In this document: positions 1 through 64,000 of the stretch, in pieces
How positions within the stretch are numbered: position 1 is the first letter of the stretch
Layout: each line of letters opens with the position of its first letter
DNA from: Candidatus Latescibacterota bacterium
GTDB lineage: Bacteria; Latescibacterota; UBA2968; UBA8231
Reading direction: 5' to 3'
Length of the DNA: 64,000 nt
Assembly: GCA_965221775.1 (NCBI GenBank)
Contig: CBDCSU010000006.1
Location: forward strand, 1,696,001 to 1,760,000
Program-made: the position numbers and the translations under genes
Notes under the pieces: generated by a model
Databases searched by the model: none
The model's input: the letters and a program-made list of their open reading frames with translations, nothing else
Told to the model about the DNA's origin: nothing

Positions 1-1
1 G

Positions 2-664
2 CTGCGCCTGCTGGCGGCCGAAGCGATCGCCCGCCTCTGCCGCGACGCGGCGCCCGCGATCCACGCGGCGCGCGAGGCCCCGCCCGCCGAGTCCGGGATC
101 CCCGGCGCCGCCGACTCCACGTCGGCCGAGGTCCTCCGCACCCATCTGCTCGAGGGCGGTGCCCCCCGCGAGAGGTTCGGGACGCCGCCGGCCCCCCACG
201 CGGGTCTCGGACTGCCGGGCTGCGCCCCGGGCGCCAGCCCCCTGTCGAGCTACGTCGACCTGGCCATGCAGCGGCAGTTGCTGTGGATCGCGGGCCGGCG
301 CTCCGACCCCCTCACGGCGGAGGACCTCGAGCGCATCCTGCTGGAGACGCGCGAGGCCCGGGAGGCGGCGGAGCGCGTGCGCCGCGGCAGCCGCCGCTAC
401 TGGACGCTCAAGTGGCTCGAGGGCTTCGGGGACGAGGCGCGGCTGGAGTGCGTGGTCGCCGAACCGCGCGGCCCCGGGCACCTGGTACTGCTGCCCGAGG
501 GTCCGGTGGCGTGCCATGTCCCGGCCCCCCGGGGGCAGCGGCTGCAGGCGGCGCCGGGCCAGCGCCTGCGGGTGCGGGTGGAGCAGGCCTCCGCCCGGCG
601 CGACCTGTTGCGGCTGGCCGACCCCGAGCCCGCCCGGAGAGCGGACCCGCTCCCACCGGCCTGA
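2..664 (+). CDS. RNB-domain (RNase II/R-like) protein, 5'-truncated by window edge, degenerate motif
   Basis: Frame open from base 2: LRLLAAEAIAR...HAGLGLPGCAPGASPLSSYVDLAMQRQL resembles RNB motifs (MLLANEAVA; HFGLGL..YTHFTSPIRRYxDL..HRQL), followed by an S1-like tail. Confidence 0.7.
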   Translation: MRLLAAEAIARLCRDAAPAIHAAREAPPAESGIPGAADSTSAEVLRTHLLEGGAPRERFGTPPAPHAGLGLPGCAPGASPLSSYVDLAMQRQLLWIAGRRSDPLTAEDLERILLETREAREAAERVRRGSRRYWTLKWLEGFGDEARLECVVAEPRGPGHLVLLPEGPVACHVPAPRGQRLQAAPGQRLRVRVEQASARRDLLRLADPEPARRADPLPPA

Positions 665-666
665 GA

Positions 667-2019
667 ATGGTCCGAGCGGGCCTGTGCGCGGCCCTCGCGG
701 GGGCCTGCTGGCTGCTGGCCGGGGCCGCCGCCGCGGGTGAGCCGGAGACCGAGGCAAGCCGATTCTGGCCCGCCTGGCGCGGCCCCCTGGGCACCGGCGC
801 CTCTCCCCACGCTGAGCCCCCGCTCCAGTGGAGCCAGACCCGCAACCTGCGCTGGAAGGCGTCCCTGCCCGGCGGCGGCCACTCTACGCCGGTGGTCTGG
901 GGCGACCGGGTCTTCATCACCGCCGCAGTCCCGTACGGCGAGCCCCTGCCGCCGACGTACAGCGGGCTGCCGGGCGGCCACGACGAACGGCCGGTCACCC
1001 ATCGCCACCGGTTCGTCGTCCTTGCCCTGAGCCGCACCACGGGGCGGGTCCTCTGGCAGCGGGTCGTGCGCCACGACCTGCCCCGCGCCGGGGGCCACTA
1101 CACCGCCAGCCTGGCCTCCGCCTCGGCGGTGACCGACGGCGAGCACCTGGTCGCCTCCTTCGGCTCCCACGGGATCTACGGCCTCGACCTCGAGGGGGAG
1201 CTGCTGTGGGAGTTGGACCTCGGCCCCATGGAGCCGCTTCACGGCCACGGCGAAGGCAGCTCGCCGGCGCTCGCCGGCGGGACGCTGATCGTCAACTGGG
1301 ACCACGAGGGCGAGTCCTTCCTCGCCGCCTTCGACAAGAGGACGGGCGGCCTGCGCTGGAAGGCTCCGCGCGAGCCGGCCTCGTCCTGGACCACCCCCAT
1401 CGTGACCGACGCCGGCGGCCGCATCCAGGTCGTGGTCAGCGGCTCCGGGGGAGTGCGCGGCTACGACCTGGCCGACGGCCGCAGGATCTGGGAGTGCCCC
1501 GGCCTCTCGGTGGAGAACGTGGTCTCCACGCCGGTGGCCGGCTTCGGCCTCGTCTTCGCGGGCAGCAGCTACGACCGGCAGGCGGTGCTGGCGATTCCGC
1601 TGCAAGCCGCCGCGGACGAGACCGGCGGGCCCCGCCGGGCCGCCTGGAGCCGCACCCGGGGGGCGCCGTACGTCCCCTCCTTCCTGCTCTACGGGGACGC
1701 CCTCTACTTTGTCCGCCACTTCCAGAACATCCTCACCCGCGTCGACGCCCGAACGGGGCGGGACCGGCCGGGGCCGATGCGCCTGAAGGGCCTCGACCGG
1801 GTCTTCGCCTCTCCCGTCGCCGCTGCCGGCCGCGTGTACGTCACCAGCCGCAACGGCGTCACCGTGGTGGTCAGCCACGCCGATTCGCCCGCCCTCCTGG
1901 CCGTCAACCATCTCGACGACAGCTTCAGCGCCTCGGCGGCACTGGCCGGCGGCGAGCTCTACCTGCGAGGACGACACCACCTCTACTGCATCGCGGAGCA
2001 TCCGCCCCCGGCCCGGTGA
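667..2019 (+). CDS. Secreted PQQ-binding-like (BamB-like) beta-propeller protein
   Basis: Signal peptide, WPAWRGP, STPVVWGDRVF and repeated SSP/STP...W propeller blades. Confidence 0.85.
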   Translation: MVRAGLCAALAGACWLLAGAAAAGEPETEASRFWPAWRGPLGTGASPHAEPPLQWSQTRNLRWKASLPGGGHSTPVVWGDRVFITAAVPYGEPLPPTYSGLPGGHDERPVTHRHRFVVLALSRTTGRVLWQRVVRHDLPRAGGHYTASLASASAVTDGEHLVASFGSHGIYGLDLEGELLWELDLGPMEPLHGHGEGSSPALAGGTLIVNWDHEGESFLAAFDKRTGGLRWKAPREPASSWTTPIVTDAGGRIQVVVSGSGGVRGYDLADGRRIWECPGLSVENVVSTPVAGFGLVFAGSSYDRQAVLAIPLQAAADETGGPRRAAWSRTRGAPYVPSFLLYGDALYFVRHFQNILTRVDARTGRDRPGPMRLKGLDRVFASPVAAAGRVYVTSRNGVTVVVSHADSPALLAVNHLDDSFSASAALAGGELYLRGRHHLYCIAEHPPPAR

Positions 2020-2044
2020 ACCCGGCAGGCGCCGGCGGTGTCAA
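2018..2044 (+). promoter_or_regulatory. Candidate ECF-type promoter upstream of the sigma gene
   Basis: GAACCC-N16-GTCAA, then GGAGG RBS and ATG at 2060. Confidence 0.35.
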
Positions 2045-2059
2045 CCGGGTGGAGGCCGG

Positions 2060-2665
2060 ATGGGGAAGAGCGACGAGGAGCTGGTCCGCGGGGTGATCGA
2101 GGGGCGGCAGGAAGACTTCGCCGAGCTCTTCGAGCGCTACCGCGCCGATGTGCAGCGGCACCTGCGGCGGATCCATCGCCATGACGAGGACGCCGCCGAC
2201 GTCGGGCAGGAGGTGTTCCTGCGCCTGTGGCACCGCGCCGGACAGTGGAAGGGCGACGGCCCCCTGCTCGCCTGGCTGCTGCGCATCGCCACCAACCTCG
2301 CCCTCAACCACATCCGCTCGGTCCGGCGCCGCCGCGAGCAGCCGCTGCAGCCGCCCCCCGCCATGGACGGAGAGGAGGAGGACGACACCCGGGTTCCGGA
2401 GTGGATGATCGACGCCTCCACCCTTCCGCCCGACGAGGTCCTGGCCGTGGCCGAGCGCCGGCGGCTGCTGCGCGGCCTGGTGACGCGTCTGCCCGAGGAC
2501 GGGCGCAGGGTCATCCGGCTGATCTACGACGGCCACCTGAACACGCGCCAGGCCGCTACCGAGCTGGGCATACCCGAGGGCACGGTGAAGTCCCGGATCC
2601 ACCACGCCCGCAAACAGATCGCTCGATCCTGGCGCGACCTGGGGATCGACTGGGAGGAGGACTAG
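2060..2665 (+). CDS. ECF sigma-70 family RNA polymerase sigma factor
   Basis: Region 2 DAADVGQEVFLRLW / AWLLRIATNLALN; region 4 ELGIPEGTVKSRIHHARK. Confidence 0.95.
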   Translation: MGKSDEELVRGVIEGRQEDFAELFERYRADVQRHLRRIHRHDEDAADVGQEVFLRLWHRAGQWKGDGPLLAWLLRIATNLALNHIRSVRRRREQPLQPPPAMDGEEEDDTRVPEWMIDASTLPPDEVLAVAERRRLLRGLVTRLPEDGRRVIRLIYDGHLNTRQAATELGIPEGTVKSRIHHARKQIARSWRDLGIDWEED

Positions 2666-2667
2666 GC

Positions 2668-5600
2668 ATGGCGACCGCACCGTCCAACCCGTGGCACAAG
2701 GCGTCCTTCGACGAATTCCTGCACCGCCGCCTTCCCGAGTTGCTGGCCGCACGGCTGGGGGTGACCACCTGCCGCGCCGCAGGGGCCGGCGGTCACGCCT
2801 GCCGGATCGTCCTCGGCGGGCGTTCCGCCGAGGGGGACTTCGAGGTCGAGTACGACGGGCTGCCCGCACCGGACGAGGAGGGCGTCTTCCGGTTGCCGGG
2901 TTCCCCGGACCCGGACGGCGGGCCCCGCCTGCCGCCCCCGAGGACGTACCACGGGGGGGAGCGCGAGCCCTCGGGCGAAGTCGAGCTGGTCGTGCTGCCC
3001 GTGGCCGACCGGGACGACCTGGCCGAGGCCCGAATCGACTGTCTCGGCGACCGGCTCTCGACCTTCATCGAGTCCCGCCTCGGGGAGGTCCCCGGCCACA
3101 CCCCCCTCGACGGGTCCCTCCTGCGGACCCTGGCGCCTCTGAAGGACTGGTTCCACTCCTTCCTGGCCTCCTGCGGCGAGCGGCTCGACGACACCAACTG
3201 GCTGTCCCGGTCCGCGCACCTGCGCCGGATCCTGGTCCCGGACCGCCAGGAGGTATTCACCCCCGGCCACTTCGGCCGCACCTGCCCCTTCGAGACCCCG
3301 GAGGGACCGAACATCGGCCGCGTCCTGACGATCTCCCGGGGCGCGGAGATCCGCGGCCGCCGGCTGGTGATCGTCGACGCGAAGCCCGCGGAGGGACTGG
3401 GCATGTCCAGCGCATGCATCCCCTTCCTCGAGCACGACGACGGCAACCGCGTGCTCATGGGCGCCAACATGATGCGCCAGTGGCTGGCGCCCGCCGAGAG
3501 AGAGCCGGCCTTCGTGCGGACCGGCCTCGAGCCGCGGGCGCCGGACTTCTGGTGCGGCCGGAACCTGCTCACGGCTCTGCTCTCGTGGGACGGGGACGCC
3601 TTCGAGGACGCCGTGCTGCTCAGCCGGTCCGGCGCCCGCAAGCTCGCCTGCCCGGAGCCCCTCGAGCCCGGCGACAAGCTCAGCAACCGCCACGGGATCA
3701 AGGGCGTCGTGTCCCGGGTGGCGCCCGACGAGGAGATGCCGCGGCTGCCCGACGGCACCCCCGTGGAGCTGGTCTTCAGCTTCTCCGGCATTCCGTCCCG
3801 CTGGGTCATGGGGCTGGTCCGGGAGGCCGCCCTCGGACACGCGGCTCACCTGCGGGGGGAGCCCGCCGTCGTGCCCCCCTTCAAGGCGCCTTCCGACGAG
3901 CAGTTGCGGAACCTGCTTCAGGGCAGCGGCCTGCGCGCCGACGGCATGACCACGCTGACCCTCGACGGCACTCCCCTGCGGCGGCCGGCCACGGCCGGAT
4001 CGGTCTACTGGGGCTGCACCGTGCATCGCGCTCGCCCGAAACTGAGGGCCGCCGTCCACCCCGACGACCGGGGCCAGCGCCTGGGGGAGATGGAGGTGCG
4101 GGCCCTGGCCGAGGCCGGGGCGCCCGCGGTGATCCGGGAGCTGACCAACACCTGCTCCAGCCAACGCGGCGACGCCGGTTCCCTGGCCGAGAGGGCCGCC
4201 GCCGGACCGGTCGAGCCGGCGAGCACCCCCTCTCCCGCCTTCTCGGCCCTGGCGGCGGGTCTGGCGCAGGCCGGAATCCGCGCCGAGGCCGGCCCCCGGG
4301 GGGTCGCCTTCCGGTTGGAACCACCCCGGGGGCCGACGCTGTCCCTGGCCGCCGGCGTGCCCCACCCCTGGTTGCCGGGGAAGACCCTGTCCGAGGTCTG
4401 CGCAGCCGAGGGGGCCGCCGGATATCCCGAGGTCCTCGCCGCCAACGGCAGGCTCGCCCGCCTGCCGAAGGACGGGGCTCCCGAGCCCCTGGCAGCCGCG
4501 GCTCTCGACGATCTGGCCGCCGCTGTCTCGGACCTGTACGACGGACTGGCCGCCGCGCCGCGGCTGGGGCGGGATGGGAATGTCCTCTTCAGCGGCCGTG
4601 CGGTGATCGTCCCCGGGGGCGATCTGCCGGCCGACCGGCTCGGCCTCCCGGCGGAGATGGCCTGGAGCCTCTTCGGGCCGCTGGTGGCCCGCGCGCTGGG
4701 GGATCCCGAAGCGGTGGGGCAGCGCTCCACCGAGGCCGAGGCCGCCCTCGCCGCCGCCATGGAGGCCCACTGGGTCATCCTCGGCCACGCTCCATCGGTC
4801 AGTCCCACGGCGATGCTGGCCTTCCGGCCCCTGCCGATCCCGGGCCACGCCATCCGTCTCTGCCCCCTGGCCTGCGGCCTGTTGGACGCCGATTTCGACG
4901 GCGACCAGGCGGCCGTCTTCCTGCCTCTCACGGAGGCGGCTCAGCGCGAGACCCGCGAGCGGCTGTCCATCGCCGGCCACCTGGCCCGTGACCCCGGCCT
5001 CGTGGAGGACCTCTTCCCGCGCATGGACGCCCTCTTCGGGCTGGCCTGCCTCAGCCGCTCGGCAGCGGGCCGGAAGGCGATTACGCAAGCCGCCGGCCGG
5101 GAGCCGAACCTCGAGGGCGGCCTCCTCACCCGCGAGGCGGCGGCGATGCTGCTGCGGGGTGTCCTGACCGACGAGGGGGAGCAGGCGGCCCTGGGCGTGG
5201 CCGCGGAACTGATGCGGTTGGGGTTCGAGACGGCCCGCGCGGAGGGAGGCTCCGTGGGGCCCTTCATCGGCAGCACCCTCGAACTGCCCGTCCCCCCGGG
5301 GGAGGACGACGCGCCGCAGTGGCAGGCCTGCACGGAGGAAGCCCGGGCGATCGTCGCCGGCTTCCGCGACTACGACGACCACGACCTGGGGGCCGCCGCC
5401 CTGCTGTGCCACAGCGGCGCCCGGGCCACGGTCCATCAGCTCACCACCCTGGTGGGGCCGGGCGGACTCGTTCGCGACGTCGAGGGCCGGGTCCTCGGAG
5501 TCGCCCGCTCCTGGCGGGAGGGACTGACCGCGCGGGAGGTGCTGGCCCGGGTCGTCGGCGCCCGCCGCGGCCTGTTCCGCGTCCTGACGGAGTTCGGATC

Positions 5601-5769
5601 CCTCGGCCGGGAGCGGTCCGGGTCCGGGCCGGAGGGGTTCGGCGTCCTGGCCCGGGCCCGCCGGGTCGAGCGCCCGGGCCTCGTCTTCGCGAGGGCTGCC
5701 CTCAGGGGCGAGGTCGATCCCCTGGAAGACGAGCAATCGCGGCTGCTGGTCGGACTGTCCAGGCCGTGA
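2668..5769 (+). CDS. Miniature single-chain RNA polymerase beta/beta' fusion homologue (1033 aa)
   Basis: Collinear RpoB motifs (GRTCPFETPEGPNIG, IPFLEHDDGNRVLMGANMMRQ, FEDAV, GDKLSNRHGIKG, GQRLGEME) then RpoC motifs (SGRAVI, DADFDGDQ, SGAR, REGL..GARRGL) in one open frame. Confidence 0.93.
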   Translation: MATAPSNPWHKASFDEFLHRRLPELLAARLGVTTCRAAGAGGHACRIVLGGRSAEGDFEVEYDGLPAPDEEGVFRLPGSPDPDGGPRLPPPRTYHGGEREPSGEVELVVLPVADRDDLAEARIDCLGDRLSTFIESRLGEVPGHTPLDGSLLRTLAPLKDWFHSFLASCGERLDDTNWLSRSAHLRRILVPDRQEVFTPGHFGRTCPFETPEGPNIGRVLTISRGAEIRGRRLVIVDAKPAEGLGMSSACIPFLEHDDGNRVLMGANMMRQWLAPAEREPAFVRTGLEPRAPDFWCGRNLLTALLSWDGDAFEDAVLLSRSGARKLACPEPLEPGDKLSNRHGIKGVVSRVAPDEEMPRLPDGTPVELVFSFSGIPSRWVMGLVREAALGHAAHLRGEPAVVPPFKAPSDEQLRNLLQGSGLRADGMTTLTLDGTPLRRPATAGSVYWGCTVHRARPKLRAAVHPDDRGQRLGEMEVRALAEAGAPAVIRELTNTCSSQRGDAGSLAERAAAGPVEPASTPSPAFSALAAGLAQAGIRAEAGPRGVAFRLEPPRGPTLSLAAGVPHPWLPGKTLSEVCAAEGAAGYPEVLAANGRLARLPKDGAPEPLAAAALDDLAAAVSDLYDGLAAAPRLGRDGNVLFSGRAVIVPGGDLPADRLGLPAEMAWSLFGPLVARALGDPEAVGQRSTEAEAALAAAMEAHWVILGHAPSVSPTAMLAFRPLPIPGHAIRLCPLACGLLDADFDGDQAAVFLPLTEAAQRETRERLSIAGHLARDPGLVEDLFPRMDALFGLACLSRSAAGRKAITQAAGREPNLEGGLLTREAAAMLLRGVLTDEGEQAALGVAAELMRLGFETARAEGGSVGPFIGSTLELPVPPGEDDAPQWQACTEEARAIVAGFRDYDDHDLGAAALLCHSGARATVHQLTTLVGPGGLVRDVEGRVLGVARSWREGLTAREVLARVVGARRGLFRVLTEFGSLGRERSGSGPEGFGVLARARRVERPGLVFARAALRGEVDPLEDEQSRLLVGLSRP

Positions 5770-5854
5770 CGGCCAGGCCGTGCGGCCTCACCCGCCGACC
5801 GCCTGGGCGTGCCCGCGGGAGTGGTGTCGAGTGTCGGCCCGGCGGCCGGCAGCG

Positions 5855-6784
5855 CTAGCCGTCCGGCCCGCGCAACTCGATGGCGTCCAGCAGTTGCTGA
5901 GGGTTGGCCAGGTCCACGGGCAGGAGCACGTCCGTCTTGCCGTCGGCCAGACCGCGCAACGTCTTGAGATAGCGCTCCGCCAGCTGCAGGTGCACCGACT
6001 GGGCGCCGCCGGCGACGCTGATCGAGGCGGCGATCTTCTCGATCGACTCGGCCGTCGCATGGGCGATGGCCCGGACCTCCTCGGCCTGACCCTGGGCCTC
6101 GTTGATGGTGCGCTGCATCTCGCCCTCCGAGCGGTTGATCAGCTCCAGGCGCCGGCCCTCCGAGGTGTTGATGCGGCTCTGCTTGTCGCCCTCGGACTGG
6201 GCCACGACGGCGCGGCGGTCGCGCTCGGCGGTGACCTGCTTCTCCATGGCGTCCTTCACCGTCGGCGGCGGCGACAGGTTCTTGATCTCGTAGCGGTGGA
6301 CGCGGATCCCCCAGGTCTCCCCCGACCTCTCCAGCACCTCCACCACTTTGGCCGAGATCAGGTCGCGCTCCTCGAAGGTCCGGTCGAGCTCGAGGGTGCC
6401 GATGACCGAACGGGTCGTGGTCTGCGCCAGTTGCATGGCGGCGAAGGAGTAGTTGGTCACCCCGTAACTGGCCTTCACCGGATCGGTGACCGAGATGTAG
6501 AGGACGCCGTCCACCTCGACCTGGACCTCGTCCCGGGTGAAGCACTCCTGGGGCGGCACGTCGACGGTCTCCTCCTTGAGATCGCGGATGAAGGCCACCT
6601 TCTCGATGAAGGGCACGAGGGCGTGGAAACCGGGGTTCAGAGTTCTGGAGTACTTGCCGAGCCGCTCGACGACGTACGCCGACTGGGTCGGCACCAGCCG
6701 GATCGAGCGCAGGAACTTGACGATCAGGACCAGGAACAGGACGGCCCAGACGATGAGGTTGAAGATCTCGAAGACGGTCGACAT
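5855..6784 (-). CDS. SPFH/band 7 (QmcA/paraslipin-like) protein
   Basis: N-terminal TM, VVERLGKY, LAQTTTRSVIG, MEKQVTAER. Confidence 0.92.
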   Translation of the reverse strand: MSTVFEIFNLIVWAVLFLVLIVKFLRSIRLVPTQSAYVVERLGKYSRTLNPGFHALVPFIEKVAFIRDLKEETVDVPPQECFTRDEVQVEVDGVLYISVTDPVKASYGVTNYSFAAMQLAQTTTRSVIGTLELDRTFEERDLISAKVVEVLERSGETWGIRVHRYEIKNLSPPPTVKDAMEKQVTAERDRRAVVAQSEGDKQSRINTSEGRRLELINRSEGEMQRTINEAQGQAEEVRAIAHATAESIEKIAASISVAGGAQSVHLQLAERYLKTLRGLADGKTDVLLPVDLANPQQLLDAIELRGPDG

Positions 6785-6785
6785 G

Positions 6786-7718
6786 TCAGGCCTCCTTCTT
6801 CTGGTTCGGCACGCCGGCGGCGACCTCGCCCAGCCCCTCGAAGAAGCCCTTGATCCGGGCCAGCTCCAGGGGCACGACGGAGACGCTGGACTTGGCGGCG
6901 ATCTCCCGGATCGTCTCGATGTACTCCTCCACCAGCTGCATCTTCAGCGCCGCCGGTCCGCCTTCCTTCTGCACCGCGGCGGCGATCCGCTCGGTGCCCT
7001 CGGCGGTGGCCTCGGCGATGATGGAGATCGCCTCGGCCTGTCCCCTGGCGACGTTGATCCGGCGTTGCTTCTCGCCCTCGGAGATGTTGATCTCCTCCTG
7101 GCGCTCGCCCTCGGAGAGGTTGATGGTGCTCTCCTTCTCCGCCGCGGCGCGGGTGATCTCGGCGCGCTTCTCGCGCTCCGCCTCCATCTGCTTCTCGAGG
7201 GTGTTCACCACGTTCGCCGAGGGCGTGATGTTGCGCAGCTCGTAGCGCAGCACCTTGATCCCCCAGGGATTCGAGGCCTTGTCGATCTCCTGGACGATCG
7301 TCTCGTTCAGGGACTCGCGCTCGTAGAACGACTGGCCCAGGGTCAGCTTGCCGATCTCGGCCCGCATCGTCGTCTGCGCCAGGTTGATGCTGGCGCGGCG
7401 GTAGTCCTCGATGCCGTAGCTGGCGCGCTCGGGATCGAGGACCTGCAGGTAGACCAGGCCGTCCACCTCGACCTGGATGTTGTCGCGCGTGATGCAGGCC
7501 TGGCTGGGGACGTCGATCACCTGCTCGCGCGTCTCGTGGCGATAGGCGATGCGGTCGAAAAAGGGGATGAGGAAGTGGAACCCCGGCTGCAGGACCGCCC
7601 GGAACTTGCCCAGCCGCTCGACGATGACCGCCGCGCGCATGGGCACGACGACAAATGTCTTGAGCACCAGGAACAGGGCGATCAGCACGAGGATCGTGAA
7701 GTACGTCAGAAGGGGCAT
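6786..7718 (-). CDS. SPFH/band 7 (QmcA/paraslipin-like) protein
   Basis: IVERLGKF, CITRDNIQVEVDG, LAQTTMRAEIG, KQMEAEREKRA. Confidence 0.93.
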   Translation of the reverse strand: MPLLTYFTILVLIALFLVLKTFVVVPMRAAVIVERLGKFRAVLQPGFHFLIPFFDRIAYRHETREQVIDVPSQACITRDNIQVEVDGLVYLQVLDPERASYGIEDYRRASINLAQTTMRAEIGKLTLGQSFYERESLNETIVQEIDKASNPWGIKVLRYELRNITPSANVVNTLEKQMEAEREKRAEITRAAAEKESTINLSEGERQEEINISEGEKQRRINVARGQAEAISIIAEATAEGTERIAAAVQKEGGPAALKMQLVEEYIETIREIAAKSSVSVVPLELARIKGFFEGLGEVAAGVPNQKKEA

Positions 7719-7721
7719 CGC

Positions 7722-8186
7722 TCAATTCTCCTGTAAGGGACCGCCGCCGTCGGGCCCGGCGGCCTCGACGACCCACACGAGGTTCTCGCGATAGGCGAGG
7801 ATCGCCTTCTCTCCCGCCTCGATGGTGCCGTCGTAGCAGATCGCCTGCCAGGTGGCGTCCCGGTAGTGGATCCGCCCCGCCTGGTCCGGCGCGATCCTCT
7901 CCACCACGTCCACGACCGTGCCGTAGGCGTCCTCCTCCTCGTCGGTGGACTGTCGCTCGGACCCGCCTCCGACGAAGCGCAGGAAGAGGCCGCGCAGGCT
8001 CAGCAGCAGGACGAGGGAGAGGATGAACCAGGTGGTGAGGGCCGGGATCAGGCCGTCGATCCAGCCCAGCCAGATGAGGGCGGCCACGATCAGGGCGCTC
8101 GACCCGAGAAAGCCGAGCACCATTCCGGGCAGGAACAACTCCAGCAGGATCATGACGGCGCCGGCGACGATCCAGGCTGTGAGCAT
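7722..8186 (-). CDS. NfeD family membrane protein
   Basis: Three hydrophobic helices (LELFLPG) plus C-terminal OB fold (GRIHYRDATWQA); adjacent to SPFH genes. Confidence 0.88.
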   Translation of the reverse strand: MLTAWIVAGAVMILLELFLPGMVLGFLGSSALIVAALIWLGWIDGLIPALTTWFILSLVLLLSLRGLFLRFVGGGSERQSTDEEEDAYGTVVDVVERIAPDQAGRIHYRDATWQAICYDGTIEAGEKAILAYRENLVWVVEAAGPDGGGPLQEN

Positions 8187-8318
8187 AGGGCCTCCGGGGA
8201 TTGGCAGGCGGAGACGGCGTCGGGGAAGGATAGGGCGGATGAGAGGGGGGAGCGAGATTGCGGGGAAGGCCGGGCGCCCGGAGCGCACCGGGGCGGCCTC
8301 CCCCGGCGGTGCAAGGGA

Positions 8319-8792
8319 TCAGCCGATCCACTGCCGCCACTGCTCGGGCAGCTCCTTGCCGAGGGAGCGCAGGTACACGCTCACCTTGGCGCAGAAGATC
8401 AGGATCGACTCGCGGTAGATGTGGAACTGCACCCCCACGGGCACGCTGTAGGCCCCGCGATCGATCTGCTTGCCCTGCACGTCCTCCTCGCCGAGGGCGT
8501 GGAGGGCCGCCTTCAGGGCGGCGTCCGAGCGGGCGTACCACTCCCGCAGGACCGATACCCTCGTCTCCGCTCCCCCGGGGGGCGGCCGCTCCTTCCAGTC
8601 CATGGCGAAAGTCCGGAAGGAGTCGGTATAGATCTCCTCCAGCTGGCCCGCCTCGCGGCACAGCGCGCCGAGAGACGGGTTGCCGGGCAGGGCGTGAGCG
8701 AGATCGGCGTCGCCCAGGACGTCCAGCAACTGTGTGCGCAGCGAGAGGGTCTGCTCCAGCAGAGGGAGCTCCCGTTCCGCGAGACTGTTCAT
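8319..8792 (-). CDS. DinB-like four-helix bundle protein
   Basis: 157 aa with GGAGG RBS; LGDADL..LPGNPSLGALCRE, YRESILIF..K..VYLRSLG. Confidence 0.55.
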   Translation of the reverse strand: MNSLAERELPLLEQTLSLRTQLLDVLGDADLAHALPGNPSLGALCREAGQLEEIYTDSFRTFAMDWKERPPPGGAETRVSVLREWYARSDAALKAALHALGEEDVQGKQIDRGAYSVPVGVQFHIYRESILIFCAKVSVYLRSLGKELPEQWRQWIG

Positions 8793-8840
8793 GGTTCCTC
8801 CCGTTGGGTGAGCCCCCCGCCCCGGCGCGGCCGTTTTCGC

Positions 8841-8869
8841 TTGACTTCTCCCTCCGGAGCGGTTAGGGT
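8841..8869 (+). promoter_or_regulatory. Candidate sigma70 promoter
   Basis: TTGACT-N17-TAGGGT upstream of GGAGG RBS and ATG 8920. Confidence 0.45.
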
Positions 8870-8919
8870 GCTGAACCGGCCTGTCATCAGCGGCCCCGCT
8901 CAACCTCCGGAGGTAACGT

Positions 8920-9678
8920 ATGCTCTCTCTCAGGAAGGGAACCACCGCCGGCCTGTGCGCCGCCATCCTCTGCTTCGGCCCCGTCCGCTCCGACGCCCAG
9001 AGCGGGTTGGTCCGCGCCGTCGACGACATTCCGCCCGCGCCGGTCACCGGCCTCACGGCCGTTCTCATGGAGGACAACATCCTCCTGACCTGGAACGCCT
9101 CGGACGACGACAGCGCCGTGGGATCGACCTTCGGCGGGCAGCACGTCTATCGCAACCTCGTCCACGGATACCGCGTATACCGAAGCATCGACGGCGGCGA
9201 GCCGTCGGAGATCGGCAGCACCCCGCCCGGCATCACGGAATACACCGACACCGACATCCTCACCGGCGGCGGGGTCTACGTCTACGACGTACGCGCCTAC
9301 GACTCCGACAACGAGGCCATGCTGGCCATCGAGCCCGGGTCCGAGGCCGACCGGGCCCGTACCGTCACCCCGGCCCCGCTGCCTCGCGATGCCGATGGCA
9401 ATCTGGTCCTCGGCTGGTTCAGTTACGAGGGCGTGAGAGTCGGCCTGGACGACTTCTTTCTGCTCCACGAGAATCTCGGCCGGAAGGAAGGTGACGAGGA
9501 CTTCGAGCCGGTCTACGACCTGAATGCCGACGGTGTCGTCGGGTTCGACGACTTCTTCATCTTCAACGACCACTTCCGCACCGAAATCGCCAACGCCGAC
9601 GAAGTCCAGGAGTTCATCACCTCGGCTGGAAGCGCCGAGGCGATCAACGCGGCCATCGCTTTCCAGATCAAGGAATAG
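8920..9678 (+). CDS. Secreted protein with Fn3-like and dockerin/EF-hand-like domains
   Basis: Signal peptide; PAPVTGLTA..LTWNAS..YRVYRS..YTD..YDVRAYD (Fn3); VGLDDFF and DLNADGVVGFDDFFIF. Confidence 0.75.
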   Translation: MLSLRKGTTAGLCAAILCFGPVRSDAQSGLVRAVDDIPPAPVTGLTAVLMEDNILLTWNASDDDSAVGSTFGGQHVYRNLVHGYRVYRSIDGGEPSEIGSTPPGITEYTDTDILTGGGVYVYDVRAYDSDNEAMLAIEPGSEADRARTVTPAPLPRDADGNLVLGWFSYEGVRVGLDDFFLLHENLGRKEGDEDFEPVYDLNADGVVGFDDFFIFNDHFRTEIANADEVQEFITSAGSAEAINAAIAFQIKE

Positions 9679-9786
9679 CCTCCTTCCTCGGTCACACGGG
9701 CGGCCCCCGACCCGGGAGCCGCTGACCCGGCCTCACCGCCCGAGCCCGGCCGGATTCGTCTCGCCCCGCCGGCAGCGGCAGTCCTC

Positions 9787-10737
9787 ATGAAGATCGTCGT
9801 TCTCGATGGCTACACCCTGAATCCCGGCGACCTCAGCTGGTCCGGCCTCGAATCCCTGGGCGATGTCACCGTTCACGAACACTCCACCGCCGATCAGGTC
9901 CTGGAGAGAGCCCACGGCGCCGAGATCCTGCTGACCAACAAGACCGTCGTCTCCGGTGAGCACATCGCCCGGCTCCCCGGCCTGCGGTACATCGGCGTGC
10001 TGGCCACGGGCTTCAACATCGTCGACGTGGAAGCCGCCCGTGAGCGCGGCATCCCGGTGTGCAACGTGCCCACCTACGGCACCGCCTCGGTAGCCCAGGC
10101 CGCCATCGCCCACCTCCTCAACCTGACCCAGCGCATCGGCGACCACGCCGCCGCCGTCAACGCCGACCGCTGGGCCGAGTGCCGGGACTTCAGCTTCTGG
10201 GACCACCCTCTCGTCGAGCTCGAGGGACTCCTCTTCGGCGTCGTCGGCATGGGCCGCATCGGCCGCCGCACCGCCGAGCTGGCGAGGGCCTTCGGCATGC
10301 AGGTCCTGGCCCACACGCGCACCCCCGATCCGTCCCTCGACTGGGTGGAGCACGCGGGTGTGGACGACCTCTTCCGCCGCTGTGACGCGGTCTCCCTGCA
10401 CTGCCCGCTGACGCCGGAGACCGAGGGGATCGTCGATCGCAGGCGGCTGTCGCTGATGAAGCCGACGGCCTTCCTCATCAACACGAGCCGCGGGCCGCTG
10501 GTGGACGAGGAGGCCCTGAGAGAGGCTCTCGAGGAGGGGCGCATCGCCGGCGCCGGGCTGGACGTGATGGCCGTGGAGCCTCCGGCCTCCGGGCATCCGC
10601 TCTACGGAGTGCGGAACTGCTACATCACGCCCCACAACGCCTGGGCCACGGGCGCCGCCCGCAAGCGCCTGCTCGACACCGTGGTCGACAACGTGGGGGC
10701 CTTTCTCGACGGGAGTCCTCGGAACGTCGTCAACTGA
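9787..10737 (+). CDS. D-2-hydroxyacid (glycerate) dehydrogenase
   Basis: MKIVVLDGYTLNPGDL, GMGRIG, INTSRG, TPHNAW. Confidence 0.92.
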   Translation: MKIVVLDGYTLNPGDLSWSGLESLGDVTVHEHSTADQVLERAHGAEILLTNKTVVSGEHIARLPGLRYIGVLATGFNIVDVEAARERGIPVCNVPTYGTASVAQAAIAHLLNLTQRIGDHAAAVNADRWAECRDFSFWDHPLVELEGLLFGVVGMGRIGRRTAELARAFGMQVLAHTRTPDPSLDWVEHAGVDDLFRRCDAVSLHCPLTPETEGIVDRRRLSLMKPTAFLINTSRGPLVDEEALREALEEGRIAGAGLDVMAVEPPASGHPLYGVRNCYITPHNAWATGAARKRLLDTVVDNVGAFLDGSPRNVVN

Positions 10738-10755
10738 GGACCCGCCCGACCCCGC

Positions 10756-11913
10756 TCACCAGTTCGTGTAGGACCCGTCCCGCCGCCGCAGGTGGGGCGC
10801 CTCCCAGAATTCGAAGCGCTGCGCCGCCGCGGCTTCCTCGTTGAACTCCACCCCGAGGCCGGGCCCCTCCGGAACCGGGAACCGGTCCCCCTCCAGCTCC
10901 AGCTGCACGGGGAACAGGCCGCGGTCGTCGAACCCCAGGTCCTCCGTGGGCGAGACCCGCGCCTCCAGCCAGGCGAAGTTCGGCACCGCCGCCCCGAGGT
11001 GGACGCTGGCGGCCGTGCAGATCGGCCCCAGGGGGTTGTGGGGCATCAGGTCGATGTAGTGGGCCTCGCACATGGCGGCGACCTTCAGCGCCTCGGTGAA
11101 ACCGCCGACGTTGCAGATGTCGAGGCGGGCGAACTGCGTGATGCCGCGCTCCACGTAGGGCAGGAACTGCCACTTGCTCGGGAACTCCTCGCCGATGGCG
11201 AAGGGCACGTCCGTCATCGTGCGCAGGGACTCGTAGGCCTCGGGGGACTCGTCGCGGATCGGCTCCTCGAGGAAGTCGAGGGTTCCCGGCGGCATGCGCT
11301 GGCAGAAGGAGGCGGCCTCGGCCACCGACAGCCGGTGGTGGTAGTCGATGCCGAGGACGGGGTCCGTGCCGATCTCGGCGCGCAGGGCGGTGAGCCATTC
11401 GGCGGTGACGCCGATCGACTCCCGGGGCTCGAACCGCCCCGCGCCGCTCTCCGGGCGGGAGGCGATGCCCGTGCGGATCACGCTCCAGCCGTTGTCGAGG
11501 AGCAGCCTGGCGTTGGCGACGAGCTGCTCCAGGGAGCCGGCGCCGGTGGTGGCGAAGCAGGGCACGAAGTCGCGCTGCCTGCCGCCGAGCAGCTGGTGCA
11601 CCGGCACGTCCAGGGACCGGGCGGTGACGTCGTAGAGGGCGATGTCGATGGCGGAAATCGCCCCGGTCAGGATCCGTCCGCCCTCGAAGTACTGACTGCG
11701 GTACATCTCCTGCCACAGAGCCCCGGGCCGGCGCGGGTCCCGCCCGATCAGGAACTCCCGGTAGTGGCGCACCGCTCCCTGCACCGCCAGCTCGCGGCCG
11801 GAGACGCCGGACTCGCCCCAGCCGTGGATTCCCTCGTCGGTCTCCACCTTGACGATCAGCTGGTTCCGGTGGCCGACCCGGGCGGGATAGACCTTGATGT
11901 CGGAGATGCGCAA
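10756..11913 (-). CDS. Mandelate racemase/galactonate dehydratase-like enolase-superfamily enzyme
   Basis: TTG start with AAGGAG RBS; ISAIDIALYD, DYHHR, FLEEP, IGEE, PHNPLGP. Confidence 0.88.
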   Translation of the reverse strand: MRISDIKVYPARVGHRNQLIVKVETDEGIHGWGESGVSGRELAVQGAVRHYREFLIGRDPRRPGALWQEMYRSQYFEGGRILTGAISAIDIALYDVTARSLDVPVHQLLGGRQRDFVPCFATTGAGSLEQLVANARLLLDNGWSVIRTGIASRPESGAGRFEPRESIGVTAEWLTALRAEIGTDPVLGIDYHHRLSVAEAASFCQRMPPGTLDFLEEPIRDESPEAYESLRTMTDVPFAIGEEFPSKWQFLPYVERGITQFARLDICNVGGFTEALKVAAMCEAHYIDLMPHNPLGPICTAASVHLGAAVPNFAWLEARVSPTEDLGFDDRGLFPVQLELEGDRFPVPEGPGLGVEFNEEAAAAQRFEFWEAPHLRRRDGSYTNW

Positions 11914-12082
11914 CGCCCCTGCTCCTTTCCCGGCCCTCGGAGGGGCCGGCGATGGGATCGACGGGCCCTCCCCGGGGCCCGCTCCGGGCAATCAGGGCGA
12001 TTCCCCGGCCGCGGGCAATCCGGCCGGCCGGGTGGCTGCGTCCATTGACTCGCCGAAGGCGCCCGCCGGTTCTTTGGCGCCC

Positions 12083-13261
12083 ATGATCATCGACGAGGTC
12101 CGCGCCTTCCCCATCCATGCCGCCCCCCACCCGGCGACCCCTCCGCGCATCCCGCGGCGGGAGGACGCGCCTCCACTCGTCAGTCCCATGCGCCGCTACC
12201 CGGAGTTCCTGCCCGCCTGGCAGGGCCGCTGGACGGATCTGGCCTGCGTGGTCACCGCCCGGGACGGGACCTGGGGGTTCGGCTTCGGCTCGTTCTCGCC
12301 GCCGGCGGCCAGCATCATCAACGACCATCTCGGCCCGCTGATCACGGGGCAGAGCTGCATGGCCACGGAGAAGCTCTTCGACGTCATGCAGCGCGCCACC
12401 GCTCACTACGGGACCTCCGGCCTGGCCAGCTACGCCATCAGCGCCGTCGACATGGCCCTGTGGGACCTCAAGGGCAAGGTGCTGCAGCGGCCGGTCTACG
12501 AGCTGCTGGGAGGCCCGCAGAAGAGCTCGATCCCCTGCTACGCCAGCGCCACCGGCCACGACTACGGCCTGGAGAGCACCATCGAGTGGTTCCTCGAGCT
12601 CGGCTTCAAGGCGGTCAAGGTCTTCTTCCGCCACGGGCCGTCCGACGACATGGAGGGGCTGCGCCGCAACGAGGAGCTGGTGGCCACGGCCCGGGAGCTG
12701 ATCGGCGACGAGCGCGAGCTGATGGTCGACGCCTGGATGTCCTTCGACGTGGAGTACGTGGTGCGCCTCTCCGAGGCCCTTAAGCCGTACCGCATCAAGT
12801 GGTTCGAGGACTCCCTGCGTCCGGAGGACCTGGGCAGCTACTCCCGCCTGCGGCAGCGCATCCCCCACCAGATCCTGGCCACCGGCGAGCACTGGTACTC
12901 CATCCCGCCCTTCGCCTTCGCCGCGGCCAACGGGCTGATCGACATCTTCCAGCCCGACATCCGCTGGGTGGGCGGGATCAGCGCCGTTCTGCGCATCTGC
13001 CATCTCGCCGAAGGGCATGGCCAGAGCGTGCTCCCCCACGGAGGCATGAACTACCCGTACGGACAGCACCTCTCCTTCGCCATGCCCGCCGTCGCCTGGG
13101 GCGAGCGCTCGGAGGGGGTCTCGCCGCCGGGGGTGCCGCTGGCGGAGATGGTGAAGCTGCCGGGGACCGCCGTCATCGAGAACGGCGAGCTCGTGCCGAG
13201 CGACGCTCCCGGCTTCGGTCTGGAGATCACCAGGGACTGGCTGGAGGAACGGGCGGCCTGA
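12083..13261 (+). CDS. Mandelate racemase family enzyme (L-rhamnonate dehydratase-like)
   Basis: AISAVDMALWDLKGK, LMVDAWMS, WFED, TGEH, QPD, PGFG. Confidence 0.85.
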   Translation: MIIDEVRAFPIHAAPHPATPPRIPRREDAPPLVSPMRRYPEFLPAWQGRWTDLACVVTARDGTWGFGFGSFSPPAASIINDHLGPLITGQSCMATEKLFDVMQRATAHYGTSGLASYAISAVDMALWDLKGKVLQRPVYELLGGPQKSSIPCYASATGHDYGLESTIEWFLELGFKAVKVFFRHGPSDDMEGLRRNEELVATARELIGDERELMVDAWMSFDVEYVVRLSEALKPYRIKWFEDSLRPEDLGSYSRLRQRIPHQILATGEHWYSIPPFAFAAANGLIDIFQPDIRWVGGISAVLRICHLAEGHGQSVLPHGGMNYPYGQHLSFAMPAVAWGERSEGVSPPGVPLAEMVKLPGTAVIENGELVPSDAPGFGLEITRDWLEERAA

Positions 13262-13278
13262 AGGCCGCGGAGGGCACC

Positions 13279-14211
13279 ATGCTGATACTGACGGAAGAGG
13301 CCGTGTACCGCGCCGACGCGACGGCGCCGCAGCCTGTGCGCGTGCTCGACGCGGCCGCCCGGGCTGTCGACGCATCCACGGGCGCAGGTGTGGCGACGCT
13401 GGAGGACGGCGAGATCGCCCTCATCCGGGCGGAGGGCGCCGATCGGCTGGACAGCGGCATCGGCGACGAGATCCACTGCATCCACGTGCTGCGGGAGGAC
13501 CCGCTGAGCCTGCTCATCGGCACCGAGCCGGCCCACCTCTACCGCCTGGAGGACGGCCAGCCGGCGGCGCGGGTCGAGTCCTTCGACCGCCTGGAGGTCC
13601 GCGGCGACTGGTACACGCCCTGGGGAGGTCCGCCGGCGGTGCGCAGCCTGGCCCGCTCCGGCGGCGACGTGTACGCCGATATCCACGTGGGCAGCATCGT
13701 GCGCTCCGCCGACTCGGGGCAGTCCTGGGCGCCGGTGAAGCCCGGCCTGCACCCGGACGTGCACCAGGTTGCCGTCTGCCCCGCCGCCCCGGAGCGGGTC
13801 TACGTCAACACCGCCGACGCCGTCTTCGTCAGCCAGGACCGCGGCGAGTCCTGGCGCCACCGCGCCGACGGCCTGCCGTGCCGGTACGGCCGGGCCATCG
13901 CCGTCCATCCCGAGGACCCGGACTGCCTGCTTGCCTCGGTGAGCCGCGGGCCCCGCGCCGAGGGCACGGGGCGGCTCTTCCGCAGCGACGACGGAGGGCG
14001 CGCGTGGGCGCCGCCGGACGGCGGCTTTCCGGAGACCACCCGGGACAACGTCGACACCTTCCAGGTGGCCTTCGACGCCGGCGGCGCGGCCTGGGCCTCC
14101 GTCGAGGACCGGCTGTACCGCAGCGGCGACCGCGGCCGGAACTGGAGGGTCGAGTGGCAGGCCCCCGCACCGATCGTCGCCATCTCCTGCCCTCCATCGG
14201 GAACCTCATGA
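13279..14211 (+). CDS. BNR/Asp-box repeat beta-propeller protein
   Basis: Repeated RSxDxGxxW Asp-boxes; IGTEPAHLY; DVHQV. Confidence 0.8.
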   Translation: MLILTEEAVYRADATAPQPVRVLDAAARAVDASTGAGVATLEDGEIALIRAEGADRLDSGIGDEIHCIHVLREDPLSLLIGTEPAHLYRLEDGQPAARVESFDRLEVRGDWYTPWGGPPAVRSLARSGGDVYADIHVGSIVRSADSGQSWAPVKPGLHPDVHQVAVCPAAPERVYVNTADAVFVSQDRGESWRHRADGLPCRYGRAIAVHPEDPDCLLASVSRGPRAEGTGRLFRSDDGGRAWAPPDGGFPETTRDNVDTFQVAFDAGGAAWASVEDRLYRSGDRGRNWRVEWQAPAPIVAISCPPSGTS

Positions 14212-15356
14212 CCGGCGCCGTCGAGTACGATCTGCTGATCATCGCCGGCCGCGTGTTCTGCGCCGAGACGGGCCTCGACGGCCCGGGCGCGGTCGCGGTG
14301 CGCGGGGGCCGCATCGCCGCCTCGGGCGCGGCCGTGGAGGGCACCGCCGCCAAGACCCTGGCCTACCCCGACGCCCTGCTGCTGCCCGGACTCGTGGACA
14401 TGCACGCCCATCCGGCCCTCGGAGGCTCCCGCTATGGCGTCGACCCGGACGAGCAGTTCCTGCCTCGGGGGGTCACCACCTGCATGTCCCAGGGCGACGC
14501 CGGGGCCCTCGACTGGCCGGCCTACCGCGACGAGGTGATCGGCGGCTGCCGCACCCGGGTGCGGCTGGCCCTGCACCTGTCCAAGCACGGCGAGTCGCGC
14601 GGGGCCCACTGCTTCGAGCGGTTGGACGACGCCGACGTCGATCTGTGCGCCGCCACCGCCGCCGCGGCCGGCGAGGAGATCTGGGGAATCGCCTTCAACA
14701 CCATGCGGAGCCCGGTGATCTCCCACGATCCGAGGGAGATCATGCGCCGCGGCATCGAGGCCGCCGACCGCTGCGGGCGCCCCATCCTCTACGGGCCGCG
14801 GTTCAAGAGGGACTTCCCCCTGGAGGAGCAGCTGCCCTGGCTGCGGGCGGGAGACCTGGTGACCTACACCTTCTGCTTCCTCGAGGACAACATCATCGCC
14901 GGCGGCAGGCTGCGACCGGAGGTTTGGGAGGCCAGGGAGCGGGGGGTCCTGTTCGACGGCTGCCACGGCATGCAGTCCTTCAGCTTCGAACACGCCGAGG
15001 CCGCCATGGCCGAGGGTTTCTACCCCGACACCGTCTCCACCGATCAGTACAACCGCCACCTCGGCAGCGACCCGCCCCACGACCTGCCGCGGACGATGTC
15101 GAAGTTCATCGCCGCCGGCATGCCCGAGACCGAGGTCCTGGCGCGGGCCACGGCGCGGCCGGCGGAACTTCTCGGCCTGAAGGGAGAGGCCGGAACCCTG
15201 GCCCCTGGGGCCTGCGCCGACCTGGCGCTGCTGCAATGGAACGAGGAGGGAAGGCTGAGGGACTGCCGGGACGTGGAACGCGCCGGTGGCTGCTGGGAGC
15301 CGCTGGCCACGTTCCGGGCGGGACAGTTGGTGCGGCCGGGCCCCGATGGGGCATAG
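14208..15356 (+). CDS. Amidohydrolase (dihydroorotase/deacetylase-like)
   Basis: PGLVDMHAH, GVTT..GDAG, DGCHG..SFSF, PDTVSTD, GACADL. Confidence 0.85.
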   Translation: MTGAVEYDLLIIAGRVFCAETGLDGPGAVAVRGGRIAASGAAVEGTAAKTLAYPDALLLPGLVDMHAHPALGGSRYGVDPDEQFLPRGVTTCMSQGDAGALDWPAYRDEVIGGCRTRVRLALHLSKHGESRGAHCFERLDDADVDLCAATAAAAGEEIWGIAFNTMRSPVISHDPREIMRRGIEAADRCGRPILYGPRFKRDFPLEEQLPWLRAGDLVTYTFCFLEDNIIAGGRLRPEVWEARERGVLFDGCHGMQSFSFEHAEAAMAEGFYPDTVSTDQYNRHLGSDPPHDLPRTMSKFIAAGMPETEVLARATARPAELLGLKGEAGTLAPGACADLALLQWNEEGRLRDCRDVERAGGCWEPLATFRAGQLVRPGPDGA

Positions 15357-15387
15357 AAAAAGCCCCGGGAGGATCCCCCGGAGCTTT
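15356..15387. terminator. Intrinsic terminator between convergent amidohydrolase and tRNA
   Basis: AAAGC-CCCGGG...CCCGG-AGCTTT hairpin with an A-run on the left (U-tract for the minus-strand tRNA transcript). Confidence 0.6.
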
Positions 15388-15392
15388 GGTAG

Positions 15393-15469
15393 TGGTGGGC
15401 GATGCTGGAATTGAACCAGCGACCTCCTGCATGTCAAGCAGGCACTCTAACCAGCTGAGCTAATCGCCC
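15393..15469 (-). tRNA. tRNA-Val (GAC)
   Basis: Reverse complement GGGCGATTAGCTCAGCTGGTTAGAG...TT-GAC-AT...GGTTCAATTCC...ATCGCCCACCA; full cloverleaf with encoded CCA. Confidence 0.96.
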
Positions 15470-15480
15470 GACGAGGCAAG

Positions 15481-15509
15481 AGCGTACGGCCCCCCCGAAA
15501 TACGGTCAA
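15481..15509 (-). promoter_or_regulatory. sigma70 promoter of tRNA-Val
   Basis: TTGACC-N17-TACGCT on the minus strand, 11 nt upstream of the tRNA 5' end. Confidence 0.6.
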
Positions 15510-15536
15510 GGCCGGCTCCGGCCCCCGAAAGAGAGG

Positions 15537-16592
15537 ATGGAAATGGCTTCGATCTATCGCGCGGGCCTCGTGGGATGCGGGCGGATGGGCGCCACCATCG
15601 ACGACGAGGTGAAGGGCCGTCCCGACAGCGAGCTGTTCCTGCCGTACTCGCATGCAGCGGCGGTCAGCGCCTGCGCCCGGACGGACCTTGCGGCGGTCTG
15701 CGACCCTGTGGCGACCAAGGCGGAGGAGGCTGCAGCCCGGTACGGAGCGGCCGCGGTGTACACCGACCCCGAGGAGATGATCCGGCGGGAGGGACTCGAC
15801 ATCGTCTGCATCGCCACCCGGCCTTCGCCGCATGCGCCGGTGACGATCCTCGCCGCCGAGAACGGCGTGCGCGCCGTCTACTGCGAGAAGCCGCTCTGCA
15901 ACTCGATGGCCGAGGCCGACGCCATGGCGGCGGCGGTCGCCGCCAACGGCGTCAAGTTCAACTACGGGACCCAGCGGCGCTACGTGCGCCTCTACCGCAA
16001 CGCCCGGGAGATGATCGACGCCGGCCGCATCGGCCAGTTGCAGGCGGTGATCGCCCACTGCGGCACGGGCGCCGCCCAGTGGGGGCACACGCACGCCGCC
16101 GACATGGTGCTGATGCTGGCCGGCGACGGGGAGGCGGAGTTCGTGCAGGCCACCTGCCGGTTCGCGGAGGACCAGTGGCAGGCGGGGCGCCTGACCGTCG
16201 ATCCGCCGATCGAGATGGGCTACGTACGCTTCGCCAACGGTGTGCACGCCTACTTCGTCGCCTCGGGGGGATACGAATTCGAGGCCTGCGGCAGCGAGGG
16301 CAAGCTGCGCACCCTGTCCAACGGCGGCGGCTACACCTGGCGCCGGGAGGGCGAGCATGGTCTCGAGGAAGCCGCCGGACCGGAGGTGCGGATCGAGAGC
16401 GGCACCCTGCGAGCGATCGAGGATCTCGTGAGAGCCCTCGACGAAGACAGCGATACCCAGGGCGGCATCGAGCTGGCCTGTCGCAGCCAGGAGATCGTCC
16501 TCGGCCTGGTCGCCTCGAGCCGGGAGGACGGCCGGCGCATCGCCCTGCCGCTGGAGGACCGTTCGCTGTCCGTCAGGCCGGACGCCTACTGA
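15537..16592 (+). CDS. Gfo/Idh/MocA oxidoreductase
   Basis: GLVGCGRMG, DIVCIAT, YCEKP. Confidence 0.9.
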   Translation: MEMASIYRAGLVGCGRMGATIDDEVKGRPDSELFLPYSHAAAVSACARTDLAAVCDPVATKAEEAAARYGAAAVYTDPEEMIRREGLDIVCIATRPSPHAPVTILAAENGVRAVYCEKPLCNSMAEADAMAAAVAANGVKFNYGTQRRYVRLYRNAREMIDAGRIGQLQAVIAHCGTGAAQWGHTHAADMVLMLAGDGEAEFVQATCRFAEDQWQAGRLTVDPPIEMGYVRFANGVHAYFVASGGYEFEACGSEGKLRTLSNGGGYTWRREGEHGLEEAAGPEVRIESGTLRAIEDLVRALDEDSDTQGGIELACRSQEIVLGLVASSREDGRRIALPLEDRSLSVRPDAY

Positions 16593-16617
16593 GGGGGCCG
16601 GGGGCCCCGCGCCGCCC

Positions 16618-17760
16618 CTAGAAGTAGCTGAGCAGCTTCTCCCAGACGCTCATGCGGGCCACGGTATCGGCGGCCACAAGGTCGACCCGGGCGAGGACGG
16701 CGTCGTCCAGGCGCAGGTGAAGCACACCGAGGCTGTCGCCCGCCGCCACCGGCGCCGGCTGCTCCTCCGGCAGCTCCACTCGGCGCTCCACGCGCCGGCG
16801 CTGCTCCGGGGTGAGGACGGCGACGAAGGTGTCGGAGGTCACCGCCGCCACCTCCGGCTCCAGCCCCCAGTCAAGGGAGACCTTCCCTATCGGCTCACCC
16901 GCCAGCGTCAGCGGCCCCTTGACGAAGTGAGCGAAGCCCCACTCCAACAGGCGGGCCGTCTCCCGGTCCCGCAACCGCTCCCTGCGTGCTCCCAGGATGA
17001 TCGAGATGAGGCGCATGTCGCGGCGCTGGGCGGTGGCCACCAGGCACGACCCCGCCCGTCTCGTGTATCCGGTCTTCAACCCGTCGAGCCCCGGGAAGCG
17101 GCGGAGGAGCTTGTTCGTCGTGTAGAGGGTGAAGGCGCCGTTGCGGAAAGGGCGCATGCGGATCGAGGACCACTCGAAGATCTGGCGGTACGGAAGCAGG
17201 GCCCGTGCGACGGCGCCGAGATCCCTCGCAGTGGTTACGTTGCCCTTGTCCCAAGGGGTGTCATCGAGTCCATGGACGTTCACGCATCGCGAGGACGCCA
17301 TGCCGAGCTCCCGGGCCTTGGCGTTCATCATTGCGACGAACCCCTCCACCGAGCCGCCGATGTGCTCCGCCACCGCCACGCAGGCGTCGTTGGCGGAGGA
17401 GATGACGATGGCCGCCATCATCTCCGAGAGGGGAAAGACCTCCCCCTGCTGCAGGTAGACCTGCGACCCACCCGTACGACTCGCCCGCGCGGAGGTGTGG
17501 ACGGGGTCGGTCAGGGCGACACGGCCGTCCCTCAGGGCTTCCATGACCACGAGTTGGAGCAGCAGCTTCTGGGTGCTGGCTGGAGATCTCGGCGCATCGG
17601 CCCGGTATTCGAACAGGACGGATCCGGTGGAGGCCTCCAGCAGCAGGGCGGAGGCGAAGGGCGGGTTGCTGCCGACGTCGTACGCGGCGGCGCTGATGGG
17701 GGTGATGGACAGCCCCGCCAGGCACAGAGGGGGCACAAGGATCCGGAGCAGAGAGCGCAT
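16618..17760 (-). CDS. dacA: D-alanyl-D-alanine carboxypeptidase (peptidase S11)
   Basis: PASTQK (SxxK), SAND (SxN), KTG; signal peptide. Confidence 0.9.
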   Translation of the reverse strand: MRSLLRILVPPLCLAGLSITPISAAAYDVGSNPPFASALLLEASTGSVLFEYRADAPRSPASTQKLLLQLVVMEALRDGRVALTDPVHTSARASRTGGSQVYLQQGEVFPLSEMMAAIVISSANDACVAVAEHIGGSVEGFVAMMNAKARELGMASSRCVNVHGLDDTPWDKGNVTTARDLGAVARALLPYRQIFEWSSIRMRPFRNGAFTLYTTNKLLRRFPGLDGLKTGYTRRAGSCLVATAQRRDMRLISIILGARRERLRDRETARLLEWGFAHFVKGPLTLAGEPIGKVSLDWGLEPEVAAVTSDTFVAVLTPEQRRRVERRVELPEEQPAPVAAGDSLGVLHLRLDDAVLARVDLVAADTVARMSVWEKLLSYF

Positions 17761-17876
17761 GGAGGCTCCGTCTTCGGGACAGGCGGGAGTGTTGATGAAG
17801 CTGATTGGGCGAGGGGAGTGCCAAAGATAGCGAGAGGTGTGGACGGAGGGCAATCAGGCTTTTTCCTTTGGCAACC

Positions 17877-18845
17877 ATGAGAGACGTGACCGAACCGGGA
17901 CCGACCTACAACGGCGAAGCCATGGATGCCGGGGCGGACGCCTTCGGCGAGCTCCGGCGCTCCGACGACATCGCCGGCGACACCGAGGCCCAGCGGCAGC
18001 GGCTGGCCGAGGACGGATACCTGTTCCTGCCCGGACTGCTGCACCGGGAGGAGGTGCTCGAGGCGCGGCGGGAGGTGCTGCGGCGGCTGGCGCTGGCGGG
18101 AGTCGTGGACGACACCGATCACCCCCTCCTCGACGGTGTCGTGCTCCCCGGGGCCGACCTGGCCAACGCCCACGACCTGGCCAGGAACAACGCCCCCCTG
18201 GAGCGGGTGTTGTACGCCGGCCCCATGATCGCCTTCTACGAGGCCCTCCTCGGCGGCCCCGTGCGTCACTTCGACTACACCTGGTTCCGCGCCAAGATGC
18301 CGGGACCGTCGGTTACCCAGCCCCACTACGACGTGGTCTTCATGGGCCGGGGGACGAAGGACCTGTGGACCTCCTGGACGCCCCTCGGCGATGTTCCGCG
18401 CGAGCACGGCGGCCTCCTCGTCCTCGAGGGGTCGCATCGCCTGGAGGAGCTGCGCCGCACCTACGGCGCCGCCGACGTCGACATGTACTGCGAGAACCGC
18501 GGCGACGGGGCCCGCATCGTCCCGGCTGCGCAGTCCGAAGGCCGGGACCTGACCGCCGAGGAACAGCAGCGGATCGAGTGGCAGGGGCGCGGACACTATT
18601 CCCCCGACGCCATCGCCGCCCGTCGCGAGCTGGGCGGGCGCTGGCTGACCGCCGACTACCGCGCCGGCGACCTGCTGGTGCTGAGCATGTACACCATGCA
18701 CGCCAGCTTCGACAACCGCTCGGACCGCATCCGGTTGTCCTCCGACTCCCGCTACCAGCTGGCCTCGGAGCCGGTGGACGAACGCTGGATCGGCGACGAC
18801 CCCATGCTGCACGGGATCCGCGCCAAGCGCGGTCTGATCTGCTAG
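17877..18845 (+). CDS. Phytanoyl-CoA dioxygenase family protein
   Basis: HYDVVFMGRG (HxD), WTPLGD..GGL, MHAS, RLSSDSRY. Confidence 0.88.
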   Translation: MRDVTEPGPTYNGEAMDAGADAFGELRRSDDIAGDTEAQRQRLAEDGYLFLPGLLHREEVLEARREVLRRLALAGVVDDTDHPLLDGVVLPGADLANAHDLARNNAPLERVLYAGPMIAFYEALLGGPVRHFDYTWFRAKMPGPSVTQPHYDVVFMGRGTKDLWTSWTPLGDVPREHGGLLVLEGSHRLEELRRTYGAADVDMYCENRGDGARIVPAAQSEGRDLTAEEQQRIEWQGRGHYSPDAIAARRELGGRWLTADYRAGDLLVLSMYTMHASFDNRSDRIRLSSDSRYQLASEPVDERWIGDDPMLHGIRAKRGLIC

Positions 18846-19432
18846 TTGAGAGTCGGGTCCTCGGGGATGAAGGACATGGGGACGTACTTGCCGCCCAGGG
18901 AGATCAGGGCCTGCTGCCACATGGCCCCGGGATCGTCGCTGAAGATCAGGTCGAGGTCGCCGGGGGCCAGGATCCAGGCGCCGAGGGCGATCTCCGACTC
19001 CAGCTGACCCGGCTGCCACTCCGAATAACCCAGAAAGAAGCGCAGGAAGGGGGACTCCCCGGCCCCGGCCCGGTACTCGCGCAGGGAGTCGAGATCGCCG
19101 CCGGCGAACAGACCGGGGCGGATCGGCGTGGCCTCTCCCCGGAGGTGCTCCACCCGGTGCAGGAAGATCAGGGAACCGGGCTCCACCGGACCTCCCTGGT
19201 AGAACATCTCGCCGCGGGCGGCGGACTCCCGTCCCATCCCCAACGTCAGGCGGTCGAGCTCTTCCCGCGGGTAGAGCTTGGCCCGCTCCCCGAGGGGGCG
19301 GTTGATGACCACCCCGAGGGTGACCTCGTCCGGCATGTGCTGCAGAATGAGGACGATGGTCCTGGAGAAGGCGGGATCCTCCAGGCCGAGAGAGGCGATG
19401 AGGAAGGTCCCTGGTTCGAGGGCCGCGGGCAT
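18842..19432 (-). CDS. YqgE/AlgH family protein
   Basis: DPAFSRTIV, GVVINRP, GGPV, FLGYSEWQPGQLESE. Confidence 0.92.
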   Translation of the reverse strand: MPAALEPGTFLIASLGLEDPAFSRTIVLILQHMPDEVTLGVVINRPLGERAKLYPREELDRLTLGMGRESAARGEMFYQGGPVEPGSLIFLHRVEHLRGEATPIRPGLFAGGDLDSLREYRAGAGESPFLRFFLGYSEWQPGQLESEIALGAWILAPGDLDLIFSDDPGAMWQQALISLGGKYVPMSFIPEDPTLN

Positions 19433-19476
19433 GGGAAGAGAATCAAGCCGGCCTTCGAAACCCGGTCAACGCGGCC

Positions 19477-20643
19477 TCACCCACCGTAGCGCAGATACCG
19501 CCGCCGGTACTCCTCGAAGGGACGCCGGTCCCGCGCCCACCGCTCGATCAGGTCTTCCACCTCGGCGCCGGCGTCCAGCGCTTCGCGGACCGTGTCGGTG
19601 CCGGCGAGCTTGTCGAAGTTGTGGATGCCCTCGGGGTTCGTGCGCCACTCGAACTCCTCCGGCCAGCCGCGGCGCACCGCGGCGAGCAGGTGGAAGCCGG
19701 TGCGCACGGGGGAGAAGCCCTCGTCTCCCGTGACGTGCAGCTGGACCCCCGCGCAGGAGAGGCCCTCGTGCTTGCCGAAGGACGGCCGGAAGAAGACCGG
19801 CCTGACGGCGGCGGCCGGCAGCCCCAGGGCCTCGACGCGGCCGGCGAGGAGGAAACCGTCGATGTACGGCGCGCCGATCTGCTCGAAGGGGCTCGCCGTC
19901 CCCCGCCCCTCCGAGACGTTGGTCCCCTCGAAGAAGCACATACCCGGGTACACGGCCACGGTCCCCGGGGTCGGCATGTTCGGCGACGGCGGCACCCAGG
20001 GAAGGGCGGTGTGGCGCCAGCGCATGCTCCGCCGCCAGCCCCTCATCTCGACCACGTGCAGCTCGGCGCCGATCCCGTACTCCTCGTTGAACAGCCCCGC
20101 CAGCTCGCCGATGGTCAGGCCGTAGCGCACCGGGATCGGGTAACGGCCCACGAAGGAGGCGAAGGCCGGCGCGTCGAGCACGTTCCCCTCCACCACGAGG
20201 CCGCCCAGCGGGTTCGGCCGGTCGAGAACCACGAAAGGAACACCCGCCTCGGCGCAAGCCTCCATGGCCAGGCTCATGGTGTACAGGTAGGTGTAGAACC
20301 GCACGCCCACGTCCTGGATGTCGAAGAGCAGCACGTCGAGCTGATCGAGCTCTTCGGGAGTGGGATGGCGGCGCTCTCCGTAGAGACTCACCGCCGGCGC
20401 GCCGGTGCGAAGGTCGACGGCGGTCTCCACCGCGACGCCGTCCTCGGCGTCTCCCCGGATCCCGTGCTCGGGGCCGAAGAGCATGGCCAGATCGACGCCG
20501 GCGCGCGCGTGCAGCACGTCGGCGGTGGCCCGCAGTCGCCGGTCGACGCCGGAGGGGTTGGTCACCAGCCCGACGCGGCGCCCCTCCACCAGGCGGAAGG
20601 CCAGCGGGTCGGTGAAGAGCCGTTCGCAGCCGAGCTCGACCAT
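19477..20643 (-). CDS. DUF1343 exo-beta-N-acetylmuramidase (NamZ-like)
   Basis: FGPEHGIRG, FDIQDVGVRFYTY, LDRPNP, SPNMP, SEGRGT. Confidence 0.92.
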   Translation of the reverse strand: MVELGCERLFTDPLAFRLVEGRRVGLVTNPSGVDRRLRATADVLHARAGVDLAMLFGPEHGIRGDAEDGVAVETAVDLRTGAPAVSLYGERRHPTPEELDQLDVLLFDIQDVGVRFYTYLYTMSLAMEACAEAGVPFVVLDRPNPLGGLVVEGNVLDAPAFASFVGRYPIPVRYGLTIGELAGLFNEEYGIGAELHVVEMRGWRRSMRWRHTALPWVPPSPNMPTPGTVAVYPGMCFFEGTNVSEGRGTASPFEQIGAPYIDGFLLAGRVEALGLPAAAVRPVFFRPSFGKHEGLSCAGVQLHVTGDEGFSPVRTGFHLLAAVRRGWPEEFEWRTNPEGIHNFDKLAGTDTVREALDAGAEVEDLIERWARDRRPFEEYRRRYLRYGG

Positions 20644-21659
20644 CAGGCGGCCCTGGGCTCGCTCCGCGGCCCGGTACGGCGCAGCACGAAGGCGATGCCC
20701 CCGAGAGCGCTGGCGCAGATGCCGGCGGCGTAGCCCAGCAGGGAGGCGGCGAAGGCGAGGCTCTCCTCGACCCCCACGCTCCCGAAGAGCTCGACCAGCA
20801 CGCCCTCGCGCACCCCGAGTCCGCCCACCGAGATGGGCAGCGCCGCGACGATCGCCGCCGCCGGCTGGAATCCCATGAAGTAGCGCAGCCCGACATCGAG
20901 GCCGACGGCCAGTCCCGCCGCCCAGTAGACGAGGATGCGGCTGAACTGCACGCCGAGGGAGACGGCCCAGGCGGCGGCCAGCAGGCCCGTCTGCTCGCGG
21001 TAGACGGCGATCGCGGCCCTCAACCTCTCGACGCCTGCCCCGAGGCGGCGCGGCAGCAGCAGGCCGAGGAAGCCCCGGACCCGGCCGAGGCGCCGGCTCA
21101 TCCCCATGGCCAGCAACCCCGCCAGGGTCAGCCAGACGGTGGCGAGGAGGGTGACCAGACCCGGGCGCCGCACCTCGGCCACCAGGGCACAGGCCCCCAG
21201 CGCCAGGCAGCAGGTGGAGAACAGGCCGATGAAGCGATCCATGAAAGTCGCCGCCGCGGCGCGGCGGGTGGCCCCCGTAAGGCGGCGCACGTCGTAGATG
21301 CGAACAGCGTCGCCGCCGATGTTGCCGGGGAGCAGGTTGTTGAAGAACACCCCCACCCAGTAGACGACCGCCGTCTGCCCCGGAGAGACGGCGAGGGACT
21401 GGCCGCGCAGCAGCAGGTACCACTGTCCGGCGCCGAGAGCATTGCTCAGAACGAAGAAACAGGCGGCCACGGCGAAGAGGGCGGCGTCGGTGCGGCCCAG
21501 GACCCCGGCAAAAGCCTCCAGGTCGGACTGGGACAGCAGCCAGTAGAGGAGCCCCCCGCTCACCACCAGCTTGAGGAGGGGATCGCCGAAGCGGCGCCAG
21601 ACCGGGCGGCCGGGCGAGCCGTCGCCGCCGGAGTTCTGCCGCCGTCCGGAGGCTGCCAT
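20643..21659 (-). CDS. Lysylphosphatidylglycerol synthase TM-domain / flippase-like protein
   Basis: FFNNLLPGNIGGD, DRFIG, PISVGGLGVRE; multi-TM. Confidence 0.88.
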   Translation of the reverse strand: MAASGRRQNSGGDGSPGRPVWRRFGDPLLKLVVSGGLLYWLLSQSDLEAFAGVLGRTDAALFAVAACFFVLSNALGAGQWYLLLRGQSLAVSPGQTAVVYWVGVFFNNLLPGNIGGDAVRIYDVRRLTGATRRAAAATFMDRFIGLFSTCCLALGACALVAEVRRPGLVTLLATVWLTLAGLLAMGMSRRLGRVRGFLGLLLPRRLGAGVERLRAAIAVYREQTGLLAAAWAVSLGVQFSRILVYWAAGLAVGLDVGLRYFMGFQPAAAIVAALPISVGGLGVREGVLVELFGSVGVEESLAFAASLLGYAAGICASALGGIAFVLRRTGPRSEPRAA

Positions 21660-22702
21660 CAGCGCTCCCCCATAAGCGCCGACGCCGTGCGCCGCCGCAG
21701 CAGGTAGTAGTGGATCAGAGCGCTCCCGGGGAACACGCCTTCCTCCCCCGTCTCGCGGCTGGCGGCGGCGAGTCGGCGGCTGTCACCGCGGCGGCGCCTC
21801 AGGTTGCCCGGATGGGCGGCGATCCAGGCCAGGCCCGCCAGGGGCGCCGCGGCGCAAAGGGGCCGCCGCGCCGCGTAGCGCAGGCAGGAGAGCAGCTCCA
21901 GGAGCACCCGCACGGGCAGGAGCCACAGCAGGCGGCGGGCGGGCAGGTTCTTGATCAGCGCCACCAGGTTGTTGCGGTGGTTGAGATAGGCCTTGCGGAA
22001 GCTGTCGGCCGGGAGGGACTGCCCCGCGTGGTGGAAGACCCTGGACTCCGGCACGGCGAGGATCCGCCAGCCCGCCAGGCGCAGGCGCCAGCACAGATCG
22101 ATCTCCTCGAAGTGCATGAAGTAGTCCAGGTCGAGGGGGCCGACCTCGCGCAACGCCTCGAGACGGAGGAACATCGCCGTGCCGCAGGCCCAGAACAGCT
22201 CCCGGCGGCCGTCGTACTGCCCCTCGTCGCGCTCCACCGTGTCGAAGACCCGGCCCCGGCAGAAGGTGTATCCGAGCCGGTCGATGTAGCCGCCGGCGGC
22301 GCCGCTAGGATCGAAGTACCCCGGCCGGGTCTCCCACAGCAGCTTGGGCTGGCACACGGCCACTTCCGGAGCCTCCGAGGCCGCGTCCTCCAGAGGGGCG
22401 AGCCAGCCCGGCGTCACGCGGGTGTCGTCGTTGAGCAGCAGGGCGAAGGGGGTCTCCGCCGCCTCCAGCCCCCGGTTGCACGAGCCCGTGAAACCCAGGC
22501 GCCGGTCATTGCTCAAAACCTCCATCCGGGGGAACCGGCCGCGGGCGGACTCCAGGGCCGGACCGCCGCCGCCGTCGTCGACGACCAGGACGCGCACCGG
22601 CCGGTCGCTGTGCCGATAGAGGGAATCCAGGCAGTCGCTGAGGGTGTCGGCCCGGTAGTGGGGGATGACGACCGTCGTGGCCGGCTCCGGCCCGGAGGTC
22701 AT
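21659..22702 (-). CDS. Family 2 glycosyltransferase
   Basis: VVDDG, LLNDD, WACGT, FMHFEEIDLCWR. Confidence 0.9.
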   Translation of the reverse strand: MTSGPEPATTVVIPHYRADTLSDCLDSLYRHSDRPVRVLVVDDGGGGPALESARGRFPRMEVLSNDRRLGFTGSCNRGLEAAETPFALLLNDDTRVTPGWLAPLEDAASEAPEVAVCQPKLLWETRPGYFDPSGAAGGYIDRLGYTFCRGRVFDTVERDEGQYDGRRELFWACGTAMFLRLEALREVGPLDLDYFMHFEEIDLCWRLRLAGWRILAVPESRVFHHAGQSLPADSFRKAYLNHRNNLVALIKNLPARRLLWLLPVRVLLELLSCLRYAARRPLCAAAPLAGLAWIAAHPGNLRRRRGDSRRLAAASRETGEEGVFPGSALIHYYLLRRRTASALMGER

Positions 22703-25494
22703 TCGGCCGGGGCGCCGGACCCGGTGGCCGACGTCTCGGCGTCGGCCGTCTCGAGGCGCTCCAGGGCCTTGATCAGGATCTCCCGGTCCAGACTGGCCGA
22801 GTCGAGCTCCCCGTACTCCTCGACGTAGCCCTCGATCACGCCGAGGGCCTCCCGCGCGCGGCCCCCCGCCTGCAGCGTGGCGGCCAGCTCGTGGTAGGCG
22901 GCATAGCCGCGGGGGCGCAGGGCGATGGTCCGGCGGTAGACCTCCTCGGCCCGGTCCAAGGCCCCGTAGTCGTTGTAGAGGATGCTGGCCAGGGCCAGGG
23001 CGTTGTCGTACGTGGCGGACGGGTCGGCGCCATAGCGCTCGACGAGCCCGTGGGCCGCCTTCTCGACGAACTCGGCGGCCAGATCGAACCGCCCCGCCTG
23101 CCGGTAGTTCTCGCTGGCCGCGTAGAGGCCCTCCCATCCCATGGGGACGTTCTCCTCCGCCCACCGGAGCAGCGTCGCCATCTCGTCGACGCGCCCCTCG
23201 GTCTGGTAGATGTCGGCCAGGGTGAGGACGCAGGCCCGGTAGTTCTGCAGCAGCCGGCTGGTGTTCTCGTCCTTGTAGATCGACTCGTCCCGAATGCCCC
23301 GGAAGCGGTAGACCTCCATCAGGTTGCGGGCCAGGGCCTCGGCGTTGCCGCCGCCCCGCACCTTCTCGCGCTTCAGCTTCAGGGTCATGCCCTCCATCTC
23401 GAGATAGGGATCGAGACCGACGCGGTTGGAGCCGGCCACGGTGATGGCGAAGTGGACGGGCCGCCTGAAGTCGTTCCAGTAGACGATGCCGATGACCATG
23501 ATGTCCTGCACCCGCAGCAGATTGTGGCCCGGCGGCGCCGAGACCTCCACGTCGAGTCCGAGGTCCCTGAATTCCCGCGGCCTCTTCGGCGTCAGCCACA
23601 GCCGCTTCTCGAGATCGACCATCTGCGTGTCGGTGAGGGTGGAGTCGATGAAGACGTCGCCCAGCGGCGCCCCGCCGTCCCTGGACATGGCCACCCGGGG
23701 ATCGCGGTCGCGCAGCTGCTTGATGTACCACCCCGTGTTGAGCAGGCTCAGATTGATGATGCTCACGTCCCGGCGGATGCCCTCCACGTGCTGCAGGTAC
23801 CACAGGGGGAAGGTGTCGTTGTCGCCGTTGGTGAAGAGCAGCGAGTTCGGATCGCAGGACTGCAGCAGGTTGTGGGCGTAGTCCCAGGCGATGTAGTCGC
23901 CCCGGCGGTCCTCGATGTGATGCAGCCTCGCGCCGACACCGGCCGGCAGCAGCAGACCGATGCAGGAAACGGCGGCGACCCATCCCGTCCGCAGCGAGAG
24001 CCTCCGGCGCAGGGCCTCGAGGACGGCGGTCCAGCCGAGGCCCATCCACACGGCCCAGGCCAGGAACATGCCCCCGAAGACGTAGTGGCGCTCGCGCGGC
24101 TGCGGGTCGGGCATGTTCAGGTAGAAGGACAGCCCGAAGCCCATGACCAGGAACATCAGGAAGAGGGCCAGGAACCGGCGCCAGTCCCGCCGCAACTGCC
24201 ACCCCAGGCCGAGGAGACCGGCCAGCAGCGGCACGGCGGAGACCGAGATCACGTGGGGCGTCCTCTCGGTGGCCCAGCGGAACACCATGTCCCGCTCGAG
24301 GAAGGGGAAGGGCCACTGCTGCAGGAAGTACTTGAACTGCTGGTGCCACAACTGGTAGACGCGGTCGGCGCGGGGCGTGAGCATGCCCAGCAGCTGGCTC
24401 TCCGTGCCGTACTGCTCGCGGCGGAGGAAGGAGAGGAAGTTGCCCAGGTTCTCCGGGTCGTTCATGTCGATGGCCGGGTCCAGCCCCGAGCGCAGGAACA
24501 GGGCCAGGTAGGTCGAGTACCCGAGCAGGAAGAGGACGCCCACTCCGACCATCAGCCCCAGGGCCCGGCGGTCTTCCCGGTAGAGGTGCACCACCAGGCC
24601 GATACCGCCCGCCAGGAGCACGAGGGCCAGAAGGGGCGCCGAGTCGAGGGCCTTGGCCACGACCACGGCGGCGCCGATGCCGACCGTCACCGCCAGGCTG
24701 TTGCGGTACTCCGGGTGCGTCGAGCCGACGTAGAGGCACAGGGCGACAGCGGCGAGTCCGGCCAGCACGCCGAGGAGTCTCGCCGATGGCGGGTACGGGG
24801 CGAAGGCGCTCATGGACACGGCGGCGGCGAGTCCGGCGACGAGCAGGATCAGGATGGAGCGCCGCAACTGCTGGTCGCCGAACCAGGCCAGCAGCACGAG
24901 GCTGGGGATGGTCAGGAGACAGAGGAGGTGGAGACCGCCCCCGAGCCCGAAGAAGTAGGCGATGAAGAACAGCCAGCGGTCGTTGCCGGCCCCGTGCCGC
25001 GTGCCTTCCCAGTAGAGGATCAGCCACAGGCCGCCGCAGACGAAGAACAGCGAGTAGGCGTAGACCTCGGCCTCGGTGCCGTTGAACCAGAAGGTGTAGG
25101 AGGTGGCCAGGCACAGGGCGGCGACGGCCGAGCCCAGGGTGGCCGTCCAGTCGCGGGCGTCCCCGAAGAAGCGCAGCGCCTCGCCCCCCATGGCGCGGCG
25201 GCAGAGGGCCACGGCGCTCTGGTAGGTGAACCAGACAGCCGCGGCCGATGCCAGGACGGACATGAAGACGACCCGGTTGGCCACGGTCCCTGCGGGGAAA
25301 AGGCTGAAGACCCGGCCGAGGAGGACGTACAGGGGCGACCCGGGCGGATGGGGGATCCCCAGGACGTGGGAGCAGGTGATGAACTCGCCCGTGTCCCAGA
25401 ACGATGTGGAGGGCGCCATGGTCTGCGTGTACAGACCGAGGGTGATCAGGAAGACAGCCCCGCCGGCCAGACGATGCAGTTGTAGTGGGGTCAT
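22699..25494 (-). CDS. DUF2723 (TMEM260-like GT-C) membrane protein with C-terminal TPR-like repeats
   Basis: SFWDTGEF, HPPGSP, EAEVY, REQYG, RERHY, FTNGDNDTFPLWY. Confidence 0.9.
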   Translation of the reverse strand: MTPLQLHRLAGGAVFLITLGLYTQTMAPSTSFWDTGEFITCSHVLGIPHPPGSPLYVLLGRVFSLFPAGTVANRVVFMSVLASAAAVWFTYQSAVALCRRAMGGEALRFFGDARDWTATLGSAVAALCLATSYTFWFNGTEAEVYAYSLFFVCGGLWLILYWEGTRHGAGNDRWLFFIAYFFGLGGGLHLLCLLTIPSLVLLAWFGDQQLRRSILILLVAGLAAAVSMSAFAPYPPSARLLGVLAGLAAVALCLYVGSTHPEYRNSLAVTVGIGAAVVVAKALDSAPLLALVLLAGGIGLVVHLYREDRRALGLMVGVGVLFLLGYSTYLALFLRSGLDPAIDMNDPENLGNFLSFLRREQYGTESQLLGMLTPRADRVYQLWHQQFKYFLQQWPFPFLERDMVFRWATERTPHVISVSAVPLLAGLLGLGWQLRRDWRRFLALFLMFLVMGFGLSFYLNMPDPQPRERHYVFGGMFLAWAVWMGLGWTAVLEALRRRLSLRTGWVAAVSCIGLLLPAGVGARLHHIEDRRGDYIAWDYAHNLLQSCDPNSLLFTNGDNDTFPLWYLQHVEGIRRDVSIINLSLLNTGWYIKQLRDRDPRVAMSRDGGAPLGDVFIDSTLTDTQMVDLEKRLWLTPKRPREFRDLGLDVEVSAPPGHNLLRVQDIMVIGIVYWNDFRRPVHFAITVAGSNRVGLDPYLEMEGMTLKLKREKVRGGGNAEALARNLMEVYRFRGIRDESIYKDENTSRLLQNYRACVLTLADIYQTEGRVDEMATLLRWAEENVPMGWEGLYAASENYRQAGRFDLAAEFVEKAAHGLVERYGADPSATYDNALALASILYNDYGALDRAEEVYRRTIALRPRGYAAYHELAATLQAGGRAREALGVIEGYVEEYGELDSASLDREILIKALERLETADAETSATGSGAPAE

Positions 25495-25549
25495 GGGAAC
25501 GGCCTAAGGTACGAGGGGCGCCCAGGCGCCGAAAGCAAGGGGCGGCGTG

Positions 25550-26203
25550 TCAGCGCAACTCCGCCGTGCCCCAGCGACTCGGGTCCGAGTAGAAGGGCGG
25601 CGAGCGGTCGACCGACCAGGACTGGGACCCGCGATCGACGTCGTTGAGGACGTAGTTGAAGCCGATCCGGTCGAACTCCCGGGGACGGTAGCCGTTGAGC
25701 CCTTCCGCCGGCACGAAGACCTCCATCTGGTAGCTCCGCTTCAGTCGCCGCAGACCGACCTGAAGGGCGTCCTCGGGGCACGGCGGCGCCTGCTCCCGGG
25801 CCCGGTCGATCGACGTCTGGCGGCCTATCGGCTCCGTGCCGTGCCGGCCCCTGCCCCCGGGCAGGAAGAGGAAGTGGTGGCAATAGCGGTTGGCCCGGTG
25901 GCTGTCCTTCACGTCGCGGGTGTCGATCCACACCTCGAAGGAGTCGGCCTGCCAGTGGTTGCGGGGATCGATCCGGAAGCTCTGCTTGCCCTTCACCTGC
26001 ACCGCGAACCACAGCCCGGCGTCGCTCCAGGCCATGTACAGATCGGCGAAGCTGGAGCCCCCATCGACCTCCAGCAGGGGTGGAACCCGGTAAGACGAGT
26101 CCCAGTCTCGCAGGTTCCCGTCGACTACGGGCGGATCCTCCCGGTAGCGGCAAGGGAAGGCGAAGCGGAAGAACGCCCGCCCCGGGGCGGCGATCATGCT
26201 CAT
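25550..26203 (-). CDS. CBM9/DOMON-like sugar-binding domain protein
   Basis: VDGNLRDW, AWSDAGLWFAVQV, DSFEVWIDTR, IGFNYVLNDVD. Confidence 0.7.
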   Translation of the reverse strand: MSMIAAPGRAFFRFAFPCRYREDPPVVDGNLRDWDSSYRVPPLLEVDGGSSFADLYMAWSDAGLWFAVQVKGKQSFRIDPRNHWQADSFEVWIDTRDVKDSHRANRYCHHFLFLPGGRGRHGTEPIGRQTSIDRAREQAPPCPEDALQVGLRRLKRSYQMEVFVPAEGLNGYRPREFDRIGFNYVLNDVDRGSQSWSVDRSPPFYSDPSRWGTAELR

Positions 26204-26231
26204 GGGTAGAGCCCGCGCGGTCCGTTCACGG

Positions 26232-31946
<5,715 letters not shown>

Positions 31947-32114
31947 GGACCTCCGGGTGGGGCTGCAAGGGAGGAAGAAGGCAAACGTGACAATTTACGG
32001 GAGGCGGACGAACCCGCAACCGTCCGGCCCATTCCTTCCCGGGGAGGTGGCCGGTCCCGGGTGAAGACCTTACCGTAGCAGCCGCCACCCGCCACCTGCA
32101 ACGAACCGGGACCG

Positions 32115-32936
32115 ATGATCAAGCTGGGCGTCAACACCGTTCTCTTCGCCGGATACGACCTCGAGACCGCCCTGCGGCACATCGCCCTGGCCGGGTACGA
32201 ATCCGCCGAGTTGTCCGCCATTCGGGGGATGTGCGAGCACCTCGTCCTCGACGACTGGCGGTCCCAAGCCGACAGCATCCGCCAGCTCGCCGAGGACCAC
32301 GGCCTCGAGCTGACGGCCATGGAGGTGGCGAGCCTCGACGAGGCCAGGCTGCTGAAGGCCTTTGAAGCGGCGGCCCAACTCGAGATCGGAGTGGTCAACG
32401 TCGGCCCCGGCGGACGGGCCGGCAGCGACGAGGACCTGGCTCGGCAGATCGACCTGCTCGCCGGCCTGGCGGCCAAGGCCCACGACCACGGCGTGGTGCT
32501 GTGCGTGAAGGCCCACGTGGGCCAGTCGATCCACGACACGCCGACCACTCTGAAGGCCATGGCCGCCATCGACTCCCCCGGCTTCGGGATCGACGTCGAC
32601 CCCAGCCACATCTTTCGCGCCGGCGGCGGCGAGGACGTGGTCGAGGCCCTGGAGGCGGTGATCTCCCGGGTGCGCCACGTCCACATCCGCGACTGCCCCG
32701 CCGCCGCCAGGGCCACCGAAGGACCGCCCGGCCCCCCGGAGGAGCAGGCCTGCGGCCGCGGCGCCATCGACCTGGCGGGTCTCCTGCGTGTCCTGCACCA
32801 GGCCGGATTGGACGCCGCCGTCAACCTGGAGGTCATCGGCGCAAAGGAGTACGAGCTCTCCCGGGTGGTCACCATCGCCGCCGAGAGCCGCGGCTACCTC
32901 AACGCCTGCAGGCGGGCTGCCGAAGGCGGGTCCTGA
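32115..32936 (+). CDS. Sugar phosphate isomerase/epimerase (xylose isomerase-like TIM barrel)
   Basis: DPSH, HVHIRD, G.G.ID, LE. Confidence 0.82.
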   Translation: MIKLGVNTVLFAGYDLETALRHIALAGYESAELSAIRGMCEHLVLDDWRSQADSIRQLAEDHGLELTAMEVASLDEARLLKAFEAAAQLEIGVVNVGPGGRAGSDEDLARQIDLLAGLAAKAHDHGVVLCVKAHVGQSIHDTPTTLKAMAAIDSPGFGIDVDPSHIFRAGGGEDVVEALEAVISRVRHVHIRDCPAAARATEGPPGPPEEQACGRGAIDLAGLLRVLHQAGLDAAVNLEVIGAKEYELSRVVTIAAESRGYLNACRRAAEGGS

Positions 32937-32953
32937 CCGGCCCGGGGACCGGC

Positions 32954-33595
32954 GTGATCCGCACCTTCATCGCCGTCGAGACATCCCCGGAGGTCCGTGC
33001 CGCCGCCGCAGGGCTGACGGACCGCCTCCGGCGGGGCTGGCGCGCCTCGGAGGTGCGCTGGGTACCGCCGGAGAATCTGCATCTCACCCTCCGCTTTCTC
33101 GGGGAGACCGAGGAGAGTGGGGTGGCGCCACTGACCGCGGCCCTGGACGGTGTGACCGCCGGCACGCCGCCCTGCCAGCTCACCCTGGGCCCCCTCGGCG
33201 CCTTCCCGGACGTCCGGCGCCCGCGCGTGCTCTGGCTCGGCCTGAAGGGGACGGGGACGGCTGCCCTGCGCTCTCTGCAGAGGCGGATCGAGGAGCGCGT
33301 GACCGGGCTCGGCTGGGCGCGCGAGGGCCGGCCCTTCAGCCCCCACCTCACCCTCGGCCGGGTGCGCCCCGGAAGGGCGGCCGATCCGGGCGAGGGCTGG
33401 ACCCGGGCCGCCGTACCGGAACTCGCCTTCCGGGTCGAGGAGGTGGTGCTCATGCGCAGCGACCTGCGGCCCGACGGGGCGCGCTACTCGGTGCTCCACC
33501 GGTCGCGGCTGAGAGGAGCTGGCGGGCGGGCGGAGGCTCACGACGACGCCGGGCCGGCGATCCCGCGGCGGAGCGCGGCCGGCGGTCCCGCCTAG
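32954..33595 (+). CDS. thpR: RNA 2',3'-cyclic phosphodiesterase
   Basis: RTFIAV, two HxT motifs (NLHLTLRFLG, FSPHLTLGR). Confidence 0.92.
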   Translation: MIRTFIAVETSPEVRAAAAGLTDRLRRGWRASEVRWVPPENLHLTLRFLGETEESGVAPLTAALDGVTAGTPPCQLTLGPLGAFPDVRRPRVLWLGLKGTGTAALRSLQRRIEERVTGLGWAREGRPFSPHLTLGRVRPGRAADPGEGWTRAAVPELAFRVEEVVLMRSDLRPDGARYSVLHRSRLRGAGGRAEAHDDAGPAIPRRSAAGGPA

Positions 33596-34770
33596 GACGG
33601 CGGCCGGAACAGGGCGAAGGAGCTGGTGTAACCGTGGAGGTAGGTCGTATCGCCGACCGGGCCGATCTCTCCGCCGCAGAAGAACCCGCCCAGGGGGATC
33701 TGTCCGAGGGACTCCTCGAGGCGGCCGCTGTCGTGGCCGGGCCGCCCGAAGAAGCGGTGGCCGCGGCCCGTGCAGGTGAACAGCAGCCCGCCGGCGGGGG
33801 CGGCCTCCGGCTGCCGGCGGCGGTAGCGCGCCAGGAGCTGGTCCAGGTCTTGGGTGGCCGCTGCCGCGTCGCGCACGTGGAACTGCACCGTCTGCCCACT
33901 GCTGAGCCGGTCGCCGACGGCGATCACGCCCTTCTCGTGGTCGAGCTGGAGGACGTTGCGGATCAGGAAGTCACCGGCCCCCAGCTCCTGCTTCAGGCCG
34001 GTGGAGGCCACGCCGATGTGCAGGGAGGTCTGCATCCGCTCCTGGTCCTCGGCGCCGGCCTCGTGGTAGATCTCGACGAGGCGCTCCACCGCGGGCCGGC
34101 CGTCGAGGGCTTCCAGGAAGTAGCCGCTGCAGCCGGTCACCGTCATCGGCGGACCGATGGCGCGGCACCCCTGGGCGACGATGGTGTCCACCTCGACCCC
34201 GCCCTGGAGAGCGACGCCGACACAGCCCCCGGTGACGATGCGGCCGTCGAGGATCAACCGGTTCTCCTGAAGGACGGAGGCGAGCCCGCCGATCTTCGCC
34301 GACCCCGGATAGGCGAAGTCGAGGCCCATGAGCAGCGGTCTCGGGTCGAGAGGAGAGGGGCCGGTGGGATCGGCGAGCAGCAGGAACTGGGGCGGCGGCT
34401 CCGGGGCGACACCGAGGGCCTCGTGCCAGCGGTCCGGCCCGGCGTCCGGGTCCGGGAGATCACCGGCCTCCAGGTGGAAGGGGGTCATCGCGGTGCCGGG
34501 CAGGACGGCGGCGGTGGCCGCCAGACAGGCTCGGTCCTCGACCTCACGGCCGCCACCGATCACCCCCGTGGCCGTGCAGCCGAGCATCCTCGCCGGCCCC
34601 GGGTCCTCCACCAGGCCCGGGAGATCCTCGATCTGGTCCTGGTAGTGGGGGGTGAGGAACAGCAGCAGCAGGTCGGGAGGCCATCCGAGGCCGGAGGCGA
34701 GGTCGCCCCGGACCTGGGCGAAGGCCTCGGCCAGGTCCGCCTCGAAGGAGGCGCTCGTTGCCCACTTCAT
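33592..34770 (-). CDS. FIST signal-sensing domain protein
   Basis: LLADP, GGLAS, VAQGCRAIG, FTCTGRG, GFFCGGEIGP, LHGYT; start uncertain. Confidence 0.9.
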   Translation of the reverse strand: MKWATSASFEADLAEAFAQVRGDLASGLGWPPDLLLLFLTPHYQDQIEDLPGLVEDPGPARMLGCTATGVIGGGREVEDRACLAATAAVLPGTAMTPFHLEAGDLPDPDAGPDRWHEALGVAPEPPPQFLLLADPTGPSPLDPRPLLMGLDFAYPGSAKIGGLASVLQENRLILDGRIVTGGCVGVALQGGVEVDTIVAQGCRAIGPPMTVTGCSGYFLEALDGRPAVERLVEIYHEAGAEDQERMQTSLHIGVASTGLKQELGAGDFLIRNVLQLDHEKGVIAVGDRLSSGQTVQFHVRDAAAATQDLDQLLARYRRRQPEAAPAGGLLFTCTGRGHRFFGRPGHDSGRLEESLGQIPLGGFFCGGEIGPVGDTTYLHGYTSSFALFRPPS

Positions 34771-34820
34771 GAGCCACAAGCTCGACATCGCCCCGGCGGG
34801 GCACAAGAAAGGAGCTGACC

Positions 34821-35582
34821 ATGACCGGCCGACCGTACGTGCTGGCGGAGACGAACTGGAAGGAGGTGGAGACGACCGACTACGAGGTCGTCGTCCTGCC
34901 CTGGGGGGCCACCGAGGCCCACAACTACCACCTGCCCTACGCCACCGACGTGATCCAGTGCGACCACATCGCCGCCGAAGCGGCGAGGCTCGCCTGGGAG
35001 AGGGACGCCAAGGTCGTGGTGCTGCCCACGGTGCCCTTCGGGGTCAACACCGGACAGATCGACGTCAAGCTCGACATCAACATGAACCCCTCCACCCAGC
35101 TGGCGGTGCTGACCGACGTCTGCGACGTCCTCGAGCATCAGGGCATCCCCAAGCTGGTGATCCTCAACGGGCACGGGGCCAACGACTTCCGGCAGATGGT
35201 CCGGGAGCTGTGGCCGCGCTACGAGATGTTCCTGTGCACCCTCGACTGGTACCGCTGGATCGACGCCGACCTCTTCGAGGAGCCCGGGGACCACGCCGGC
35301 GAGATGGAGACGAGCCTGATCCAGCACCTGGCTCCCGACCTTATGCGGCCACTGTCCGAGGCCGGCGACGGCCACGAGCGGGTCTTCAGGGTCGAGGCCC
35401 TGCGCCGCGGCCTGGCCTGGACCCAGCGCGACTGGATCGAGGCCACCGCCGACACCGGGGTGGGGGATCCGGCTCCAGCGACGCCGGAGAAGGGGCGGCG
35501 CTGCTTCGAGCAGTTGACGGGCCGCATCGCCGACTTCCTCGTGGAGCTGGCCGCCGCGGACCCGGCCGACCTCTACGAGTAG
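34821..35582 (+). CDS. Creatininase family protein
   Basis: PWGATEAHNYHLPYATD, NGHG, DHAGEMETS. Confidence 0.92.
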   Translation: MTGRPYVLAETNWKEVETTDYEVVVLPWGATEAHNYHLPYATDVIQCDHIAAEAARLAWERDAKVVVLPTVPFGVNTGQIDVKLDINMNPSTQLAVLTDVCDVLEHQGIPKLVILNGHGANDFRQMVRELWPRYEMFLCTLDWYRWIDADLFEEPGDHAGEMETSLIQHLAPDLMRPLSEAGDGHERVFRVEALRRGLAWTQRDWIEATADTGVGDPAPATPEKGRRCFEQLTGRIADFLVELAAADPADLYE

Positions 35583-35614
35583 ACGCCACCGGACCCTCAC
35601 AAGGAGAATCGAGC

Positions 35615-36400
35615 ATGCCTGCATTCGACGGCCGCAGCGTCATCGTCACGGGGGGAGCCAAGGGGATCGGCCGCGCCATCTGCGCCGCCTTTGCGCGCGA
35701 CGGGGCGCGGGTCCTGTGCGCCGACGTGGACGCCGACGCCGGGCAGGCGCTGGAGGCGGACCCGGCCGGCGCCGGGCGGATCCACTTTCGGGAAGCCGAC
35801 GTGGCCCTGGCTGATGCCTGTGAAGGCCTGGCCCGCTTCGCGGTGGAGGAGTGGGGGGGCATCGACGTGGTCTGCAACAACGTCGGCATCCAGCCCATCG
35901 CCAGCTACCGCCCCGCCCACGAGCTGAGCGAGGAGCAGTGGGACCGCATCCTCGACGTGAATCTCAAGTCCTGCTTCCTGATGACGCGGGTCTGCGTGCC
36001 GCCCATGATCGCCGCTGGCGGCGGCGTCATCATCAACACCGCCAGCGTCCAGGGGCTGCAGTCGGCCAGGGGGGTCTCCGCCTACGCCGCCAGCAAGGGC
36101 GGCATCCTCTCCCTCACGCGGCAGCTGGCGCTGGACTACGCCGAGCACGGGATCCGCGTCCTCGCCGTCAACCCGGGCACCATCGACACGCCCCTCGTGG
36201 ACGAGGCCGTGGCCGCGGCCGGCGGCGACGAGGCGGAGATGCGGGCCTCCATGGCCGCCGCCCACCCCCTGGGCCGCACCGGCCGCCCGGAGGAGATCGC
36301 CGAGGCGGTCCTCTTCCTGGCCAGCGACCGGGCCTCCTTCATGACCGGCGAGAGCGTCTGCGTCGACGGCGGCCTGATGGCGTTGGGCGCCTGGGCCTGA
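35615..36400 (+). CDS. SDR family oxidoreductase
   Basis: TGGAKGIG, YAASK, PGTIDT, VDGG. Confidence 0.93.
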   Translation: MPAFDGRSVIVTGGAKGIGRAICAAFARDGARVLCADVDADAGQALEADPAGAGRIHFREADVALADACEGLARFAVEEWGGIDVVCNNVGIQPIASYRPAHELSEEQWDRILDVNLKSCFLMTRVCVPPMIAAGGGVIINTASVQGLQSARGVSAYAASKGGILSLTRQLALDYAEHGIRVLAVNPGTIDTPLVDEAVAAAGGDEAEMRASMAAAHPLGRTGRPEEIAEAVLFLASDRASFMTGESVCVDGGLMALGAWA

Positions 36401-36404
36401 AGCT

Positions 36405-37016
36405 TCAGGACGAGGACGCGCCCAGGATCCTGGCGCGCAGCTCGTCGAGGGGGAAGGCGGGGCCGGGGTCGTCCTTGCGGTCCGGCGCGATCTCCTCGTG
36501 GCCGAGGATCCAGCGCAGGCCGTACTCGGCGACGAGCAGGGCGCTCAGGGCCTCCACCACCTCCAGTTGCTGGCGCGGATAGCGCAGCCACCAGGCCGGC
36601 TCCGACTCGTTGCGATGCACGGCGCGCACCGCCTCCTCGGGACTGAAGAGCCGGCCGAGGCGGCTGACCAGCACCCCCTCTCCGCGCTCTTCCAGCCGGC
36701 CGGAGTTGTCGATCTCGACACCGAGACTCATGCGGTTGAAGGCCTCGCGCCCTCCCCAGGCCGACCGGCCGGCGTGCCAGCCGATGGTGTCGAAGGGCAG
36801 CAGTTGCGTCACCTCGCCGTCGCGGCCCACCACCAGATGCGCGGAGACGCGGCGGCCGGCGGTGGGGTCGCTGAGCACGCGGACAGCGTGGTCGGCGTCG
36901 TCGCAGGCCGTGAAGTGGAGAATCAGGGTGTCGGGCGCGCCGGGTCCGAAGCGGCCCCCCTGGTTCGGGGACGGCACCTGACGGACGCCGGCGAGACGGT
37001 GGTTCTCGATTCGCAT
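36405..37016 (-). CDS. N-acetylmuramoyl-L-alanine amidase (Amidase_2/AmpD-like)
   Basis: SPN, ILHFT, VSAH, WHAGRS, SLGVEI, GHEEIAP.RK.DPG. Confidence 0.9.
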   Translation of the reverse strand: MRIENHRLAGVRQVPSPNQGGRFGPGAPDTLILHFTACDDADHAVRVLSDPTAGRRVSAHLVVGRDGEVTQLLPFDTIGWHAGRSAWGGREAFNRMSLGVEIDNSGRLEERGEGVLVSRLGRLFSPEEAVRAVHRNESEPAWWLRYPRQQLEVVEALSALLVAEYGLRWILGHEEIAPDRKDDPGPAFPLDELRARILGASSS

Positions 37017-37041
37017 TCCACGGCTCATATTACGGAGCCCC

Positions 37042-37629
37042 ATGGCCGCCACAAGCCTCGCCCCTGAAGACCACGAGCTCCGCTTCGAGGCCGAACTGCG
37101 CGGTCACCGTCTCCGTTTCGTGACCACCTGGGGGCTCTTCCACCCTCGCGGCATCGACGCCGGCACCGCCCTGCTCATCGACCGGATCGAGGTGGCTGCC
37201 GACGCTGTATGCTTGGATCTCGGGTGCGGCTGGGGGCCCGTCGGCTGCGCTCTCTCGAAGCTGGCCCCCGAGGGCCGCGTCGACCTCGTGGACAAGGACT
37301 TCGTCGCCGTCGGCTATGCCGGCCGCAACGCCGCGGCCAACGGCTGCGGCAACGCCCGCGTCTATCTGTCCAACGGCTTTCACCACGTCGACGAAGACGC
37401 CCGCTTCGACCTGATCGCCTCCAACCTGCCGGCCAAGGCCGGCTCCGAGCTGCTCGACCACTGGATGGCCGAGGCCTGCCGCCGGCTGCGGCCGGGAGGG
37501 GCCCTGTGGGTGGTCACGGTGGCGGGGCTGAAGGCCTACGTGAAGCGCCTCTTCGGCGAGCGCTTCGGCAACTACCGAAAGGTCGCCCAGGGACGCTCGC
37601 ACGTGGTCGCCGCGGCGGTGCGGGAGTAG
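37042..37629 (+). CDS. Class I SAM methyltransferase (RsmC/MTS-like)
   Basis: GLF..IDAGT, LDLGCGWG, SNLP. Confidence 0.85.
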   Translation: MAATSLAPEDHELRFEAELRGHRLRFVTTWGLFHPRGIDAGTALLIDRIEVAADAVCLDLGCGWGPVGCALSKLAPEGRVDLVDKDFVAVGYAGRNAAANGCGNARVYLSNGFHHVDEDARFDLIASNLPAKAGSELLDHWMAEACRRLRPGGALWVVTVAGLKAYVKRLFGERFGNYRKVAQGRSHVVAAAVRE

Positions 37630-37636
37630 CGGTCCC

Positions 37637-39022
37637 TCAGAGCACCGTCTCGTCCGGGGGCAGGTAGTCGCTGCGCAGGGGGTCCCAGGGCTCTCCGCAG
37701 ATCTCGCTCATCACCCGCCACTCGCCCGAGGTCAGGGTCCCGTGGTGGTGGTAGAGGAAGCGCTCGAGCCCGGAGGCGCCCGCGGCCTCCAGCAGGCGCC
37801 GAAGATCGGCGGCCGACATGGGATCGCCGTCGTGGGGGGCGCGGCCGGAGTCCACCCACGGGCACAGCCGCTGAGCGTCTCCACCGAGAGCGGCCAGGGC
37901 CCGCTCCGTCTCCTGCGTGACCACGAGGTCGTAGAAGTCCGGCGTGAGGGCGCTCTCCATGTCCCCCAACCCCTCGACGCCGGGGAGCACGAGACCGAAG
38001 AGGGCCTCGACGACGGCCAGCCCGTCGCCCTCGCTCAGGCCCGGGTTCCACAGGCACAGGGTCTCCACCCAGCGCGCCACCGTGCCCACGAGCCCGTCGA
38101 AGCCGCGGTGCCAGAAGTAGTGCTTGGGCAGCAGCAGGTCGAGGATGCCGGCGAGGGCGGCGAAGTCGTAGCCGCACAGGGGCGCGAAGGCCGCCGAGCG
38201 CGGACCGACGCCGATCTTCACCGGGCGGGATGCCCCCTGGCGGACGCCGTCGGCGATGCGCCGGAAGTAGCGGGTGAGGGAGTCGCTGCGGAAGCTCATC
38301 CAGGCGGCCAGGTCGGGATCGGCGCCGAGCAGGTGGTAGCCCCCGAGGAACCCCCCCGGCCCGTGGAGGGCCACCTGGCGGGGGTCGAGGTTGTGCAGCC
38401 GCTCGTACAGCCGGTCCCGGGCGGCGCACAGGGCCCCGTAGTCGTAGCCCAGGTCCGTGCACATGGGCTCGGCGCCGGCGGCCAGATCGGTGAAGATCGA
38501 CGAGCGCCCGCCCATGTGGTGGGGGGCGATCTCGTAGCCCCACTCGGGGCCGTCCATGATGGCGCCGTCGGCCTCCGGATAGTGCTCCAGGGTGTCGACG
38601 ATGCGGGCGCTGATGGCGGCCGCGCCGGTCTCGTCGTGGAGGTGGTGCCCCCCGCCTCCGCCCCCGGCGCCGGTCTGGGCCTGGAAGATCCAGACCGAGA
38701 GGCCGCGCTCCTTGGCGGCGCGGAAGGTGTGGGCCAGGCGGGCGCGCGCCTCGGGCATGTCCTCGGGGGCGGCCGGCGCCGGCACGCCGAAGCGCGCGTA
38801 CACCGCCGGGTCGGGATCGTAGGTCAGAGTGGGGGGAGGAGTGCCCGGGGCCGGCTCGATCGAGCGGCCGCGGTCGTGGCCGATGGCCAGCTTGCCGGCG
38901 TGGAACACCAGGGGGCCGATGACGAGCCCTTCCACGCCCCCCGCCTTCCAGGCGTCGAGGATCGGCTCCGGAGCCTCGATCAGGTGCTCCAGGTCCCGCA
39001 TCACGTCCATCCAGATTCTCAT
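37637..39022 (-). CDS. Hypothetical protein (461 aa, possible TIM-barrel enzyme)
   Basis: Long ORF with typical codon usage; DGAIMDGPEWGYE, PKHYFWHRGFDG; ATGA overlap with the upstream gene. Confidence 0.7.
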   Translation of the reverse strand: MRIWMDVMRDLEHLIEAPEPILDAWKAGGVEGLVIGPLVFHAGKLAIGHDRGRSIEPAPGTPPPTLTYDPDPAVYARFGVPAPAAPEDMPEARARLAHTFRAAKERGLSVWIFQAQTGAGGGGGGHHLHDETGAAAISARIVDTLEHYPEADGAIMDGPEWGYEIAPHHMGGRSSIFTDLAAGAEPMCTDLGYDYGALCAARDRLYERLHNLDPRQVALHGPGGFLGGYHLLGADPDLAAWMSFRSDSLTRYFRRIADGVRQGASRPVKIGVGPRSAAFAPLCGYDFAALAGILDLLLPKHYFWHRGFDGLVGTVARWVETLCLWNPGLSEGDGLAVVEALFGLVLPGVEGLGDMESALTPDFYDLVVTQETERALAALGGDAQRLCPWVDSGRAPHDGDPMSAADLRRLLEAAGASGLERFLYHHHGTLTSGEWRVMSEICGEPWDPLRSDYLPPDETVL

Positions 39023-39456
39023 TCCGGGTTCCTCTCTCCTTTGGCCAGCAGGTCGGCGATGGTGACTTCGTCCTTGAGGTCGATCGGCGGCCGGATGCCG
39101 GTGACCTGCTCGATGCGTTCGGCCCAGCTCTGCTCCAGGCGCTGCAGGTAGCGGCCGACGGCCGTCATCTCCTGCCCCTTCTGACTCACCAGGCGCTCGT
39201 AGAGCTGCTCGCCGATCAGCCCCTCGGCGCGGGCCTGCCGGAGCTTCTCCGCGTCCTGCTTCAACTCGTTCAGCCGCCGCACGAGATCCATGACCTCCTG
39301 CTCCAGCTTGTTCAGCATACCGTCGACGTGGATGCCGGCGGCCACGCTCCGGGCCTTCTCGAGGGGATACTCGTGCTCGAAGCGCAAGTGCCCGTTGAGG
39401 CCCCGCAGCGAGACCTGCTTGCCGCATTCCGGGCAGGTTACCTTGATCTCGGCCAT
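39019..39456 (-). CDS. Small protein with C2H2 zinc finger and coiled coil
   Basis: CPECGKQVSLRGLNGHLRFEH followed by a heptad-rich helix. Confidence 0.7.
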   Translation of the reverse strand: MAEIKVTCPECGKQVSLRGLNGHLRFEHEYPLEKARSVAAGIHVDGMLNKLEQEVMDLVRRLNELKQDAEKLRQARAEGLIGEQLYERLVSQKGQEMTAVGRYLQRLEQSWAERIEQVTGIRPPIDLKDEVTIADLLAKGERNPE

Positions 39457-39533
39457 TGGAGGATCTCCCGATCGTTCAGGAATATAGATCGCCTTGACCG
39501 GCGGCGAGATCGCCGGTTAGGTTGCGCCCCGCC

Positions 39534-40559
39534 ATGCGGATCGAACCCCCCTATCTGCTCTTCCTCGGCGATGCCGCCGACCAGCTGGCCGCCAAGACCG
39601 CCGACGGCGTGGCGCGCTGGCGCCCGGACCTGTGCGTTGGCCAGTTGCGCCTGCCGGGGTGCAACGCCGACGTGGGCCAGCCCGACCTGACCCTCGAGCA
39701 GGGACGGCGCGCCGGCGCCCGCACCCTCATCGTGGGCGTGGCCAACCGGGGCGGCGAGATCTCCGACCAGTGGATGGAGACGCTGCTCGCCGCCCTCGAC
39801 CTCGGCTACGACATCGCCAGCGGCCTGCACGACCGGCTGCGCCGGATCCCCCGGCTGGCCGAACGGGCCGACGCCCTCGGGCGCAGCCTCTTCGACGTCC
39901 GCTATCCCGAGGTGGAACTGGAGGTCGGCCACGGGAAGCCGCGCAGCGGGCGCCGCCTGCTCACGGTGGGCACCGACTGCTCCTGCGGCAAGATGTTCAC
40001 GGCCCTGGCCATCGAGCGGGAGCTTTCGAAGCGGGGGCGCAAGGCGACCTTCCGGGCCACCGGGCAGACCGGGATCTTCATCGCCGGCGGCGGCATCGCC
40101 GTGGACGCCGTCATCTCCGACTTCATCGCCGGCGCCACCGAGTCCCTGACCCCGGCCAACGACGACGACCACTGGGACCTGGTGGAGGGCCAGGGGTCGC
40201 TCTTCCACCCTTCCTACGCCGGCGTCTCCCTCGGCCTGCTGCACGGCTCGATGGCGGACGCCCTCGTCCTCTGTCACGAGCCGACACGCCGGCACATGCG
40301 CGGCCTGCCCCACGCACCCCTGCCGACACTACGGGAGTGCATCGCCCTCAACGAGAGCTGCGGCCGCCTCACCAACCCCGCCTGCCGGGTCATCGGCCTG
40401 TCGCTGAACACCTCCTCCCTCGACGGTGCGGCCGCCGAGCGCGCCCTGCGCGCCGCCGAGGACGAGACCGGCCTGCCCGCCGCCGACTCCTGCCGCGGCG
40501 GCGGCGCCGAGAAGCTCGCCGACGCCGTGGATTCGGTGGAGCCCGCCCTTCCGCAATAG
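39534..40559 (+). CDS. dgcN: DUF1611 N-acetyltransferase DgcN
   Basis: PYLLFLGD, AAKTA, VGTDCSCGKM, ATGQTGI, EGQGSLFHPS. Confidence 0.88.
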   Translation: MRIEPPYLLFLGDAADQLAAKTADGVARWRPDLCVGQLRLPGCNADVGQPDLTLEQGRRAGARTLIVGVANRGGEISDQWMETLLAALDLGYDIASGLHDRLRRIPRLAERADALGRSLFDVRYPEVELEVGHGKPRSGRRLLTVGTDCSCGKMFTALAIERELSKRGRKATFRATGQTGIFIAGGGIAVDAVISDFIAGATESLTPANDDDHWDLVEGQGSLFHPSYAGVSLGLLHGSMADALVLCHEPTRRHMRGLPHAPLPTLRECIALNESCGRLTNPACRVIGLSLNTSSLDGAAAERALRAAEDETGLPAADSCRGGGAEKLADAVDSVEPALPQ

Positions 40560-40568
40560 AGGCAGGCC

Positions 40569-41585
40569 GTGCCCGAGTTGACAGTTGTCTCCGAGACCTG
40601 GCCCATGGCCGGGACCTTCACCATCTCCCGCGGCTCGCGGACCCATGTCCAGGTCGTGCTCGTCGAGCTTCGGGACGGCCGCTCGGTGGGGCGCGCGGAG
40701 TGCGTGCCGTACCCCCGCTACGGGGAATCGGTCGATGGTGTGATGGAGCAGGTGCGAGCGGCCGCCGCCGGGATCGAGGGCGGCTGGACGCGCGCCGACC
40801 TGGCGCGGGAGATGCCGCCCGGGGCCGCGCGCAACGCCCTCGACTGCGCCCTGTGGGACCTGGAGGCGGGCCGGCAGGGGACGACCGTTCACGAGCTGGC
40901 CGGCCGCCCGGCACCGGGTCCCCTCACCACCGCCTACACCCTCAGCCTGGCGACGCCGGAGACGATGGGCGCCGCCGCCAGGGCGGAGTCCGGGCGGCCT
41001 CTGCTCAAGCTCAAGCTGGCCGGCGACGGGGGAGACGTGGAGCGGGTTCGGGCGGTCCGGGAGGGGGCGCCGGACTCCCGGCTGATCGTCGACGCCAACG
41101 AGGGATGCTCCGCCGATGGGCTGGCATCCCTGATGAGCGCCCTGGCCGAACTCGGCGTCGACCTGATCGAGCAGCCCCTTCCCGCGGGCGAGGACGCGGC
41201 CCTGGCCGACCTGGAGCACCCGGTGCCGCTGTGCGCCGACGAGTCCTGCCACACCGCCGACGACCTCGGCCGCCTGGCAGACCGCTACGAGGCGGTCAAC
41301 ATCAAGCTCGACAAGACCGGGGGACTGACGGCCGCCCTCGAGCTCGAGGACCGCGCCCGGGCCGAGGACCTGCGGGTCATGGTCGGCTGCATGGTGGGCA
41401 CCTCCCTGGCCATGGCGCCGGCGGTGCTCGCCGCCCAGGGCGCCGACTGGGTCGATCTCGACGGCCCGCTGCTGCTGGCGAGGGACCGCGAGCCGGGCCT
41501 GCGCTACGAGGGCAGCACCGTCGAGCCGGCCGGGCCGGAGCTGTGGGGGTCGGGAGGCCCGCCCATGAGGGGCCCGAGGCGGTGA
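40569..41585 (+). CDS. dgcA: N-acetyl-D-Glu racemase DgcA / L-Ala-D/L-Glu epimerase
   Basis: FTISRGSR, GAARNALDCALWD, KLK, DANE, EQP, ADES, KLDK, DLDG. Confidence 0.88.
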   Translation: MPELTVVSETWPMAGTFTISRGSRTHVQVVLVELRDGRSVGRAECVPYPRYGESVDGVMEQVRAAAAGIEGGWTRADLAREMPPGAARNALDCALWDLEAGRQGTTVHELAGRPAPGPLTTAYTLSLATPETMGAAARAESGRPLLKLKLAGDGGDVERVRAVREGAPDSRLIVDANEGCSADGLASLMSALAELGVDLIEQPLPAGEDAALADLEHPVPLCADESCHTADDLGRLADRYEAVNIKLDKTGGLTAALELEDRARAEDLRVMVGCMVGTSLAMAPAVLAAQGADWVDLDGPLLLARDREPGLRYEGSTVEPAGPELWGSGGPPMRGPRR

Positions 41586-41628
41586 TCCAGCCTCAGGGGC
41601 CAGCTGTCGGCCCCCGGGGACGCCGCCC

Positions 41629-42612
41629 TCACTCCACCCACAAGGCGTTGAGGTAGTCGCCGCTCTCGGCGATGACGGCCGTCGACCGCTCGCCGCCGAG
41701 GCCGTACACGTCGGCCAGATAGTCACCGCCCCTGCCCCGGTGCGTCTTGACCACCACCCGCGCCGGTGCAGTGGCCAGGACCTTCGCCAGCTCCCCCCTG
41801 GGCAAGCTTCCCGCGGGGCCTCGCAGGGAGAGACTGCGGACCATGGAGACGCCCAGACCCAGGTCGATGTGGGTCTCCACCACGCCGGCGGCGGGGGCGC
41901 CCAGCAGCCGCGCGCCGTAGGTGAACAGCCGCGACTCCGCCTGACCCCACTGGCGGCGCAGGGACGGACGGTCCCTGGCGTCCCGGCTCAGTTCGACCAC
42001 CTCCCCGGCGGCCAGCTCCGCGATCAGGCGGCGGCTGCGCTTGCCCACCTTGCCCATCCCGTCGAGGCGGCGCCGCACGCCGAAGCCCAGGTCGAGGGCC
42101 AGCTTCCCCTTCCTGCCGGGGAGGTCGACGATGCGGTAGACCCCCGGGCGTCCGCGCACGGCCACCTGCGACCCCTCTTCCCGTGTCCGCAGTTCCTCCT
42201 GCAGACGGCGCACGCTCCAGCCTCCCTCGGCGGCGCGCTCCATAAGCCGGCGCAACTCGCCGTCGTCGGGCACCGTCACCAGCAGCCGGCAGTGGCTCCA
42301 GGACAGCCGGTCGAGGTGGCAGGTGTCGGAGGGCAGTCTCTGGTACAGCCTGCGGGCCCGGTAGAGCGTCCGCGGCAGGATTCCCAGCTCCCCGGCCAGC
42401 CGCTCCACGGACCGCCCCCCGTATTCGGCACGGCCGGAGATGTGCTCGTTGAGCAGGCGGCCGATCTCCCAGTAGACGCGCGTCGCCTCGCGCGGGGAGG
42501 GGCGCCGGCGCCCGCGGGTGTCGGCGGGAAGCAGGCGGGCGATCGCCGCCTTCAGGTCGCCGAAGGGATCGGGGCGGGCGGCCTCGGTCTCAGCCACGGT
42601 CGATCCCTCCAC
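41629..42612 (-). CDS. DUF1016 N-terminal-like domain fused to a degenerate thermonuclease-like domain
   Basis: YWEIGR..RAEYG..LSWSH..WSVRRL; C-terminal FTYGA...IDLG...LRG...YLADVY...YLN. Confidence 0.65.
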   Translation of the reverse strand: MEGSTVAETEAARPDPFGDLKAAIARLLPADTRGRRRPSPREATRVYWEIGRLLNEHISGRAEYGGRSVERLAGELGILPRTLYRARRLYQRLPSDTCHLDRLSWSHCRLLVTVPDDGELRRLMERAAEGGWSVRRLQEELRTREEGSQVAVRGRPGVYRIVDLPGRKGKLALDLGFGVRRRLDGMGKVGKRSRRLIAELAAGEVVELSRDARDRPSLRRQWGQAESRLFTYGARLLGAPAAGVVETHIDLGLGVSMVRSLSLRGPAGSLPRGELAKVLATAPARVVVKTHRGRGGDYLADVYGLGGERSTAVIAESGDYLNALWVE

Positions 42613-42669
42613 GGCTGATGCACGGCTCGGTGGTAGTCGGTATGCCCGGAGGGTGCTCCACGGCCTGGC

Positions 42670-44205
42670 CTAACCGGTCTGACTCGCGAAGATCCTGCGC
42701 ACGGTCTCGATGTCGTCGGCCTGGCCGGCCGACTTGTCCGGGCGGTAGCGCTTGACCCGGGCGAAGCGCAGGGCCAGGCCGCCAGGGTAGTGGGGGCTGG
42801 CCTGCAGGCCGTCGAAGGCGATCTCCGCCACCAGCTCCGGGCGGACGTGGACCACGTGGCCTTCGCGGCCGGTCTCCAGGCCGAGGAGCCTCTCCGTCTG
42901 CCAGGCCAGCATCTCGTCGGTCATGCCCTTGAAGGTCTTGCCCAGCATCACGAACCCGCCGGCCGGGTCCCTCGCCCCGAGGTGCAGGTTGGACAGCCAT
43001 CCCCGGCGGCGGCCGCTGCCCCACTCCACCGCCAGGACTACCAGGTCGAGGGTGTGGGCGGGCTTGAGCTTGAGCCACCCCGCCCCCCGTCTGCCGGCCT
43101 CGTAGGGCGCCTCCAGGTCCTTGGCCACGACCCCTTCGTGGCCGGCGGACAGGGCCCGGTCGATGAACTCCCGCGCCGGCTCCACGGCCTCGGCCACCGT
43201 GTGCGGCACCTGGGCCGACTGGGGGACGACGCCGTGCAGGGCCCGCAGCCGGTCGCTGGTATCCGCGTCGATCAGGTCCTGGCCGTCCAGGTGCAGACAG
43301 TCGAAGTAGAAGGCGGAGAGGGGCAGGTCGGCGCGCATGCGCTCCACGTCGAGGCGGCGGCCGAAGCGGCGCATCGTCTGCTGGAAGGGGGCCGGCCGGC
43401 CGTCGCCGCGCAGCACGATCGCCTCGCCGTCGAGGACGAGCTGCCGCGCCGGCAGGGCCCGAACCGCCTCCACCAGCTCGGGCGCCGCCGCGGTCACGTC
43501 GTTGAGCCGCCGCGTGAACAGGCGGACCTCGTCATCCTGCCGGTGCACCTGGATCCGCGCCCCGTCGAGCTTGTAGTCCAGGGCCACCCGGCCGTGGCGT
43601 TCGAGCACATCCTCCACGCCCTCGGCGCTCTGGGCGAGCATGGGCAGCACGGGCGACATCAGCCGCAGGCGGAACTCGGCGAGGGCCGGCTCGCCGCCGT
43701 CGAGGGCGGCCACGGCCACGCGCACCAGGTCGCCGGCCAGCATCACCGCCCGGCGCACGGCCGGCGCCGGCACGCCGGATGCCCGGGCGACCGCCTCGAT
43801 CAGCACCCCCTCCTGGGCTCCCTGGCGCAACTCGCCGAAGACCAGCCGCGCCAGCCAGTCCTGTTCCGGCTTCGTGGCTCTTTCCAGCAGGCCGGCCAGC
43901 GCCTGCACGCGGGCACCGGCCGAGCCCGGTCCGCTGAGCCGGGAGATCTCCTCGAAGGCGGTGTCGACGCCGGCCACGGTCAGGCGCGGCGACGACGCCG
44001 GTCCGGGCGGCATGGCCTGCCGGATCGCCGCCCCGCCGAGGCCGATCCGCCCCTGGCGCAGCTGTCCGGTGAGGAAGGCCGCGCCGGCCTCGCGCTCGGG
44101 GGGTGACAGCCGCCCCAGACAGTCGGCCAGCAGGCCGATCTTCTCGCTGCGGGCCCTGGTGCCGGCCACGCGGGCCGAGGTTTCGACGAGATCGCTGAGG
44201 TTCAT
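42670..44205 (-). CDS. ATP-dependent DNA ligase (LigB-type)
   Basis: PMLAQ, KLDGARIQVH, LDGE, FD, EGVVAK, WLKLK, LRFAR. Confidence 0.93.
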   Translation of the reverse strand: MNLSDLVETSARVAGTRARSEKIGLLADCLGRLSPPEREAGAAFLTGQLRQGRIGLGGAAIRQAMPPGPASSPRLTVAGVDTAFEEISRLSGPGSAGARVQALAGLLERATKPEQDWLARLVFGELRQGAQEGVLIEAVARASGVPAPAVRRAVMLAGDLVRVAVAALDGGEPALAEFRLRLMSPVLPMLAQSAEGVEDVLERHGRVALDYKLDGARIQVHRQDDEVRLFTRRLNDVTAAAPELVEAVRALPARQLVLDGEAIVLRGDGRPAPFQQTMRRFGRRLDVERMRADLPLSAFYFDCLHLDGQDLIDADTSDRLRALHGVVPQSAQVPHTVAEAVEPAREFIDRALSAGHEGVVAKDLEAPYEAGRRGAGWLKLKPAHTLDLVVLAVEWGSGRRRGWLSNLHLGARDPAGGFVMLGKTFKGMTDEMLAWQTERLLGLETGREGHVVHVRPELVAEIAFDGLQASPHYPGGLALRFARVKRYRPDKSAGQADDIETVRRIFASQTG

Positions 44206-44349
44206 CGGCGCTGTTTTCCGCCGTGAAAAGTCACCCTCTCCGCCGCCACCGACAACCCGCGCCCGGCCGGAGACCCCGGTTGTCTCGAAAGGGCCGCGGG
44301 GCCGAGGCAGCCTATCTTCCAGCTCCCACCCCAGCCAGGAAGAGACCAC

Positions 44350-44802
44350 ATGAATCGCCGTATCCTCCTCGCTCTCGGCCTCGCCGTCTCGCCGGTCATC
44401 GCCCAGGAGGCCGTGCCGCTCAAGACCCTGCCCTTCAGCCCCGCCCGCCAGGCCGGCGGCTTCCTCTTCATCAGCGGCCAGATCGCCCGCACCGCCGACG
44501 GCGCCGACGTCAAGGAGTCGGTAGCGGCCGAGACCCGTCAGGTGATGGAGAACATCGGCCGCATCCTCGAAGAACACGGCTATGCGTACGACGACCTCGT
44601 CAACGTCACCGTCTGGCTCGCCGACATCGAGGACTACCACGAGATGAACGAGGCCTACGCCTCGTACTTCGACGAGCGGTTCCCGGCGCGGGCCTGCACC
44701 GGGGGGGCGCAGATCGTCTTCGACTTCCGCGTCGAGATCGCCGCCGTCGCCTATCGAGAGATCGATGACGACGGCGACCACGACAGGGCCGAGGAGCACT
44801 GA
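44350..44802 (+). CDS. RidA family protein with predicted signal peptide
   Basis: PFSPA, FISGQ, MNEAY..F..FPAR, VEI; N-terminal MNRRILLALGLAVSPVIA. Confidence 0.85.
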   Translation: MNRRILLALGLAVSPVIAQEAVPLKTLPFSPARQAGGFLFISGQIARTADGADVKESVAAETRQVMENIGRILEEHGYAYDDLVNVTVWLADIEDYHEMNEAYASYFDERFPARACTGGAQIVFDFRVEIAAVAYREIDDDGDHDRAEEH

Positions 44803-44822
44803 TCGGCGCGGCTGGCACGGCC

Positions 44823-45686
44823 ATGGCAAAGCTCAGGAAGTCCGCGCCGTTCACGCCGACGCACGTCGCCGTCAGGTTCGGTCCGGACGAACGGGACCTG
44901 ATGGCCGTCTGGCTGGCCGACTCCGCCGATCCCGCTCCCGCGGTGCTCTGCTTCCACCCCGGCCGCTTCAGGAAGCTCGCCAGGCCGGGCCCCGTCCGCA
45001 CCGCGCCGCCCGTCGTCAGGCGCGACCTTCTCGCCCTCGTGGACGCGGGCATCTCCATCGTGGCCCCGAGCCATCACGGGGCCGGCCGGACGCCCTTCGA
45101 GGGCGCCGCCCGGGCCCTCCAGTTCGTGCGCGGCCAGGCGCGCGAGTGGAACCTGGACAAGGAGCGGATCGCCGCCATGGGGACCTCGTCGGGCGCCTGC
45201 CTCTCGCTCTGGCTCGCGTCCCACGCCGACCTGGCGGACCCCGCCAGCGAGGACCCCGTCGCCCGCGAGTCCACGGGGCTGGCCTGCGCCGCCGTGAACC
45301 AGGCGGTGACCTCGGTGGACCCGCGGTTCATGCGGGACCTGATGCCGGGCTCGGCCGTCCCCGGCCGGTTCCTGAAGCAGTTCTACGGACTGGAAGAGGC
45401 CGCTCTGGACCGGTTGCCGCCGGAGACCTGCCGGCTGATGGAGGAACTTTCCCCCATCAACCACGTGCGCCGCGGCGTTCCTCCGACCCTGCTGACCTAC
45501 GACGACCCCCTGGATGCCCCGTACGGGATCCACCACCCGAGCTTCGGCGTGGCGTGGAGGGAGAGAGTCGAGGCCGTCGGGGGCCGCTGCGACCTGGTAG
45601 CCCGCCGGCGGCCGTTGGGGGACAGCCGGGCGAGGTCGATCCCCGCCTTCCTCCTGGACGAGCTGAAGGGTCCCGGCCCCGGCTGA
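44823..45686 (+). CDS. Alpha/beta hydrolase fold protein
   Basis: ARALQFVR..A.EWNLDKERIAAMGTSSG (GxSxG), SPI.HV, IHHP.FG. Confidence 0.8.
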   Translation: MAKLRKSAPFTPTHVAVRFGPDERDLMAVWLADSADPAPAVLCFHPGRFRKLARPGPVRTAPPVVRRDLLALVDAGISIVAPSHHGAGRTPFEGAARALQFVRGQAREWNLDKERIAAMGTSSGACLSLWLASHADLADPASEDPVARESTGLACAAVNQAVTSVDPRFMRDLMPGSAVPGRFLKQFYGLEEAALDRLPPETCRLMEELSPINHVRRGVPPTLLTYDDPLDAPYGIHHPSFGVAWRERVEAVGGRCDLVARRRPLGDSRARSIPAFLLDELKGPGPG

Positions 45687-45857
45687 AGGAGGGTCCCGCT
45701 TTCTTGTGCCAGGAAGCGGCCATCCGGACCTGTCCGACAACCATTGCGGGGCCGGCCCGGCGAGCTACTGCGCCGCTTGGTGGGACGGCCGCAACTCGCG
45801 CGGCAGGGGATCGCCGGCGGCGAGTCCTTCGCCCAAGGCAGCGACCGATAGGTACAC

Positions 45858-45997
45858 CGGGACGGCAGACGAAGTCCGATTCGTGCGATTCACGTACATC
45901 GTGTGCTTTCCACCTTCCCGGAGGAGTTCACAACCGATTCCTCGGCCAGGATGCGATTGGCCTCAACGAATCCGATGTAGCCTTCCGGGACCTTTCT
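45858..45997 (-). pseudogene. Telescoped hicB-hicA toxin-antitoxin remnant
   Basis: RKVPEGYIGFVE|ANRILAEES (HicB N and C ends joined) immediately followed in another frame by GCELLREGGKHTMYVNRTNRTSSAVP (HicA core); locally lower GC. Confidence 0.65.
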
Positions 45998-46064
45998 GCC
46001 CTGAACTCGACGATCGATTCGCGCAACTCCGGCTCGCCGGATACTCGCTGATGGTAAGTGTTGC

Positions 46065-47225
46065 TCACGATCCGGCCGTCTTTTTCGCGTCAAGGCGGGT
46101 GTCCGGACCCGTCGGCGCGGTCCCGTCCTGCCCCAGGAGCCGCTGCATGTTGCCGCCCAGAACCGCCGCCATCCCGGCCTCGTCGAGGAAGGGGCAGTAG
46201 CGCCTCACGTAGTCCAGGCTCTGGCGGTAGGTCCAGTGCAGGAGCACGATGGGGATGTCCGTCCCCCAGATGATGCGGTCGGCGCCGATGCGCTCCACCA
46301 TCGTCTCCAGGACGGGCCGCATCTGCGGCATGGGGTAGTCCCAGCGCGACTGCAGGAAGACGGCGAAGAGGATCTGGATATGGAAGCGCGGGTGGCCGAT
46401 GGGCGCCGCCTCGTAGACCTCGTCCGGCACGTGGAGCCGGTCCTCGTCGGCGAACAGCCGCCAGGGGAAGCCGTGGGTCATGACCACGTCCACGTCGGGG
46501 AAGCGGTCCATCCAGCCGCGCAGAGCGCGCAGCTCGTCGAGGTAGGCGGCGGGCGTTCCGGCGGCGCCGATGGTGAAGAACACGGGAATCCCCAGCTCGG
46601 CCACGGCGCGCCACAAGGGGTCGAAGTCGGGCCCCGTCCACTCGGGGGAGAGGTCGTAGAGGGACCGATGGAAGGGCGCGAACTGCAGGCCTGACAGGCC
46701 GTGGTCGCGGATTCCGCGTTCCAGCTTGCCGAGGGCGTCATTCGTCCTGGCGGGGAACCACCATTCGGGAACCTGGACCAGCCCCTGGATCCGCCCCGGA
46801 TGGCGCCGGCAGCAGTCGGCGATCCAGCCGTCGCTCAGGCCCATGTAGGGGGTGCGGTGCAGGAGGGCCCGGTCGACGCCGGCGTAGTCCATCTCCGCCA
46901 CCAGGCTGTCGGCGGGGAAGGCGAAGTCCACCGTCCACGGCGGCAGGGCCTGCTTCACGTAGTCCTCGCCGTCCACCGTCCACTCCACGAGGCCGTGGTC
47001 CCCGGTGCGGAAGGCGGCGTTCCGCAGACCGTCGAACTGCCAGGGGCGGCCGGGGTCGGCCAGGCCGGCGGCGTCGGCCGCTGCCCGGTCGGAGCGCCGC
47101 CAGCAGGGCTGCTGCCGGGCATGGGCCATGAACAGCTGCAGGTGCCGCCAGAACTCGGCGGGGTCCGCGAAGCCGCCGTTGCGGGCCGGCGGGGCAAAGC
47201 AGTAGGCGTGTCCGTCGTAGATCAT
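46065..47225 (-). CDS. Amidohydrolase_2 family protein
   Basis: MIYDGHAY, EMDYAGVDRA, GADRIIWGTD.P, LGGN. Confidence 0.82.
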   Translation of the reverse strand: MIYDGHAYCFAPPARNGGFADPAEFWRHLQLFMAHARQQPCWRRSDRAAADAAGLADPGRPWQFDGLRNAAFRTGDHGLVEWTVDGEDYVKQALPPWTVDFAFPADSLVAEMDYAGVDRALLHRTPYMGLSDGWIADCCRRHPGRIQGLVQVPEWWFPARTNDALGKLERGIRDHGLSGLQFAPFHRSLYDLSPEWTGPDFDPLWRAVAELGIPVFFTIGAAGTPAAYLDELRALRGWMDRFPDVDVVMTHGFPWRLFADEDRLHVPDEVYEAAPIGHPRFHIQILFAVFLQSRWDYPMPQMRPVLETMVERIGADRIIWGTDIPIVLLHWTYRQSLDYVRRYCPFLDEAGMAAVLGGNMQRLLGQDGTAPTGPDTRLDAKKTAGS

Positions 47226-47407
47226 GGCCCCCATCCTTCGGATGAGCGACTCCGGCGCCGCGCCGGGACGCGGGCGCAAGCATCGCCCGCCGGGGCGGCC
47301 TTCCGCAAGCGGAGCGCTGCACCGCGGCTCCACGGCCACCCTCTTGCACGCAACCCCGCCATGCCCCTTGTTCCCGGCCTTCATTCCGGCCTCACCAAAG
47401 GACCGTC

Positions 47408-49177
47408 ATGCCCTCACGACACGAACCCCTGCTCAGCCTCGACGAGCCCCTGCCGCCGCCGCGGTGGGCGCTGCTCCAGCGTCACATCCTCGACGCCCAG
47501 TCGTCGGCCTGCCGCGACTTCTTCGCCAAGTACTTCGATCCTCACTCCGGCTATCTCCTCGCGGTGCCCCGCTGGGGCGGGGACGACGGCCCCGACGACG
47601 CCGCCGAGAATCAGCTCAACTGGACCACCCTGTACGCTCTCGGCGGAGCCGGCGACCTGCTCGACATGTTCCGCACCGGCTTCGAGGGCCACCTGCGCCA
47701 GTACACGGAAGCCCGGACCGTCGAGGTCCCCATGGCCCGCGACGGCATGTACTACAAGGAGTTCCCCGTCTCCCTCGACTGGTTCCACCACGGCGAGGGC
47801 TACTCCGCCTACTTCCTTTACGGCTTGTGCGACCCCTGGGACCCGGCCTACGAACGCCGCCTCCGACGCTGGGCCGCCATGTACGACGGCACCGACGAAA
47901 CCGCGCCGAACTACGACCCCGATCACCGCATCGTGCGCTCCATGTTCAACGGCAGCCGCGGGCCTCTCCTGCGCAAGGCCACGGCCCTCGACTGGGCCGG
48001 CGATCCGATCGAGATCGAGGGCCGCTTCCGCCTCGGCCACGGCGAGCGCAACTTCGCCGAGATGCTCGCCCACTTCGAGGAGTACACCGACGTGGTCGGC
48101 GACAATCCGCTGAACCTGGAGGCCACGCACCCGGGGCTGGTGGCCTACCTGATCACCGGCGACGACCGCTACCGCGGCCACGTCGTCGACTACGTCGACG
48201 CCTGGGTGCAGCGCACCGAAGACAACGGCGGCATCATCCCTTCGAACATCGGCCTCGACGGCACCATCGGAGGCGCCGCGGGGGGCCGCTGGTGGGGCGG
48301 ATGCTACGGCTGGGGGTTTACCGTCACCGTGCCCCAGACGGGGGCCGCGGCCCACCGCCCGGCCTGCTACTCGCGCCCCCACTTCGGCTTCGCCCACGGC
48401 CTGCTGCTCACCGGGCAGCAGACATACGTCGACACCTGGCGCGGCGTCCTCGACAAGGTCAACGAGAATGCGAAGGAGGAGGACGGGCAGACCGTGTATC
48501 CCCACATGCACGGCGACGACGGCTGGTACGACTTCCGGCCGCAGCCGTTCTCGCCCGGGGCGCAGGAGATCTGGTTCTGGTCGCAGAGGGAGGACGACCG
48601 CCAGCGCGTGGCCGGCGACGGCTGGGTGCGCTACCTGGCGGGGGAGGAGCCCGGCTACCCGGAGGCGGCCCTGGAGTCGGTGCTGGACCAGGTCCGCAAC
48701 TGCATGCGCGGCGTGGCCGAGGACGAGTCCAGCATCGACACGCGGCTGTCGGACGACATGAACCACCTCAACCCGGCGGTCACCGACACCCTGGTTGAGC
48801 TGCTGCTCGGGGGGTTGCCCGTGGGCCGCTCGTGCCACACCCTGCACTGCCGCTTGCGCTACTTCGACCCCGATGCGCGCCGGGCCGGGCTGCCGCCGCA
48901 GGTGGCGGCCCTGGTGGACGGCATGGGCGACGGCGAGGTCAGCGTGCAGTTGGTCAATCTCGATCCCGTCCGCCAGCGCCACGTGGTCGTGCAGGGCGGC
49001 GCCTACGGGGAGCACCGGATCGAGAGTGTCACCGCCGGCGACGGCACGCCGATCGATGTTACGGGGGAGGGATCGTCCTTCATCGTGCGGCTGGCGCCCG
49101 GCGCCGGCGGCCGGCTGCGCATCTCCCAGCACAGGTACTCGCGGCAGCCGACCTTCGCCTTTCCCTGGGAGCGATAG
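47408..49177 (+). CDS. Hypothetical protein (589 aa, possible alpha/alpha-barrel lyase or hydrolase)
   Basis: Long ORF; RWGGDDGPDDAAE, DWFHHGEG, IPSNIG.DG, LRYFD...GLP..VAALV. Confidence 0.75.
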   Translation: MPSRHEPLLSLDEPLPPPRWALLQRHILDAQSSACRDFFAKYFDPHSGYLLAVPRWGGDDGPDDAAENQLNWTTLYALGGAGDLLDMFRTGFEGHLRQYTEARTVEVPMARDGMYYKEFPVSLDWFHHGEGYSAYFLYGLCDPWDPAYERRLRRWAAMYDGTDETAPNYDPDHRIVRSMFNGSRGPLLRKATALDWAGDPIEIEGRFRLGHGERNFAEMLAHFEEYTDVVGDNPLNLEATHPGLVAYLITGDDRYRGHVVDYVDAWVQRTEDNGGIIPSNIGLDGTIGGAAGGRWWGGCYGWGFTVTVPQTGAAAHRPACYSRPHFGFAHGLLLTGQQTYVDTWRGVLDKVNENAKEEDGQTVYPHMHGDDGWYDFRPQPFSPGAQEIWFWSQREDDRQRVAGDGWVRYLAGEEPGYPEAALESVLDQVRNCMRGVAEDESSIDTRLSDDMNHLNPAVTDTLVELLLGGLPVGRSCHTLHCRLRYFDPDARRAGLPPQVAALVDGMGDGEVSVQLVNLDPVRQRHVVVQGGAYGEHRIESVTAGDGTPIDVTGEGSSFIVRLAPGAGGRLRISQHRYSRQPTFAFPWER

Positions 49178-49181
49178 CCCC

Positions 49182-50207
49182 ATGCACACCATTCCCCTCA
49201 CCGACGATCTCTTCCAAGGCCACGTCGAGCTGGAGCGCGGCGAGGGCTGGGTCAAGCCGTGGCGGCTGCCCCACGCCCGTCGGGCCCTGTTCCCGTCCCC
49301 GGGCGAGGATCTGATGGCCCGCGCCGAGTCCGCCAGCGGCGTGCGCCTGCGCTTCGCCACCGCCGCGAGCCGCCTGCGCCTGAGCTTCCTGCCCCTGCCC
49401 ATGTCGGCTCCCGCCGAGGGCCGCGAGGCCTTCCACTTCGACGCGGCCATCGACGGCGAGCTGATCGCCACCGCCGCGGCTCCGCCCGGTTCCGGGGAGG
49501 CGGTGTTCGCAGGACTGCCGGCGGGCGAGAAGATGGTCGAGCTGTGGCTGTCGCAGGAGATCCCCGTCCACCTCACCGGCCTCGAGGCGGACGCTCCCTG
49601 CGCGGCGGCGGCGGACGACCGGCCGCGCTGGGTGACCTACGGCAGCTCCCTCACCCATTGCGTGCGAGCCCACAGCCCGGCGCGCACCTGGCCGGCCATC
49701 GTCGCCCGGCGCCGGAATCTCCATCTCACCAGCCTCGGCTTCGGCGGCCAGTGCCACCTCGACGCCATGGTGGGCATGGTGATCGCCGATCGGCCCGCCG
49801 ACTACATCAGCCTCAAGCTCGGGATCAACACCATCAACGCGCCGACCCTGGCGGGGCGCACCTACCCGGGGGCGATCGTGGCGCTGGTGCAGATCATCCG
49901 CCAGAAGCACCCGGACACGCCGCTGGCGCTGGTCTCTCCCATCGGCTACCCGCCGCGCGAGACCGACCCCAACGCCGCCGGCTACACGATCTCGGCGATG
50001 CGCCGCGACATGGAGGATGTCCATCGCCGGCTCACCGGCTTGGGCGACACCAACCTGATCTACGTCGATGGTCTGGAGGTCTTCGACCTCGACCTGATCG
50101 CCCGCTACGCCGAGGACCAGTGCCACCCGGACGGCGACGGCATCGAGGTGCAGGCCGACAACTTCGACCGCGCCGTGATGGAGCGGCTGATCTCCCAAGG
50201 GAGCTGA
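49182..50207 (+). CDS. SGNH/GDSL hydrolase
   Basis: YGSSLTH, LGFGG, GIN, D.CHP. Confidence 0.85.
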   Translation: MHTIPLTDDLFQGHVELERGEGWVKPWRLPHARRALFPSPGEDLMARAESASGVRLRFATAASRLRLSFLPLPMSAPAEGREAFHFDAAIDGELIATAAAPPGSGEAVFAGLPAGEKMVELWLSQEIPVHLTGLEADAPCAAAADDRPRWVTYGSSLTHCVRAHSPARTWPAIVARRRNLHLTSLGFGGQCHLDAMVGMVIADRPADYISLKLGINTINAPTLAGRTYPGAIVALVQIIRQKHPDTPLALVSPIGYPPRETDPNAAGYTISAMRRDMEDVHRRLTGLGDTNLIYVDGLEVFDLDLIARYAEDQCHPDGDGIEVQADNFDRAVMERLISQGS

Positions 50208-50350
50208 AGGACGGGAGCCGCGGGCAGCGGCACTCCAGGCGGCGGAAACGAGGCCAGAGGCCGCAGCTGTCCGAGCAGATCCGGACGGTCCCACGGTTGG
50301 ATTGTCCCCGTCGCGAACCCTCCTTACCTTCGCCGCGACCGGAGACGATC

Positions 50351-50590
50351 ATGGCCGAGTCCCTGCCCGACAGCTCCATGGCTCGTGACGCCGCCCTCGA
50401 GTTCATTCGCCATCACCGCCACGGGTCCCTCTGGTTTGTCAGGGATGGCCACGAACCCGCCAGCACGGATGAGTTGATCCGTGCTATCCGGCGGATCGAG
50501 CGGACAGGCTCCCGAGAGGCGTACGTGGAGGCGAGGAGGCTGCGCGAGTGGCTCTCACGGGATTCCAACGCCGCGTCTGCCGGCTCCTAG
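50351..50590 (+). CDS. Small protein, putative partner/antitoxin of the downstream nucleotidyltransferase
   Basis: 79 aa, LWFVR...IRRIERTG; overlaps the next gene by 43 nt. Confidence 0.6.
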   Translation: MAESLPDSSMARDAALEFIRHHRHGSLWFVRDGHEPASTDELIRAIRRIERTGSREAYVEARRLREWLSRDSNAASAGS

Positions 50591-51363
50591 CTCACAGCCG
50601 GAAGAGCCGCGGCGACAGCTATGTCGCCGGCGGGGCCGCTCTCAACGAGGTGATCGAGGCGCCCCGCCTGTCCGACGACCTCGACCTGTTTCACGACAGT
50701 GACGAGGCACTGCTTGTCACTTGGGACAGGGACCGGCGCCTTCTGCAGGATGAAGGGTTCCATCTGGAGATCCTGCGCGACCGGCCGGCCTTCATCGAGG
50801 CCGTCGTGGGCAGCGGCGAGGCCCGCCTGCGCCTGCAGTGGGCGCGCGACAGCGCCTACCGGTTCTTTCCCCTCGTCGAGCATGAAGACTTCGGCCTGAC
50901 CCTCCACCCGTACGACCTGGCCACCAACAAGGTCCTGGCCATGGTCGGGAGACTCGAGGCGCGCGACTGGGTCGACGTCATCTCCGCCCACGAGCGCGTG
51001 CAGCACCTCGGACTCCTGCTTTGGGGCGCCTGCGGCAAGGACCCGGGCTTCGGACCCGGCGCCATTCTGAACCACGCCCGCCGCTCGGCCCGCTACACCG
51101 GGGACGAGCTGTCGGAGTTGTCCTTCGAGGGAGACCCGCCCGACGCGGCGCTGCTGGCCCGCAAGTGGCGCGCCGCGGCCGACGAAGCCGAACTGGTGAT
51201 GGATGCCTTGCCCGCCGAGCGCGCCGGCACGTGCGTGCTCGACCACTGCCTGCGCCTGTTCCGGGGCACGCTGGAGGACCTGCGGAGAGCCGTCGCGGCT
51301 GGTGGCCTGTGCTACCACCGCGGGCGCGTCCAGGGAGCGTATCCGCGTGTCCTTCCGGAGTAG
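50548..51363 (+). CDS. AbiEii/AbiGii-like nucleotidyltransferase
   Basis: YVAGGAALN..RLSDDLDLF, DLATNK..A..GR.E.RD..D. Confidence 0.75.
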   Translation: MALTGFQRRVCRLLAHSRKSRGDSYVAGGAALNEVIEAPRLSDDLDLFHDSDEALLVTWDRDRRLLQDEGFHLEILRDRPAFIEAVVGSGEARLRLQWARDSAYRFFPLVEHEDFGLTLHPYDLATNKVLAMVGRLEARDWVDVISAHERVQHLGLLLWGACGKDPGFGPGAILNHARRSARYTGDELSELSFEGDPPDAALLARKWRAAADEAELVMDALPAERAGTCVLDHCLRLFRGTLEDLRRAVAAGGLCYHRGRVQGAYPRVLPE

Positions 51364-51546
51364 ACTCGCCACGCCTCAGGGTCCGGGGGACCCGGGCCAG
51401 GACGCTCCGCACGAGGCCGCCGATGCGGCGCCGGGTCCTCTTTCACGTCCCTAAATCCATTATTAGTTTACGGATACGCAAGAGAGCCACGCCGGAGTTC
51501 CCCGACCCGGCGCTCTTTCCCAAACCCCGCCGGCTTTCCCCTCCCC

Positions 51547-53289
51547 ATGTCGCGCAACCTCATCGCCCTGCAGAACAAGTTTCTCGGTGAGGGCCGGACC
51601 GTCTACGACGAGCTGGCCCGGATCCACGAGAGCCAGGGGGCGGTCACCGACGACGACATCCTGCGGCTGGCCCGGGACCACAACCTGCCGCCGTCCCACG
51701 TGCGCGCCACGGCCAAGTTCTACGACGAGCTCGGCCAGGACCGGCCGGCCGAGCATTCCCTGAAGATCTGTATCGGCGAAGCCTGCCGCGCCGCCGGCTG
51801 CGACGCCCTCCTCTCCCGCTGCGAGGACGCACTCGGCGTAGAGGCCGGAGAGGTTTCACCCGAGGGGGCCCGCCTCGAGCACGTGGCCTGTCTCGGCTAC
51901 TGCGGACTGGGGCCCAACGCCATGGTCGATGGCGAGCCCCTTTCTCTCGCTGGCAACGGTTCCGTGGAAGATGTCCTCGACCACGTCCGCGGCGCCGGGG
52001 TGCACCGCCTCCAGGAACCGGTCAACACCATCTACGCGCCCGCCGCGGGCGAGCCCTGCGTGCTGTTGCGCCACGCCGGGCACGAGGTCCTCGGCCTGGA
52101 GCAGGCGAAGGCCCGCGGCATCTACTCGGGACTGGAGAAGGCCCTCGCCTCCATGACGCCCCAACAGGTGATCGACGAGGTCAAGGCCAGCCAGTTGAGG
52201 GGGCGCGGCGGCGCCGGGTTCCCGGCCGGGGTCAAGCTGCAGACGGTGGCCGACAGCGAAGCCCCGGACGGCTCGGGGCGCCGCTTCGTGGTCGTCAACT
52301 TCGACGAGGGCGACGCCGGGGCCTACATCGACAAGGAGCTGATCGAGCGCGACCCACATACCCAGATCGAGGGTGTGCTGCTGGCCGCCTACGCCACCGG
52401 CGCCCAACACGCCTGGATCTACGCTCGTTTCGAGTACCCCCGGGCGCGGGCCATCCTCGAGGGGGCCGTCGCCGAGGCCCGCGCCGCCGGTCTCCTGGAC
52501 AGTTGCGAGATCACCGTGGTGCGAGGCCAGGGGGCCTACATCTGCGGCGAGGAGACGAGCCTCCTGCGCTCGCTGGAGGGCCTGCCGGCGCTGGTCGGCA
52601 CGCGGCCGCCCTTCCCGGCCCAGGAGGGCCTCTGGCGCTGCCCGACGGCGGTCAACAACGTGGAGACGATCCACAACCTCCCCTGGATCGTCGAGCACGG
52701 CGGCGCGGCCTACGCGGCCCTCGGCAGCGAGAGCTCGCGCGGAACCAAGCTCCTGAGCCTCAACTCCCGCGTGCAGCGGCCCGGGCTCTACGAGGTCGAG
52801 CTGGGCACCACCCTGCGCGAGGTCATCTTCGACAAGGCCGGGGGCATGGCCGGCGGGCAGGTATTCAAGGCCGTGCAGGTGGGCGGCCCCCTCGGCGGCC
52901 TGCTGCCGGAGCCGCTCCTCGACACGCCCCTGGAGTTCGAGGCCATGGCCGCCGCCGGCGCCCTGCTGGGCCACGGCGGCATCGTCGTCTACTCGCAGGA
53001 GGACGACCTCGTGAAGATCGGCCGCGGCCTGTTCCACTTCTGCGCCGTGGAGAGCTGCGGCAAGTGCTTTCCCTGCCGCATCGGCGCCGTGCGCGGCACC
53101 GAGCTGTTCGACCAGATGATGGCGGACGGCGTCACCGACCGGCGGCTCGAGCTGCTCGGCGACCTCTGCGAGACCATGAAGTACGGCAGCCTGTGCGCCA
53201 TGGGAGGCCTGACGCCGGCGCCGATCGAGTCCCTCGTGGAGCACTTCCCCGCGGAGCTGAACCGCTACCGCCGCGAGCCGGCGGGCTGA
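51547..53289 (+). CDS. Formate dehydrogenase diaphorase subunit (NuoE-NuoF / FdsG-FdsB fusion)
   Basis: 2Fe-2S C-x4-C...CLGYC, LRGRGGAGFP, GAYICGEET, ESCGKCFPCRIG, SLC. Confidence 0.9.
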   Translation: MSRNLIALQNKFLGEGRTVYDELARIHESQGAVTDDDILRLARDHNLPPSHVRATAKFYDELGQDRPAEHSLKICIGEACRAAGCDALLSRCEDALGVEAGEVSPEGARLEHVACLGYCGLGPNAMVDGEPLSLAGNGSVEDVLDHVRGAGVHRLQEPVNTIYAPAAGEPCVLLRHAGHEVLGLEQAKARGIYSGLEKALASMTPQQVIDEVKASQLRGRGGAGFPAGVKLQTVADSEAPDGSGRRFVVVNFDEGDAGAYIDKELIERDPHTQIEGVLLAAYATGAQHAWIYARFEYPRARAILEGAVAEARAAGLLDSCEITVVRGQGAYICGEETSLLRSLEGLPALVGTRPPFPAQEGLWRCPTAVNNVETIHNLPWIVEHGGAAYAALGSESSRGTKLLSLNSRVQRPGLYEVELGTTLREVIFDKAGGMAGGQVFKAVQVGGPLGGLLPEPLLDTPLEFEAMAAAGALLGHGGIVVYSQEDDLVKIGRGLFHFCAVESCGKCFPCRIGAVRGTELFDQMMADGVTDRRLELLGDLCETMKYGSLCAMGGLTPAPIESLVEHFPAELNRYRREPAG

Positions 53290-53308
53290 CAGCAGAGGCA
53301 GACAAGCC

Positions 53309-56164
53309 ATGTCGACAGTTGTGCTGGAGCAGGACACGAGGAGCGCCGTCGAGGTCGGCCAGGCGATCCCGGCGGAGCGGGCCAAGGCGGTGGAGCCGAG
53401 GCCGGCGCAGCTCTCCGTCACCATCGACGGACAGCCGCTGCGCGTCGACGAGGGCAGTACCGTCCTCGAGGCGATCCAGGCCCTGGGCAAGTCGGTCCCC
53501 ACCCTGTGCTACTCCGACCGCATGAAGCCGTACGGCGCCTGCCGCACCTGCCTCGTGGAGCACGAGGGCCGCAAGCCCGTGGCCGCCTGCCACACGCCGG
53601 TCGCCGACGGCGCCCGCTACCGGACCTCCTCGCCGCTGATCACCCGTCTGCGCCGCAACATCACCGAGCTCATCGTCTCCGACCACCCCTTGGAGTGCCT
53701 CGACTGCACGGCCAACGGCCGCTGCGAGCTTCAGAGCCTGGCGCAGCAGGTCGGCCTGCGCACGCCGCGCTACGAGAGCCCCCGCACTCACGACCCGGAG
53801 CCGGACGACTCCCACCCCTTCATCAAGCTCGAGATGGACAAGTGCATCGGCTGCGCCCGGTGCGTGCGCGCCTGCGACGAGGTGCAGGGCTCCTTCATCC
53901 TGCAGATGTCCGGCCGGGGCTACGACACCAAGGTGATCGCCGGCAACGACACCGGCTTCGAGGAGGCCGACTGCGTCAGCTGCGGCCAGTGCGTCTTCGA
54001 GTGTCCCGTGGCCGCCCTCGAGGAGCCGGGCACCCGCGGCTTCGGCCTGCCCGACGAGACGACGACCACCACCTGCTCCTACTGCGGCGTCGGCTGCGCC
54101 CTGGACGTGCACACCAAGGACGGCCAGGTGGTCAACATCACGCCCTCGAAATCGGGATCGGCCAACCTCGGCCACACCTGCGTGAAGGGCCGCTTCGCCC
54201 ACCAGTTCGCCCACTCCGACGACCGCCTGCGCACGCCCCTGATCCGGGAGAACGGCAACTTCCGGGAAGCCGGCTGGGAGGAGGCCCTCGACCTGGTCGC
54301 TTCCAGGCTCGGCGGCATCGCCCGCGAGCACGGCCCCGACGCGGTGGCCCTCATCTCCTCGTCGCGCTGCACCAACGAGGAAAACTACCTGATGCAGAAG
54401 CTGGCCCGCGTCGGGTTGGGGACCAACTCCATCGACAACTGCTCCCGCGTCTGCCACTCGCCGTCGTCCTATGCCCTCGGCCAGGCCCTCGGCACCGGCG
54501 CCGGCACCAACAGCTTCCAGGACGTGGCCGACTCCGACGTGCTGGTCATCGTCGGCGCCAACCCGACCGAGGCGCACCCGGTCTTCGGCGCCCGCATCAA
54601 GCAGGCCGTCCTCGCCGGCTGCAGGCTCATCGTCCTCGATCCCCGCAACACCGAGATCGCGCGCCTAGCCGACCTGCACCTGCCGGTGCGCCCGGGATCG
54701 AACGTGGCCGTCATCAACGCCTTGCAGCACGTCCTGATCGAGGAGGACCTCACCGACCCCGACTTCATCGGCCGCTGCGCCGAGGGGCTCGAGGATGTGC
54801 GGTCCACGGTGGCCGAATGCACCCCCGAGTGGGCGGCGGAGATCGCCGCCATCGACCCGGACCTGATCCGCCGGGCGGCCCGTCTCTACGCCTCGGGCCA
54901 GGCCTCGCAGATCCTGTGGGGGCTGGGGGTCACCGAGGCGGGGCACGGCTCCAACGCCGTCTTCGGCATGATCAACATGGCGGTCATGACCGGCAACATC
55001 GGCCGCCCGGGCACCGGCGCCTGCCCGATCCGAGGGCAGAACAACGTGCAGGGGGCCTCGGACTCCGGCGCCTTGCCGAATGTGTTCTCGGATTACCGCC
55101 CCGTCACTGATCCCGTGGCGCGTGCCGAGCACGCCGAGACCTGGGGAGTGGAGCCGCCCGACAACGCCGGCCTGCGCATACCCGACATGTTCGACGCCGC
55201 CCACGCGGGCACCCTCAAGGCGATGTACATCCTGGCCGAAGACGTGGCCCAGTCCGACCCCGACACGAACCACGTGGTCGGCGCCATGGAGAGTCTCGAC
55301 TTCCTGGTGGTGCAGGAGATCTTCATGACCCCCACCGCCGAGCTGGCCGACGTGGTGCTGCCGGGCACGACCTTCCTCGAGAAATCGGGCACCTTCGTCA
55401 ACTCCGACCGCCGCATCCAGCGCGTCCGCCCCGCCATCGAGCCCCTGCAGGGGGCGCGCGTCGACGGCGAGGTCGTCCACGAAATCGCCCGGCGCATGGG
55501 GACCGACCTCGGCTTCGCCGACGGCGATGGCGGCGTCGATCCATCCAAGGTGATGGACGAGCTGGCCAGCCTGAGCCCGATGTGGCGGGGCGTCAGCTAC
55601 GACCGGCTGGAGGAGAAGGGATTCCTGCAGTGGCCCTGCGTCGACGCCGACGACCCGGGCAGCGACATCGTCCATCGAGACGGCGCCTTCCTGCGCGGGA
55701 AGGCGCGGCTCACGGCCACGCCCTGGCAGCCGCCGGCCGAGTTGCCCGACGACGAATACCCGTGGATGCTGACCACGGGGCGCCAGCTCTTCCACTACAA
55801 CGTGGGGACGATGACGCGCCGCACCGACCTGTCGAAGCTGAACAAGGCCGCCGAGGAGACCCTGCGCATCCACCCCGGCGACGCCCGGCGGGTCGGTTTG
55901 CGCAACGGCGATCTGGTGGAGGTGGAGTCGCGCCGCGGGGCGGTGACCGTGCGCGCCGAGGTCACCCGGGCCTCGAACAGGGGAACGGTCTTCATGACCT
56001 TCCACTTCCCCGAGTCGAGGACCAACCTCCTCACCGGCGACGGCAAGGACGAGTTCACGGGCTGCCCGGAGTACAAGGTCTGCGCCGTGCGGCTGAAGAA
56101 GGTGGCCGGCGAAGGGCCCGTCGCGACGAACGGACGCAACGGCGAGCCGGCCGCCGCCGGCTGA
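53309..56164 (+). CDS. fdhF: Formate dehydrogenase alpha subunit (Mo/W-bisPGD)
   Basis: N-terminal Fe-S clusters, CSYCGVGC, RVCHSPS (Cys ligand), RGQNNVQG, LTTGR, PEYK. Confidence 0.93.
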   Translation: MSTVVLEQDTRSAVEVGQAIPAERAKAVEPRPAQLSVTIDGQPLRVDEGSTVLEAIQALGKSVPTLCYSDRMKPYGACRTCLVEHEGRKPVAACHTPVADGARYRTSSPLITRLRRNITELIVSDHPLECLDCTANGRCELQSLAQQVGLRTPRYESPRTHDPEPDDSHPFIKLEMDKCIGCARCVRACDEVQGSFILQMSGRGYDTKVIAGNDTGFEEADCVSCGQCVFECPVAALEEPGTRGFGLPDETTTTTCSYCGVGCALDVHTKDGQVVNITPSKSGSANLGHTCVKGRFAHQFAHSDDRLRTPLIRENGNFREAGWEEALDLVASRLGGIAREHGPDAVALISSSRCTNEENYLMQKLARVGLGTNSIDNCSRVCHSPSSYALGQALGTGAGTNSFQDVADSDVLVIVGANPTEAHPVFGARIKQAVLAGCRLIVLDPRNTEIARLADLHLPVRPGSNVAVINALQHVLIEEDLTDPDFIGRCAEGLEDVRSTVAECTPEWAAEIAAIDPDLIRRAARLYASGQASQILWGLGVTEAGHGSNAVFGMINMAVMTGNIGRPGTGACPIRGQNNVQGASDSGALPNVFSDYRPVTDPVARAEHAETWGVEPPDNAGLRIPDMFDAAHAGTLKAMYILAEDVAQSDPDTNHVVGAMESLDFLVVQEIFMTPTAELADVVLPGTTFLEKSGTFVNSDRRIQRVRPAIEPLQGARVDGEVVHEIARRMGTDLGFADGDGGVDPSKVMDELASLSPMWRGVSYDRLEEKGFLQWPCVDADDPGSDIVHRDGAFLRGKARLTATPWQPPAELPDDEYPWMLTTGRQLFHYNVGTMTRRTDLSKLNKAAEETLRIHPGDARRVGLRNGDLVEVESRRGAVTVRAEVTRASNRGTVFMTFHFPESRTNLLTGDGKDEFTGCPEYKVCAVRLKKVAGEGPVATNGRNGEPAAAG

Positions 56165-56179
56165 CGCCTCAGCCGGCGC

Positions 56180-58162
56180 TCACCTCACCAAGACCATCTT
56201 CCTCACCTGCGAGACCTGTCCCTCCGCCTCCAGGCGGCACAGGTACACCCCCGAAGCCCGCCCGAAAGCGTCCCACCGGAGGGAGTGGCTGCCGGCGCCC
56301 CGGCGCTCATTCAGCAGGACCTCGGCGAGCTGCCCGTTGAGGGCGTGGACCGACAGGGTCACGTGCCGCGGTTCCGCGAGGGTGAAGCGGATGGTGGCCG
56401 CCGGGTTGAACGGATTGGGGTAGACCTCGTCCAGCGTTGCCCGCGCGGGTGCCGCCCCGTGAGCGGCTCCGGGGCCGGCGACCGATGTCGCGAAGCCTTC
56501 CTCCACTCCCTCCACCTCGATGGGCCAGCCCTCGAGTTGCTCGTGCCAGGCAGGGATCGGCAGGTTGCCGTCCTGGTCGCGGGCGTACCCGAAGATCCGC
56601 CAGCTGCCGCCGACGGCCTGCTCCGAGAGCCGGAACCTGGCCCGGAGGCGAACCCGGTGGAGGCCGCGGCCCGACCACTTGCTCGAGGCGCCGTCGACGA
56701 AGGATCCCTCGACTCCGGTGACATCGCTCCAGTCGGGGGAGCCCTCGGTCGCCCGCGAGCCGAGGGAGTCCCTGGTGCCCCGGATGAAGTAGCTCTCGGC
56801 GGCGGAGAAGTCCTGTTGCTGGAGGCGGTCCTCCCGATTCGGGGGCAGGCTCCGGGTGCGGGCGATGTGCACGCCGATCTCGGCGATGTCCCTCCAGCCC
56901 TGGGGATCGACGGCGAAGGCGTGAAGGTCGTACCAGGGGCCGGCCTCGATGCGGCGGACCCGCTCGTCCGAGTCGGGCGGGGTGACGTAGATCTGTCCGA
57001 CAAAGGGTCTGGGGCTTTCGCCGGGGTAGGGGTGCCAGGGCGCGTTGTCCATGGCGCTGTTGTGCTTGAAGAGGCGGCCGTCGACGAAGACGTTGTAAGC
57101 CACGAACCGGGTCTCGCCCTCGTACTCCCAGTCGTAGACCCACAGCAGCCGGCGCCAGGGATCGGTGTCGTTGACGTTGTCGGCGATGTAGATGTCGTGG
57201 AGGATCGCCTGGGGGATGAAGTTGCCGTTGTGCGTGGGCGGGCCGAAGTCGAGCATGCGCGAGTACCCGCCTACCTCGTAGTCGCCGCAGCCGGGGTCGA
57301 TGTAGTTGCCCGTGATCTCGATGCTGCCGCTCTTGAAGCCCATGGGCGTGGTGCGCTCGAAGATGTTGTCGCGCACCACGGCGCGTATCGTGTAGCCGCC
57401 CTGGGGGTGGATGTCGACACACGCCTGCCCCTGCACCAGGTCGTTGTCGTGGAAGTAGTTGTCCTCCACCGTGAAGCGCGTCTCGGGGCTGTTGGAGGCG
57501 ATGCCGTGACGGTTGAGGGTGAACTCGTTGCGGTAGATCGACACCTCGGAACCGCCGGACTCCATGCTCGGCCCGGAGATGGCGACCCCGTAGCCGTAGC
57601 CGTTGCGGTAGTTCTCGTGCAGGTAGCTCCCGGTGACAATGCTCCGGAGCGAGTTCCTGATGTCGACTCCCCTGAGAAAGCGGGTGATCTCGCAGTTGCG
57701 CACCACGAGCCGGTCGTGCCCGAAGACCGAGATTCCCTCGCAGGTCCCCGTCTCGTGGGTGACCACTCCCACGAGCTTCAGGCGCTCGAAGGTCACGCCG
57801 TCGCTCTCCACCTGGAAGAGGCGCAGGTCCGGGTCTTCCGTCAGGCACACGGAGGCCGCGCCGCTCCAGTACGGCGGGTCGTTCGGCTCGCCCGGCTCGA
57901 CCACGCCCACGTCCAGGAGCTCGGCAGCTCCGCGGAGGGTCAGGCTCCGGTCGATGACGACCGTCCCGGTGAAGACGTACTCGCCCGCCGGAAAGAACAG
58001 GGTGTCCCCGGCGGCGGCCGCGTACACGGCCTCCTGGACCGCCTCGCTGGTGAAACCATCGACCTGCAGGCCCGGGGCGGGACCCGCGAGCAGGAGCAGG
58101 AGGGGCAGCACGCGCACCGCCGGAACCCCGGCCTTCGAGTCGATTCTCTCCTTCGGGGTCAT
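56180..58162 (-). CDS. Secreted right-handed beta-helix protein with YPNPFN C-terminal domain (copy 1)
   Basis: Signal peptide, GDTLFFPAGEY, PbH1-like N/H repeats, C-terminal YPNPFNP...ASGVYLCRL. Confidence 0.82.
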   Translation of the reverse strand: MTPKERIDSKAGVPAVRVLPLLLLLAGPAPGLQVDGFTSEAVQEAVYAAAAGDTLFFPAGEYVFTGTVVIDRSLTLRGAAELLDVGVVEPGEPNDPPYWSGAASVCLTEDPDLRLFQVESDGVTFERLKLVGVVTHETGTCEGISVFGHDRLVVRNCEITRFLRGVDIRNSLRSIVTGSYLHENYRNGYGYGVAISGPSMESGGSEVSIYRNEFTLNRHGIASNSPETRFTVEDNYFHDNDLVQGQACVDIHPQGGYTIRAVVRDNIFERTTPMGFKSGSIEITGNYIDPGCGDYEVGGYSRMLDFGPPTHNGNFIPQAILHDIYIADNVNDTDPWRRLLWVYDWEYEGETRFVAYNVFVDGRLFKHNSAMDNAPWHPYPGESPRPFVGQIYVTPPDSDERVRRIEAGPWYDLHAFAVDPQGWRDIAEIGVHIARTRSLPPNREDRLQQQDFSAAESYFIRGTRDSLGSRATEGSPDWSDVTGVEGSFVDGASSKWSGRGLHRVRLRARFRLSEQAVGGSWRIFGYARDQDGNLPIPAWHEQLEGWPIEVEGVEEGFATSVAGPGAAHGAAPARATLDEVYPNPFNPAATIRFTLAEPRHVTLSVHALNGQLAEVLLNERRGAGSHSLRWDAFGRASGVYLCRLEAEGQVSQVRKMVLVR

Positions 58163-60150
58163 GACTCTCTCTCCTCGCTGAAGGCCCGACAGCCCTTGCG
58201 GCACCTCGGCCCCTGCGTCAACGCGGGGCATGCTGACCGGGCTCACCTGACCAGGACCATCCTCCGCACCCGCGAGACTCCGACCTCCGCCTCCAGCCGG
58301 CAGAGGTAGACCCCCGAAGCCCGCCCTGAAGCGTCCCACCTGACGGTGTGGCTCCCGGCACTCCTGGGCCCACTGAGCACGGTCTCCACAAGTTGGCCGT
58401 TGAGCGCGTGGATGGACAGGGTGACGGGCTGCGGTTCCGGGAGGGTGAAGCGGATGGTGGCCGACGGGTTGAAGGGATTGGGGTAGATCTCGTCCAGCTT
58501 CGCCCCCGCGGGTGCCGCCCCCAGACCGGCACCGGGCCCGGCGACCGACGTCGCGGCCCCTTCCTCCACGCCCTCCACCTCGATGGGCCAGCCCTCCAGC
58601 TGCTCGTGCCATGGCGGGACCGGCAGATGGCCGTCCTGGTCGCGGGCGTAGCCGAAGATCCGCCAGCTTCCGCCGACGGCCTGGTCCGACAGCCGGAACC
58701 GCGCCCTCAGTCGGACGCGGTGGCGGCCGCGGCCGGACCACTTGCTCGAGGCGCCGTCGACGTAGGATCCCTCGACTCCCGTGACGTCGCTCCAGTCGGG
58801 GGAACCCTCGGTTTCCCGCGAGTGCAGGGAGGTCCCGGTGCCGCGGATGAAGTAGCTCTCCACGGCCGAGAAGTCCTGGTGCCGGAGACGGTCCTCCGGG
58901 TCGGGAGGGAGGCTCCGGACACTTGCGATCTGCACGCCGATCTCGGCGATGTCCTCGTATCCCTGGGGGTCGACGGCGAAGGCGTGCAGGTCGTACCAGG
59001 GGCCGGCATCGATGTTGTGAACGCGTTCCTCGGAGTCGGGAAGGGTGACGTACACATGTCCCACGAAGGGGCTGGCGCTCGAGTCGGGGAAGGGGTGCCA
59101 GGGCGCCGAGGTCAGGGCGCTGTTGTGCCTGAACAGCCGGCCGTCGACGAAGACGTTGTAGGCCACGAACTTCGTCTCCCCCTCGTAGTCCCAGTCGTCG
59201 ACCCAGAGCAGCCGGCGCCAGGGATCGGTGGCGTTCACGTTGTCGGCGATGTAGATGTCGTGGAGGATCGCCTGGGGGATGAACTCCCCGTTGTGGGTTG
59301 GGATGCTGAGATCGACCATGCGGGAGTAACCGCCCACCGAGTAGTCGCCGCAGCCGGGGTCGAAGTAGTTGCCCGTGATCTCCAGGCTGCCGCTCTTGAA
59401 GCCCATGGGCCGGGTACGCTCGAAGATGTTGTCGCGCACGACCGCGCGAATGGTGTGGCCGCCCTGGGCGTGGGTATCGACGCACGCCTGCCACTCCTCC
59501 AGATCGTTGTCGTGGAAGTAGTTGTTCTCCACCGTGAAACGCGTCTCGGGGCTGTTGGAGGCGATGGAGTGGCGGTTGAAGGTGAACTCGTTGCGGTAGA
59601 TGGAGACTTCGGATCCTCCCGTGGCCATCACCGGCCCGGTGATGCTGACCCCGTAGCCGAAGCCGTTGCGGTAGTTCTCGTGCAGGTAGCTGCCGGTGAC
59701 CACGCTCCGGCGGGAGTTCATGAGATCGACCCCCTTGCGAAAACGGGTAATCTCGCAGTTGCGCACCACGAGCCGGTCGTGATCCAGGACGGCGATTCCG
59801 TCTCCACTGCCGGCCTCATGGGTGATCGCTCCCACGAGCTTGAGGTCCTCGAAGGTCACGGCCTCGCTCTCCACCCGGAAGAGCAGGAGATCGGGATCTG
59901 CGGTGATGCACACGGAGGCAGGGCCGGCCCAGTACGGCGGGTCGTTCGGCTCTCCCGGCTCGACCACGCCCACGTCCATGAGCTGCGCCGCTCCGCGAAG
60001 GGTCAGGCTCCGGTCGATGACGACGGTCCCCGTGAAGGCGTACTCCCCCGCCGGGAAGAGCAGCGTGTCCCCATCGGCAGCCGCGAACACGGCCTCCTGA
60101 ACCGCATCGCTGGTGAAGCCGTCGACCTGCAGGCCCGGGGCCGGACCCGC
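56180..60150. repeat. Diverged tandem gene duplication, about 2.06 kb unit
   Basis: Many identical nucleotide blocks offset by about 2040-2060 nt, e.g. GGCGATGTAGATGTCGTGGAGGATCGCCTGGGGGATGAA at about 57182 and 59245. Confidence 0.9.
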
Positions 60151-60222
60151 CAACAGGGAAAGGAGAGGCAGTGACCGCATCGCGCCGGCCCACGGCCGCA
60201 TCTTCTGGTTCGCCGTTGTCAT
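58243..60222 (-). CDS. Secreted right-handed beta-helix protein with YPNPFN C-terminal domain (copy 2)
   Basis: Full-length collinear paralog of 56180-58162. Confidence 0.82.
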   Translation of the reverse strand: MTTANQKMRPWAGAMRSLPLLSLLAGPAPGLQVDGFTSDAVQEAVFAAADGDTLLFPAGEYAFTGTVVIDRSLTLRGAAQLMDVGVVEPGEPNDPPYWAGPASVCITADPDLLLFRVESEAVTFEDLKLVGAITHEAGSGDGIAVLDHDRLVVRNCEITRFRKGVDLMNSRRSVVTGSYLHENYRNGFGYGVSITGPVMATGGSEVSIYRNEFTFNRHSIASNSPETRFTVENNYFHDNDLEEWQACVDTHAQGGHTIRAVVRDNIFERTRPMGFKSGSLEITGNYFDPGCGDYSVGGYSRMVDLSIPTHNGEFIPQAILHDIYIADNVNATDPWRRLLWVDDWDYEGETKFVAYNVFVDGRLFRHNSALTSAPWHPFPDSSASPFVGHVYVTLPDSEERVHNIDAGPWYDLHAFAVDPQGYEDIAEIGVQIASVRSLPPDPEDRLRHQDFSAVESYFIRGTGTSLHSRETEGSPDWSDVTGVEGSYVDGASSKWSGRGRHRVRLRARFRLSDQAVGGSWRIFGYARDQDGHLPVPPWHEQLEGWPIEVEGVEEGAATSVAGPGAGLGAAPAGAKLDEIYPNPFNPSATIRFTLPEPQPVTLSIHALNGQLVETVLSGPRSAGSHTVRWDASGRASGVYLCRLEAEVGVSRVRRMVLVR

Positions 60223-61049
60223 TCTCTCCCCCCTTCTCGGCTCGACTGGATTCCGTTGTGCCGGATCAGCAGCCGGGCCAGTTCGGGCATCGGCAGACCG
60301 ACCGCCTTCTGCCAGGCCCTGGCCCGGTGCTCCAGTGTCCCGGCAGCGGGCACGCGCCCCCCCGGCAGTCCATGGGCGACGTGGTTGCTGCGGCCGGGCA
60401 CCGGCAGGCCGAGGACGCGCTCGAAGGAGGCATGCAGGAGCTTCTGGACCCGGCCCTTCAGGTCCGTGTCGAATCCGTACCACAGGTTCGCGGAGAACAC
60501 GCCGCCGTCGGCCGTGGCCCGGCGGCAGGCGGGCAGGAAGTCGTCCTCCCGGACCACCGGCGCCATGCCCTGGCCCGTGTGCAGGTCCAGAAGGACAAGG
60601 TCGTAAGGCTCCCCGGTGTGCTCGAGGAGGAAGCGACGGCCGTCGGTGACGTGGATTTGCAGCCGGTCGTGGGACCGGGGGAGGGCGAAGAACCGCTGCG
60701 CCACCTCCACGATCCGCGGGCGCAGCTCCACCACCTCGACCCGGCAGCCGGGCAGGTGGCGCAGCAGGAACTTCACCAGGGAGCCGCCTCCCAGGCCCAG
60801 CATCAGGGCCCGCCCGGGCGGGGCTTCGCCCAGGATCAGGGCCGACATGAGGCAGCGCGTGTACTCCAGCGTCAGCTCCTCGGGGCGGTCCACGAACATC
60901 GTGCTCTGCCGCGCAGTGCTCCCGAACTGAAGGGAGAGCAGGCCCCCTTCCTCCTCCTCCACCACGTCGATGGGGCCGTGCTCGTCCTCATCGTGGAACA
61001 GAACCCGGCCGAGGTAGGGGAGCCGGCTCGAGGACCGCCAGAAGCGCAT
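60219..61049 (-). CDS. Spermidine synthase-like SAM-binding protein
   Basis: RQSTM..L.LEYTR.LM, LGLGGGSL, VVEL, DG, YDLVLLD. Confidence 0.85.
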   Translation of the reverse strand: MRFWRSSSRLPYLGRVLFHDEDEHGPIDVVEEEEGGLLSLQFGSTARQSTMFVDRPEELTLEYTRCLMSALILGEAPPGRALMLGLGGGSLVKFLLRHLPGCRVEVVELRPRIVEVAQRFFALPRSHDRLQIHVTDGRRFLLEHTGEPYDLVLLDLHTGQGMAPVVREDDFLPACRRATADGGVFSANLWYGFDTDLKGRVQKLLHASFERVLGLPVPGRSNHVAHGLPGGRVPAAGTLEHRARAWQKAVGLPMPELARLLIRHNGIQSSREGGRE

Positions 61050-61058
61050 GGTGCCCCG

Positions 61059-62030
61059 TCACTCCCGGAGGCGGCCCCACCGGGTGGCGATGAAGGCGTC
61101 GACGAAGATCTGACCGAGGTGGGAGGTGATGCAGGGGATGGCGAGCAGGCCCTTGAGCCCCGGAGCGATGGCCTCGTCCGGGATCAGGGCGAGGACGGTG
61201 AGGGCCACGGGCAGGGTCTTCTGGCTCGCCATCAGCACCACCGCCTTGCGCGTCGGCCCGTCGAACCGCAGCAGTCGCGCCGCGGCGTCGTTCATCGCCA
61301 GGTAGACGCCGTGAATGACCAGGCCCGCGAGAACCAGCATGAGGAGGCCGGCCAGGGCCACCGCCGCCAGGCGCTCGGAGGAGTCGGAGAACTTCATCCA
61401 CGGGATGCTGATCAGGGCCAGATTGCTCAGGGCGGTGATTCGCGCCCGGTTGGCGTCGGCCCACGACCCCAGGGGCCGGCGCAGCCAGCGGCCGACGGCC
61501 AGTGGCAGCAGGATCGAGAGGCACAGCTTCCCGAGCAGGTCCGTCGCCGACAGCTCCACCTCGCCCATGGCGCCGAGAACGGCGACGAGGACGAAGGGGA
61601 TGGTGAAGACGCCGACGAGGTTCGTGGTCACTGTCAGGAGCAGGGCCAGGGCCACGTTGCCGCGCGCCTGACTGGTCAGGGCGACCCCCGAGGAGAGGGT
61701 CGTCGGCATGCAGACGAAGAGGGCCAGGCCGATCTGGTAGGCGGGCTCCAGGGGCGTGCGGAAGGCGATCAGGGCGCCCACGGCGGGGGTCAGGAGAAGG
61801 ATGGAGAGGGAGCCCCAGGCGGTGGCCTTCCAGGCGCTCAGGGCGGCGCGGATCTCGTCGGTGCGCAGCAGCAGCCCGGCGCAGGCGAAGATGATGCTGA
61901 CCGCCACGTACTGGGTCGGCAGCCGGCCCATGGCCCTCCCCGGCTCGGGCCAGGCGAGGCCGACGACGGCGGCCAGCACCAGGCCGACGGGCAGCATCTG
62001 GCGCTGCAGAAACCCCGCGATATGGGTCAA
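61059..62030 (-). CDS. Bile acid:sodium symporter family transporter
   Basis: MPTTLSSGVALT..A.GN, SQKTLP, H..Q; multi-TM; start uncertain. Confidence 0.85.
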   Translation of the reverse strand: MTHIAGFLQRQMLPVGLVLAAVVGLAWPEPGRAMGRLPTQYVAVSIIFACAGLLLRTDEIRAALSAWKATAWGSLSILLLTPAVGALIAFRTPLEPAYQIGLALFVCMPTTLSSGVALTSQARGNVALALLLTVTTNLVGVFTIPFVLVAVLGAMGEVELSATDLLGKLCLSILLPLAVGRWLRRPLGSWADANRARITALSNLALISIPWMKFSDSSERLAAVALAGLLMLVLAGLVIHGVYLAMNDAAARLLRFDGPTRKAVVLMASQKTLPVALTVLALIPDEAIAPGLKGLLAIPCITSHLGQIFVDAFIATRWGRLRE

Positions 62031-62088
62031 GAGCGGGGGCTGCCGGGACCGCAGGGTGGCACCGCCCGCCGAGGGTGGGCGGAGGACA

Positions 62089-62643
62089 TCAGTTGCCCCG
62101 CAGGACGGACAGCTCCGGCTGCATGAAGCAGACCTCGTCGCACAGCAGGCAGCTGGCGACGTCCTTCTTGCACTCCAGGTGGTGCGCGGAGAGGGCGCCT
62201 CGGAAGACGGCCAGGAACTCGGTGGCGATGGGATCCTCGGAGAACAGGAAGCGGAGGAACCCAACCAGGTGCCCCCTGGCCTCGGAGCTGATCAGGTGCT
62301 CGACCTTGCAGGCGTCGATCTCGGCGTCGTCCTCGTCCATGCCGAGGGCGTCGGAGAGGAACTTCTTCACCACCATGCGCGTGGCTTCGGTCTCCCAGAC
62401 GACCCGCAGACCCTTGTCGGTCAGCTCGAGGAAGCGGTTGTGGTCTTCCTTGATATAGCCCCGTTCCTTCAGGTGCTTCATCGCCGAGGAGACGCTGCCC
62501 TTGGTGATCTTCAGGTGCTTGGCGATATCGGAGACGCGGGCGTAACCGTGCATCTGGCGCAGCTCGTGCACCGACATAAGGTGGTGAGCGGCCGAGTGGG
62601 TGAGCTCGTTCTCGTCGTAGTGCTTCCAGACGTCCTCGAACAT
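62089..62643 (-). CDS. DtxR/MntR family metal-dependent regulator
   Basis: ARVSDIAKHL..KGSVS HTH, DACKVEH. Confidence 0.9.
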   Translation of the reverse strand: MFEDVWKHYDENELTHSAAHHLMSVHELRQMHGYARVSDIAKHLKITKGSVSSAMKHLKERGYIKEDHNRFLELTDKGLRVVWETEATRMVVKKFLSDALGMDEDDAEIDACKVEHLISSEARGHLVGFLRFLFSEDPIATEFLAVFRGALSAHHLECKKDVASCLLCDEVCFMQPELSVLRGN

Positions 62644-62689
62644 GGGTCTTACTCCTCGCCTGCTGGCTTCGCCGGTGACCGGGCCGGGT

Positions 62690-63685
62690 TCAAGCCGCCA
62701 TCCGCGGTATGAGATCCACGCAGCGGTTGGCGTAGCCCCACTCGTTGTCGTACCACCCGAGCACCTTTACCAATGTAGCGCCGACGACGTTCGTCGACCC
62801 GGCGTCGAAGACGCAGGAGGCCGGGTTGCCGATGATGTCGGAGAGCACGAGGGGCTCCTCCGAGTACTCCAGAATGCCCCTGAGGTCGGTCTCGGCGGCC
62901 CGGGCGAAGGCCTGATTGACCTGCTCGCGCGTCACCTCAGCGGAGAGGTGGGCGGTGAAGTCCACGAGCGACCCGTCCGGCGTGGGCACGCGGATCGACA
63001 GGCCGTCGAGCTTTCCCTGCAGCTCGGGCAATACCTTGCCGACGGCCGCCGCAGCCCCCGTGGTCGTCGGGATCATATTCACAGCCGCCGAGCGAGCCCG
63101 CCTCAAATCCTCGTGCGGCAGGTCGAGGATGCGCTGGTCGTTGGTGTAGGAGTGGATGGTGTTCATCATCCCGTGCACGACGCCGAAGCTCTCGTGGAGG
63201 ACCTTGACCATGGGCGCCAGGCAGTTGGTCGTGCACGACGCGTTGGAGACGATGGCGTGTCCAGGCTGCAGGTCGTCCTCGTTGACGCCGATCACCACGG
63301 TCAGGTCCTCTTCCTTGGCCGGGGCCGAGATCAGCACCTTCCGGGCACCGGCGGACAGGTGGGCGGCGGCGGACCCGCGGCGGGTGAACAACCCCGTCGA
63401 CTCGACGACGATCTCCACGCCCACCCTCCCCCAGGGGAGGCTTGCCGGATCGCGCTCGGCGTAGACCGGGATCCGCTTCCCGCCGACCACCAGGTGCTGT
63501 CCATCGGTCGCCACCTCGCTGTCGAAGCGGCCGTGGGTGGAATCGTATTTGAGCAGGTGGGCCAGCGTGGCCGCGTCGGTCAGGTCGTTGATGCCACGCA
63601 CGTCGAGACCTGCCTTGCAGGCGGCGCGGAACACGAGTCTGCCGATCCGGCCGAAACCATTGATGCCGACCCGAATCTCTGCCAT
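62690..63685 (-). CDS. gap: Type I glyceraldehyde-3-phosphate dehydrogenase
   Basis: [30 protein letters not shown]. Confidence 0.98.
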
Positions 63686-64000
63686 GGATTCCTTCTCGTC
63701 CCGGGAACGGTTTTCGCCGGTAGACCGCCAACGCTCCACCCTCGACCCTCGGGGCGTCTTTTCCAGGTCGAGAAGATTGGTGCTGGCGAGGCGGAAGACC
63801 GCCCGGGGAGAAGCGTCTTGGGCGGACGCCGGTGAATGGAGTGCGGCGGGAGCCGCGGGTCTTCCGTTTGCCGTCAATTCGCGGCGTCAATTAGGGTAAG
63901 CAACCATCTCCGTACCGGCAAGGCAGCCCGAGGCCAACTTGCCGTTCAGTACCCGGCCCACTATCGTAAGTCGTTTCCCTCGTGACCGACCTTCTCACGC

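What the first reader, a model, noticed from the sequence alone, without database searches (positions are those of the whole stretch)
2060..5769. ECF sigma and mini-RNAP form a tightly coupled two-gene module
Seen: sigma stop TAG (2665) lies 2 nt before the mini-RNAP ATG (2668), with GGAGG inside the sigma 3' end; no anti-sigma gene follows, and the next gene is convergent. Known: the gene directly after an ECF sigma is typically its anti-sigma. Inference: either a dedicated two-component transcription machine (private sigma plus private core) or an RNAP-mimic that sequesters the sigma as a new kind of anti-sigma.
Basis: partly seen in the sequence, partly recalled or inferred. Interest (0 to 1): 0.92.

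Follow-up and report, generated by a model that had tools for sequence, protein, structure and literature searches.

The report
Private sigma plus single-chain mini RNA polymerase
A bacterium from sponges carries, beside its normal RNA polymerase, a conserved two-gene unit encoding a small sigma factor and a one-piece, half-size RNA polymerase with an intact active site, which may be the smallest promoter-directed transcription machine of the cellular type.

Summary
An ECF-type sigma gene (2060-2665) ends 2 nt before a 1033-aa gene (2668-5769). That gene is a fusion of cut-down RNA polymerase beta and beta' subunits.

- **Active site:** it is intact and conserved across the family.
- **Retained and lost parts:** the beta' clamp helices, the main sigma dock, are kept. 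The beta flap, lobe, trigger loop and jaw are gone.
- **Host enzyme:** the genome also has normal rpoB and rpoC.
- **Linkage:** in 77 of 78 assessable related loci from several phyla, an orthologous sigma lies just upstream on the same strand. In 38 of those 77 the genes overlap or lie within 5 nt.
- **Co-occurrence:** the two genes co-occur almost perfectly in 151 genomes and diverge in step (r 0.91).
- **Promoter:** a conserved ECF-type promoter (TGAAC-N16-GTGTC) precedes the operon in 73 of 76 cases. It is essentially unique in each genome searched.
- **Other partners:** no anti-sigma or third conserved gene was found.
- **Mobility and annotation:** it is not on phages or plasmids. Every source that names a family member calls it hypothetical, and I found no paper on it.

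Best reading (about 0.55): a self-activating, two-protein, sigma-dependent mini RNA polymerase. Binding is only weakly supported by prediction, and the targets are unknown. A pure anti-sigma decoy is unlikely.

The parts
2017..2022 (+). -35-like promoter element TGAACC. Its TGA is also the stop codon of the upstream PQQ/BamB-like gene.
   Evidence: Sequence. GAAC-N16-GTGTC is present upstream of sigma in 73 of 76 regions examined, 71 of them with a spacing of 16. Across 80 loci there are 84 hits against 1 for the reversed control.
2037..2042 (+). -10-like promoter element GGTGTC.
   Evidence: The strict motif TGAACY-N14-GGTGTC occurs only twice in the 5.36-Mb genome, and one of the two is here.
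2051..2055 (+). Shine-Dalgarno GGAGG for the sigma gene.
   Evidence: Sequence. It lies 4 nt before ATG 2060.
2060..2665 (+). ECF-type sigma factor, 201 aa (P0001). It has regions 2 and 4 joined by an acidic linker with the conserved motif VP.WMID.
   Evidence: Pfam and NCBIfam. Alignment of 25 orthologues has 61% mean column identity.
2652..2660 (+). Shine-Dalgarno GGGAGGAGG for the polymerase gene, inside the sigma coding sequence.
   Evidence: Sequence. The stop-start gap is 5 nt or less, or an overlap, in 38 of 77 linked loci.
2668..5769 (+). Single-chain mini RNA polymerase, 1033 aa (P0002). A reduced beta (about aa 1-520) is fused to a reduced beta' (about aa 530-1033).
   Evidence: AlphaFold2 model has pLDDT 90.4 and pTM 0.88. 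Foldseek top hits are bacterial beta and beta'.
3670..3705 (+). Beta double-psi barrel motif GDKLSNRHGIKG. K337 and K345 correspond to E. coli beta K1065 and K1073.
   Evidence: Residue map. K337 is kept in 72 of 73 loci and K345 in 70 of 73.
4417..4551 (+). Clamp helices (coiled coil), aa 584-628, matching E. coli beta' 267-311. This is the canonical sigma region 2 docking site.
   Evidence: Model helices at 586-597 and 606-627. The positions equal to beta' R275 and E295 are Ala here and small residues across the family. The host's own beta' keeps R and E.
4891..4905 (+). Catalytic DFDGD, aa 742-746. D742, D744 and D746 correspond to beta' D460, D462 and D464.
   Evidence: D744 and D746 are kept in 73 of 73 loci, D742 in 69 of 73 (N in the other 4).
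5530..5619 (+). Long helix, aa 955-984, whose start aligns with the beta' bridge helix. The protein ends 49 residues later, so there is no trigger loop.
   Evidence: Model secondary structure. Alignment to beta' 736-795.

Best explanation
**What it is.** The two genes encode a self-contained, two-polypeptide transcription machine.
- The 1033-aa protein is an active, single-chain, cut-down RNA polymerase of the bacterial multisubunit type: beta fused to beta'.
- The 201-aa ECF sigma is its dedicated initiation factor.

**How it would work.** Sigma region 2 docks on the retained clamp helices. The holoenzyme then recognises a TGAAC-N16-GTGTC promoter. The one clear copy of that promoter drives the operon itself, so the module activates itself.

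**Shown here.**
- The fused architecture, with conserved catalytic residues.
- Retention of the clamp helices, with family-specific changes.
- Operon linkage, co-occurrence and correlated divergence of the two genes.
- The conserved promoter.

**Inferred.**
- That sigma binds the mini polymerase rather than only the host core.
- That the pair initiates at the promoter.

The output, meaning the targets beyond its own operon, is unknown.
For: **1. Architecture.** Profile alignment to E. coli subunits covers:
- beta 448-582, 653-707, 790-821, 1054-1147 and 1178-1342 (its C-terminus);
- then beta' 267-516, 590-640 and 697-794.

The AlphaFold2 model is confident (pLDDT 90.4).

**2. Active site.**
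- D744 and D746 are kept in 73 of 73 loci, D742 in 69 of 73.
- K337 is kept in 72 of 73 and K345 in 70 of 73.
- R341 is kept in 73 of 73.
- The 179 database proteins of 950-1150 aa show similar counts.

**3. Clamp helices.** They are retained although most of the clamp is deleted. The positions equal to beta' R275 and E295 are Ala, Val or Thr across the family. The host's own beta' keeps R and E. This fits a private interface.

**4. Linkage.**
- An orthologous sigma (41-93% identity) lies upstream in 77 of 80 loci. Two of the other three have no upstream DNA.
- The start overlaps the stop as ATGA in 17 loci, and the gap is 5 nt or less in 38 of 77.
- Only these two genes are shared by the loci.

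**5. Co-occurrence in 151 genomes of the phylum.**
- The polymerase is in 53 and the sigma orthologue (200 bits or more) in 51. Both are in 50.
- Other ECF sigmas score 141 bits or less.

**6. Joint divergence.** Pairwise distances of the two proteins correlate (r 0.91), and 0 of 999 permutations reach that value.

**7. Promoter.**
- It is present in 73 of 76 sigma-upstream regions.
- Where the polymerase gene is separated from sigma (L041) or has no sigma beside it (L029), it carries its own copy just upstream.

**8. Predicted complex.** Sigma was folded with polymerase residues 1-798.
- Verdict: weak support. Score 0.49, best of 3 controls 0.00.
- The runs agree in at least 44% of contacts, and the partner pLDDT is at least 63.
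- The mark was reached by 58 of 80 solved complexes and 2 of 110 mismatched pairs.
- At 0.60 or under it was reached by only 7 of those 80 solved complexes, and by both mismatches that passed.
- Sigma-polymerase complexes are solved, so the pass may reflect likeness only.
Against: - The beta flap (beta 822-1053), which holds sigma region 4 in all known holoenzymes, is absent. So are the beta' zinc finger and lid region.
- The promoter has the ordinary ECF geometry with a 16-nt spacer. That suits the host core enzyme just as well.
- Sigma region 2.2 looks canonical (DVGQEVFLRLW). It could therefore bind the host beta'.
- Two complete genomes (G147, G153) keep the polymerase gene with no sigma orthologue and no promoter motif nearby. 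Sigma may therefore not be obligatory.
- No regulon was found. In each of six genomes searched, matches to the motif beyond the module's own promoter are about as frequent as the control.
- The complex prediction is weak and gave no interface.
- Linkage and co-occurrence show co-inheritance, not binding.
Confidence: 0.55

Rival explanations
1. Regulator plus effector. The sigma is an ordinary ECF factor that works only with the host core polymerase. It switches on its own operon. The mini polymerase is the regulated product and acts without sigma, as YonO may, on some special template. Examples would be single-stranded or nicked DNA, RNA, or primer synthesis.
For: - The promoter geometry is canonical ECF.
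- Sigma region 2.2 is canonical.
- The flap that anchors region 4 is missing from the mini polymerase.
- G147 and G153 keep the polymerase without sigma.
- YonO, a single-chain relative, transcribes in vitro, and no sigma requirement has been established for it (PMC5467207, passages read).
Against: - The clamp helices are selectively kept and carry family-specific changes at sigma-contact positions.
- Start-stop overlaps point to stoichiometric co-production.
- The sigma orthogroup is found essentially only together with the polymerase: 50 of 51 genomes.
- The predicted complex gave a weak pass (score 0.49, best control 0.00).
Confidence: 0.27
2. Polymerase-shaped anti-sigma. The mini polymerase binds the sigma through its clamp helices and withholds it from the host core. 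That would give negative feedback on a sigma that has no classical anti-sigma.
For: - No anti-sigma gene or domain is present in the module.
- The clamp helices are retained.
- The two genes are translationally coupled.
- Positive autoregulation with no brake would otherwise run away (inference).
Against: - The whole active site is conserved family-wide: the Asp triad, both beta lysines, ETPEG and GANM.RQ.
- The bridge helix and fork region are also kept.
- A decoy has no need for any of these. A side role as a buffer is not excluded.
Confidence: 0.06
3. Accessory conflict or stress module. The pair is a switchable back-up or orthogonal polymerase. It would be used when the host enzyme is blocked by phage or antibiotic inhibitors, or it would act as a defence trigger.
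For: - Distribution is patchy even within the genus: 3 of 8 other genomes of the genus, and 53 of 151 in the phylum.
- Chromosomal contexts vary.
- In this protein the rifampicin-pocket position equal to beta S531 is Leu. The link to resistance is recalled, not tested.
Against: - There is no match to 5027 defence models.
- No conserved effector neighbour was found.
- It is not on phages or plasmids.
- The S531-equivalent position is variable in the family.
- No second promoter target was found.
- This reading is about the role of the module. It is compatible with the best explanation or with the first rival.
Confidence: 0.1

Closest known systems
YonO of Bacillus subtilis prophage SPbeta (single-peptide RNA polymerase; PMC5467207, abstract and passages read)
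   Same: - About 100 kDa.
- One chain carries both catalytic barrels.
- No trigger loop.
- No alpha or omega subunit requirement is implied.
   Different: - The paper states that YonO shares only a few active-site residues with multisubunit enzymes. This protein matches bacterial beta at E 3.7e-41 and beta' at 3.3e-26.
- YonO is prophage-borne. This family has no full-length member in 50,697 phage records.
- No dedicated sigma is known for YonO.
Killer-plasmid polymerase Orf6 (K2ORF6p) of yeast linear plasmids, an Rpb2::Rpb1-like fusion of 982 aa (PMC2919709 and PMC6211774, passages read)
   Same: - Same design: beta-like half fused to beta'-like half.
- About half of each subunit is deleted.
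- About 1000 aa.
   Different: - It is eukaryotic and plasmid-borne.
- Its clamp coiled coil is reported missing (PMC6211774), whereas it is kept here.
- It uses a separate small subunit for the beta' C-terminal regions. No such partner is conserved here.
- It has no sigma.
- Direct sequence comparison was not done.
Canonical bacterial RNA polymerase with an ECF sigma (for example the M. tuberculosis sigma H holoenzyme, PDB 5zx3/6jcx, among the fold hits)
   Same: - Same catalytic motifs, clamp helices, fork/rifampicin region and bridge helix.
- ECF sigma with regions 2 and 4.
- Promoter with an AAC-type -35 element and a GTC-type -10 element.
   Different: - One chain instead of five subunits.
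- No flap, lobe, trigger loop, jaw, zinc finger or omega site.
- The genome has a normal rpoB and rpoC as well.
Full-length rpoB-rpoC fusions (NCBIfam NF011417 and NF007172, models of 2839-2890 positions)
   Same: The beta C-terminus runs on into beta' in one reading frame.
   Different: Those are complete subunits. Scores here are 154.8 and 145.2 bits against cut-offs of 4632 and 5372.
Non-canonical multisubunit polymerases of jumbo phages (phiKZ type; PMC7824862 passages, PMC4666361 listing only)
   Same: They are reduced relatives of beta and beta' that work apart from the host enzyme.
   Different: - They are split into several polypeptides rather than fused.
- They are phage-encoded.
- The best viral contig matches to this family reach only 22-41% identity over part of the length.

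Membership tests
ECF (group 4) sigma-70 family | Only regions 2 and 4 are present, and the protein is about 200 aa. | tested here: met
   Pfam Sigma70_r2 (residues 23-90) and Sigma70_r4_2 (135-187) in a 201-aa protein. TIGR02937 sigma70-ECF scores 89.9 bits against a cut-off of 42.9.
ECF (group 4) sigma-70 family | Autoregulatory promoter with an AAC-type -35 element and a GTC-type -10 element. | tested here: met
   TGAAC-N16-GTGTC lies upstream of sigma in 73 of 76 regions. That this motif class is typical of ECF promoters is recalled knowledge.
ECF (group 4) sigma-70 family | A cognate anti-sigma gene next to it. This is usual, not obligatory. | tested here: not met
   No anti-sigma domain was found. 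No third gene is conserved across the 81 sources. ORFs under 80 aa were not clustered.
ECF (group 4) sigma-70 family | Assignment to a described ECF group. | not testable with these tools
   All NCBIfam equivalog and subfamily hits are below their cut-offs. The group tables of PMC7826278 are in supplements that are closed. Its main text has no mention of rpoB, rpoC or Rpb.
Multisubunit-type (two-barrel) RNA polymerase catalytic core | Beta' barrel with the metal-binding NADFDGD aspartates. | tested here: met
   DADFDGD lies at 740-746, mapping to beta' D460, D462 and D464. The aspartates are conserved.
Multisubunit-type (two-barrel) RNA polymerase catalytic core | Beta barrel with the two invariant lysines. 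| tested here: met
   K337 and K345 map to beta K1065 and K1073. They are kept in 72 and 70 of 73 loci.
Multisubunit-type (two-barrel) RNA polymerase catalytic core | Bridge helix. | tested here: inconclusive
   Sequence aligns to beta' up to residue 795, and the model has a 30-residue helix at 955-984. The C-terminal half of the helix is not aligned.
Multisubunit-type (two-barrel) RNA polymerase catalytic core | Trigger loop. | tested here: not met
   The protein ends 49 residues after the helix. Nothing aligns beyond beta' 795.
Multisubunit-type (two-barrel) RNA polymerase catalytic core | Separate beta and beta' subunits assembled on an alpha dimer, with omega. | tested here: not met
   The protein is a single ORF. 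No alpha-like or omega-like gene is conserved nearby. Whether host alpha binds was not tested.
YonO-type single-chain polymerases | One polypeptide with both barrels, and no trigger loop. | tested here: met
YonO-type single-chain polymerases | Sequence membership: close to the RdRP-like branch, with only residue-level likeness to beta and beta'. | tested here: not met
   Likeness to bacterial beta and beta' is strong. The PHROG hits are full-size families of 1191 and 1216 positions. YonO itself was not aligned.
YonO-type single-chain polymerases | Phage or prophage location. | tested here: not met
   0 of 50,697 phage records and 0 of 72,556 plasmid records hold 80% or more of the protein. The flanks are ordinary chromosomal genes.
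Anti-sigma factors | An anti-sigma domain, or any described anti-sigma fold. | tested here: not met
   The only Pfam hits are polymerase domains.
Known anti-phage defence systems | A match to a defence-system protein model. | tested here: not met
   No PADLOC hit for either protein.

The most novel reading that the evidence does not exclude
This is the first sigma-dependent single-chain RNA polymerase. It would be a two-polypeptide holoenzyme of about 135 kDa, derived from the bacterial enzyme.
- It would recognise its own promoter without flap, trigger loop, alpha or omega.
- It would run as a circuit separate from the host polymerase.
- It would define the minimal sigma-core interface.
- It would mean that some bacteria run two cellular-type polymerases side by side.
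Probability: 0.5. Interest if true: 0.9.

Novelty: new variant of a known kind. Interest (0 to 1): 0.82.

Why it matters
- **Textbook view.** Bacteria are held to have one RNA polymerase core, and all sigma factors compete for it. A second, miniature core with its own sigma would break that rule. The module is present in at least 489 species-level genomes of several phyla.
- **Mechanism.** It would show which parts of the 400-kDa enzyme are really needed for promoter-directed initiation. That includes how region 4 of sigma is held without the flap.
- **Tool.** It could serve as a compact, possibly orthogonal transcription tool.
- **Testability.** Two genes and a 26-nt promoter suffice for an in vitro test.
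- **If the rival reading holds.** A sigma-controlled, catalytically intact mini polymerase of unknown template would still be a new enzyme family to characterise.

Tried and rejected
- **Regulon search.**
  - The strict motif occurs twice in the own genome, and a matrix scan gave nothing convincing.
  - Five other genomes gave 2-4 strict hits each, against 0-6 for the control. The extra hits lie mostly inside genes.
  - With up to 2 mismatches the counts are near control. The excess in one genome includes a repeat family.
- **Wrong spacer.** One search used a spacer one base too long by my error. It found only control-level matches, none of them an operon promoter.
- **Wrong regex.** One search had a wrong spacer in my regex and is void. 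One search replaces it.
- **Over-strict motifs.** My first motif regexes for catalytic residues were too strict, because DYDGD and DHDGD variants exist. Column counts replaced them.
- **Other promoters and terminators.** None were found at 1900-6000.
- **Expression.**
  - One metatranscriptome library holds contigs of a relative about 92% identical. One of them spans 1912-2987, across the sigma-polymerase junction.
  - The flanks are covered too, contigs cannot show starts, and DNA carry-over is possible. I do not count it as evidence of transcription.
  - Parts of the gene without cover in that run mean nothing.
- **Mobile elements and defence.** These were rejected.
- **Downstream conserved stretch.** The stretch after the -10 element (AGT.GA.G) seems to be the leader and ribosome site, not a separate element.
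- **Closed or missing sources.**
  - Iyer and Aravind 2012 is not held.
  - Supplements were not opened.


Full report
**Observation**

The window has about 72% G+C.
- An ORF of 201 codons runs from ATG 2060 to TAG 2663-2665.
- Two bases later, ATG 2668 opens an ORF of 1033 codons that ends at 5767-5769.
- GGGAGGAGG at 2652-2660 lies inside the end of the first ORF.
- The first protein (P0001) has sigma-70 regions 2 and 4 only, and passes the NCBIfam ECF superfamily model.
- The second protein (P0002) carries Pfam Rpb2_3, Rpb2_6 and Rpb2_7, followed by Rpb1_2. It matches bacterial rpoB and rpoC models far below their full-length cut-offs.
- Upstream lies a PQQ/BamB-like propeller gene that ends at 2019.
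- Downstream lie convergent SPFH, SPFH and NfeD genes.

**What the large protein is**

A profile of 30 family members was aligned to E. coli beta and beta'. It covers:
- beta 448-582, 653-707, 790-821, 1054-1147 and 1178-1342, the last being the very C-terminus of beta;
- then beta' 267-516, 590-640 and 697-794;
- with weak matches to beta 119-148 and beta' 76-121.

It is therefore a head-to-tail fusion of beta and beta' with large deletions.

Retained:
- the beta1/fork/rifampicin-pocket region;
- both catalytic barrels;
- the beta C-terminal clamp part;
- the beta' clamp helices and switch 2;
- the F loop and the start of the bridge helix.

Missing:
- the beta lobe;
- the whole flap (beta 822-1053);
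- beta' 122-266, with the lid;
- the zinc-finger cysteines;
- everything after about beta' 800, meaning the trigger loop, the jaw and the omega site.

Residue mapping:

| P0002 residue | E. coli equivalent |
|---|---|
| K337, K345 | beta K1065, K1073 |
| E313, D314 | beta E813, D814 |
| D742, D744, D746 | beta' D460, D462, D464 |

The AlphaFold2 model is confident (mean pLDDT 90.4, pTM 0.88). Its best PDB fold matches are bacterial beta and beta' chains, each covering only part of the query (TM-score on the query at most 0.40). No viral predicted structure covers it fully either. The genome also has a normal rpoB (open frame of 1312 codons) and rpoC (1389 codons) on another contig. This protein is an extra polymerase, not the cell's only one.

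**Is it active?**

Across 73 related loci:
- D744 and D746 are invariant (73 of 73);
- D742 is D in 69 and N in 4;
- K337 is kept in 72 and K345 in 70;
- R341 is kept in 73 and E212 in 73.

The 179 database proteins of 950-1150 aa give similar proportions. This is the pattern of an enzyme under selection for catalysis, and it argues against a pure decoy.

**The family and its linkage to sigma**

- About 100 full-length clusters at 50% identity exist.
- Every source that names a family member calls it hypothetical.
- One genome per species of GTDB gave 489 loci, of which the best 80 were kept. Their records are labelled Gemmatimonadota, Latescibacterota, Poribacteria, Chloroflexota, Armatimonadota, Planctomycetota and Hydrogenedentota. 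All 80 are metagenome-assembled.

Linkage in those 80 loci:
- 77 have an orthologue of P0001 (41-93% identity, E at most 1e-20) upstream on the same strand.
- Of the other three, L044 and L059 have no upstream DNA on their contig. L029 has 5.2 kb upstream and no sigma.

Distance from the sigma stop to the predicted polymerase start. The start codons were chosen by a simple rule.

| Distance | Loci (of 77) |
|---|---|
| -4 (ATGA overlap) | 17 |
| -1 | 6 |
| 0 to 5 nt | 15 |
| 11 to 324 nt | 31 |
| 789 nt or more | 8 |

Seven loci labelled Latescibacterota have a gene inserted between the two. It is an ABC exporter of about 597 aa or a protein of about 381 aa.

All ORFs of 80 aa or more in the 80 loci and the window were clustered.
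- Only the polymerase (81 of 81 sources) and the sigma (79 of 81) are shared.
- Other real clusters reach at most 18 loci.
- Two clusters found in all 81 sources are antisense shadows of the polymerase gene.

**Co-occurrence**

In 151 genomes sampled from the window's phylum:
- The polymerase is present in 53 (E at most 1e-100).
- A sigma scoring 200 bits or more is present in 51. The next best ECF matches score 141 bits or less, so the orthogroup is distinct.
- Fifty genomes have both.

Exceptions:
- G133: the polymerase is cut by a contig end.
- G048: the sigma sits at a contig end.
- G147 and G153: these are single-contig genomes with a polymerase gene but no sigma orthologue and no promoter motif in the 7-kb regions fetched. 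The genome search scored only 21 of their candidates, so a distant copy could have been missed.

Distribution is patchy: 3 of 8 other genomes of the same genus, and 20 of 20 in another genus. Pairwise distances of sigma and polymerase across 73 loci correlate (Pearson 0.91, and 0 of 999 permutations reach it). Their mean divergence is equal (0.49 for both). This shows inheritance as a unit. It does not by itself show binding.

**The promoter**

- Upstream of sigma, 73 of 76 regions carry GAAC-N-GTGTC. The spacer is 16 nt in 71 of them. In most regions the motif begins 42-62 nt before the start codon.
- The consensus is TGAACtTTt...GCGGTGTC.
- In the window it reads TGAACC at 2017-2022 and GGTGTC at 2037-2042. 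GGAGG at 2051-2055 and ATG at 2060 follow.
- In the 80 loci (1.05 Mb, both strands) the motif occurs 84 times, against once for its reversed control. Seventy-one of the hits lie before sigma.
- Where the polymerase gene stands apart from sigma (L041, 789-nt gap) or has no sigma beside it (L029), a further copy sits 187 and 71 nt before the polymerase start.

The polymerase gene is therefore kept under this sigma's promoter type. That such AAC/GTC motifs are typical ECF autoregulatory promoters is recalled knowledge.

**Targets**

- The strict motif occurs twice in the 5.36-Mb genome. One copy is at the operon. The other has no ORF behind it.
- A matrix scan gave no convincing further site.
- In five other genomes the module's own promoters are the only convincing sites. 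Four of them match the strict pattern, one before a second module copy, and one genome's promoter has a variant -10 element that the pattern misses. The other hits are near control level and mostly inside genes.

The only evident target is the module itself, and the output remains unknown.

**Does sigma bind the mini polymerase?**

For:
- The clamp helices, known as the main dock of sigma region 2, survive at residues 584-628, although most of the clamp is deleted.
- The positions equal to beta' R275 and E295 are Ala here. Across the family they are Ala, Val or Thr. I recall both residues as needed for sigma-70 binding.
- The host's own beta' keeps R and E at those positions. This fits a private interface.
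- A complex prediction of sigma with polymerase residues 1-798 gave 'weak support':
  - score 0.49, best of 3 controls 0.00;
  - the runs agree in at least 44% of contacts, and the partner pLDDT is at least 63;
  - the mark was reached by 58 of 80 solved complexes and 2 of 110 mismatched pairs;
  - at 0.60 or under it was reached by only 7 of those 80 solved complexes, and by both mismatches that passed;
  - no interface was given;
  - sigma-core complexes are solved, so the pass may only reflect likeness.

Against:
- The flap that holds region 4 is absent.
- The promoter geometry is the ordinary one.
- Sigma region 2.2 is canonical.
- Two genomes keep the polymerase alone.

**Not mobile, not a known defence**

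- No phage record (0 of 50,697) and no plasmid record (0 of 72,556) holds 80% or more of the protein. The hits there are ordinary rpoB and rpoC.
- Viral contigs give only 22-41% identity over parts of the protein.
- There are no PADLOC hits.
- The PHROG hits are full-size beta-like and beta'-like families.

**Habitat and expression**

- Nineteen runs from 7 studies hold half or more of the sampled words of 1900-5900. Most are labelled sponge metagenome. The best holders may be the source sample.
- One metatranscriptomic library has contigs of a relative about 92% identical. One contig spans 1912-2987, across the gene junction.
- The flanks are covered too, and DNA carry-over cannot be excluded. 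I do not count this as proof of transcription.

**Comparison with what is known**

- **YonO** (PMC5467207; abstract and passages read). It is a single-chain polymerase without a trigger loop. The paper says it shares only a few active-site residues with multisubunit enzymes, and it is prophage-borne.
- **Yeast killer-plasmid Orf6.** It is an Rpb2::Rpb1-like fusion of 982 aa with about half of each subunit deleted (PMC2919709, passages). Its clamp coiled coil is reported missing (PMC6211774, passages).
- **This family.** It is bacterial and chromosomal. It is far closer in sequence to beta and beta' (E 3.7e-41 and 3.3e-26 against PDB chains). It keeps the coiled coil and comes with its own sigma.

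Eight literature searches were run. I also looked into two ECF surveys with no mention of rpoB, rpoC or Rpb in their main text (PMC7826278, PMC8999054). A third ECF paper (PMC7671368) was checked. None described this family.

Not seen:
- Iyer and Aravind 2012, which is not held;
- all supplements, including the ECF group tables, which may list this gene context;

**Verdict**

- It is a widespread, conserved, self-promoted two-gene module: an ECF sigma plus a catalytically intact single-chain beta-beta' mini polymerase.
- I put about 0.55 on a true sigma-dependent mini holoenzyme.
- I put about 0.27 on a sigma that only switches on a sigma-independent mini polymerase.
- A pure anti-sigma decoy gets little.
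- It is a new variant of a known kind (reduced two-barrel polymerases), of high interest, and directly testable.

Noticed in passing
L051, L058, L065, L068, L077 (gap of about 1.9 kb); L072, L078 (gap of about 1.25 kb): In seven loci labelled Latescibacterota, a gene sits between sigma and the polymerase. It is an ABC exporter of about 597 aa or a protein of about 381-396 aa. No second promoter motif was found in the gap, so these look like three-gene operons.
   Followed up: partly
L025 and L098 (one genome, G004 = G068): One 8.4-Mb genome has two copies of the whole module. Each copy has its own sigma and promoter motif.
   Followed up: partly
L182 (G147) and L183 (G153): Two single-contig genomes of one genus keep an open polymerase gene with no sigma orthologue and no promoter motif nearby. 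In G147 the gene lacks about the first 95-120 residues.
   Followed up: partly
L063:1481: The promoter motif typical of this clade lies 4.5 kb before the polymerase start instead of directly before sigma. Something may have been inserted between the promoter and the operon.
   Followed up: no
window 3232-3234 (residue L189 of P0002): The rifampicin-pocket position equal to E. coli beta S531 is Leu in this protein, while D516, H526 and R529 equivalents are kept. I recall S531L as a classic resistance change. The position is variable in the family.
   Followed up: partly
own genome outside the window: C6:153452, C6:1939236, C5:1314361, C5:1481078: A stretch of at least 54 nt beginning TTGTACTTTTCCGTAAGTCG recurs four times, three copies identical and one differing at a single base. 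It may be a repeat or a shared promoter.
   Followed up: no
G001 (genome of L013), about 14 places: A repeat family carries TAAACTTTCGATTCTCAGTAGGTGTC. It inflates near-matches to the promoter pattern in that genome.
   Followed up: no
L102, L104, L163 and other IMG/VR loci: Viral contigs hold contiguous stretches matching residues from about 300 to 970 of the protein at 22-25% identity. They may be phage polymerases with adjacent or fused beta-like and beta'-like parts.
   Followed up: no
window 26232-31994 (minus strand): A very long open frame of about 1920 codons with coding-like base composition. It was not examined.
   Followed up: no
window 5772 onward (29 nt): Contigs of two sponge metagenome runs lack 29 nt just after the polymerase stop codon. 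The intergenic spacer to the convergent SPFH gene varies between strains.
   Followed up: no

Follow-up and report, generated by a model that had tools for sequence, protein, structure and literature searches.

A conserved gene for a reduced, fused beta-beta' RNA polymerase adjoins an ECF sigma factor gene in bacteria

The 64,000-nucleotide stretch of DNA analysed here (the window), from a Candidatus Latescibacterota bacterium, holds a gene, P0001, for a single chain in which a reduced RNA polymerase beta is fused to a reduced beta', preceded by the gene of an ECF sigma factor, P0002 (Table 1). The explanation towards which we lean is that P0001 is a functional and selectively maintained mini RNA polymerase, which would catalyse RNA synthesis and bind the adjoining sigma as its dedicated factor in a two-gene module. 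Such an enzyme would have originated from a bacterial rpoB-rpoC pair by fusion and the loss of whole peripheral domains.

The reading frame of P0001 runs uninterrupted from a likely ATG start at 2668 to a stop codon at 5767-5769. The first-pass annotation of this DNA had placed four motifs in one open frame, and translation confirms each of them: EVELVVLP at 2977 (aa 104), DDLAEARIDCLGD at 3013 (aa 116), FEDAVLLS at 3601 (aa 312) and GDKLS at 3670 (aa 335). Pfam recognises Rpb2_6 (E 6e-27), Rpb1_2 (E 9e-14) and Rpb2_3 (E 9.5e-8) in the chain, and beta chains in the PDB match it down to E 3.7e-41 in a sequence search; judged by these scores, the similarity to RNA polymerase subunits is far beyond chance. 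NCBIfam models assign the chain to the bacterial, not the archaeal, type of beta/beta'. It scores far under the curated cut-offs of the equivalog models, with 163.5 bits in four stretches against 801.15 for RpoB (TIGR02013) and 100.4 bits against 963.5 for RpoC (TIGR02386), and it coexists with a normal core enzyme, as full-size rpoB (1806.6 bits, TIGR02013) and rpoC (1771.9 bits, TIGR02386) lie elsewhere in the genome, on contig C4. The gene had been treated as RpoB at first; it is instead a fused paralogue additional to an intact core enzyme. PHROGs matches P0001 and P0002 to generic beta/beta' and sigma families only.

The DxDGD Asp triad of the superfamily of two-barrel polymerases lies on the beta'-type barrel of P0001, and its beta-type barrel carries the two lysines (K337, K345) and the Asp of FED (D314). 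The invariants of the latter barrel are described in PMC2919709 as Rpb2 K979, K987 and D837. An AlphaFold2 model of the chain has a pLDDT of 94.9 and a pTM of 0.93.

Table 1. Features of the sigma-polymerase locus, in window coordinates; beta and beta' numbering is that of E. coli
Feature	Residues	Position	Strand	Details
ECF-type promoter motif		2017..2042	+	TGAACC (2017-2022), N13, CGGTGTC (2036-2042)
ECF (group 4) sigma gene P0002	201 aa	2060..2665	+	Pfam Sigma70_r2 E 1.8e-14, Sigma70_r4_2 E 2.2e-12
Mini RNA polymerase gene P0001	1033 aa	2668..5769	+	single chain, reduced beta fused to reduced beta'
N-terminal beta1/protrusion counterpart (beta 30-139)	9-77	2692..2898	+	hhalign probability 44.9%, E 2.2e-4
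Lineage-specific low-complexity insert	78-103	2899..2976	+	outside the family core
Lobe junction		2977..3015	+	strand EVELVV (aa 104-109), 2-3 residues, then ADRDDL (aa 113 = beta D443)
Beta1 return and fork (beta 443-582)	113-229	3004..3354	+	includes GRTCPFETPEGPNIG; hhalign; Pfam Rpb2_3 at aa 173-227
External-1 junction	230-233	3355..3366	+	hairpin turn in place of beta 583-650
Beta barrel, first half (beta 651-709, 793-825)	234-325	3367..3642	+	R261, N267, R270, Q271, E313, D314
Flap junction LACPE	326-330	3643..3657	+	beta 826-1058 (flap/SBHM with SI2) missing
Beta barrel, second half, and beta C-terminus	331-543	3658..4296	+	beta 1059-1124, 1179-1252, 1266-1341
Beta/beta' joint	544-585	4297..4422	+	weak counterpart of beta' 75-124 (LxLAxPVPHPW strand)
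Beta' clamp helices (beta' 269-316)	586-633	4423..4566	+	hhalign mean confidence 8.0; helices 586-601, 606-627
Beta' barrel	634-803	4567..5076	+	catalytic loop DADFDGD (aa 740-746, nt 4885-4905); Pfam Rpb1_2
F-loop and bridge helix (beta' 716-792)	904-985	5377..5622	+	unbroken helix 955-985 in the model

Breakpoints were mapped with hhalign, by setting a profile built from 180 members of the family against a canonical alignment of RpoB whose first row is E. coli K-12. Residues 113-543 correspond to beta 443-1341 (probability 100%, E 3.6e-75) in an alignment that begins exactly with ADRDDLAEARIDCLGD opposite DDIDHLGNRRIRSVGE; the beta' blocks are recovered by profile comparison at E 1.9e-48. 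Beta blocks occupy aa 9-543 and beta' blocks aa 586-985. The beta-then-beta' order, both double-psi barrels, the catalytic residues (among them the Mg-binding DFDGD loop, the two barrel lysines and the R/H residues that contact the NTP), the fork and the clamp and bridge helices are kept as in bacterial RpoB/RpoC, including the full-size beta-beta' fusions (NF011417 and NF007172 types). By contrast with those proteins, the beta part lacks the lobe (about 148-442 in E. coli numbering), external-1 (583-650), residues 710-792 and the flap (826-1058), and the beta' part lacks the zinc-finger N-terminus, the clamp core, the lid, part of the rudder (its tip) and the whole of the sequence beyond the bridge helix, trigger loop and jaw included. 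P0001 measures 1033 aa against 1342 + 1407 aa for E. coli beta and beta'. It is about one third of a normal RNA polymerase in size. Both excisions listed by the first-pass annotation are real; more exist, and the region it described is the N-terminal third of a beta-beta' fusion.

To judge from the endpoints of the profile alignment, about 295 residues (beta ~148-442, the lobe) are replaced by two or three residues after the VVLP strand, close to the roughly 290 aa of the beta-2 lobe that had been proposed as removed; dN/dS at this junction is 0.14. A weak HMM match also falls within the preceding aa 9-77 segment. The insert between them stretches G72-to-C125 to 52 aa against a family median of 26, and has a pLDDT of about 50 and a dN/dS of 0.75. 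In the AlphaFold2 model, the turn at the external-1 junction is flanked by strands 226-229 and 232-235, and the excised beta 583-650 fits the Pfam external-1 domain (591-656 in E. coli) within 8 residues. Beta 710-792 is cut out at aa 292/293. The proposed shortening between FEDAVLLS and GDKLS, with loss of the flap, also holds: 21 residues separate FED (E313/D314 = beta E813/D814) from GDK (K337 = beta K1065), against about 250 in E. coli, and five residues span the gap where a cellular-type beta would have 826-1058. The flap junction is modelled as a loop from helix 320-325 to strand 337-340 (pLDDT 93-98). Both halves of the beta barrel are spared, as had been said, and the second carries K337, K345, R378 and H453. 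At the beta/beta' joint, which rests on weak matches, the Zn-finger N-terminus of beta' is missing. In one genome (G219), the polymerase gene is split at aa 555/556, within this joint. The beta' alignment ends at beta' 792 and is followed by a weak match to 1329-1354; P0001 lacks the Rpb1_5 domain of cellular-type beta' (Pfam, E. coli 766-1315), and the profile alignment gives no counterpart of the trigger loop and jaw (beta' ~793-1328).

Junction lengths are identical in at least 80% of the 180 full-length homologues, with FED-to-GDK at 21 aa and VVVP-to-CxGE at 13 aa at the 10th and the 90th percentile alike. In the AlphaFold2 model, the breakpoints fall between, not within, predicted secondary-structure elements; a placement inside such elements, differing at random among homologues, had been named as the observation that would speak against selection. 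The catalytic residues are kept throughout the family, D742 in 174 of the 180 members, D744 in 178, D746 in 177, K337 in 175, K345 in 176, R378 in 179, H453 in 174, D314 in 168 and R261 in 170; DFDGD is lost in about 2-3, and P709 (the beta'-barrel Pro; Rpb1 P448) is kept in 172. Two positions that we take to contact the NTP sugar in canonical enzymes are less regular: beta' R425 (the barrel Arg; Rpb1 R446) is R in 162 of 180 and His in P0001 and its close relatives, and beta' N458 is Asp in P0001 (N 108, D 42, Q 17 in the family). The dN/dS of the polymerase, 0.29-0.38 in six within-genus pairs, points to purifying selection, which at about 0.3 is not very strict; sigma values involving L119 were discarded as the artefact of an in-frame stop. 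The common breakpoints, these ratios and the kept catalytic residues lend good support to the earlier proposal of selection, not decay.

The sigma scores 89.9 bits with TIGR02937 (cut-off 42.9), exceeds the cut-offs of Pfam Sigma70_r2 and Sigma70_r4_2 as well, and has regions 2 and 4 only, as is characteristic of ECF factors; no specific ECF group model reached its cut-off in an NCBIfam-type model scan. Its stop codon (2663-2665) lies 2 nt ahead of the polymerase ATG, and its linker is unusually conserved. Of 37 loci, 34 have a sigma orthologue on the same strand and upstream, two are unresolved at contig ends and one is without it. Five loci were compared, of which four come from records whose titles name other phyla, and sigma and polymerase are the sole genes they have in common; within the genus a full-length sigma orthologue occurs only in the five genomes that have the polymerase. 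The genome G144 has an intact polymerase and no sigma orthologue at E<=1e-25 across its single contig; in G166 the sigma has an in-frame TGA, and the polymerase beside it is intact.

The promoter motif ahead of the sigma has the ordinary ECF-like -35/-10 layout and is followed by GGAGG (2051-2055) and the sigma ATG (2060), and its TGA doubles as the stop codon of an upstream PQQ_2/BamB-like gene. A regular expression for it matched 23 of 24 sigma-upstream regions, in 20 of which it starts 47-64 nt before the sigma. In the genome G000, which carries the operon, no CGGTGTC-type match occurs other than the operon's own site. The strict motif TGAAC[CT]-N12-14-CGG[TC]GTC occurs there at 4 sites against about 2.6 expected from base composition, the other three lying in ambiguous, probably coding, high-GC sequence. 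No enrichment indicative of a regulon was seen with a looser motif, which occurs 3 times in G000, 2-8 times in five other carriers and 2-5 times in four cassette-less genomes; additional sites inspected in G010, G099 and G042 lie inside ORFs or a repeat. The motif searches of G000 and the carriers gave no promoter target beyond the operon itself. A metatranscriptome contig about 92% alike spans 1912-2987, from ahead of the sigma to the start of the polymerase, which makes expression of the operon possible, though DNA carry-over could explain it too. The RNA contigs of run X20 cover the gene incompletely, and their gaps carry no inference.

Among the best 120 of 307 matches, lengths range from 621 to 1092 aa, and 117 of these are 991-1092 aa long at 96-100% coverage. 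In a library of 50%-identity representatives, 139 rows outrank the first full-size fused beta-beta' protein, and by this ranking the mini-polymerases form a discrete family. In the window's phylum, 65 of 168 genomes have a member, with no internal stops; a second phylum has one in 32 of its 176 genomes, and sampling 301 genomes from a class of a third phylum gave 4 with a member. A scan of genome contigs was swamped by canonical rpoB/rpoC, and 4 of the 80 loci kept belong to the family. Sponge-associated bacteria are among the carriers. One genus contains two very different types (47% identity for G162, 84-89% for the others). Within the genus synteny is kept, and G167 there carries a clean deletion relic of the cassette; GC content at the cassette (0.73) is the same as in its flanks. 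The polymerase gene is accessory and can be lost cleanly.

Several reduced polymerases resemble P0001 in part. The RNA polymerase of the yeast linear plasmid pGKL2 has as its large subunit K2ORF6p, a 982-aa Rpb2::Rpb1 fusion (PMC2919709, PMC6211774), which by its description there shares with P0001 a chain of about 1000 aa, reduced beta and beta' homologues and the deletion of about half of the parental sequence. As described, however, K2ORF6p is eukaryotic and cytoplasmic and acts with a small subunit, K2ORF7p (beta' C-terminal regions), a capping enzyme and a helicase, and with no sigma, whereas P0001 lies on a bacterial chromosome and its five compared loci share only sigma and polymerase, with no partner genes of the K2ORF6p kind. 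Killer-plasmid enzymes are also described as keeping the flap insert (PMC7824862), which the mini-polymerase family lacks. YonO of the B. subtilis prophage SPbeta, a single-chain two-barrel polymerase of about 100 kDa, transcribes efficiently without trigger loop, flap or lid by the account in PMC5467207, and P0001 is likewise a single-chain two-barrel polymerase without these parts. YonO is, as described, prophage-borne, has no known sigma and has near-zero similarity to beta/beta' beyond the catalytic residues; P0001, in contrast, is plainly derived from beta/beta' and sigma-linked, with no phage genes common to its loci, and is not YonO-like. Jumbo phage polymerases (phiKZ, AR9 nvRNAP) and the tape-measure-fused polymerase of P23-45 are homologous to beta/beta' in reduced or rearranged form and have a specificity subunit of their own. 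They consist of several polypeptides or are fused to virion proteins, and we know of none with a sigma-70-family factor. In the published literature we found no reduced bacterial beta-beta' fusion tied to a sigma, a result to which Iyer and Aravind (2012) and the supplementary material on the ECF reclassification may be relevant; the main text of the ECF reclassification paper nowhere names RNA polymerase subunits as neighbours.

A predicted complex of aa 1-799 with the sigma scored 0.56 (best of three controls 0.00), above a mark that 58 of 80 solved complexes attained and that 2 of 110 mismatched pairs also passed, in a range (0.60 or under) that holds only 7 of the 80 solved complexes and both passing mismatches, and the score may derive from solved sigma-core complexes remembered by the model. 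The runs have at least 68% of contacts in common, with a partner pLDDT of at least 66. The prediction weakly suggests that the mini-enzyme works with its adjoining sigma.

In the reading we favour, the polymerase would be translationally coupled to the dedicated ECF sigma upstream, and the module, being driven by a conserved ECF-type promoter, is therefore probably self-activating. Sigma region 2 would dock on the kept clamp helices, its usual docking site, and the sigma would steer the mini-enzyme to promoters of the TGAACC-N13-CGGTGTC type. Because the flap, lid and zinc finger are missing, the RNA exit channel would not be closed, and sigma region 4, which normally sits on the flap, would lack its usual seat; region 4 would have to be held elsewhere, perhaps via the unusually conserved sigma linker. 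The first-pass annotation had held that -35 recognition would have to work differently. This is only half borne out. The loss of the flap beside a gene for a dedicated ECF sigma makes the question a real one, but the conserved promoter of the operon, which either the mini-enzyme or the host core may read, is conventional in its -35/-10 layout. A stronger version, which we advance only tentatively, is a self-contained system of two polypeptides (the 1033-aa core and the 201-aa ECF sigma) that would need no alpha, omega, flap, lid, zinc finger or trigger loop to initiate at a promoter class of its own, with region 4 anchored as in no known holoenzyme. Points that count against the favoured explanation are the missing trigger loop and flap, the lack of a regulon in the motif searches, the sigma defects of G144 and G166, the His at beta' R425 and the Asp at beta' N458, and a dN/dS of only about 0.3.

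The sigma's true partner could also be the host core, as its regions 2 and 4 are ordinary ECF and the promoter geometry is conventional. P0001 would then be an active polymerase that makes no use of the sigma, which with the host core would merely switch the operon on, and would work on special templates (single-stranded or nicked DNA, ends or RNA) in priming, R-loop formation or a conflict function, like sigma-less single-chain relatives. The joint absence of flap, lid, zinc finger and rudder tip fits this, as do the single promoter found, the ordinary look of the sigma and the polymerase retained without sigma in G144, and YonO is described as working without a trigger loop or those domains (PMC5467207). 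We nevertheless hold it to be unlikely, since the site for sigma region 2 is specifically kept, co-occurrence within the genus is strict, the two genes are the only common neighbours across phyla and the sigma linker is unusually conserved; the complex prediction adds a weak argument, to which memory of solved complexes may contribute. ECF operons usually place an anti-sigma gene where the polymerase gene stands. P0001 might accordingly be imagined as an anti-sigma-like mimic of the core, a decoy that titrates the sigma from the host core: the sigma gene comes first and its translationally coupled partner second, under an apparently self-regulated promoter, the clamp helices are kept and no recognisable anti-sigma is near, there being no other conserved neighbour. 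This is improbable, as a decoy needs no Mg triad, barrel lysines, R378, H453, fork or bridge helix, all of which are kept (168-179 of 180), DFDGD is rarely lost, and 1033 aa would make a costly decoy.

Transferred cargo is a further candidate, with P0001 as the polymerase of a mobile or viral element that transcribes the genes of the element and not those of the host. The patchy spread across the three phyla, the two divergent types within one genus and the differing neighbours between phyla would be in keeping with this. Against it, the five compared loci have no integrase or phage genes in common, GC content equals that of the flanks, synteny holds within the genus down to the clean relic in G167, and the defence-system models of PADLOC match neither P0001 nor P0002. 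Fold searches, moreover, place cellular beta/beta' structures nearer (PDB, E 7.4e-23) than viral ones (E 5.9e-18), a "minor tail protein" of the P23-45 kind appearing at rank 32 of the viral search. We regard this origin as very improbable. The remnant of an rpoB/rpoC pseudogene in decay, open in frame by accident, might also come to mind, since large portions of each parent have gone; it is already refuted and carries virtually no weight with us, as 65 genomes of the phylum keep the frame open, the whole family has identical breakpoints, dN/dS stands at about 0.3, the model is confident (pLDDT 94.9) and loss of the cassette takes the form of outright deletion.

If these readings are true, the mini-polymerase would be a bacterial counterpart of the yeast-plasmid fusion, which PMC6211774 in its account of that enzyme calls unique, and would contradict the generalisation, as worded in PMC7824862, that no cellular-type beta barrel is without the flap, the element to which sigma binds. 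A two-gene module of polymerase and sigma with a 26-bp promoter would also be attractive as an orthogonal expression system. If active with the sigma, the enzyme would set a lower bound for what a sigma-directed polymerase of the multisubunit type needs, and would make testable the old question of which among the peripheral domains are there for catalysis and promoter use, and which for regulation. Should the two-polypeptide reading be true, no RNA polymerase that depends on a sigma would be smaller, and the pair would form an orthogonal module that amplifies itself and is spread across several bacterial phyla.

All four motifs described by the first-pass annotation were recovered at their positions in one shared frame. 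This frame is open from 2227. Its likely start is ATG 2668, which opens the conserved N-terminus, comes after GGAGGAGG and sits 2 nt beyond the stop codon of the preceding gene. The product, P0001, is 1033 aa long. Pfam assigns aa 173-227 to Rpb2 domain 3, two stretches to Rpb2 domain 6 and aa 700-764, which include DADFDGD at aa 740, to Rpb1 domain 2; a match to Rpb2 domain 7 is weak. A beta-like N-terminal half is therefore fused to a beta'-like C-terminal half. The initial reading of the gene as RpoB has to be replaced, for the whole protein, by a beta-beta' fusion. The NCBIfam equivalogs match only in pieces (rpoB, 163.5 bits against a cut-off of 801; rpoC, 100.4 against 963.5). Full-size rpoB (1806.6 bits) and rpoC (1771.9 bits) lie on another contig of the same genome, and the gene is therefore an extra paralogue. 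In a fold search the P0001 model matches bacterial beta and beta' chains (E 7.4e-23 at best; TM to the query 0.3-0.4, as expected for a fusion) better than viral polymerases (best E 5.9e-18).

To map the excisions on E. coli K-12 rpoB and rpoC, canonical alignments (RpoB, E. coli plus 73 sequences; RpoC, E. coli plus 66), drawn from other genomic loci and from the host genome's own genes, were compared by hhalign with the 180-sequence family alignment. The match to beta as a whole spans aa 113-543 (hhalign probability 100%, E 3.6e-75), and an independent HMM search gave identical beta and beta' blocks. P0001 has no counterpart of beta ~148-442 (lobe), 583-650, 710-792, 826-1058 (the flap, including SI2) or 1125-1178. 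In E. coli beta, Pfam places external-1 at 591-656, which agrees with the 583-650 gap within 8 residues. On the beta' side, the zinc-finger N-terminus, 125-268 (clamp core and lid), 317-341 (rudder tip) and ~793-1328 (trigger loop and jaw) are missing, and 75-124 and 1329-1354 have weak matches only.

Segments of P0001 retained relative to E. coli beta and beta', and the promoter motif of its operon
Position	E. coli counterpart	Element	Basis
P0001 aa 9-77	beta 30-139		hhalign probability 44.9%, E 2.2e-4
P0001 aa 113-229	beta 443-582		hhalign
P0001 aa 234-292	beta 651-709		hhalign
P0001 aa 293-325	beta 793-825		hhalign
P0001 aa 331-396	beta 1059-1124		hhalign
P0001 aa 397-467	beta 1179-1252		hhalign
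P0001 aa 468-543	beta 1266-1341		hhalign
P0001 aa 586-633	beta' 269-316	clamp helices	hhalign
P0001 aa 634-803	beta' 342-521	barrel and catalytic loop	hhalign
P0001 aa 806-903	beta' 580-704		hhalign
P0001 aa 904-978	beta' 716-792	bridge helix	hhalign
window 2017-2042 (+)		promoter motif	motif match upstream of sigma

Whether such losses reflect selection or decay can be judged from the junctions. Among 270 relatives, 179 of 970-1110 aa were aligned with the query, and 91 fragments or full-size fusions were dropped. Across these 180 sequences the 10th and 90th percentiles coincide for each spacing, at 21 aa from FED to GDK (range 17-46) and at 13 aa from VVVP to CxGE (range 10-17). In the AlphaFold2 model (111 sequences; mean pLDDT 94.9, pTM 0.93), strand 105-108 and helix 126-135 flank the loop that holds the lobe junction. 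Strands 226-229 and 232-235 form a hairpin with the external-1 junction as its turn, and the flap junction is a loop connecting helix 320-325 to strand 337-340. Prediction is poor only at aa 82-100, a lineage-specific insert. The breakpoints thus fall between predicted secondary-structure elements, and the near-fixed junction lengths (n = 180) are not those of random breaks. Catalytic and substrate-contacting residues are conserved in 168-179 of the 180 members. Against three relatives in the genus, dN/dS (Nei-Gojobori) is 0.29-0.38, falling to 0.14 at the lobe junction and reaching 0.75 in the insert. G167, a genus member lacking the polymerase gene, retains, between the same flanking genes, a relic of the cassette site (L145, G167:C1:3850000-3868000, locus positions ~9735-9932) that is syntenic with window 2017-2292. 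It consists of the promoter motif and a 162-bp sigma gene fragment (85% identical), with a 93-bp piece resembling the polymerase 3' end slightly further along; the cassette was lost there by deletion, not left to rot. Shared breakpoints, the high-pLDDT model, conserved catalytic residues, a dN/dS of 0.29-0.38 and this clean deletion support the original proposal of selection rather than decay.

Departures in individual members, the query among them, temper this reading. At the position of beta' R425 the query has His. At that of N458 it has Asp, and the family varies here, with N in 108, D in 42 and Q in 17 of 180 members. The Asp triad is lost in two or three members; in P0168, P0194 and P0173, DFDGD is replaced by GFSAQ, GFGGL and DFDGN, and these proteins may, on their sequences, be inactive derivatives. 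At G219:C2:821107-824886 (-), with sigma directly upstream, the polymerase occupies two abutting frames that meet exactly at the beta/beta' joint, one of 610 aa covering query aa 9-555 and one of 495 aa covering 556-1030. Either a frameshift has occurred there or the enzyme has a natural unfused form.

The gene at 2060-2665 encodes an ECF sigma (Pfam, NCBIfam). In 34 of 37 loci examined, tblastn places a sigma orthologue of 42-94% identity upstream of the polymerase and on its strand; two further loci are cut at contig ends. In the remaining one, G144, sigma was absent within 3.6 kb and from the whole assembly (E<=1e-25); the polymerase there (L137, G144:C1:3661948-3664233) is intact, with an open frame of 1052 aa, in a single-contig assembly 93% complete. 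Sigma and polymerase are the only genes common to five long-flank loci (the window and four whose records bear the titles Poribacteria, Caldilineaceae and Latescibacterota), and within the genus full-length sigma orthologues are confined to the five polymerase-carrying genomes. The sigma linker is conserved too, with an acidic patch and a VPxWMID motif. In L119 (G166:C6) the sigma gene, 6821-7423 (-), has one in-frame TGA in the region 2-4 linker beside an intact polymerase; early loss, a split sigma or a sequencing error may explain it. Four of the 34 linked loci (L129, L132, L135 and L136, in G108, G087, G077 and G090, one sub-lineage) have an ABC-exporter gene between sigma and polymerase, of 586-597 aa and on the same strand, the L135 copy with Pfam ABC_membrane and ABC_tran; it may be operon cargo. 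The window's cassette is flanked upstream by a secreted PQQ_2/BamB-like beta-propeller gene (661-2019, +) that shares its stop codon with part of the -35 element. Downstream lie convergent genes, two SPFH/Band 7 and one NfeD (5855-8288, -). These flanks are syntenic within the genus and not across phyla.

The motif TGAAC(C/T)-N13-14-(C)GG(T/C)GTC matches 23 of 24 regions upstream of sigma, beginning 47-64 nt ahead of the start codon in 20 of the 23; the 24th has, by eye, a near-variant. The layout of the window's copy is that of ordinary ECF promoters. A motif search of the host and other genomes found no targets beyond the cassette's own operon. G010, which carries the cassette, has two identical extra full TGAACC-N13-CGGTGTC sites (L139 and L140, G010:C1:244168-244193 and 1476025-1476050) inside a repeated element of at least ~90 bp, with short, unannotated ORFs downstream. 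The data fit a self-activating module, whose promoter may be read by the mini-enzyme or by the host core. A metatranscriptome contig from a related strain runs across the sigma gene into the polymerase gene and covers the first 320 nt of the latter; this fits co-transcription, though the contig may also stem from DNA in the library.

The clamp helices are the docking site of sigma region 2 in all known holoenzymes. By profile alignment P0001 has kept these helices and lost the flap, the docking site of sigma region 4 (PMC7824862). Recognition of the -35 element might then differ from the usual, as the first-pass annotation proposed. The predicted complex of P0001 aa 1-799 with sigma scored 0.56 (best of three controls, 0.00), against a benchmark mark that 58 of 80 solved complexes attained, as did 2 of 110 mismatched pairs; passing scores at or below 0.60 comprise only 7 of the 80 solved complexes and both passing mismatches. 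At least 68% of contacts agree between runs and partner pLDDT is at least 66, with no interface in the output. The model hints weakly that sigma may bind the mini-enzyme, and solved sigma-core complexes may account for its pass.

Of 168 genomes in the window's phylum, 65 carry the family at E<=1e-60 (no internal stops in any match); at the same threshold it occurs in 32 of 176 in the phylum of a genome titled Poribacteria (TGA in one match) and 4 of 301 sampled in the class of a Caldilineaceae genome (TAA in one match). Relatives come from sources named Gemmatimonadota, Latescibacterota, Hydrogenedentes, Armatimonadota and Poribacteria, submitter labels partly at odds with the taxonomic grouping used for the counts; all named relatives are annotated 'hypothetical protein'. 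Beyond the probable source study, five others have sponge and marine metagenome runs that contain near-identical DNA. On G162:C165 (L011 and L098), a contig titled Candidatus Latescibacterota, sigma is identical to that of a window-genus genome and the polymerase just 47% identical to the window's, a mismatch suggesting that labels are inconsistent, that the contig was mis-binned or that genes were transferred.

In architecture the family comes closest to K2ORF6p, a yeast linear-plasmid protein of 982 aa that fuses Rpb2 to Rpb1 and has half of the sequence deleted (PMC2919709); its authors called this fusion unique among polymerases (PMC6211774). YonO shows that one chain with two barrels can transcribe efficiently although it has no trigger loop, flap or lid (PMC5467207). 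In contrast to both, the present family is plainly derived from bacterial beta and beta' and is paired with a sigma-70-family factor. It also lacks the flap, which cellular-type enzymes are said always to retain (PMC7824862). No description of the family was found in the literature searched, including the main text of the ECF reclassification paper. By its architecture the P0001 family belongs to the known reduced single-chain two-barrel RNA polymerases, among which it is notable for having its own dedicated sigma and promoter.

Follow-up and report, generated by a model that had tools for sequence, protein, structure and literature searches.

YonO, encoded by the B. subtilis prophage SPbeta, combines two double-psi barrels in one polypeptide of about 100 kDa and lacks a trigger loop, and the passages of PMC5467207 that describe its activity report a processive, strict DNA-dependent RNA polymerase despite the missing trigger loop. 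According to the same passages, it is prophage-borne and has almost no sequence likeness to beta or beta' beyond the metal and substrate ligands. ORF6 of the yeast plasmid pGKL2 (PMC2919709, PMC6211774) is a 982-aa Rpb2::Rpb1 fusion with the beta-like part first and about half of each subunit lost; it is eukaryote-derived, resides on a cytoplasmic linear plasmid and has no sigma factor. Full-length RpoB-RpoC fusions (NF007172 and NF011417, ~2840-2890 aa) also hold both subunits in one chain, beta first, but are complete housekeeping enzymes.

We analysed a 64,000-nucleotide stretch (the window) from the genome of a Candidatus Latescibacterota bacterium that encodes a 1033-aa protein with features of each of these systems. 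The protein resembles YonO in joining both double-psi barrels in one chain that has no trigger loop, but it is plainly beta/beta'-derived, chromosomal and paired with a sigma factor. Size, order of the two parts and extent of loss are shared with ORF6, whereas the motifs of the 1033-aa protein are of bacterial type (GDK..RHG.KG, and a Q following DFDGD) and it matches bacterial beta and beta' best. Against the models of the RpoB-RpoC fusions it scored 143-153 bits, compared with cut-offs of 4632-5372, and it is encoded in addition to a normal rpoC. The features of the locus are collected in Table 1.

Table 1. Features of the sigma/polymerase locus, in positions of the window
Feature	Position	Strand	Basis or remark
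Putative ECF-type promoter, TGAAC-N15-GGTGTC	2017..2042	+	Conserved motif; promoter function predicted from it
ECF (group 4) sigma factor, 201 aa	2060..2665	+	Pfam Sigma70_r2, r4_2, Sigma70_ECF; TIGR02937
Single-chain minimal beta::beta' polymerase, 1033 aa	2668..5769	+	Pfam, AF2 model, Foldseek, family search
Family-specific N-terminal domain, residues 1-150	2668..3117	+	Without Pfam match; folded in model except loop 80-102
Beta-like core, residues 151-532 (double-psi barrel and catalytic motifs)	3118..4263	+	Alignment to B. subtilis beta and own beta
EHDD motif, beta side	3430-3441	+	
FED motif, beta side	3601-3609	+	Aligned to matching B. subtilis beta motif
GDK..HGIKG motifs, beta side	3670-3705	+	Aligned to matching B. 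subtilis beta motifs
PSR motif, beta side	3793-3801	+	Aligned to matching B. subtilis beta motif
Beta' clamp-helix hairpin, residues 586-627	4423..4548	+	Aligned to own canonical beta' 250-296; model helices 586-601 and 606-627
GHAP, G706-H707-A708-P709	4783..4794	+	His at sugar-selecting Arg position; H707 codon 4786-4788
DADFDGDQ, D740-Q747	4885..4908	+	D740 at Asn position
Bridge-helix-like helix, residues 955-981	5530..5610	+	Residues 907-969 align to own beta' 676-747 (E 0.001); DSSP of model
C-terminal segment, residues 1006-1029, like last conserved block of beta'	5683..5754	+	Weak local alignment to own beta' 1278-1301 (E 1.3); conserved in family

Architecture and distribution of the fused protein

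The polymerase gene lies within a longer open frame (2227-5769). Its true start is the ATG at 2668, where third-position G+C rises from about 0.5 to about 0.9; the preceding gene ends at 2665. Three Pfam domains were found above their cut-offs, namely Rpb2_3, Rpb2_6 (94.6 bits versus 23.4, E 9e-27) and Rpb1_2 (52.1 bits versus 25.3, E 1e-13), and all Pfam and NCBIfam matches were confined to the core beta and beta' blocks. An AF2 model of the protein (pLDDT 90.1, pTM 0.87) had bacterial beta and beta' as its best PDB matches in Foldseek. The protein is not a separate full-length subunit of either kind, scoring 162.5 bits with TIGR02013 (cut-off 801) and 99.9 with TIGR02386 (cut-off 963.5). As a full-length rpoC (1771.9 bits) is encoded on contig C4, the 1033-aa protein is not the housekeeping enzyme of this genome but is encoded beside it.

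The protein is a pared-down bacterial beta fused to a pared-down beta', with the beta part first. Retained are the two double-psi barrels with their catalytic residues, the clamp helices, the bridge helix and the C-terminal anchor. Lost are the beta lobes, the flap, the beta' N-terminal zinc/zipper region, most of the rudder/switch-2 stretch (by alignment to the genome's own beta') and the entire trigger loop. Approximately 550 residues of the canonical lobes are replaced by residues 1-150, for which the ESM Atlas gave viral proteins with Rpb2 domains 1 and 2 as a lead (score 0.92; the number of shared features falls short of the trusted range). Between residues 325 and 326 the flap is absent, together with its flap-tip helix, to which sigma region 4 is anchored in canonical holoenzymes; the gap amounts to ~247 residues relative to the genome's own beta and ~140 relative to that of B. 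subtilis. Only 64 residues follow the GARRGL motif at the start of the bridge helix, compared with ~567 in the genome's own beta', and the trigger loop is therefore missing; the trigger-loop region of TIGR02386 and of the other profile models found no match in the protein.

Both barrels carry what is expected of a two-barrel polymerase: DxDGD in the beta' barrel, and both Lys of GDK..KG together with the acidic ED pair in the beta barrel. The first-pass annotation had reported an intact Asp triad and apparently retained beta-side motifs. All three Mg-binding residues (D742, D744 and D746) are indeed present, and D744, G745 and D746 are invariant across 58 sequences; K337, R341, K345, R378, E255, R270, Q271 and D336 are likewise invariant in the family, and D314 and H453 are conserved in at least 90%. 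The FED, GDK, HGIKG and PSR motifs were all recovered by alignment to B. subtilis beta and are invariant or at least 90% conserved. As to the counterpart of H1237 proposed at the VH motif, H453 is well conserved and aligns with the first His of the B. subtilis stretch AHMVDDKLHAR, and the second His of that stretch aligns with R460; E. coli H1237 may correspond to either column. The Asp triad is degenerate in 4 of 104 representatives (P0160, P0161, P0183 and P0190), and catalysis may therefore be dispensable in some lineages, as judged from these sequences.

Of the candidates scored in a protein search, 307 matched at E <= 0.001. The best 120 of these are 43-98% identical and mostly 1000-1090 aa long, with a few shorter fragments, and every named protein among them is annotated as hypothetical. 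Gemmatimonadota, Poribacteria, Armatimonadota and Hydrogenedentes are hosts among the matches listed, and further family loci were found in Latescibacterota, Caldilineaceae and Spirochaetales by a related-locus search of genome contigs, in which 5 of 80 loci were family members and the rest were dominated by canonical rpoB. Identity between phyla is 40-46%. The gene is present in 65 of 168 genomes of the window's phylum and in four of the nine other genomes of its genus. Most sequencing runs that contain the window's sequence are labelled sponge metagenome, and phyla characteristic of sponge microbiomes commonly carry the sigma/polymerase module.

No family member was found in the phage and plasmid collections. 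Searching 50,697 phage records by tblastn gave canonical rpoB/rpoC-type matches only, none of which covered at least 80% of the query, and the viral structure library held nothing closer than cellular-type RNA polymerases. The window's neighbouring genes are ordinary chromosomal ones. In full texts from outside the subscription journals, no description of this family was found, and the main text of the ECF re-classification paper PMC7826278 contains none of the terms Rpb2, RpoB, beta subunit or Gemmatimonadetes, although its supplementary neighbourhood tables might list this sigma group. A single-chain polymerase family of ~1000 aa with its own sigma factor thus appears to be undescribed.

The dedicated ECF sigma factor and its putative promoter

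The stop codon of the sigma gene lies 2 nt ahead of the polymerase ATG. Its product has regions 2 and 4 only and scored 89.9 bits with TIGR02937 (cut-off 42.9), which places it among the ECF sigma factors, and its sigma2-sigma4 linker is unusually conserved. An orthologous sigma gene is directly upstream of the polymerase in 23 of 25 loci, a count that includes the window itself and two loci of identical sequence (L006 and L093); of the other two, one has no upstream sequence and one has the sigma gene 2.4 kb upstream. Orthologues scored 293-307 bits and other ECF sigmas no more than 103. A sigma orthologue was present in all five genomes with the polymerase and absent from all five without it (best match 99 bits), and the two polymerase copies of G071 each have their own sigma. 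The two genes are thus gained, lost and duplicated together. A dedicated sigma whose sole task is to drive expression of the gene would account for this co-inheritance equally well. Within 6 kb of the module there are no other conserved genes, including no alpha-like or omega-like gene.

ECF sigmas are usually, though not obligatorily, co-transcribed with an anti-sigma factor. None was found by the module, where the sole conserved neighbour of the sigma is the fused polymerase. It could accordingly be argued that the fused protein is itself a non-catalytic, anti-sigma-like sink that binds the sigma: its gene occupies the usual anti-sigma position immediately downstream of the ECF sigma, it keeps the clamp helices, and the Asp triad is lost in a few representatives. 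We give this view very little credence, as both barrels have the same Mg- and NTP-binding residues in all phyla and a 1033-aa fold maintained at 40-46% identity between phyla far exceeds the needs of a sink.

Autoregulated ECF promoters have a GAAC-type -35 and a GTC-type -10 element. The putative module promoter fits this form with ordinary -35/-10 spacing; the stop codon of the preceding gene supplies its first three bases, and 17 nt separate its end from the sigma start codon. Among the 16 related loci that have 55 nt or more of sequence upstream, 14 contain the strict motif, which in 13 ends 17-22 nt before the start codon, and by this measure the predicted promoter is conserved across phyla. 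Throughout the 5.36-Mb window genome (G000), it is the sole match above 16 bits to the position weight matrix. The strict pattern has two matches genome-wide, so no regulon of further such promoters was found in this genome beyond one strict-pattern match at chance level. When five other genomes were scanned, the module promoter was the only consistently placed match, and additional matches stayed close to what the reversed-pattern control gave. Neither a sigma-70-type promoter nor an intrinsic terminator was found in 1900-5950. A contig from an RNA library (run X20), belonging to a relative of ~92% identity, spans the sigma gene and the start of the polymerase and begins upstream of the promoter; such evidence comes from assembled contigs, which carry neither strand nor transcript start, and the contig may be DNA carry-over.

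The clamp helices of beta' are the canonical docking site of sigma region 2. When the sigma was co-folded with residues 1-790 of the fused protein, ipSAE values of 0.53, 0.48 and 0.54 were obtained, compared with 0.00 for the best control, with partner pLDDT of at least 64 and agreement between runs in at least 44% of contacts. Of 80 solved complexes used for calibration, 58 reached the mark, as did 2 of 110 mismatched pairs; passes at or below 0.60 comprised only 7 of the 80 solved complexes plus both mismatches. The predicted complex lends weak support to sigma docking, and memory of solved sigma-RNAP complexes may contribute to it.

The sigma may instead be a regulator only, which works with the host core to drive its own two-gene operon, with the fusion as sole output, while the fusion acts sigma-free on single-stranded DNA, nicks, ends or RNA. 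The promoter geometry is that of a canonical ECF promoter, only one strong instance occurs in the genome, the flap, the anchor of sigma region 4, has been lost, and both YonO (PMC5467207) and QDE-1 (PMC9508822) are active without sigma in the parts of those papers that treat their activity. Deletion of the flap tip is a point against sigma acting on the fusion, and sigma acting with the host core would suit the ordinary ECF spacing no less well. Nevertheless, we regard a purely regulatory sigma as somewhat unlikely: the clamp helices survived the deletion of nearly all other non-catalytic modules, the linker of the sigma is conserved, co-folding was weakly positive, and such a sigma would form a pure positive-feedback loop without anti-sigma control.

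The two sugar-contact positions

The first-pass annotation drew attention to GHAP and DADFDGDQ in place of the NRAP and NADFDGDQ of canonical beta'. Both motifs were confirmed in the frame of one ORF. The genome's own housekeeping beta' (L001, contig C4) aligns without gaps over residues 702-763 (E 5e-25), with its NRAP facing GHAP and its NADFDGDQ facing DADFDGDQ. This gap-free alignment makes H707 the true counterpart of E. coli beta' R425 and D740 that of N458 (numbering of PMC7862312), as had been proposed. Both sugar contacts of the canonical core, Arg and Asn, are thus absent from this protein, and the family consensus has both. Sequencing error was considered as a source of the substitutions and rejected, since the His occurs in eight protein clusters of different origin and in three further genomes of the genus, where its codon is CAC or CAT.

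The substitutions do not define the enzyme family, because most homologues retain the canonical residues. The Arg is kept in 109 and the Asn in 72 of 117 parsed close matches; in alignment-based counts on the tree-set representatives, restricted to rows that have a residue at the column, the figures were 86 of 103 for Arg and 62 of 104 for Asn. The first-pass annotation had proposed relaxed or changed substrate use, such as dNTPs, primer or short-oligonucleotide synthesis, or hydrolysis; its own check, conservation of the two positions among homologues, speaks largely against this, and dNTP use, priming or hydrolysis would be conjecture. His at the Arg position is confined to the window's closest relatives and two other representatives, and relatives P0009 (84% identity) and P0010 (81%) retain Arg, in P0009 together with Asp, while homologues such as L004 and P0012 have Arg and Asn; as read from this distribution, Arg to His is a recent variant of a genus-level clade. 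Natural variants in the family include Arg, His, Lys, Ser and Gly at the R425 position and Asn, Asp, Gln and Glu at the N458 position, and an independent-pairs sign test over the family (median p 1) detected no coupling between loss of the Arg and loss of the Asn.

Six pairs within the His clade gave dN/dS of 0.29-0.38. Such values, being well below 1, indicate purifying selection, yet ~0.3 is not strong constraint. They bear on whether the gene is decaying in this clade, with the substitutions as early signs of a loss of function. Two residues described as universally conserved have changed, the dN/dS is moderate, and presence is patchy in the genus; but all four clade genomes have full-length frames without stops, dN/dS is well under 1, the His codon varies synonymously, and the Asp triad and beta-side residues are intact. 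We consider decay extremely unlikely.

The only experimental guide to the consequences of these changes comes from E. coli. In the sections of PMC7862312 on sugar selection, R425 is the main selector between NTP and 2'-dNTP, with R425K cutting selectivity 17-fold at binding and 25-fold at incorporation, whereas the effect of N458S is below 5-fold. Those mutants alter the same two positions, but they are laboratory-made, in an enzyme with a trigger loop, and carry substitutions other than His and Asp, whereas the changes here are natural, fixed in a clade and in a protein that has no trigger loop. The third sugar contact, trigger-loop Q929, is impossible here because the trigger loop is missing. 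By analogy with R425K/L, the change in the His clade would probably weaken discrimination against 2'-dNTPs and leave the kind of reaction as it is; His at the R425 position could, however, still hydrogen-bond the 2'-OH.

A stronger proposal is that the His clade has shifted toward 2'-dNTPs, making DNA, mixed polymers or primers, with H707 in a role that resembles to some degree the His steric gate of archaeal PolD. In favour of this, the clade has lost the Arg that works against dNMP incorporation, replacement of that Arg (R425K/L) relaxes selectivity in E. coli in the relevant sections of PMC7862312, and the trigger-loop Gln is absent. PolD, the only two-barrel DNA polymerase, has GLAPHT for RxPxLH in its DP2 subunit, with a His gate on the same Arg-bearing selectivity loop pointing at the sugar (PMC7708050). 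In GLAPHT the His follows the Pro, whereas in GHAPSV it precedes Ala-Pro; the His here is at the Arg position, three residues ahead of that of PolD, where this protein has Ser. There is no DP1 partner and no other PolD feature. Moreover, sister lineages of 81-84% identity retain Arg, His is sporadic elsewhere in the family and changed to or from other residues four times on the tree, like tolerated drift, and removal of the gate alone in PolD gave no sustained synthesis of the other polymer (PMC7708050). A shift toward 2'-dNTPs is thus quite improbable.

Proposed working and significance

Given the architecture, residue equivalence, conservation pattern, sigma linkage and promoter established here, the reading we favour, and hold to be somewhat probable, is that the protein is an active RNA polymerase lacking a trigger loop, in a module with a dedicated ECF sigma that probably docks on its clamp helices to initiate. 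What we infer, namely that the protein is catalytic, that the sigma docks on it and that sugar selection may be affected, would fit together as follows. The sigma would switch the two-gene module on by autoregulation, and the fused protein would be a template-dependent RNA polymerase without a trigger loop, as YonO is. The same sigma would probably dock on the clamp helices of the fused protein for initiation. Within the genus-level clade, the change of Asn to Asp came first and that of Arg to His later, in a protein still under purifying selection. Against this reading, the module's own promoter is the only recognisable one of its type in the genome, which would leave a sigma-dependent mini-polymerase without an evident other target.

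Two extensions of this reading go further. The sigma and the 1033-aa fusion may form a self-contained two-protein system, with the sigma docked on the retained clamp helices, that needs no alpha, omega or host core, a tentative idea that we find plausible but short of an even chance. That this system has, in addition, lost its ribose gate (Arg to His, Asn to Asp and no trigger-loop Gln), accepts 2'-dNTPs and makes DNA or mixed polymers is improbable.

To our knowledge, a five-subunit core of ~400 kDa, the trigger loop and the Arg/Asn sugar contacts are regarded as near-universal in transcription enzymology. Here, a widespread chromosomal family with clear beta/beta' sequence has lost approximately 60% of that mass, trigger loop and flap among it, and is linked to a sigma of its own. 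Its natural variants at the sugar positions make the R425 mechanism of choice between NTP and dNTP testable without a trigger loop. If active, the family would define a minimal bacterial-type catalytic core and would offer synthetic biology a small orthogonal sigma/polymerase/promoter triple. If the pair is self-contained, it would be the smallest sigma-dependent cellular-type RNA polymerase, and if the ribose gate is also lost, it would be a living intermediate on the path from RNA to DNA polymerase that has been supposed for PolD.

The polymerase gene and its single-chain product

The motifs GHAP (4783-4794) and DADFDGDQ (4885-4908) lie in the same long reading frame. The G+C content of the window is 71%. 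At the ATG at 2668 the third-position value climbs from about 0.5 to about 0.9, and a separate upstream gene ends at 2665; this ATG was therefore taken as the start. Two minus-strand open frames opposite the gene (2662-5736 and 2793-3809) were rejected as shadows of a coding sequence rich in G+C; where other loci have 'homologues' of them, these too run antisense to the polymerase gene. The coordinates of the module and its surroundings are collected in the table.

Features of the sigma-polymerase module and its neighbourhood
Feature	Position	Strand	Context or size	Basis or remark
PQQ/BamB-like beta-propeller gene	892-2019		directly upstream of sigma	N-terminal hydrophobic stretch
Promoter-like motif TGAAC-N15-GGTGTC	2017-2042		in 40-nt gap after upstream beta-propeller gene	cross-locus conservation
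ECF sigma gene	2060-2665	+	2 nt upstream of polymerase gene	
Polymerase gene	2668-5769	+	1033 aa	third-position G+C, upstream gene end
Two tandem SPFH/Band-7 genes and NfeD-like gene	5855-8186	minus	convergent to polymerase gene	
Two very large ORFs	22699-25419, 26232-31946	minus	907 and 1905 aa	high third-position G+C

Pfam matches above cut-off were Rpb2 domain 3, Rpb2 domain 6 and Rpb1 domain 2, and in NCBIfam the protein matched only fragments of rpoB and rpoC, far under the equivalog cut-offs. As a normal rpoC is present elsewhere in the genome (contig C4, 1771.9 bits), the gene is a reduced paralogue, and its identity as the housekeeping enzyme was ruled out. An AlphaFold2 model from 58 sequences (pLDDT 90.1, pTM 0.87) had bacterial beta and beta' chains as its top PDB matches.

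Relative to the housekeeping beta subunit of the same genome, four blocks are retained (residues 201-228, 236-291, 293-325 and 326-532), with about 72, 89 and 247 canonical residues absent between successive blocks; the last gap is the flap. The N-terminal 150-200 residues stand in place of about 550 canonical residues and have no Pfam match; in the ESM Atlas, viral proteins that contain Rpb2 domains 1 and 2 came up as a lead, but below the trusted range. Compared with the housekeeping beta', the N-terminal ~250 residues are reduced to ~50, the clamp-helix hairpin is retained (residues 586-627), and the rudder/switch-2 stretch has lost about 25 residues. Residues 907-969 match the F-loop and the start of the bridge helix (E 0.001), beyond which 64 residues are left versus ~567 in the housekeeping subunit; residues 1006-1029 weakly resemble the beta' C-terminal block (E 1.3). 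The trigger loop is absent, which leaves Gln929, the trigger-loop residue published as the third sugar contact, without a counterpart.

The beta-side residues that the first-pass annotation listed as retained were found present and conserved, E. coli H1237 having two candidate aligned positions, H453 or R460. YonO, a single chain without a trigger loop, is described in PMC5467207 as processive and as a strictly DNA-dependent RNA polymerase. Given this precedent, the confident fold and the conservation of catalytic residues in both barrels, the protein is most likely an active template-dependent RNA polymerase. Four representatives of the family (P0160, P0161, P0183 and P0190), otherwise full-length or nearly so, have a degenerate Asp triad (e.g., DFDGN, or no Asp at all); they could be catalytically inactive offshoots or artefacts of assembly.

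The sigma gene and its putative promoter

Across 25 loci, including the window itself and two identical ones (L006 and L093), a sigma orthologue lies directly upstream on the same strand in 23, with 43-55% identity across phyla. Loci with adjacent sigma come from Gemmatimonadota, Poribacteria, Caldilineaceae and Latescibacterota. The two exceptions are L008, without upstream sequence, and L100 (genome G108), where the sigma is 2.4 kb upstream. No other conserved neighbours were found within 6 kb of the module. The orthologues scored 293-307 bits, versus at most 103 bits for the next ECF sigmas, and by sequence constitute a distinct orthologous group. This sigma was present in all five genomes with the polymerase and in none of five genomes without it, two of the latter being of the same genus as the window. 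Genome G071 carries two complete pairs (C1:1427411-1431186 and C1:3367758-3371728), each polymerase adjoining its own sigma copy.

Of the 16 loci offering 55 nt or more of sequence upstream of the sigma gene, 14 carry the motif TGAAC-N15-GGTGTC there, and the remaining two have near-variants. In 13 of the 14 motif-bearing loci it ends 17-22 nt before the start codon. It is conserved over at least four phyla (the window, L004, L005, L088-L092, L094, L097, L098 and L103), and several loci additionally share the next ~20 nt, ribosome-binding site included. The strict pattern occurs twice in the 5.36-Mb genome, about the chance number (the window and C6:878702-878727); with a weight matrix from 12 instances, the window's own included, its promoter was the sole site above 16 bits. 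When five other genomes were scanned, the module's own promoter was found each time, with 1-6 extra matches per genome versus 0-3 for a reversed-pattern control. To judge from these scans, the sigma's only evident target would be its own two-gene operon. Two identical extra copies of the pattern (L104 and L109; G010:C1:244168-244193 and 1476025-1476050, minus strand) lie within a ~100-nt repeated sequence, with no ORF of at least 60 aa starting within 120 nt downstream; they may be targets or promoters of small RNAs, or the repeat may match the pattern by chance.

The polymerase possibly employs this sigma as its initiation factor. The two are inherited and duplicated as a pair, the clamp helices are kept, and the sigma linker is conserved; however, the flap is missing, the promoter geometry suits the host core, and the genome holds no other such promoter. 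Co-folding of the sigma with polymerase residues 1-790 gave 0.53, 0.48 and 0.54, versus 0.00 for the best of three controls (partner pLDDT at least 64; runs agreeing in at least 44% of contacts), which the tool grades as weak support. In the tool's calibration, 58 of 80 solved complexes and 2 of 110 mismatches passed the mark, passes at or below 0.60 comprising only 7 of the 80 solved complexes but both mismatches, and likeness to solved sigma-RNAP complexes can yield such a score.

Within the linker that joins sigma regions 2 and 4 (residues 113-125, window 2396-2434), P113 is invariant and W115, D118, P124 and D125 are at least 90% conserved. This motif of Pro, Trp, acidic residues and Pro-Asp equals the DNA-binding regions in conservation, an unusual feature in an ECF sigma.

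Distribution, neighbours and habitat

Of 168 genomes from the phylum, 65 carry the polymerase (E ≤ 1e-60); within the genus it occurs in 4 of the 9 genomes besides the window's own. Its distribution is patchy and mostly single-copy. No family member was found in phage and plasmid collections. The closest known enzymes are YonO, the pGKL2 ORF6 Rpb2::Rpb1 fusion (described in passages of PMC2919709) and full-length RpoBC fusions. None of these three combines clear bacterial beta/beta' sequence, a length of ~1000 aa, chromosomal location in several phyla and a dedicated sigma. Full-text literature searches found no description of such a family, although supplements or other journals may mention one.

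Neighbouring genes in the window are ordinary (SPFH/NfeD, DinB-like, 2-hydroxyacid dehydrogenase and enolase-superfamily protein). The SPFH/NfeD genes form a membrane-scaffold operon of ordinary type, and in other genomes it shows no link to the module. The stop codon of the beta-propeller gene overlaps the -35 element of the promoter motif. Upstream of that motif, the final ~80 nt of the coding sequence are almost unchanged in the two same-genus loci examined (L086 and L087); in L004-L007, the four cross-phylum loci used for comparison, the gene is not conserved.

Of the sampled words of 1800-5900, half or more were present in each of 19 sequencing runs, most labelled sponge metagenome; this is the main label of runs X5-X19. 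Several groups with the module, namely Poribacteria, Latescibacterota, Caldilineaceae and Gemmatimonadota, are typical sponge symbionts. Together, labels and phyla hint that the module spread within that habitat. One metatranscriptomic run yielded a 1070-nt contig, ~92% identical, that covers 1912-2987, from the last part of the upstream gene through the sigma gene into the beginning of the polymerase gene; its source is a relative, and it may be DNA carry-over.

Sugar-contact residues

The housekeeping beta' aligns with polymerase residues 586-763 (E 5e-25), without gaps over 702-763, where GHAP falls under NRAP and DADFDGDQ under NADFDGDQ. H707 thus corresponds to E. coli beta' R425 and D740 to N458, as the first-pass annotation had proposed. 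Among 117 parsable sequences from the best 120 of 307 matches at E ≤ 0.001, 72 carried Arg/Asn, and the others Arg/Asp (17), Arg/Gln (14), His/Asp (8), Arg/Ser (2), Arg/Val (2), Arg/Glu (1) or Arg/His (1). All eight with His for Arg were the window's closest relatives (77-98% identity). P0009 (84% identity) and P0010 (81%) retain Arg together with Asp, indicating that Asn changed to Asp first and Arg to His later.

When 104 representatives clustered at 50% identity were aligned with the query, Arg was found in 86 of the 102 rows having a residue at the column. In a FastTree set of 104 full-length members, the Arg column held Arg 86, His 9, Lys 3, Gly 2, Ser 1, Cys 1 and Ala 1, and the Asn column Asn 62, Asp 32, Glu 4, Gln 3, Gly 2 and Ser 1. 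On the tree, gain or loss of Arg needed at least 10 changes, that of His at least 4 and that of Asn at least 22, and an independent-pairs test on this set revealed no coupling of the positions. The Caldilineaceae locus L005 has Ser in the first and Gly in the second. Both positions are called universally conserved in canonical enzymes in passages of PMC7862312. Given the residue counts and repeated changes, they are looser in this family, whose consensus is nevertheless canonical Arg/Asn. The alteration is real in the window and does not extend to the family consensus.

The polymerase gene is intact in the His clade, with dN/dS of 0.29-0.38 over six pairs (polymerase gene alone), and both CAC and CAT serve as the His codon. 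A second Arg-to-His change occurs in this clade at residue 729 (window 4852-4854), ~22 residues downstream of 707, giving PGH versus GGR in the Arg-bearing sisters.

For H707 and D740, experimental guidance comes solely from two studies of other enzymes, E. coli RNA polymerase and PolD. According to passages of PMC7862312, the E. coli R425K substitution cuts selectivity 17-fold at the binding step and 25-fold at the incorporation step, R425L additionally abolishes the pre-dNMP pause, and N458S has a less than 5-fold effect. PolD has its steric gate against rNTPs on the same loop, a His located three positions further on (GLAPHT; PMC7708050). By analogy, His707 and Asp740 without a trigger loop plausibly lower dNTP discrimination. 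Tolerated drift at a relaxed site explains His707 at least as well as new chemistry, as His and other residues recur sporadically in the family and Arg is kept in sisters 81-84% identical. The altered sugar-contact residues are a clade-level detail of the mini-polymerase family.

Follow-up and report, generated by a model that had tools for sequence, protein, structure and literature searches.

A gene that joins bacterial RNA polymerase beta and beta' sequences in one short chain, in the window analysed here (the whole stretch of 64,000 nucleotides from a Candidatus Latescibacterota contig), raises the question of whether such a polymerase truly lacks a trigger loop and, if so, what kind of protein it would be. 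The trigger loop is regarded as a central element of catalysis and fidelity in every multisubunit RNA polymerase of the cellular type, and bacteria are, to our knowledge, generally taken to possess one RNA polymerase only. The fused gene (P0002, positions 2668 to 5769, forward strand; Pfam Rpb2_3, Rpb2_6, and Rpb1_2) encodes a protein of 1033 amino acids, here called mini-RNAP. A preliminary description had begun its reading frame at 2227, which is an artefact: the GC3 plot changes frame at about 2665, and the true start is the ATG at 2668, with a GGAGGAGGA ribosome-binding site ahead of it. The interval in which the trigger loop had been found missing (5557 to 5769) corresponds to residues 964 to 1033 plus the stop codon (5767 to 5769), with 5557 being the first base of G964 in the bridge-helix motif GARRGL (residues 964–969).

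Mini-RNAP has no trigger loop, and the original observation is confirmed by motif searches, Pfam, profile-profile comparisons, and an AlphaFold2 model (pLDDT 92.6, pTM 0.90). The signatures G[YF]L[TS]RR, GEPG[TS]Q, and R[TS]FH are absent from all six frames of positions 1501 to 7000. The protein has no Pfam match to Rpb1_3, Rpb1_4, or Rpb1_5 at E ≤ 1, and its last 94 and last 49 residues, each searched alone, matched nothing in Pfam at E ≤ 10. When 71 family members were aligned with the beta' subunit of the same genome (hhalign), residues 583–980 matched beta' 263–774 with a probability of 99.9, the match ending midway through the bridge helix. Comparison of the C-terminal family profile with one built from 66 canonical beta' sequences gave two matches, one to the pre-bridge/bridge-helix stretch at E = 5.3e-5 and one to region H at E = 0.084, leaving the trigger loop unmatched; profile alignment had been proposed earlier as the way to detect a diverged trigger loop, and none was found within the mini-RNAP ORF. 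The related idea of a stand-alone trigger-loop ORF found no backing in the genome search. Across the 5.36-Mb genome the sole trigger-loop signature is that of the canonical rpoC on contig C4, which is likewise the only match at E ≤ 1 to PF04998 (Rpb1 domain 5), a model that we take to cover both the bridge helix and the trigger loop.

In the AlphaFold2 model, the C-terminal part runs from a 30-residue bridge helix (residues 955–984) through an 8-residue loop and three short helices to the C-terminus, with 49 residues following the bridge helix. The spacing between GARRGL and LARARR, first given as about 25 residues, is exactly 24 (970–993), with LARARR starting at 994, VFARAALRGEVDPL at 1006, and LLVG at 1026. 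The glycine-rich loop GSGPEGFG (residues 985–992; positions 5620 to 5643, forward strand), modeled as coil with a pLDDT of about 69, is the junction at which some 500 beta' residues (roughly 775–1289), including the trigger loop, are gone. Beyond it lies a C-terminal block (residues 993–1033; positions 5644 to 5766, forward strand) with columns 70%–99% conserved, which matches region H of beta'. Its resemblance to beta' had been noticed from the letters and holds with weak statistics and a consistent location: BLASTP aligned residues 1006–1029 to 1294–1317 of the genome's own beta' (E = 1.4), an alternative hhalign match placed 1002–1029 on beta' 1290–1317 (E = 0.084), and when an HMM of the block was run against 66 canonical beta' proteins, 57 gave matches, the best one falling at region H in 54 of these. 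The gap is neither chance nor truncation, since every one of the 71 aligned members has a short linker and a short tail: the RxGL-to-VLARA linker measures 20–38 residues (24 residues in 42 members), and the tail past the final G measures 0–13.

The bridge helix itself (positions 5530 to 5619, forward strand) is canonical in its first half, which contains GARRGL. Its second half had been described as missing; the conserved signature is indeed lost and the helix shortened, but it is neither absent nor halved in the AlphaFold2 model, where residues 955–984 form one continuous helix with 15 helical residues beyond GARRGL. Columns 970–989 show 10%–30% identity among the 71 members (i.e., they are unconserved), the alignment to beta' ends at residue 980 (beta' 774), and the second half is presumably about 7–8 residues shorter than in the canonical helix. 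In this respect mini-RNAP departs from the canonical core, whose bridge helix is full-length and conserved in both halves.

The best sequence and fold matches of mini-RNAP in the PDB are bacterial beta and beta' chains, with viral libraries giving weaker matches. The first 112 residues (positions 2668 to 3003, forward strand) form a family-specific domain that stands in for the first ~400 residues of beta; residues 1–141 have no Pfam match, and residues 80–102 are modeled with pLDDT < 50. From residue 113 (beta 404) to about 500 the protein aligns by hhalign to the genome's own beta up to residue 1271, with a probability of 100 and one gap at about beta 800–1042. This beta-like module (residues 113–500; positions 3004 to 4167, forward strand) comprises the fork region and a double-psi barrel but lacks the flap insert. 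The clamp-helix coiled coil (residues 586–627; positions 4423 to 4548, forward strand) matches beta' 266–307 by both BLASTP and hhalign, and is modeled as helices 586–601 and 606–627. Overall, both double-psi barrels, the catalytic motifs, the fork region, the clamp helices, the pre-bridge stretch, and a bridge helix are kept, while the beta lobes, the flap, the first ~260 beta' residues, the stretch from bridge helix to region H, and about 25 residues past the clamp helices (which we take to be the rudder and most of switch 2) are lost. The family derives from the rpoB-rpoC genes of bacteria, which were fused and greatly reduced.

The catalytic DFDGD motif (residues 742–746; positions 4891 to 4905, forward strand) retains D742, D744, and D746 in 97%, 97%, and 95% of the 71 members, respectively. 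On the beta side, GDKLSNRHGxKG is 78%–100% conserved apart from the variable x, and the positions of NRxLMGxNMxRQ are 80%–98% conserved. Because the catalytic motifs are so highly conserved, mini-RNAP is probably, judging from its sequence, an active enzyme rather than the decoy that the preliminary description had also envisaged; with the Asp triad (95%–97%) and the basic motifs of the beta side (for the most part 87%–100%) both conserved, a decoy role is unlikely. The Asn preceding DFDGD, presumably invariant in canonical enzymes, is N in 42 and D in 19 of the 71 members (D in mini-RNAP itself), and this relaxation hints at altered substrate handling. Slow or non-processive synthesis, a further expectation, does not follow from the loss of the trigger loop: YonO, a single-chain two-barrel RNA polymerase without trigger-loop homology, is reported to form phosphodiester bonds as efficiently as the multisubunit enzyme, while being less accurate and incapable of transcript cleavage (PMC5467207). 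Mini-RNAP may likewise be a catalytically active, trigger-loop-independent RNA polymerase, similar to other minimal two-barrel polymerases; one would then expect it to synthesize competently but with lower accuracy, and to have no transcript-cleavage activity.

A need for a trans-acting factor had also been proposed, and in part this stands: a dedicated sigma gene adjoins the polymerase gene, whereas neither a stand-alone trigger-loop ORF nor any other conserved neighbor was detected. The sigma gene (P0003, positions 2060 to 2665, forward strand) encodes an ECF-type protein of 201 amino acids and has its stop codon 2 bp ahead of the polymerase start codon. It matches Sigma70_r2 (1.8e-14) and Sigma70_r4_2 (2.2e-12) in Pfam and scores 89.9 bits against TIGR02937 (cut-off 42.9), containing sigma regions 2 and 4 only, joined by an unusually conserved, acidic linker (VPGWMID). 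An orthologue lies upstream on the same strand, within ~110 bp, in 17 of 20 loci. Among 168 genomes of the phylum, the polymerase was found in 65, the sigma factor in 62, and both in 61; four of the 65 had no sigma orthologue at E ≤ 1e-30, and the single genome with sigma alone has it at a contig edge. In 46 of the 61 cassettes, the two genes are separated by an estimated ~110 bp or less. The pair has no other conserved neighbor, and no anti-sigma gene accompanies it. In one subclade, an ABC exporter gene lies within the sigma-polymerase operon.

Upstream of the sigma gene, 17 nt before its start codon, is an ECF-type promoter-like motif, TGAACC-N13-CGGTGTC (positions 2017 to 2042, forward strand), whose TGA doubles as the stop codon of the preceding PQQ-propeller gene. 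Of 19 loci examined, 18 have this motif ahead of the sigma gene. Its strict form occurs once in the genome (0.26 copies expected), and by position weight matrix the cassette site ranks top with a score of 24.3, followed by a site at 20.7. No second convincing promoter was detected in this genome (exact and matrix scans) or in five others (exact scans), where degenerate sites are possible, and five further exact matches look intragenic. The only clear copy would drive the sigma-polymerase operon itself. A scan of positions 1900 to 6000 for sigma-70 promoters and terminators returned none of either. In a sponge metatranscriptome (run X20), one contig is about 92% alike over positions 1912 to 2987, a stretch that takes in the sigma gene and the beginning of the polymerase gene; four further small pieces fall within the latter. 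These contigs come from a relative, begin upstream of the motif, and belong to an RNA library that may hold DNA; they are no proof of a transcript start or of expression.

Sigma factors canonically dock through region 2 on the clamp helices, which mini-RNAP keeps, and through region 4 on the flap, which appears as a gap in the hhalign comparison. Two clamp-helix positions that we take to be important for sigma-70 binding are conserved as alanine (A592 in 54 and A612 in 49 of the 71 members). A predicted complex of the sigma factor with polymerase residues 236–1033, built on our own alignments and with the N-terminal 235 residues cut, scored 0.48 (runs 0.48, 0.45, and 0.51), compared with 0.00 for the best of three controls, with a partner pLDDT of at least 62 and runs agreeing in at least 23% of contacts. 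In calibration, 58 of 80 solved complexes passed the mark applied, as did 2 of 110 mismatched pairs, although only seven of those 80 complexes, and both mismatches, lie at or below 0.60, and the pass may reflect memory because sigma/beta' complexes have already been solved. The prediction rates as weak support, and we do not take it as evidence that mini-RNAP binds the sigma factor. In our reading, the ECF-type sigma encoded just upstream probably directs the enzyme to an ECF-type promoter.

Taken together, we lean toward mini-RNAP being an active, trigger-loop-independent polymerase reduced from rpoB-rpoC and probably directed by its sigma factor to the promoter of its own operon, a reading that we hold with modest confidence, as activity, sigma binding, and choice of template are all inferred. 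In a rival account, the sigma factor serves only the host core RNA polymerase, switching the operon on, and the mini-polymerase is an effector that needs no sigma and uses a different template or makes a different product; it might copy RNA, act in priming, or synthesize DNA as the two-barrel PolD does. P0003 is a typical ECF sigma, and because the promoter geometry is ordinary for this class it could equally use the host enzyme; the deleted flap, the alanines of the clamp helices, and the relaxed Asn before DFDGD point the same way, as does the lack, in the six genomes scanned, of a clear exact motif beyond the cassette's own promoter. However, the clamp helices survived an extreme reduction, sigma and polymerase co-occur almost perfectly (61 both, four polymerase only, one sigma only at a contig edge), and the sigma linker is conserved while no anti-sigma gene or other conserved partner is present, so that we regard this account as possible but doubtful. 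A non-catalytic decoy or anti-sigma-like protein, holding sigma or nucleotides by its polymerase-like surfaces, would explain the missing trigger loop and a gene position, downstream of an ECF sigma, that usually belongs to an anti-sigma factor. A pure binding protein would not need conserved catalytic motifs, yet the Asp triad and basic motifs are ~90%–100% conserved among members only 35%–60% identical overall, which makes this reading improbable.

Two further explanations concern the missing segment itself. In other minimal two-barrel RNA polymerases, the trigger loop is reported to persist as a structural remnant that sequence comparison misses (PMC10770324), and its complete loss here would therefore be unusual. 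A trigger loop could accordingly be present and too diverged to recognize, or be supplied in trans, for which the conserved acidic sigma linker might reach into the active site. Against this, the chain has just 49 residues beyond the bridge helix, which match region H, the genome holds no second PF04998 match or motif beyond rpoC, and there is no third conserved gene; we consider a hidden or borrowed trigger loop a slimmer prospect still than a decoy. That the segment was removed by pseudogene truncation, a frameshift, or misassembly has nothing in its favor and merits almost no weight: the C-terminus and linker length are common to all 71 aligned members, many contigs carry full-length relatives (35%–98% identity), parts of the gene recur at 90%–99% likeness in DNA contigs of other sponge-metagenome runs, and a convergent SPFH gene begins 86 bp downstream.

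Mini-RNAP belongs to a widespread family of single-chain polymerases of ~1000 residues, distributed patchily over several phyla, chromosomal, and annotated only as "hypothetical protein". No full-length members (coverage of at least 80%) were found in 50,697 phage records or 72,556 plasmid records. The family is clearly bacterial in descent, with the trigger loop cleanly deleted and the catalytic residues kept, and is under selection across several phyla. We found no paper on it in the full-text literature, although a description in subscription journals is possible, and the main text of the ECF reclassification paper does not mention rpoB, rpoC, or Gemmatimonadetes. The family thus appears undescribed, and sigma factor and polymerase look like a separate transcription module. 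More tentatively, and short of an even chance in our view, the cassette could be a self-contained chromosomal module (an ECF-type sigma, a 1033-residue polymerase without trigger loop, and one cognate promoter) orthogonal to the host RNA polymerase. Since the trigger loop, the second-half signature of the bridge helix, the presumed switch 2 and rudder segment, and the ~500 residues ahead of region H, all missing from mini-RNAP, are targets of several RNA polymerase inhibitors and phage shut-off proteins, such a module could be a back-up polymerase when the main enzyme is blocked. The exporter gene within the operon of one subclade would suit a part in responding to drugs. If active, mini-RNAP would be a second, specialized RNA polymerase in free-living or symbiotic bacteria, smaller than any sigma-associated polymerase known so far, and a candidate for engineering a compact, orthogonal transcription system. 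It would also offer a natural experiment on what purpose the trigger loop, the flap, the lobes, and the remaining lost parts serve.

Compared with bacterial RpoB and RpoC, mini-RNAP shares both double-psi barrels, DFDGD, the basic motifs, fork, clamp helices, pre-bridge stretch, first half of the bridge helix, and region H, at local identities of 30%–40%. It is one chain of 1033 residues, whereas RpoB and RpoC of the same genome are two chains of 1278 and 1365 (~2640 in all), and it lacks the flap, the beta lobes, the N-terminal 260 residues of beta', ~25 residues past the clamp helices, the ~500 residues between bridge helix and region H, and any tail past region H. We agree with the earlier view that it is not an ordinary core polymerase; it falls far below the NCBIfam equivalog cut-offs for rpoB (162.5 versus 801 bits) and rpoC (99.9 versus 963.5 bits). 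Full-length RpoBC fusions (NF011417, NF007172), known from Helicobacter and Wolbachia, also carry beta and then beta' in one polypeptide, but they have all domains in ~2840–2890 residues, and mini-RNAP scores 153 against 4632 and 144 against 5372 bits.

YonO of the SPbeta prophage resembles mini-RNAP in that it carries both barrels in one chain of ~100 kDa and shows no homology to the trigger loop, and it is reported to be an efficient, processive DNA-dependent RNA polymerase (PMC5467207); the flap insert is also absent from the YonO-type single-chain group, according to a second paper (PMC7824862). By its published description, YonO differs in being phage-encoded and having few residues in common with cellular RNA polymerases, whereas mini-RNAP is clearly of the bacterial beta/beta' type and comes with a sigma gene. 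The crAss-like phage gp66, P23-45 gp96/gp64, and QDE-1, whose structures are solved, likewise combine a minimal two-barrel core with a bridge helix; mini-RNAP differs in having no residues available for a trigger-loop remnant. One phage "minor tail protein" model covers both barrels weakly (E = 4.4e-8, 8% identity). Finally, the cassette resembles ECF sigma/anti-sigma operons in its two-domain ECF sigma and the ECF-like promoter before its own operon, but departs from them in that the downstream gene is a polymerase and the linker between sigma regions 2 and 4 is conserved.

Absence of the trigger loop from the mini-RNAP family is genuine and ancient. The span 5557–5769 comprises residues 964–1033 and the stop codon of P0002, the fused beta/beta' mini-RNAP, in which GARRGL occupies residues 964–969, LARARR begins at 994 and VFARAALRGEVDPL at 1006; LLVG follows at 1026, and the protein ends at 1033. 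Thus 24 residues lie between GARRGL and LARARR, in agreement with the roughly 25 counted in the preliminary description. A motif search of all frames of window 1501–7000 detected no trigger-loop or second-half bridge-helix signatures. The idea that a stand-alone ORF might supply the loop was not borne out, as both the trigger-loop signature and PF04998 matches were confined to rpoC genome-wide. A profile of the last 104 family columns was set against one built from 66 canonical beta' proteins, covering these from bridge helix to C-terminus (rpoB–rpoC loci yielded 67 with a suitable ORF, of which 65 were retained, plus the beta' of the same genome). Only two matches were obtained, one to the pre-bridge/bridge-helix stretch (E = 5.3e-5) and one to region H, and the trigger loop was unmatched; the search for a diverged trigger loop by profile alignment, named in advance as the result that would overturn the claim, was therefore negative.

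The region H match is weak by itself (hhalign E = 0.084, BLASTP E = 1.4), but its location is consistent. An HMM of residues 990–1031 matched 57 of 66 canonical beta' proteins (median 1.1 bits, maximum 8.2), and in 54 of the 57 its best match fell no more than 40 residues from the (K/R)EN(V/I) motif of region H, while shuffled controls matched in 114 of 330 cases (maximum 3.7 bits) and reversed controls in 13 of 66 (maximum −1.0 bits). This block is the best-conserved part of the tail, with column identities of 70%–99% in A1, an alignment of 71 family members. Loss of the second half of the bridge helix, also claimed previously, stands as regards its sequence, which is nearly invariant in canonical enzymes and has column identities of 10%–30% in A1, but was overstated for the helix itself, which persists in the AlphaFold2 model over 30 residues (955–984), 15 of them past GARRGL. 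The canonical helix extends ~22 residues beyond the corresponding motif, which leaves that of P0002 about two turns shorter. Coil follows at 985–992 (GSGPEGFG, pLDDT about 69), then helices at 993–999, 1003–1013 and 1022–1028, and the C-terminus.

P0002 (2668–5769, + strand) encodes 1033 residues from an ATG at 2668, preceded by the ribosome-binding site GGAGGAGGA and located 2 bp past the stop of the upstream sigma gene. The longer ORF initially taken as the gene (2227–5769) carries a false N-terminal extension, as indicated by a + strand GC3 frame switch at ~2665; these 147 Arg/Pro-rich residues (2227–2667) are an out-of-frame shadow of the sigma gene, outside the polymerase. Pfam matches comprised Rpb2 domains 3 (1.1e-7) and 6 (9.1e-27) and Rpb1 domain 2 (1.2e-13), with Rpb1 domains 3, 4 and 5 not found at E ≤ 1, and NCBIfam rpoB, rpoC and rpoBC models gave only local matches far under their cut-offs. 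The gene is single copy, and ordinary rpoB (1278 aa) and rpoC (1365 aa, P0124) are encoded on a different contig of the same genome. Based on the A1 profile, residues 113–~500 align with beta 404–1271 of that genome (probability 100) and residues 583–980 with beta' 263–774 (probability 99.9). The flap is missing, within a single long gap covering about beta 800–1042, and BLASTP against beta' revealed a 25-residue gap directly behind the clamp helices, an interval that on the canonical map holds the rudder and the greater part of switch 2. The AlphaFold2 model built from A1 (mean pLDDT 92.6, pTM 0.90) had bacterial beta and beta' chains as its top structural matches (E 1e-24 to 1e-20), and viral models matched less well.

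A protein search gave 307 matches at E ≤ 1e-3 among 8000 scored. Nearly all of the 120 listed were full-length (about 1000–1090 aa, 43%–98% identity), and the 20 of these carrying names were all "hypothetical protein". Exhaustive searching recovered 389 representatives (E ≤ 1e-30), the full-length ones reaching within a few residues of the query C-terminus. The short C-terminal architecture is shared throughout the family, which is under selection. Across A1, the RxGL-to-VLARA linker measures 20–38 aa, 42 of the 71 members having exactly 24 aa; past the last conserved G, the tail is 0–13 aa. Catalytic motifs are well conserved, including the DFDGD aspartates (97%, 97% and 95%), GDKLSNRHGxKG (78%–100%, excepting the variable x) and NRxLMGxNMxRQ (80%–98%). 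Residue 707 (4786–4788, the Arg of the NRAP motif) is H in P0002 and R in 59 of 71 members, and residue 740 (4885–4887, the Asn before DFDGD) is D (family: N 42, D 19, E 4 and Q 3 of 71). We take these to be ribose-sensing positions of canonical beta', and the changes may relax or alter sugar selection.

By source name, members occur in Gemmatimonadota, Armatimonadota, Hydrogenedentes and Poribacteria, and by contig title also in Caldilineaceae, Latescibacterota and Spirochaetales. Within Latescibacterota, 65 of the 168 genomes searched carry the polymerase gene (E ≤ 1e-60), which is patchy even inside the genus (4 of 9 other genomes). No match covering at least 80% of P0002 was found among 50,697 phage or 72,556 plasmid records, where matches were to ordinary rpoB/rpoC. 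Near-identical DNA occurs in metagenomes of sponges and marine samples, in runs belonging to 8 studies.

The upstream gene P0003 (2060–2665) encodes an ECF-type sigma, in a family whose acidic, unusually conserved linker ends in VPGWMID. In 17 of 20 long-flank loci, an orthologue (42%–93% identity) shares the strand of the polymerase gene and precedes it by no more than about 110 bp. In two others, an ABC exporter gene with lower GC3 intervenes (ABC_membrane and ABC_tran, 586–620 aa; L111:5171–6928, + strand; L119:11091–12950, − strand), and in L118 no upstream orthologue was found (E ≤ 1e-5). The estimated gap is at least 1.9 kb in 9 of 61 cassettes and 0.4–1.3 kb in 6 more. The 168 genomes include 62 with the sigma (E ≤ 1e-30): both genes occur in 61, the sigma only in one, at a contig edge, and the polymerase only in four (G141, G144, G147 and G150, no sigma orthologue at E ≤ 1e-30), three of which are assemblies of 1–2 contigs. 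Loss, replacement or strong divergence could explain these four and L118. Genome G071 has two cassettes (C1:1427411–1429675 and C1:3369551–3371728). No other neighbour was conserved beside the cassette across the 20 loci; the window's RNase II/RNB-like C-terminal fragment (2–664, + strand, weak Pfam matches) and convergent SPFH/Band 7 gene (5855–6943, − strand) are not conserved there in other lineages. Two very large ORFs of 934 and 1920 aa (22699–31994, − strand) have high GC3.

A promoter-like motif, TGAAC[CT]-N13 (N12 once)-[CT]GG[TCA]GTC, precedes the sigma gene in 18 of 19 loci, 17–24 nt ahead of the start codon in 15 of the 18. The window copy (2017–2042) is the genome's only exact match (0.26 expected) and its top PWM match. 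Its TGAACC element opens with the TGA stop (2017–2019) of a PQQ/BamB-like beta-propeller gene (about 640–2019, + strand), and the candidate promoter thus overlaps the 3' end of an unrelated gene. Five other genomes have one to three exact copies each (reversed-pattern control, 0), one of them always ahead of a cassette; the second G071 cassette has the variant TGGTGTC, missed by the exact pattern. Given one cassette copy per genome and the intragenic look of the remaining five matches, the sigma–polymerase operon itself is the only clear target.

Conserved catalytic residues, retained clamp helices and the sigma neighbour lead us to favour, by a modest degree, an active, sigma-directed, trigger-loop-independent polymerase. 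In the main alternative, the sigma acts with the host core enzyme and the mini-polymerase works without sigma. The missing flap and the alanines at two clamp-helix positions speak against sigma pairing and would accord with this alternative; however, the clamp helices are kept and the two genes nearly always co-occur, and we regard it as rather unlikely. Structure prediction of the sigma–polymerase complex lent weak support to pairing and was set aside.

Complete loss of the trigger loop is notable. The preliminary description had listed slow or non-processive activity among its possible consequences, but a poor enzyme is not implied by this loss alone: YonO, which also has no trigger-loop homology, is described as matching the multisubunit enzyme in efficiency, with lower accuracy and no cleavage (PMC5467207).
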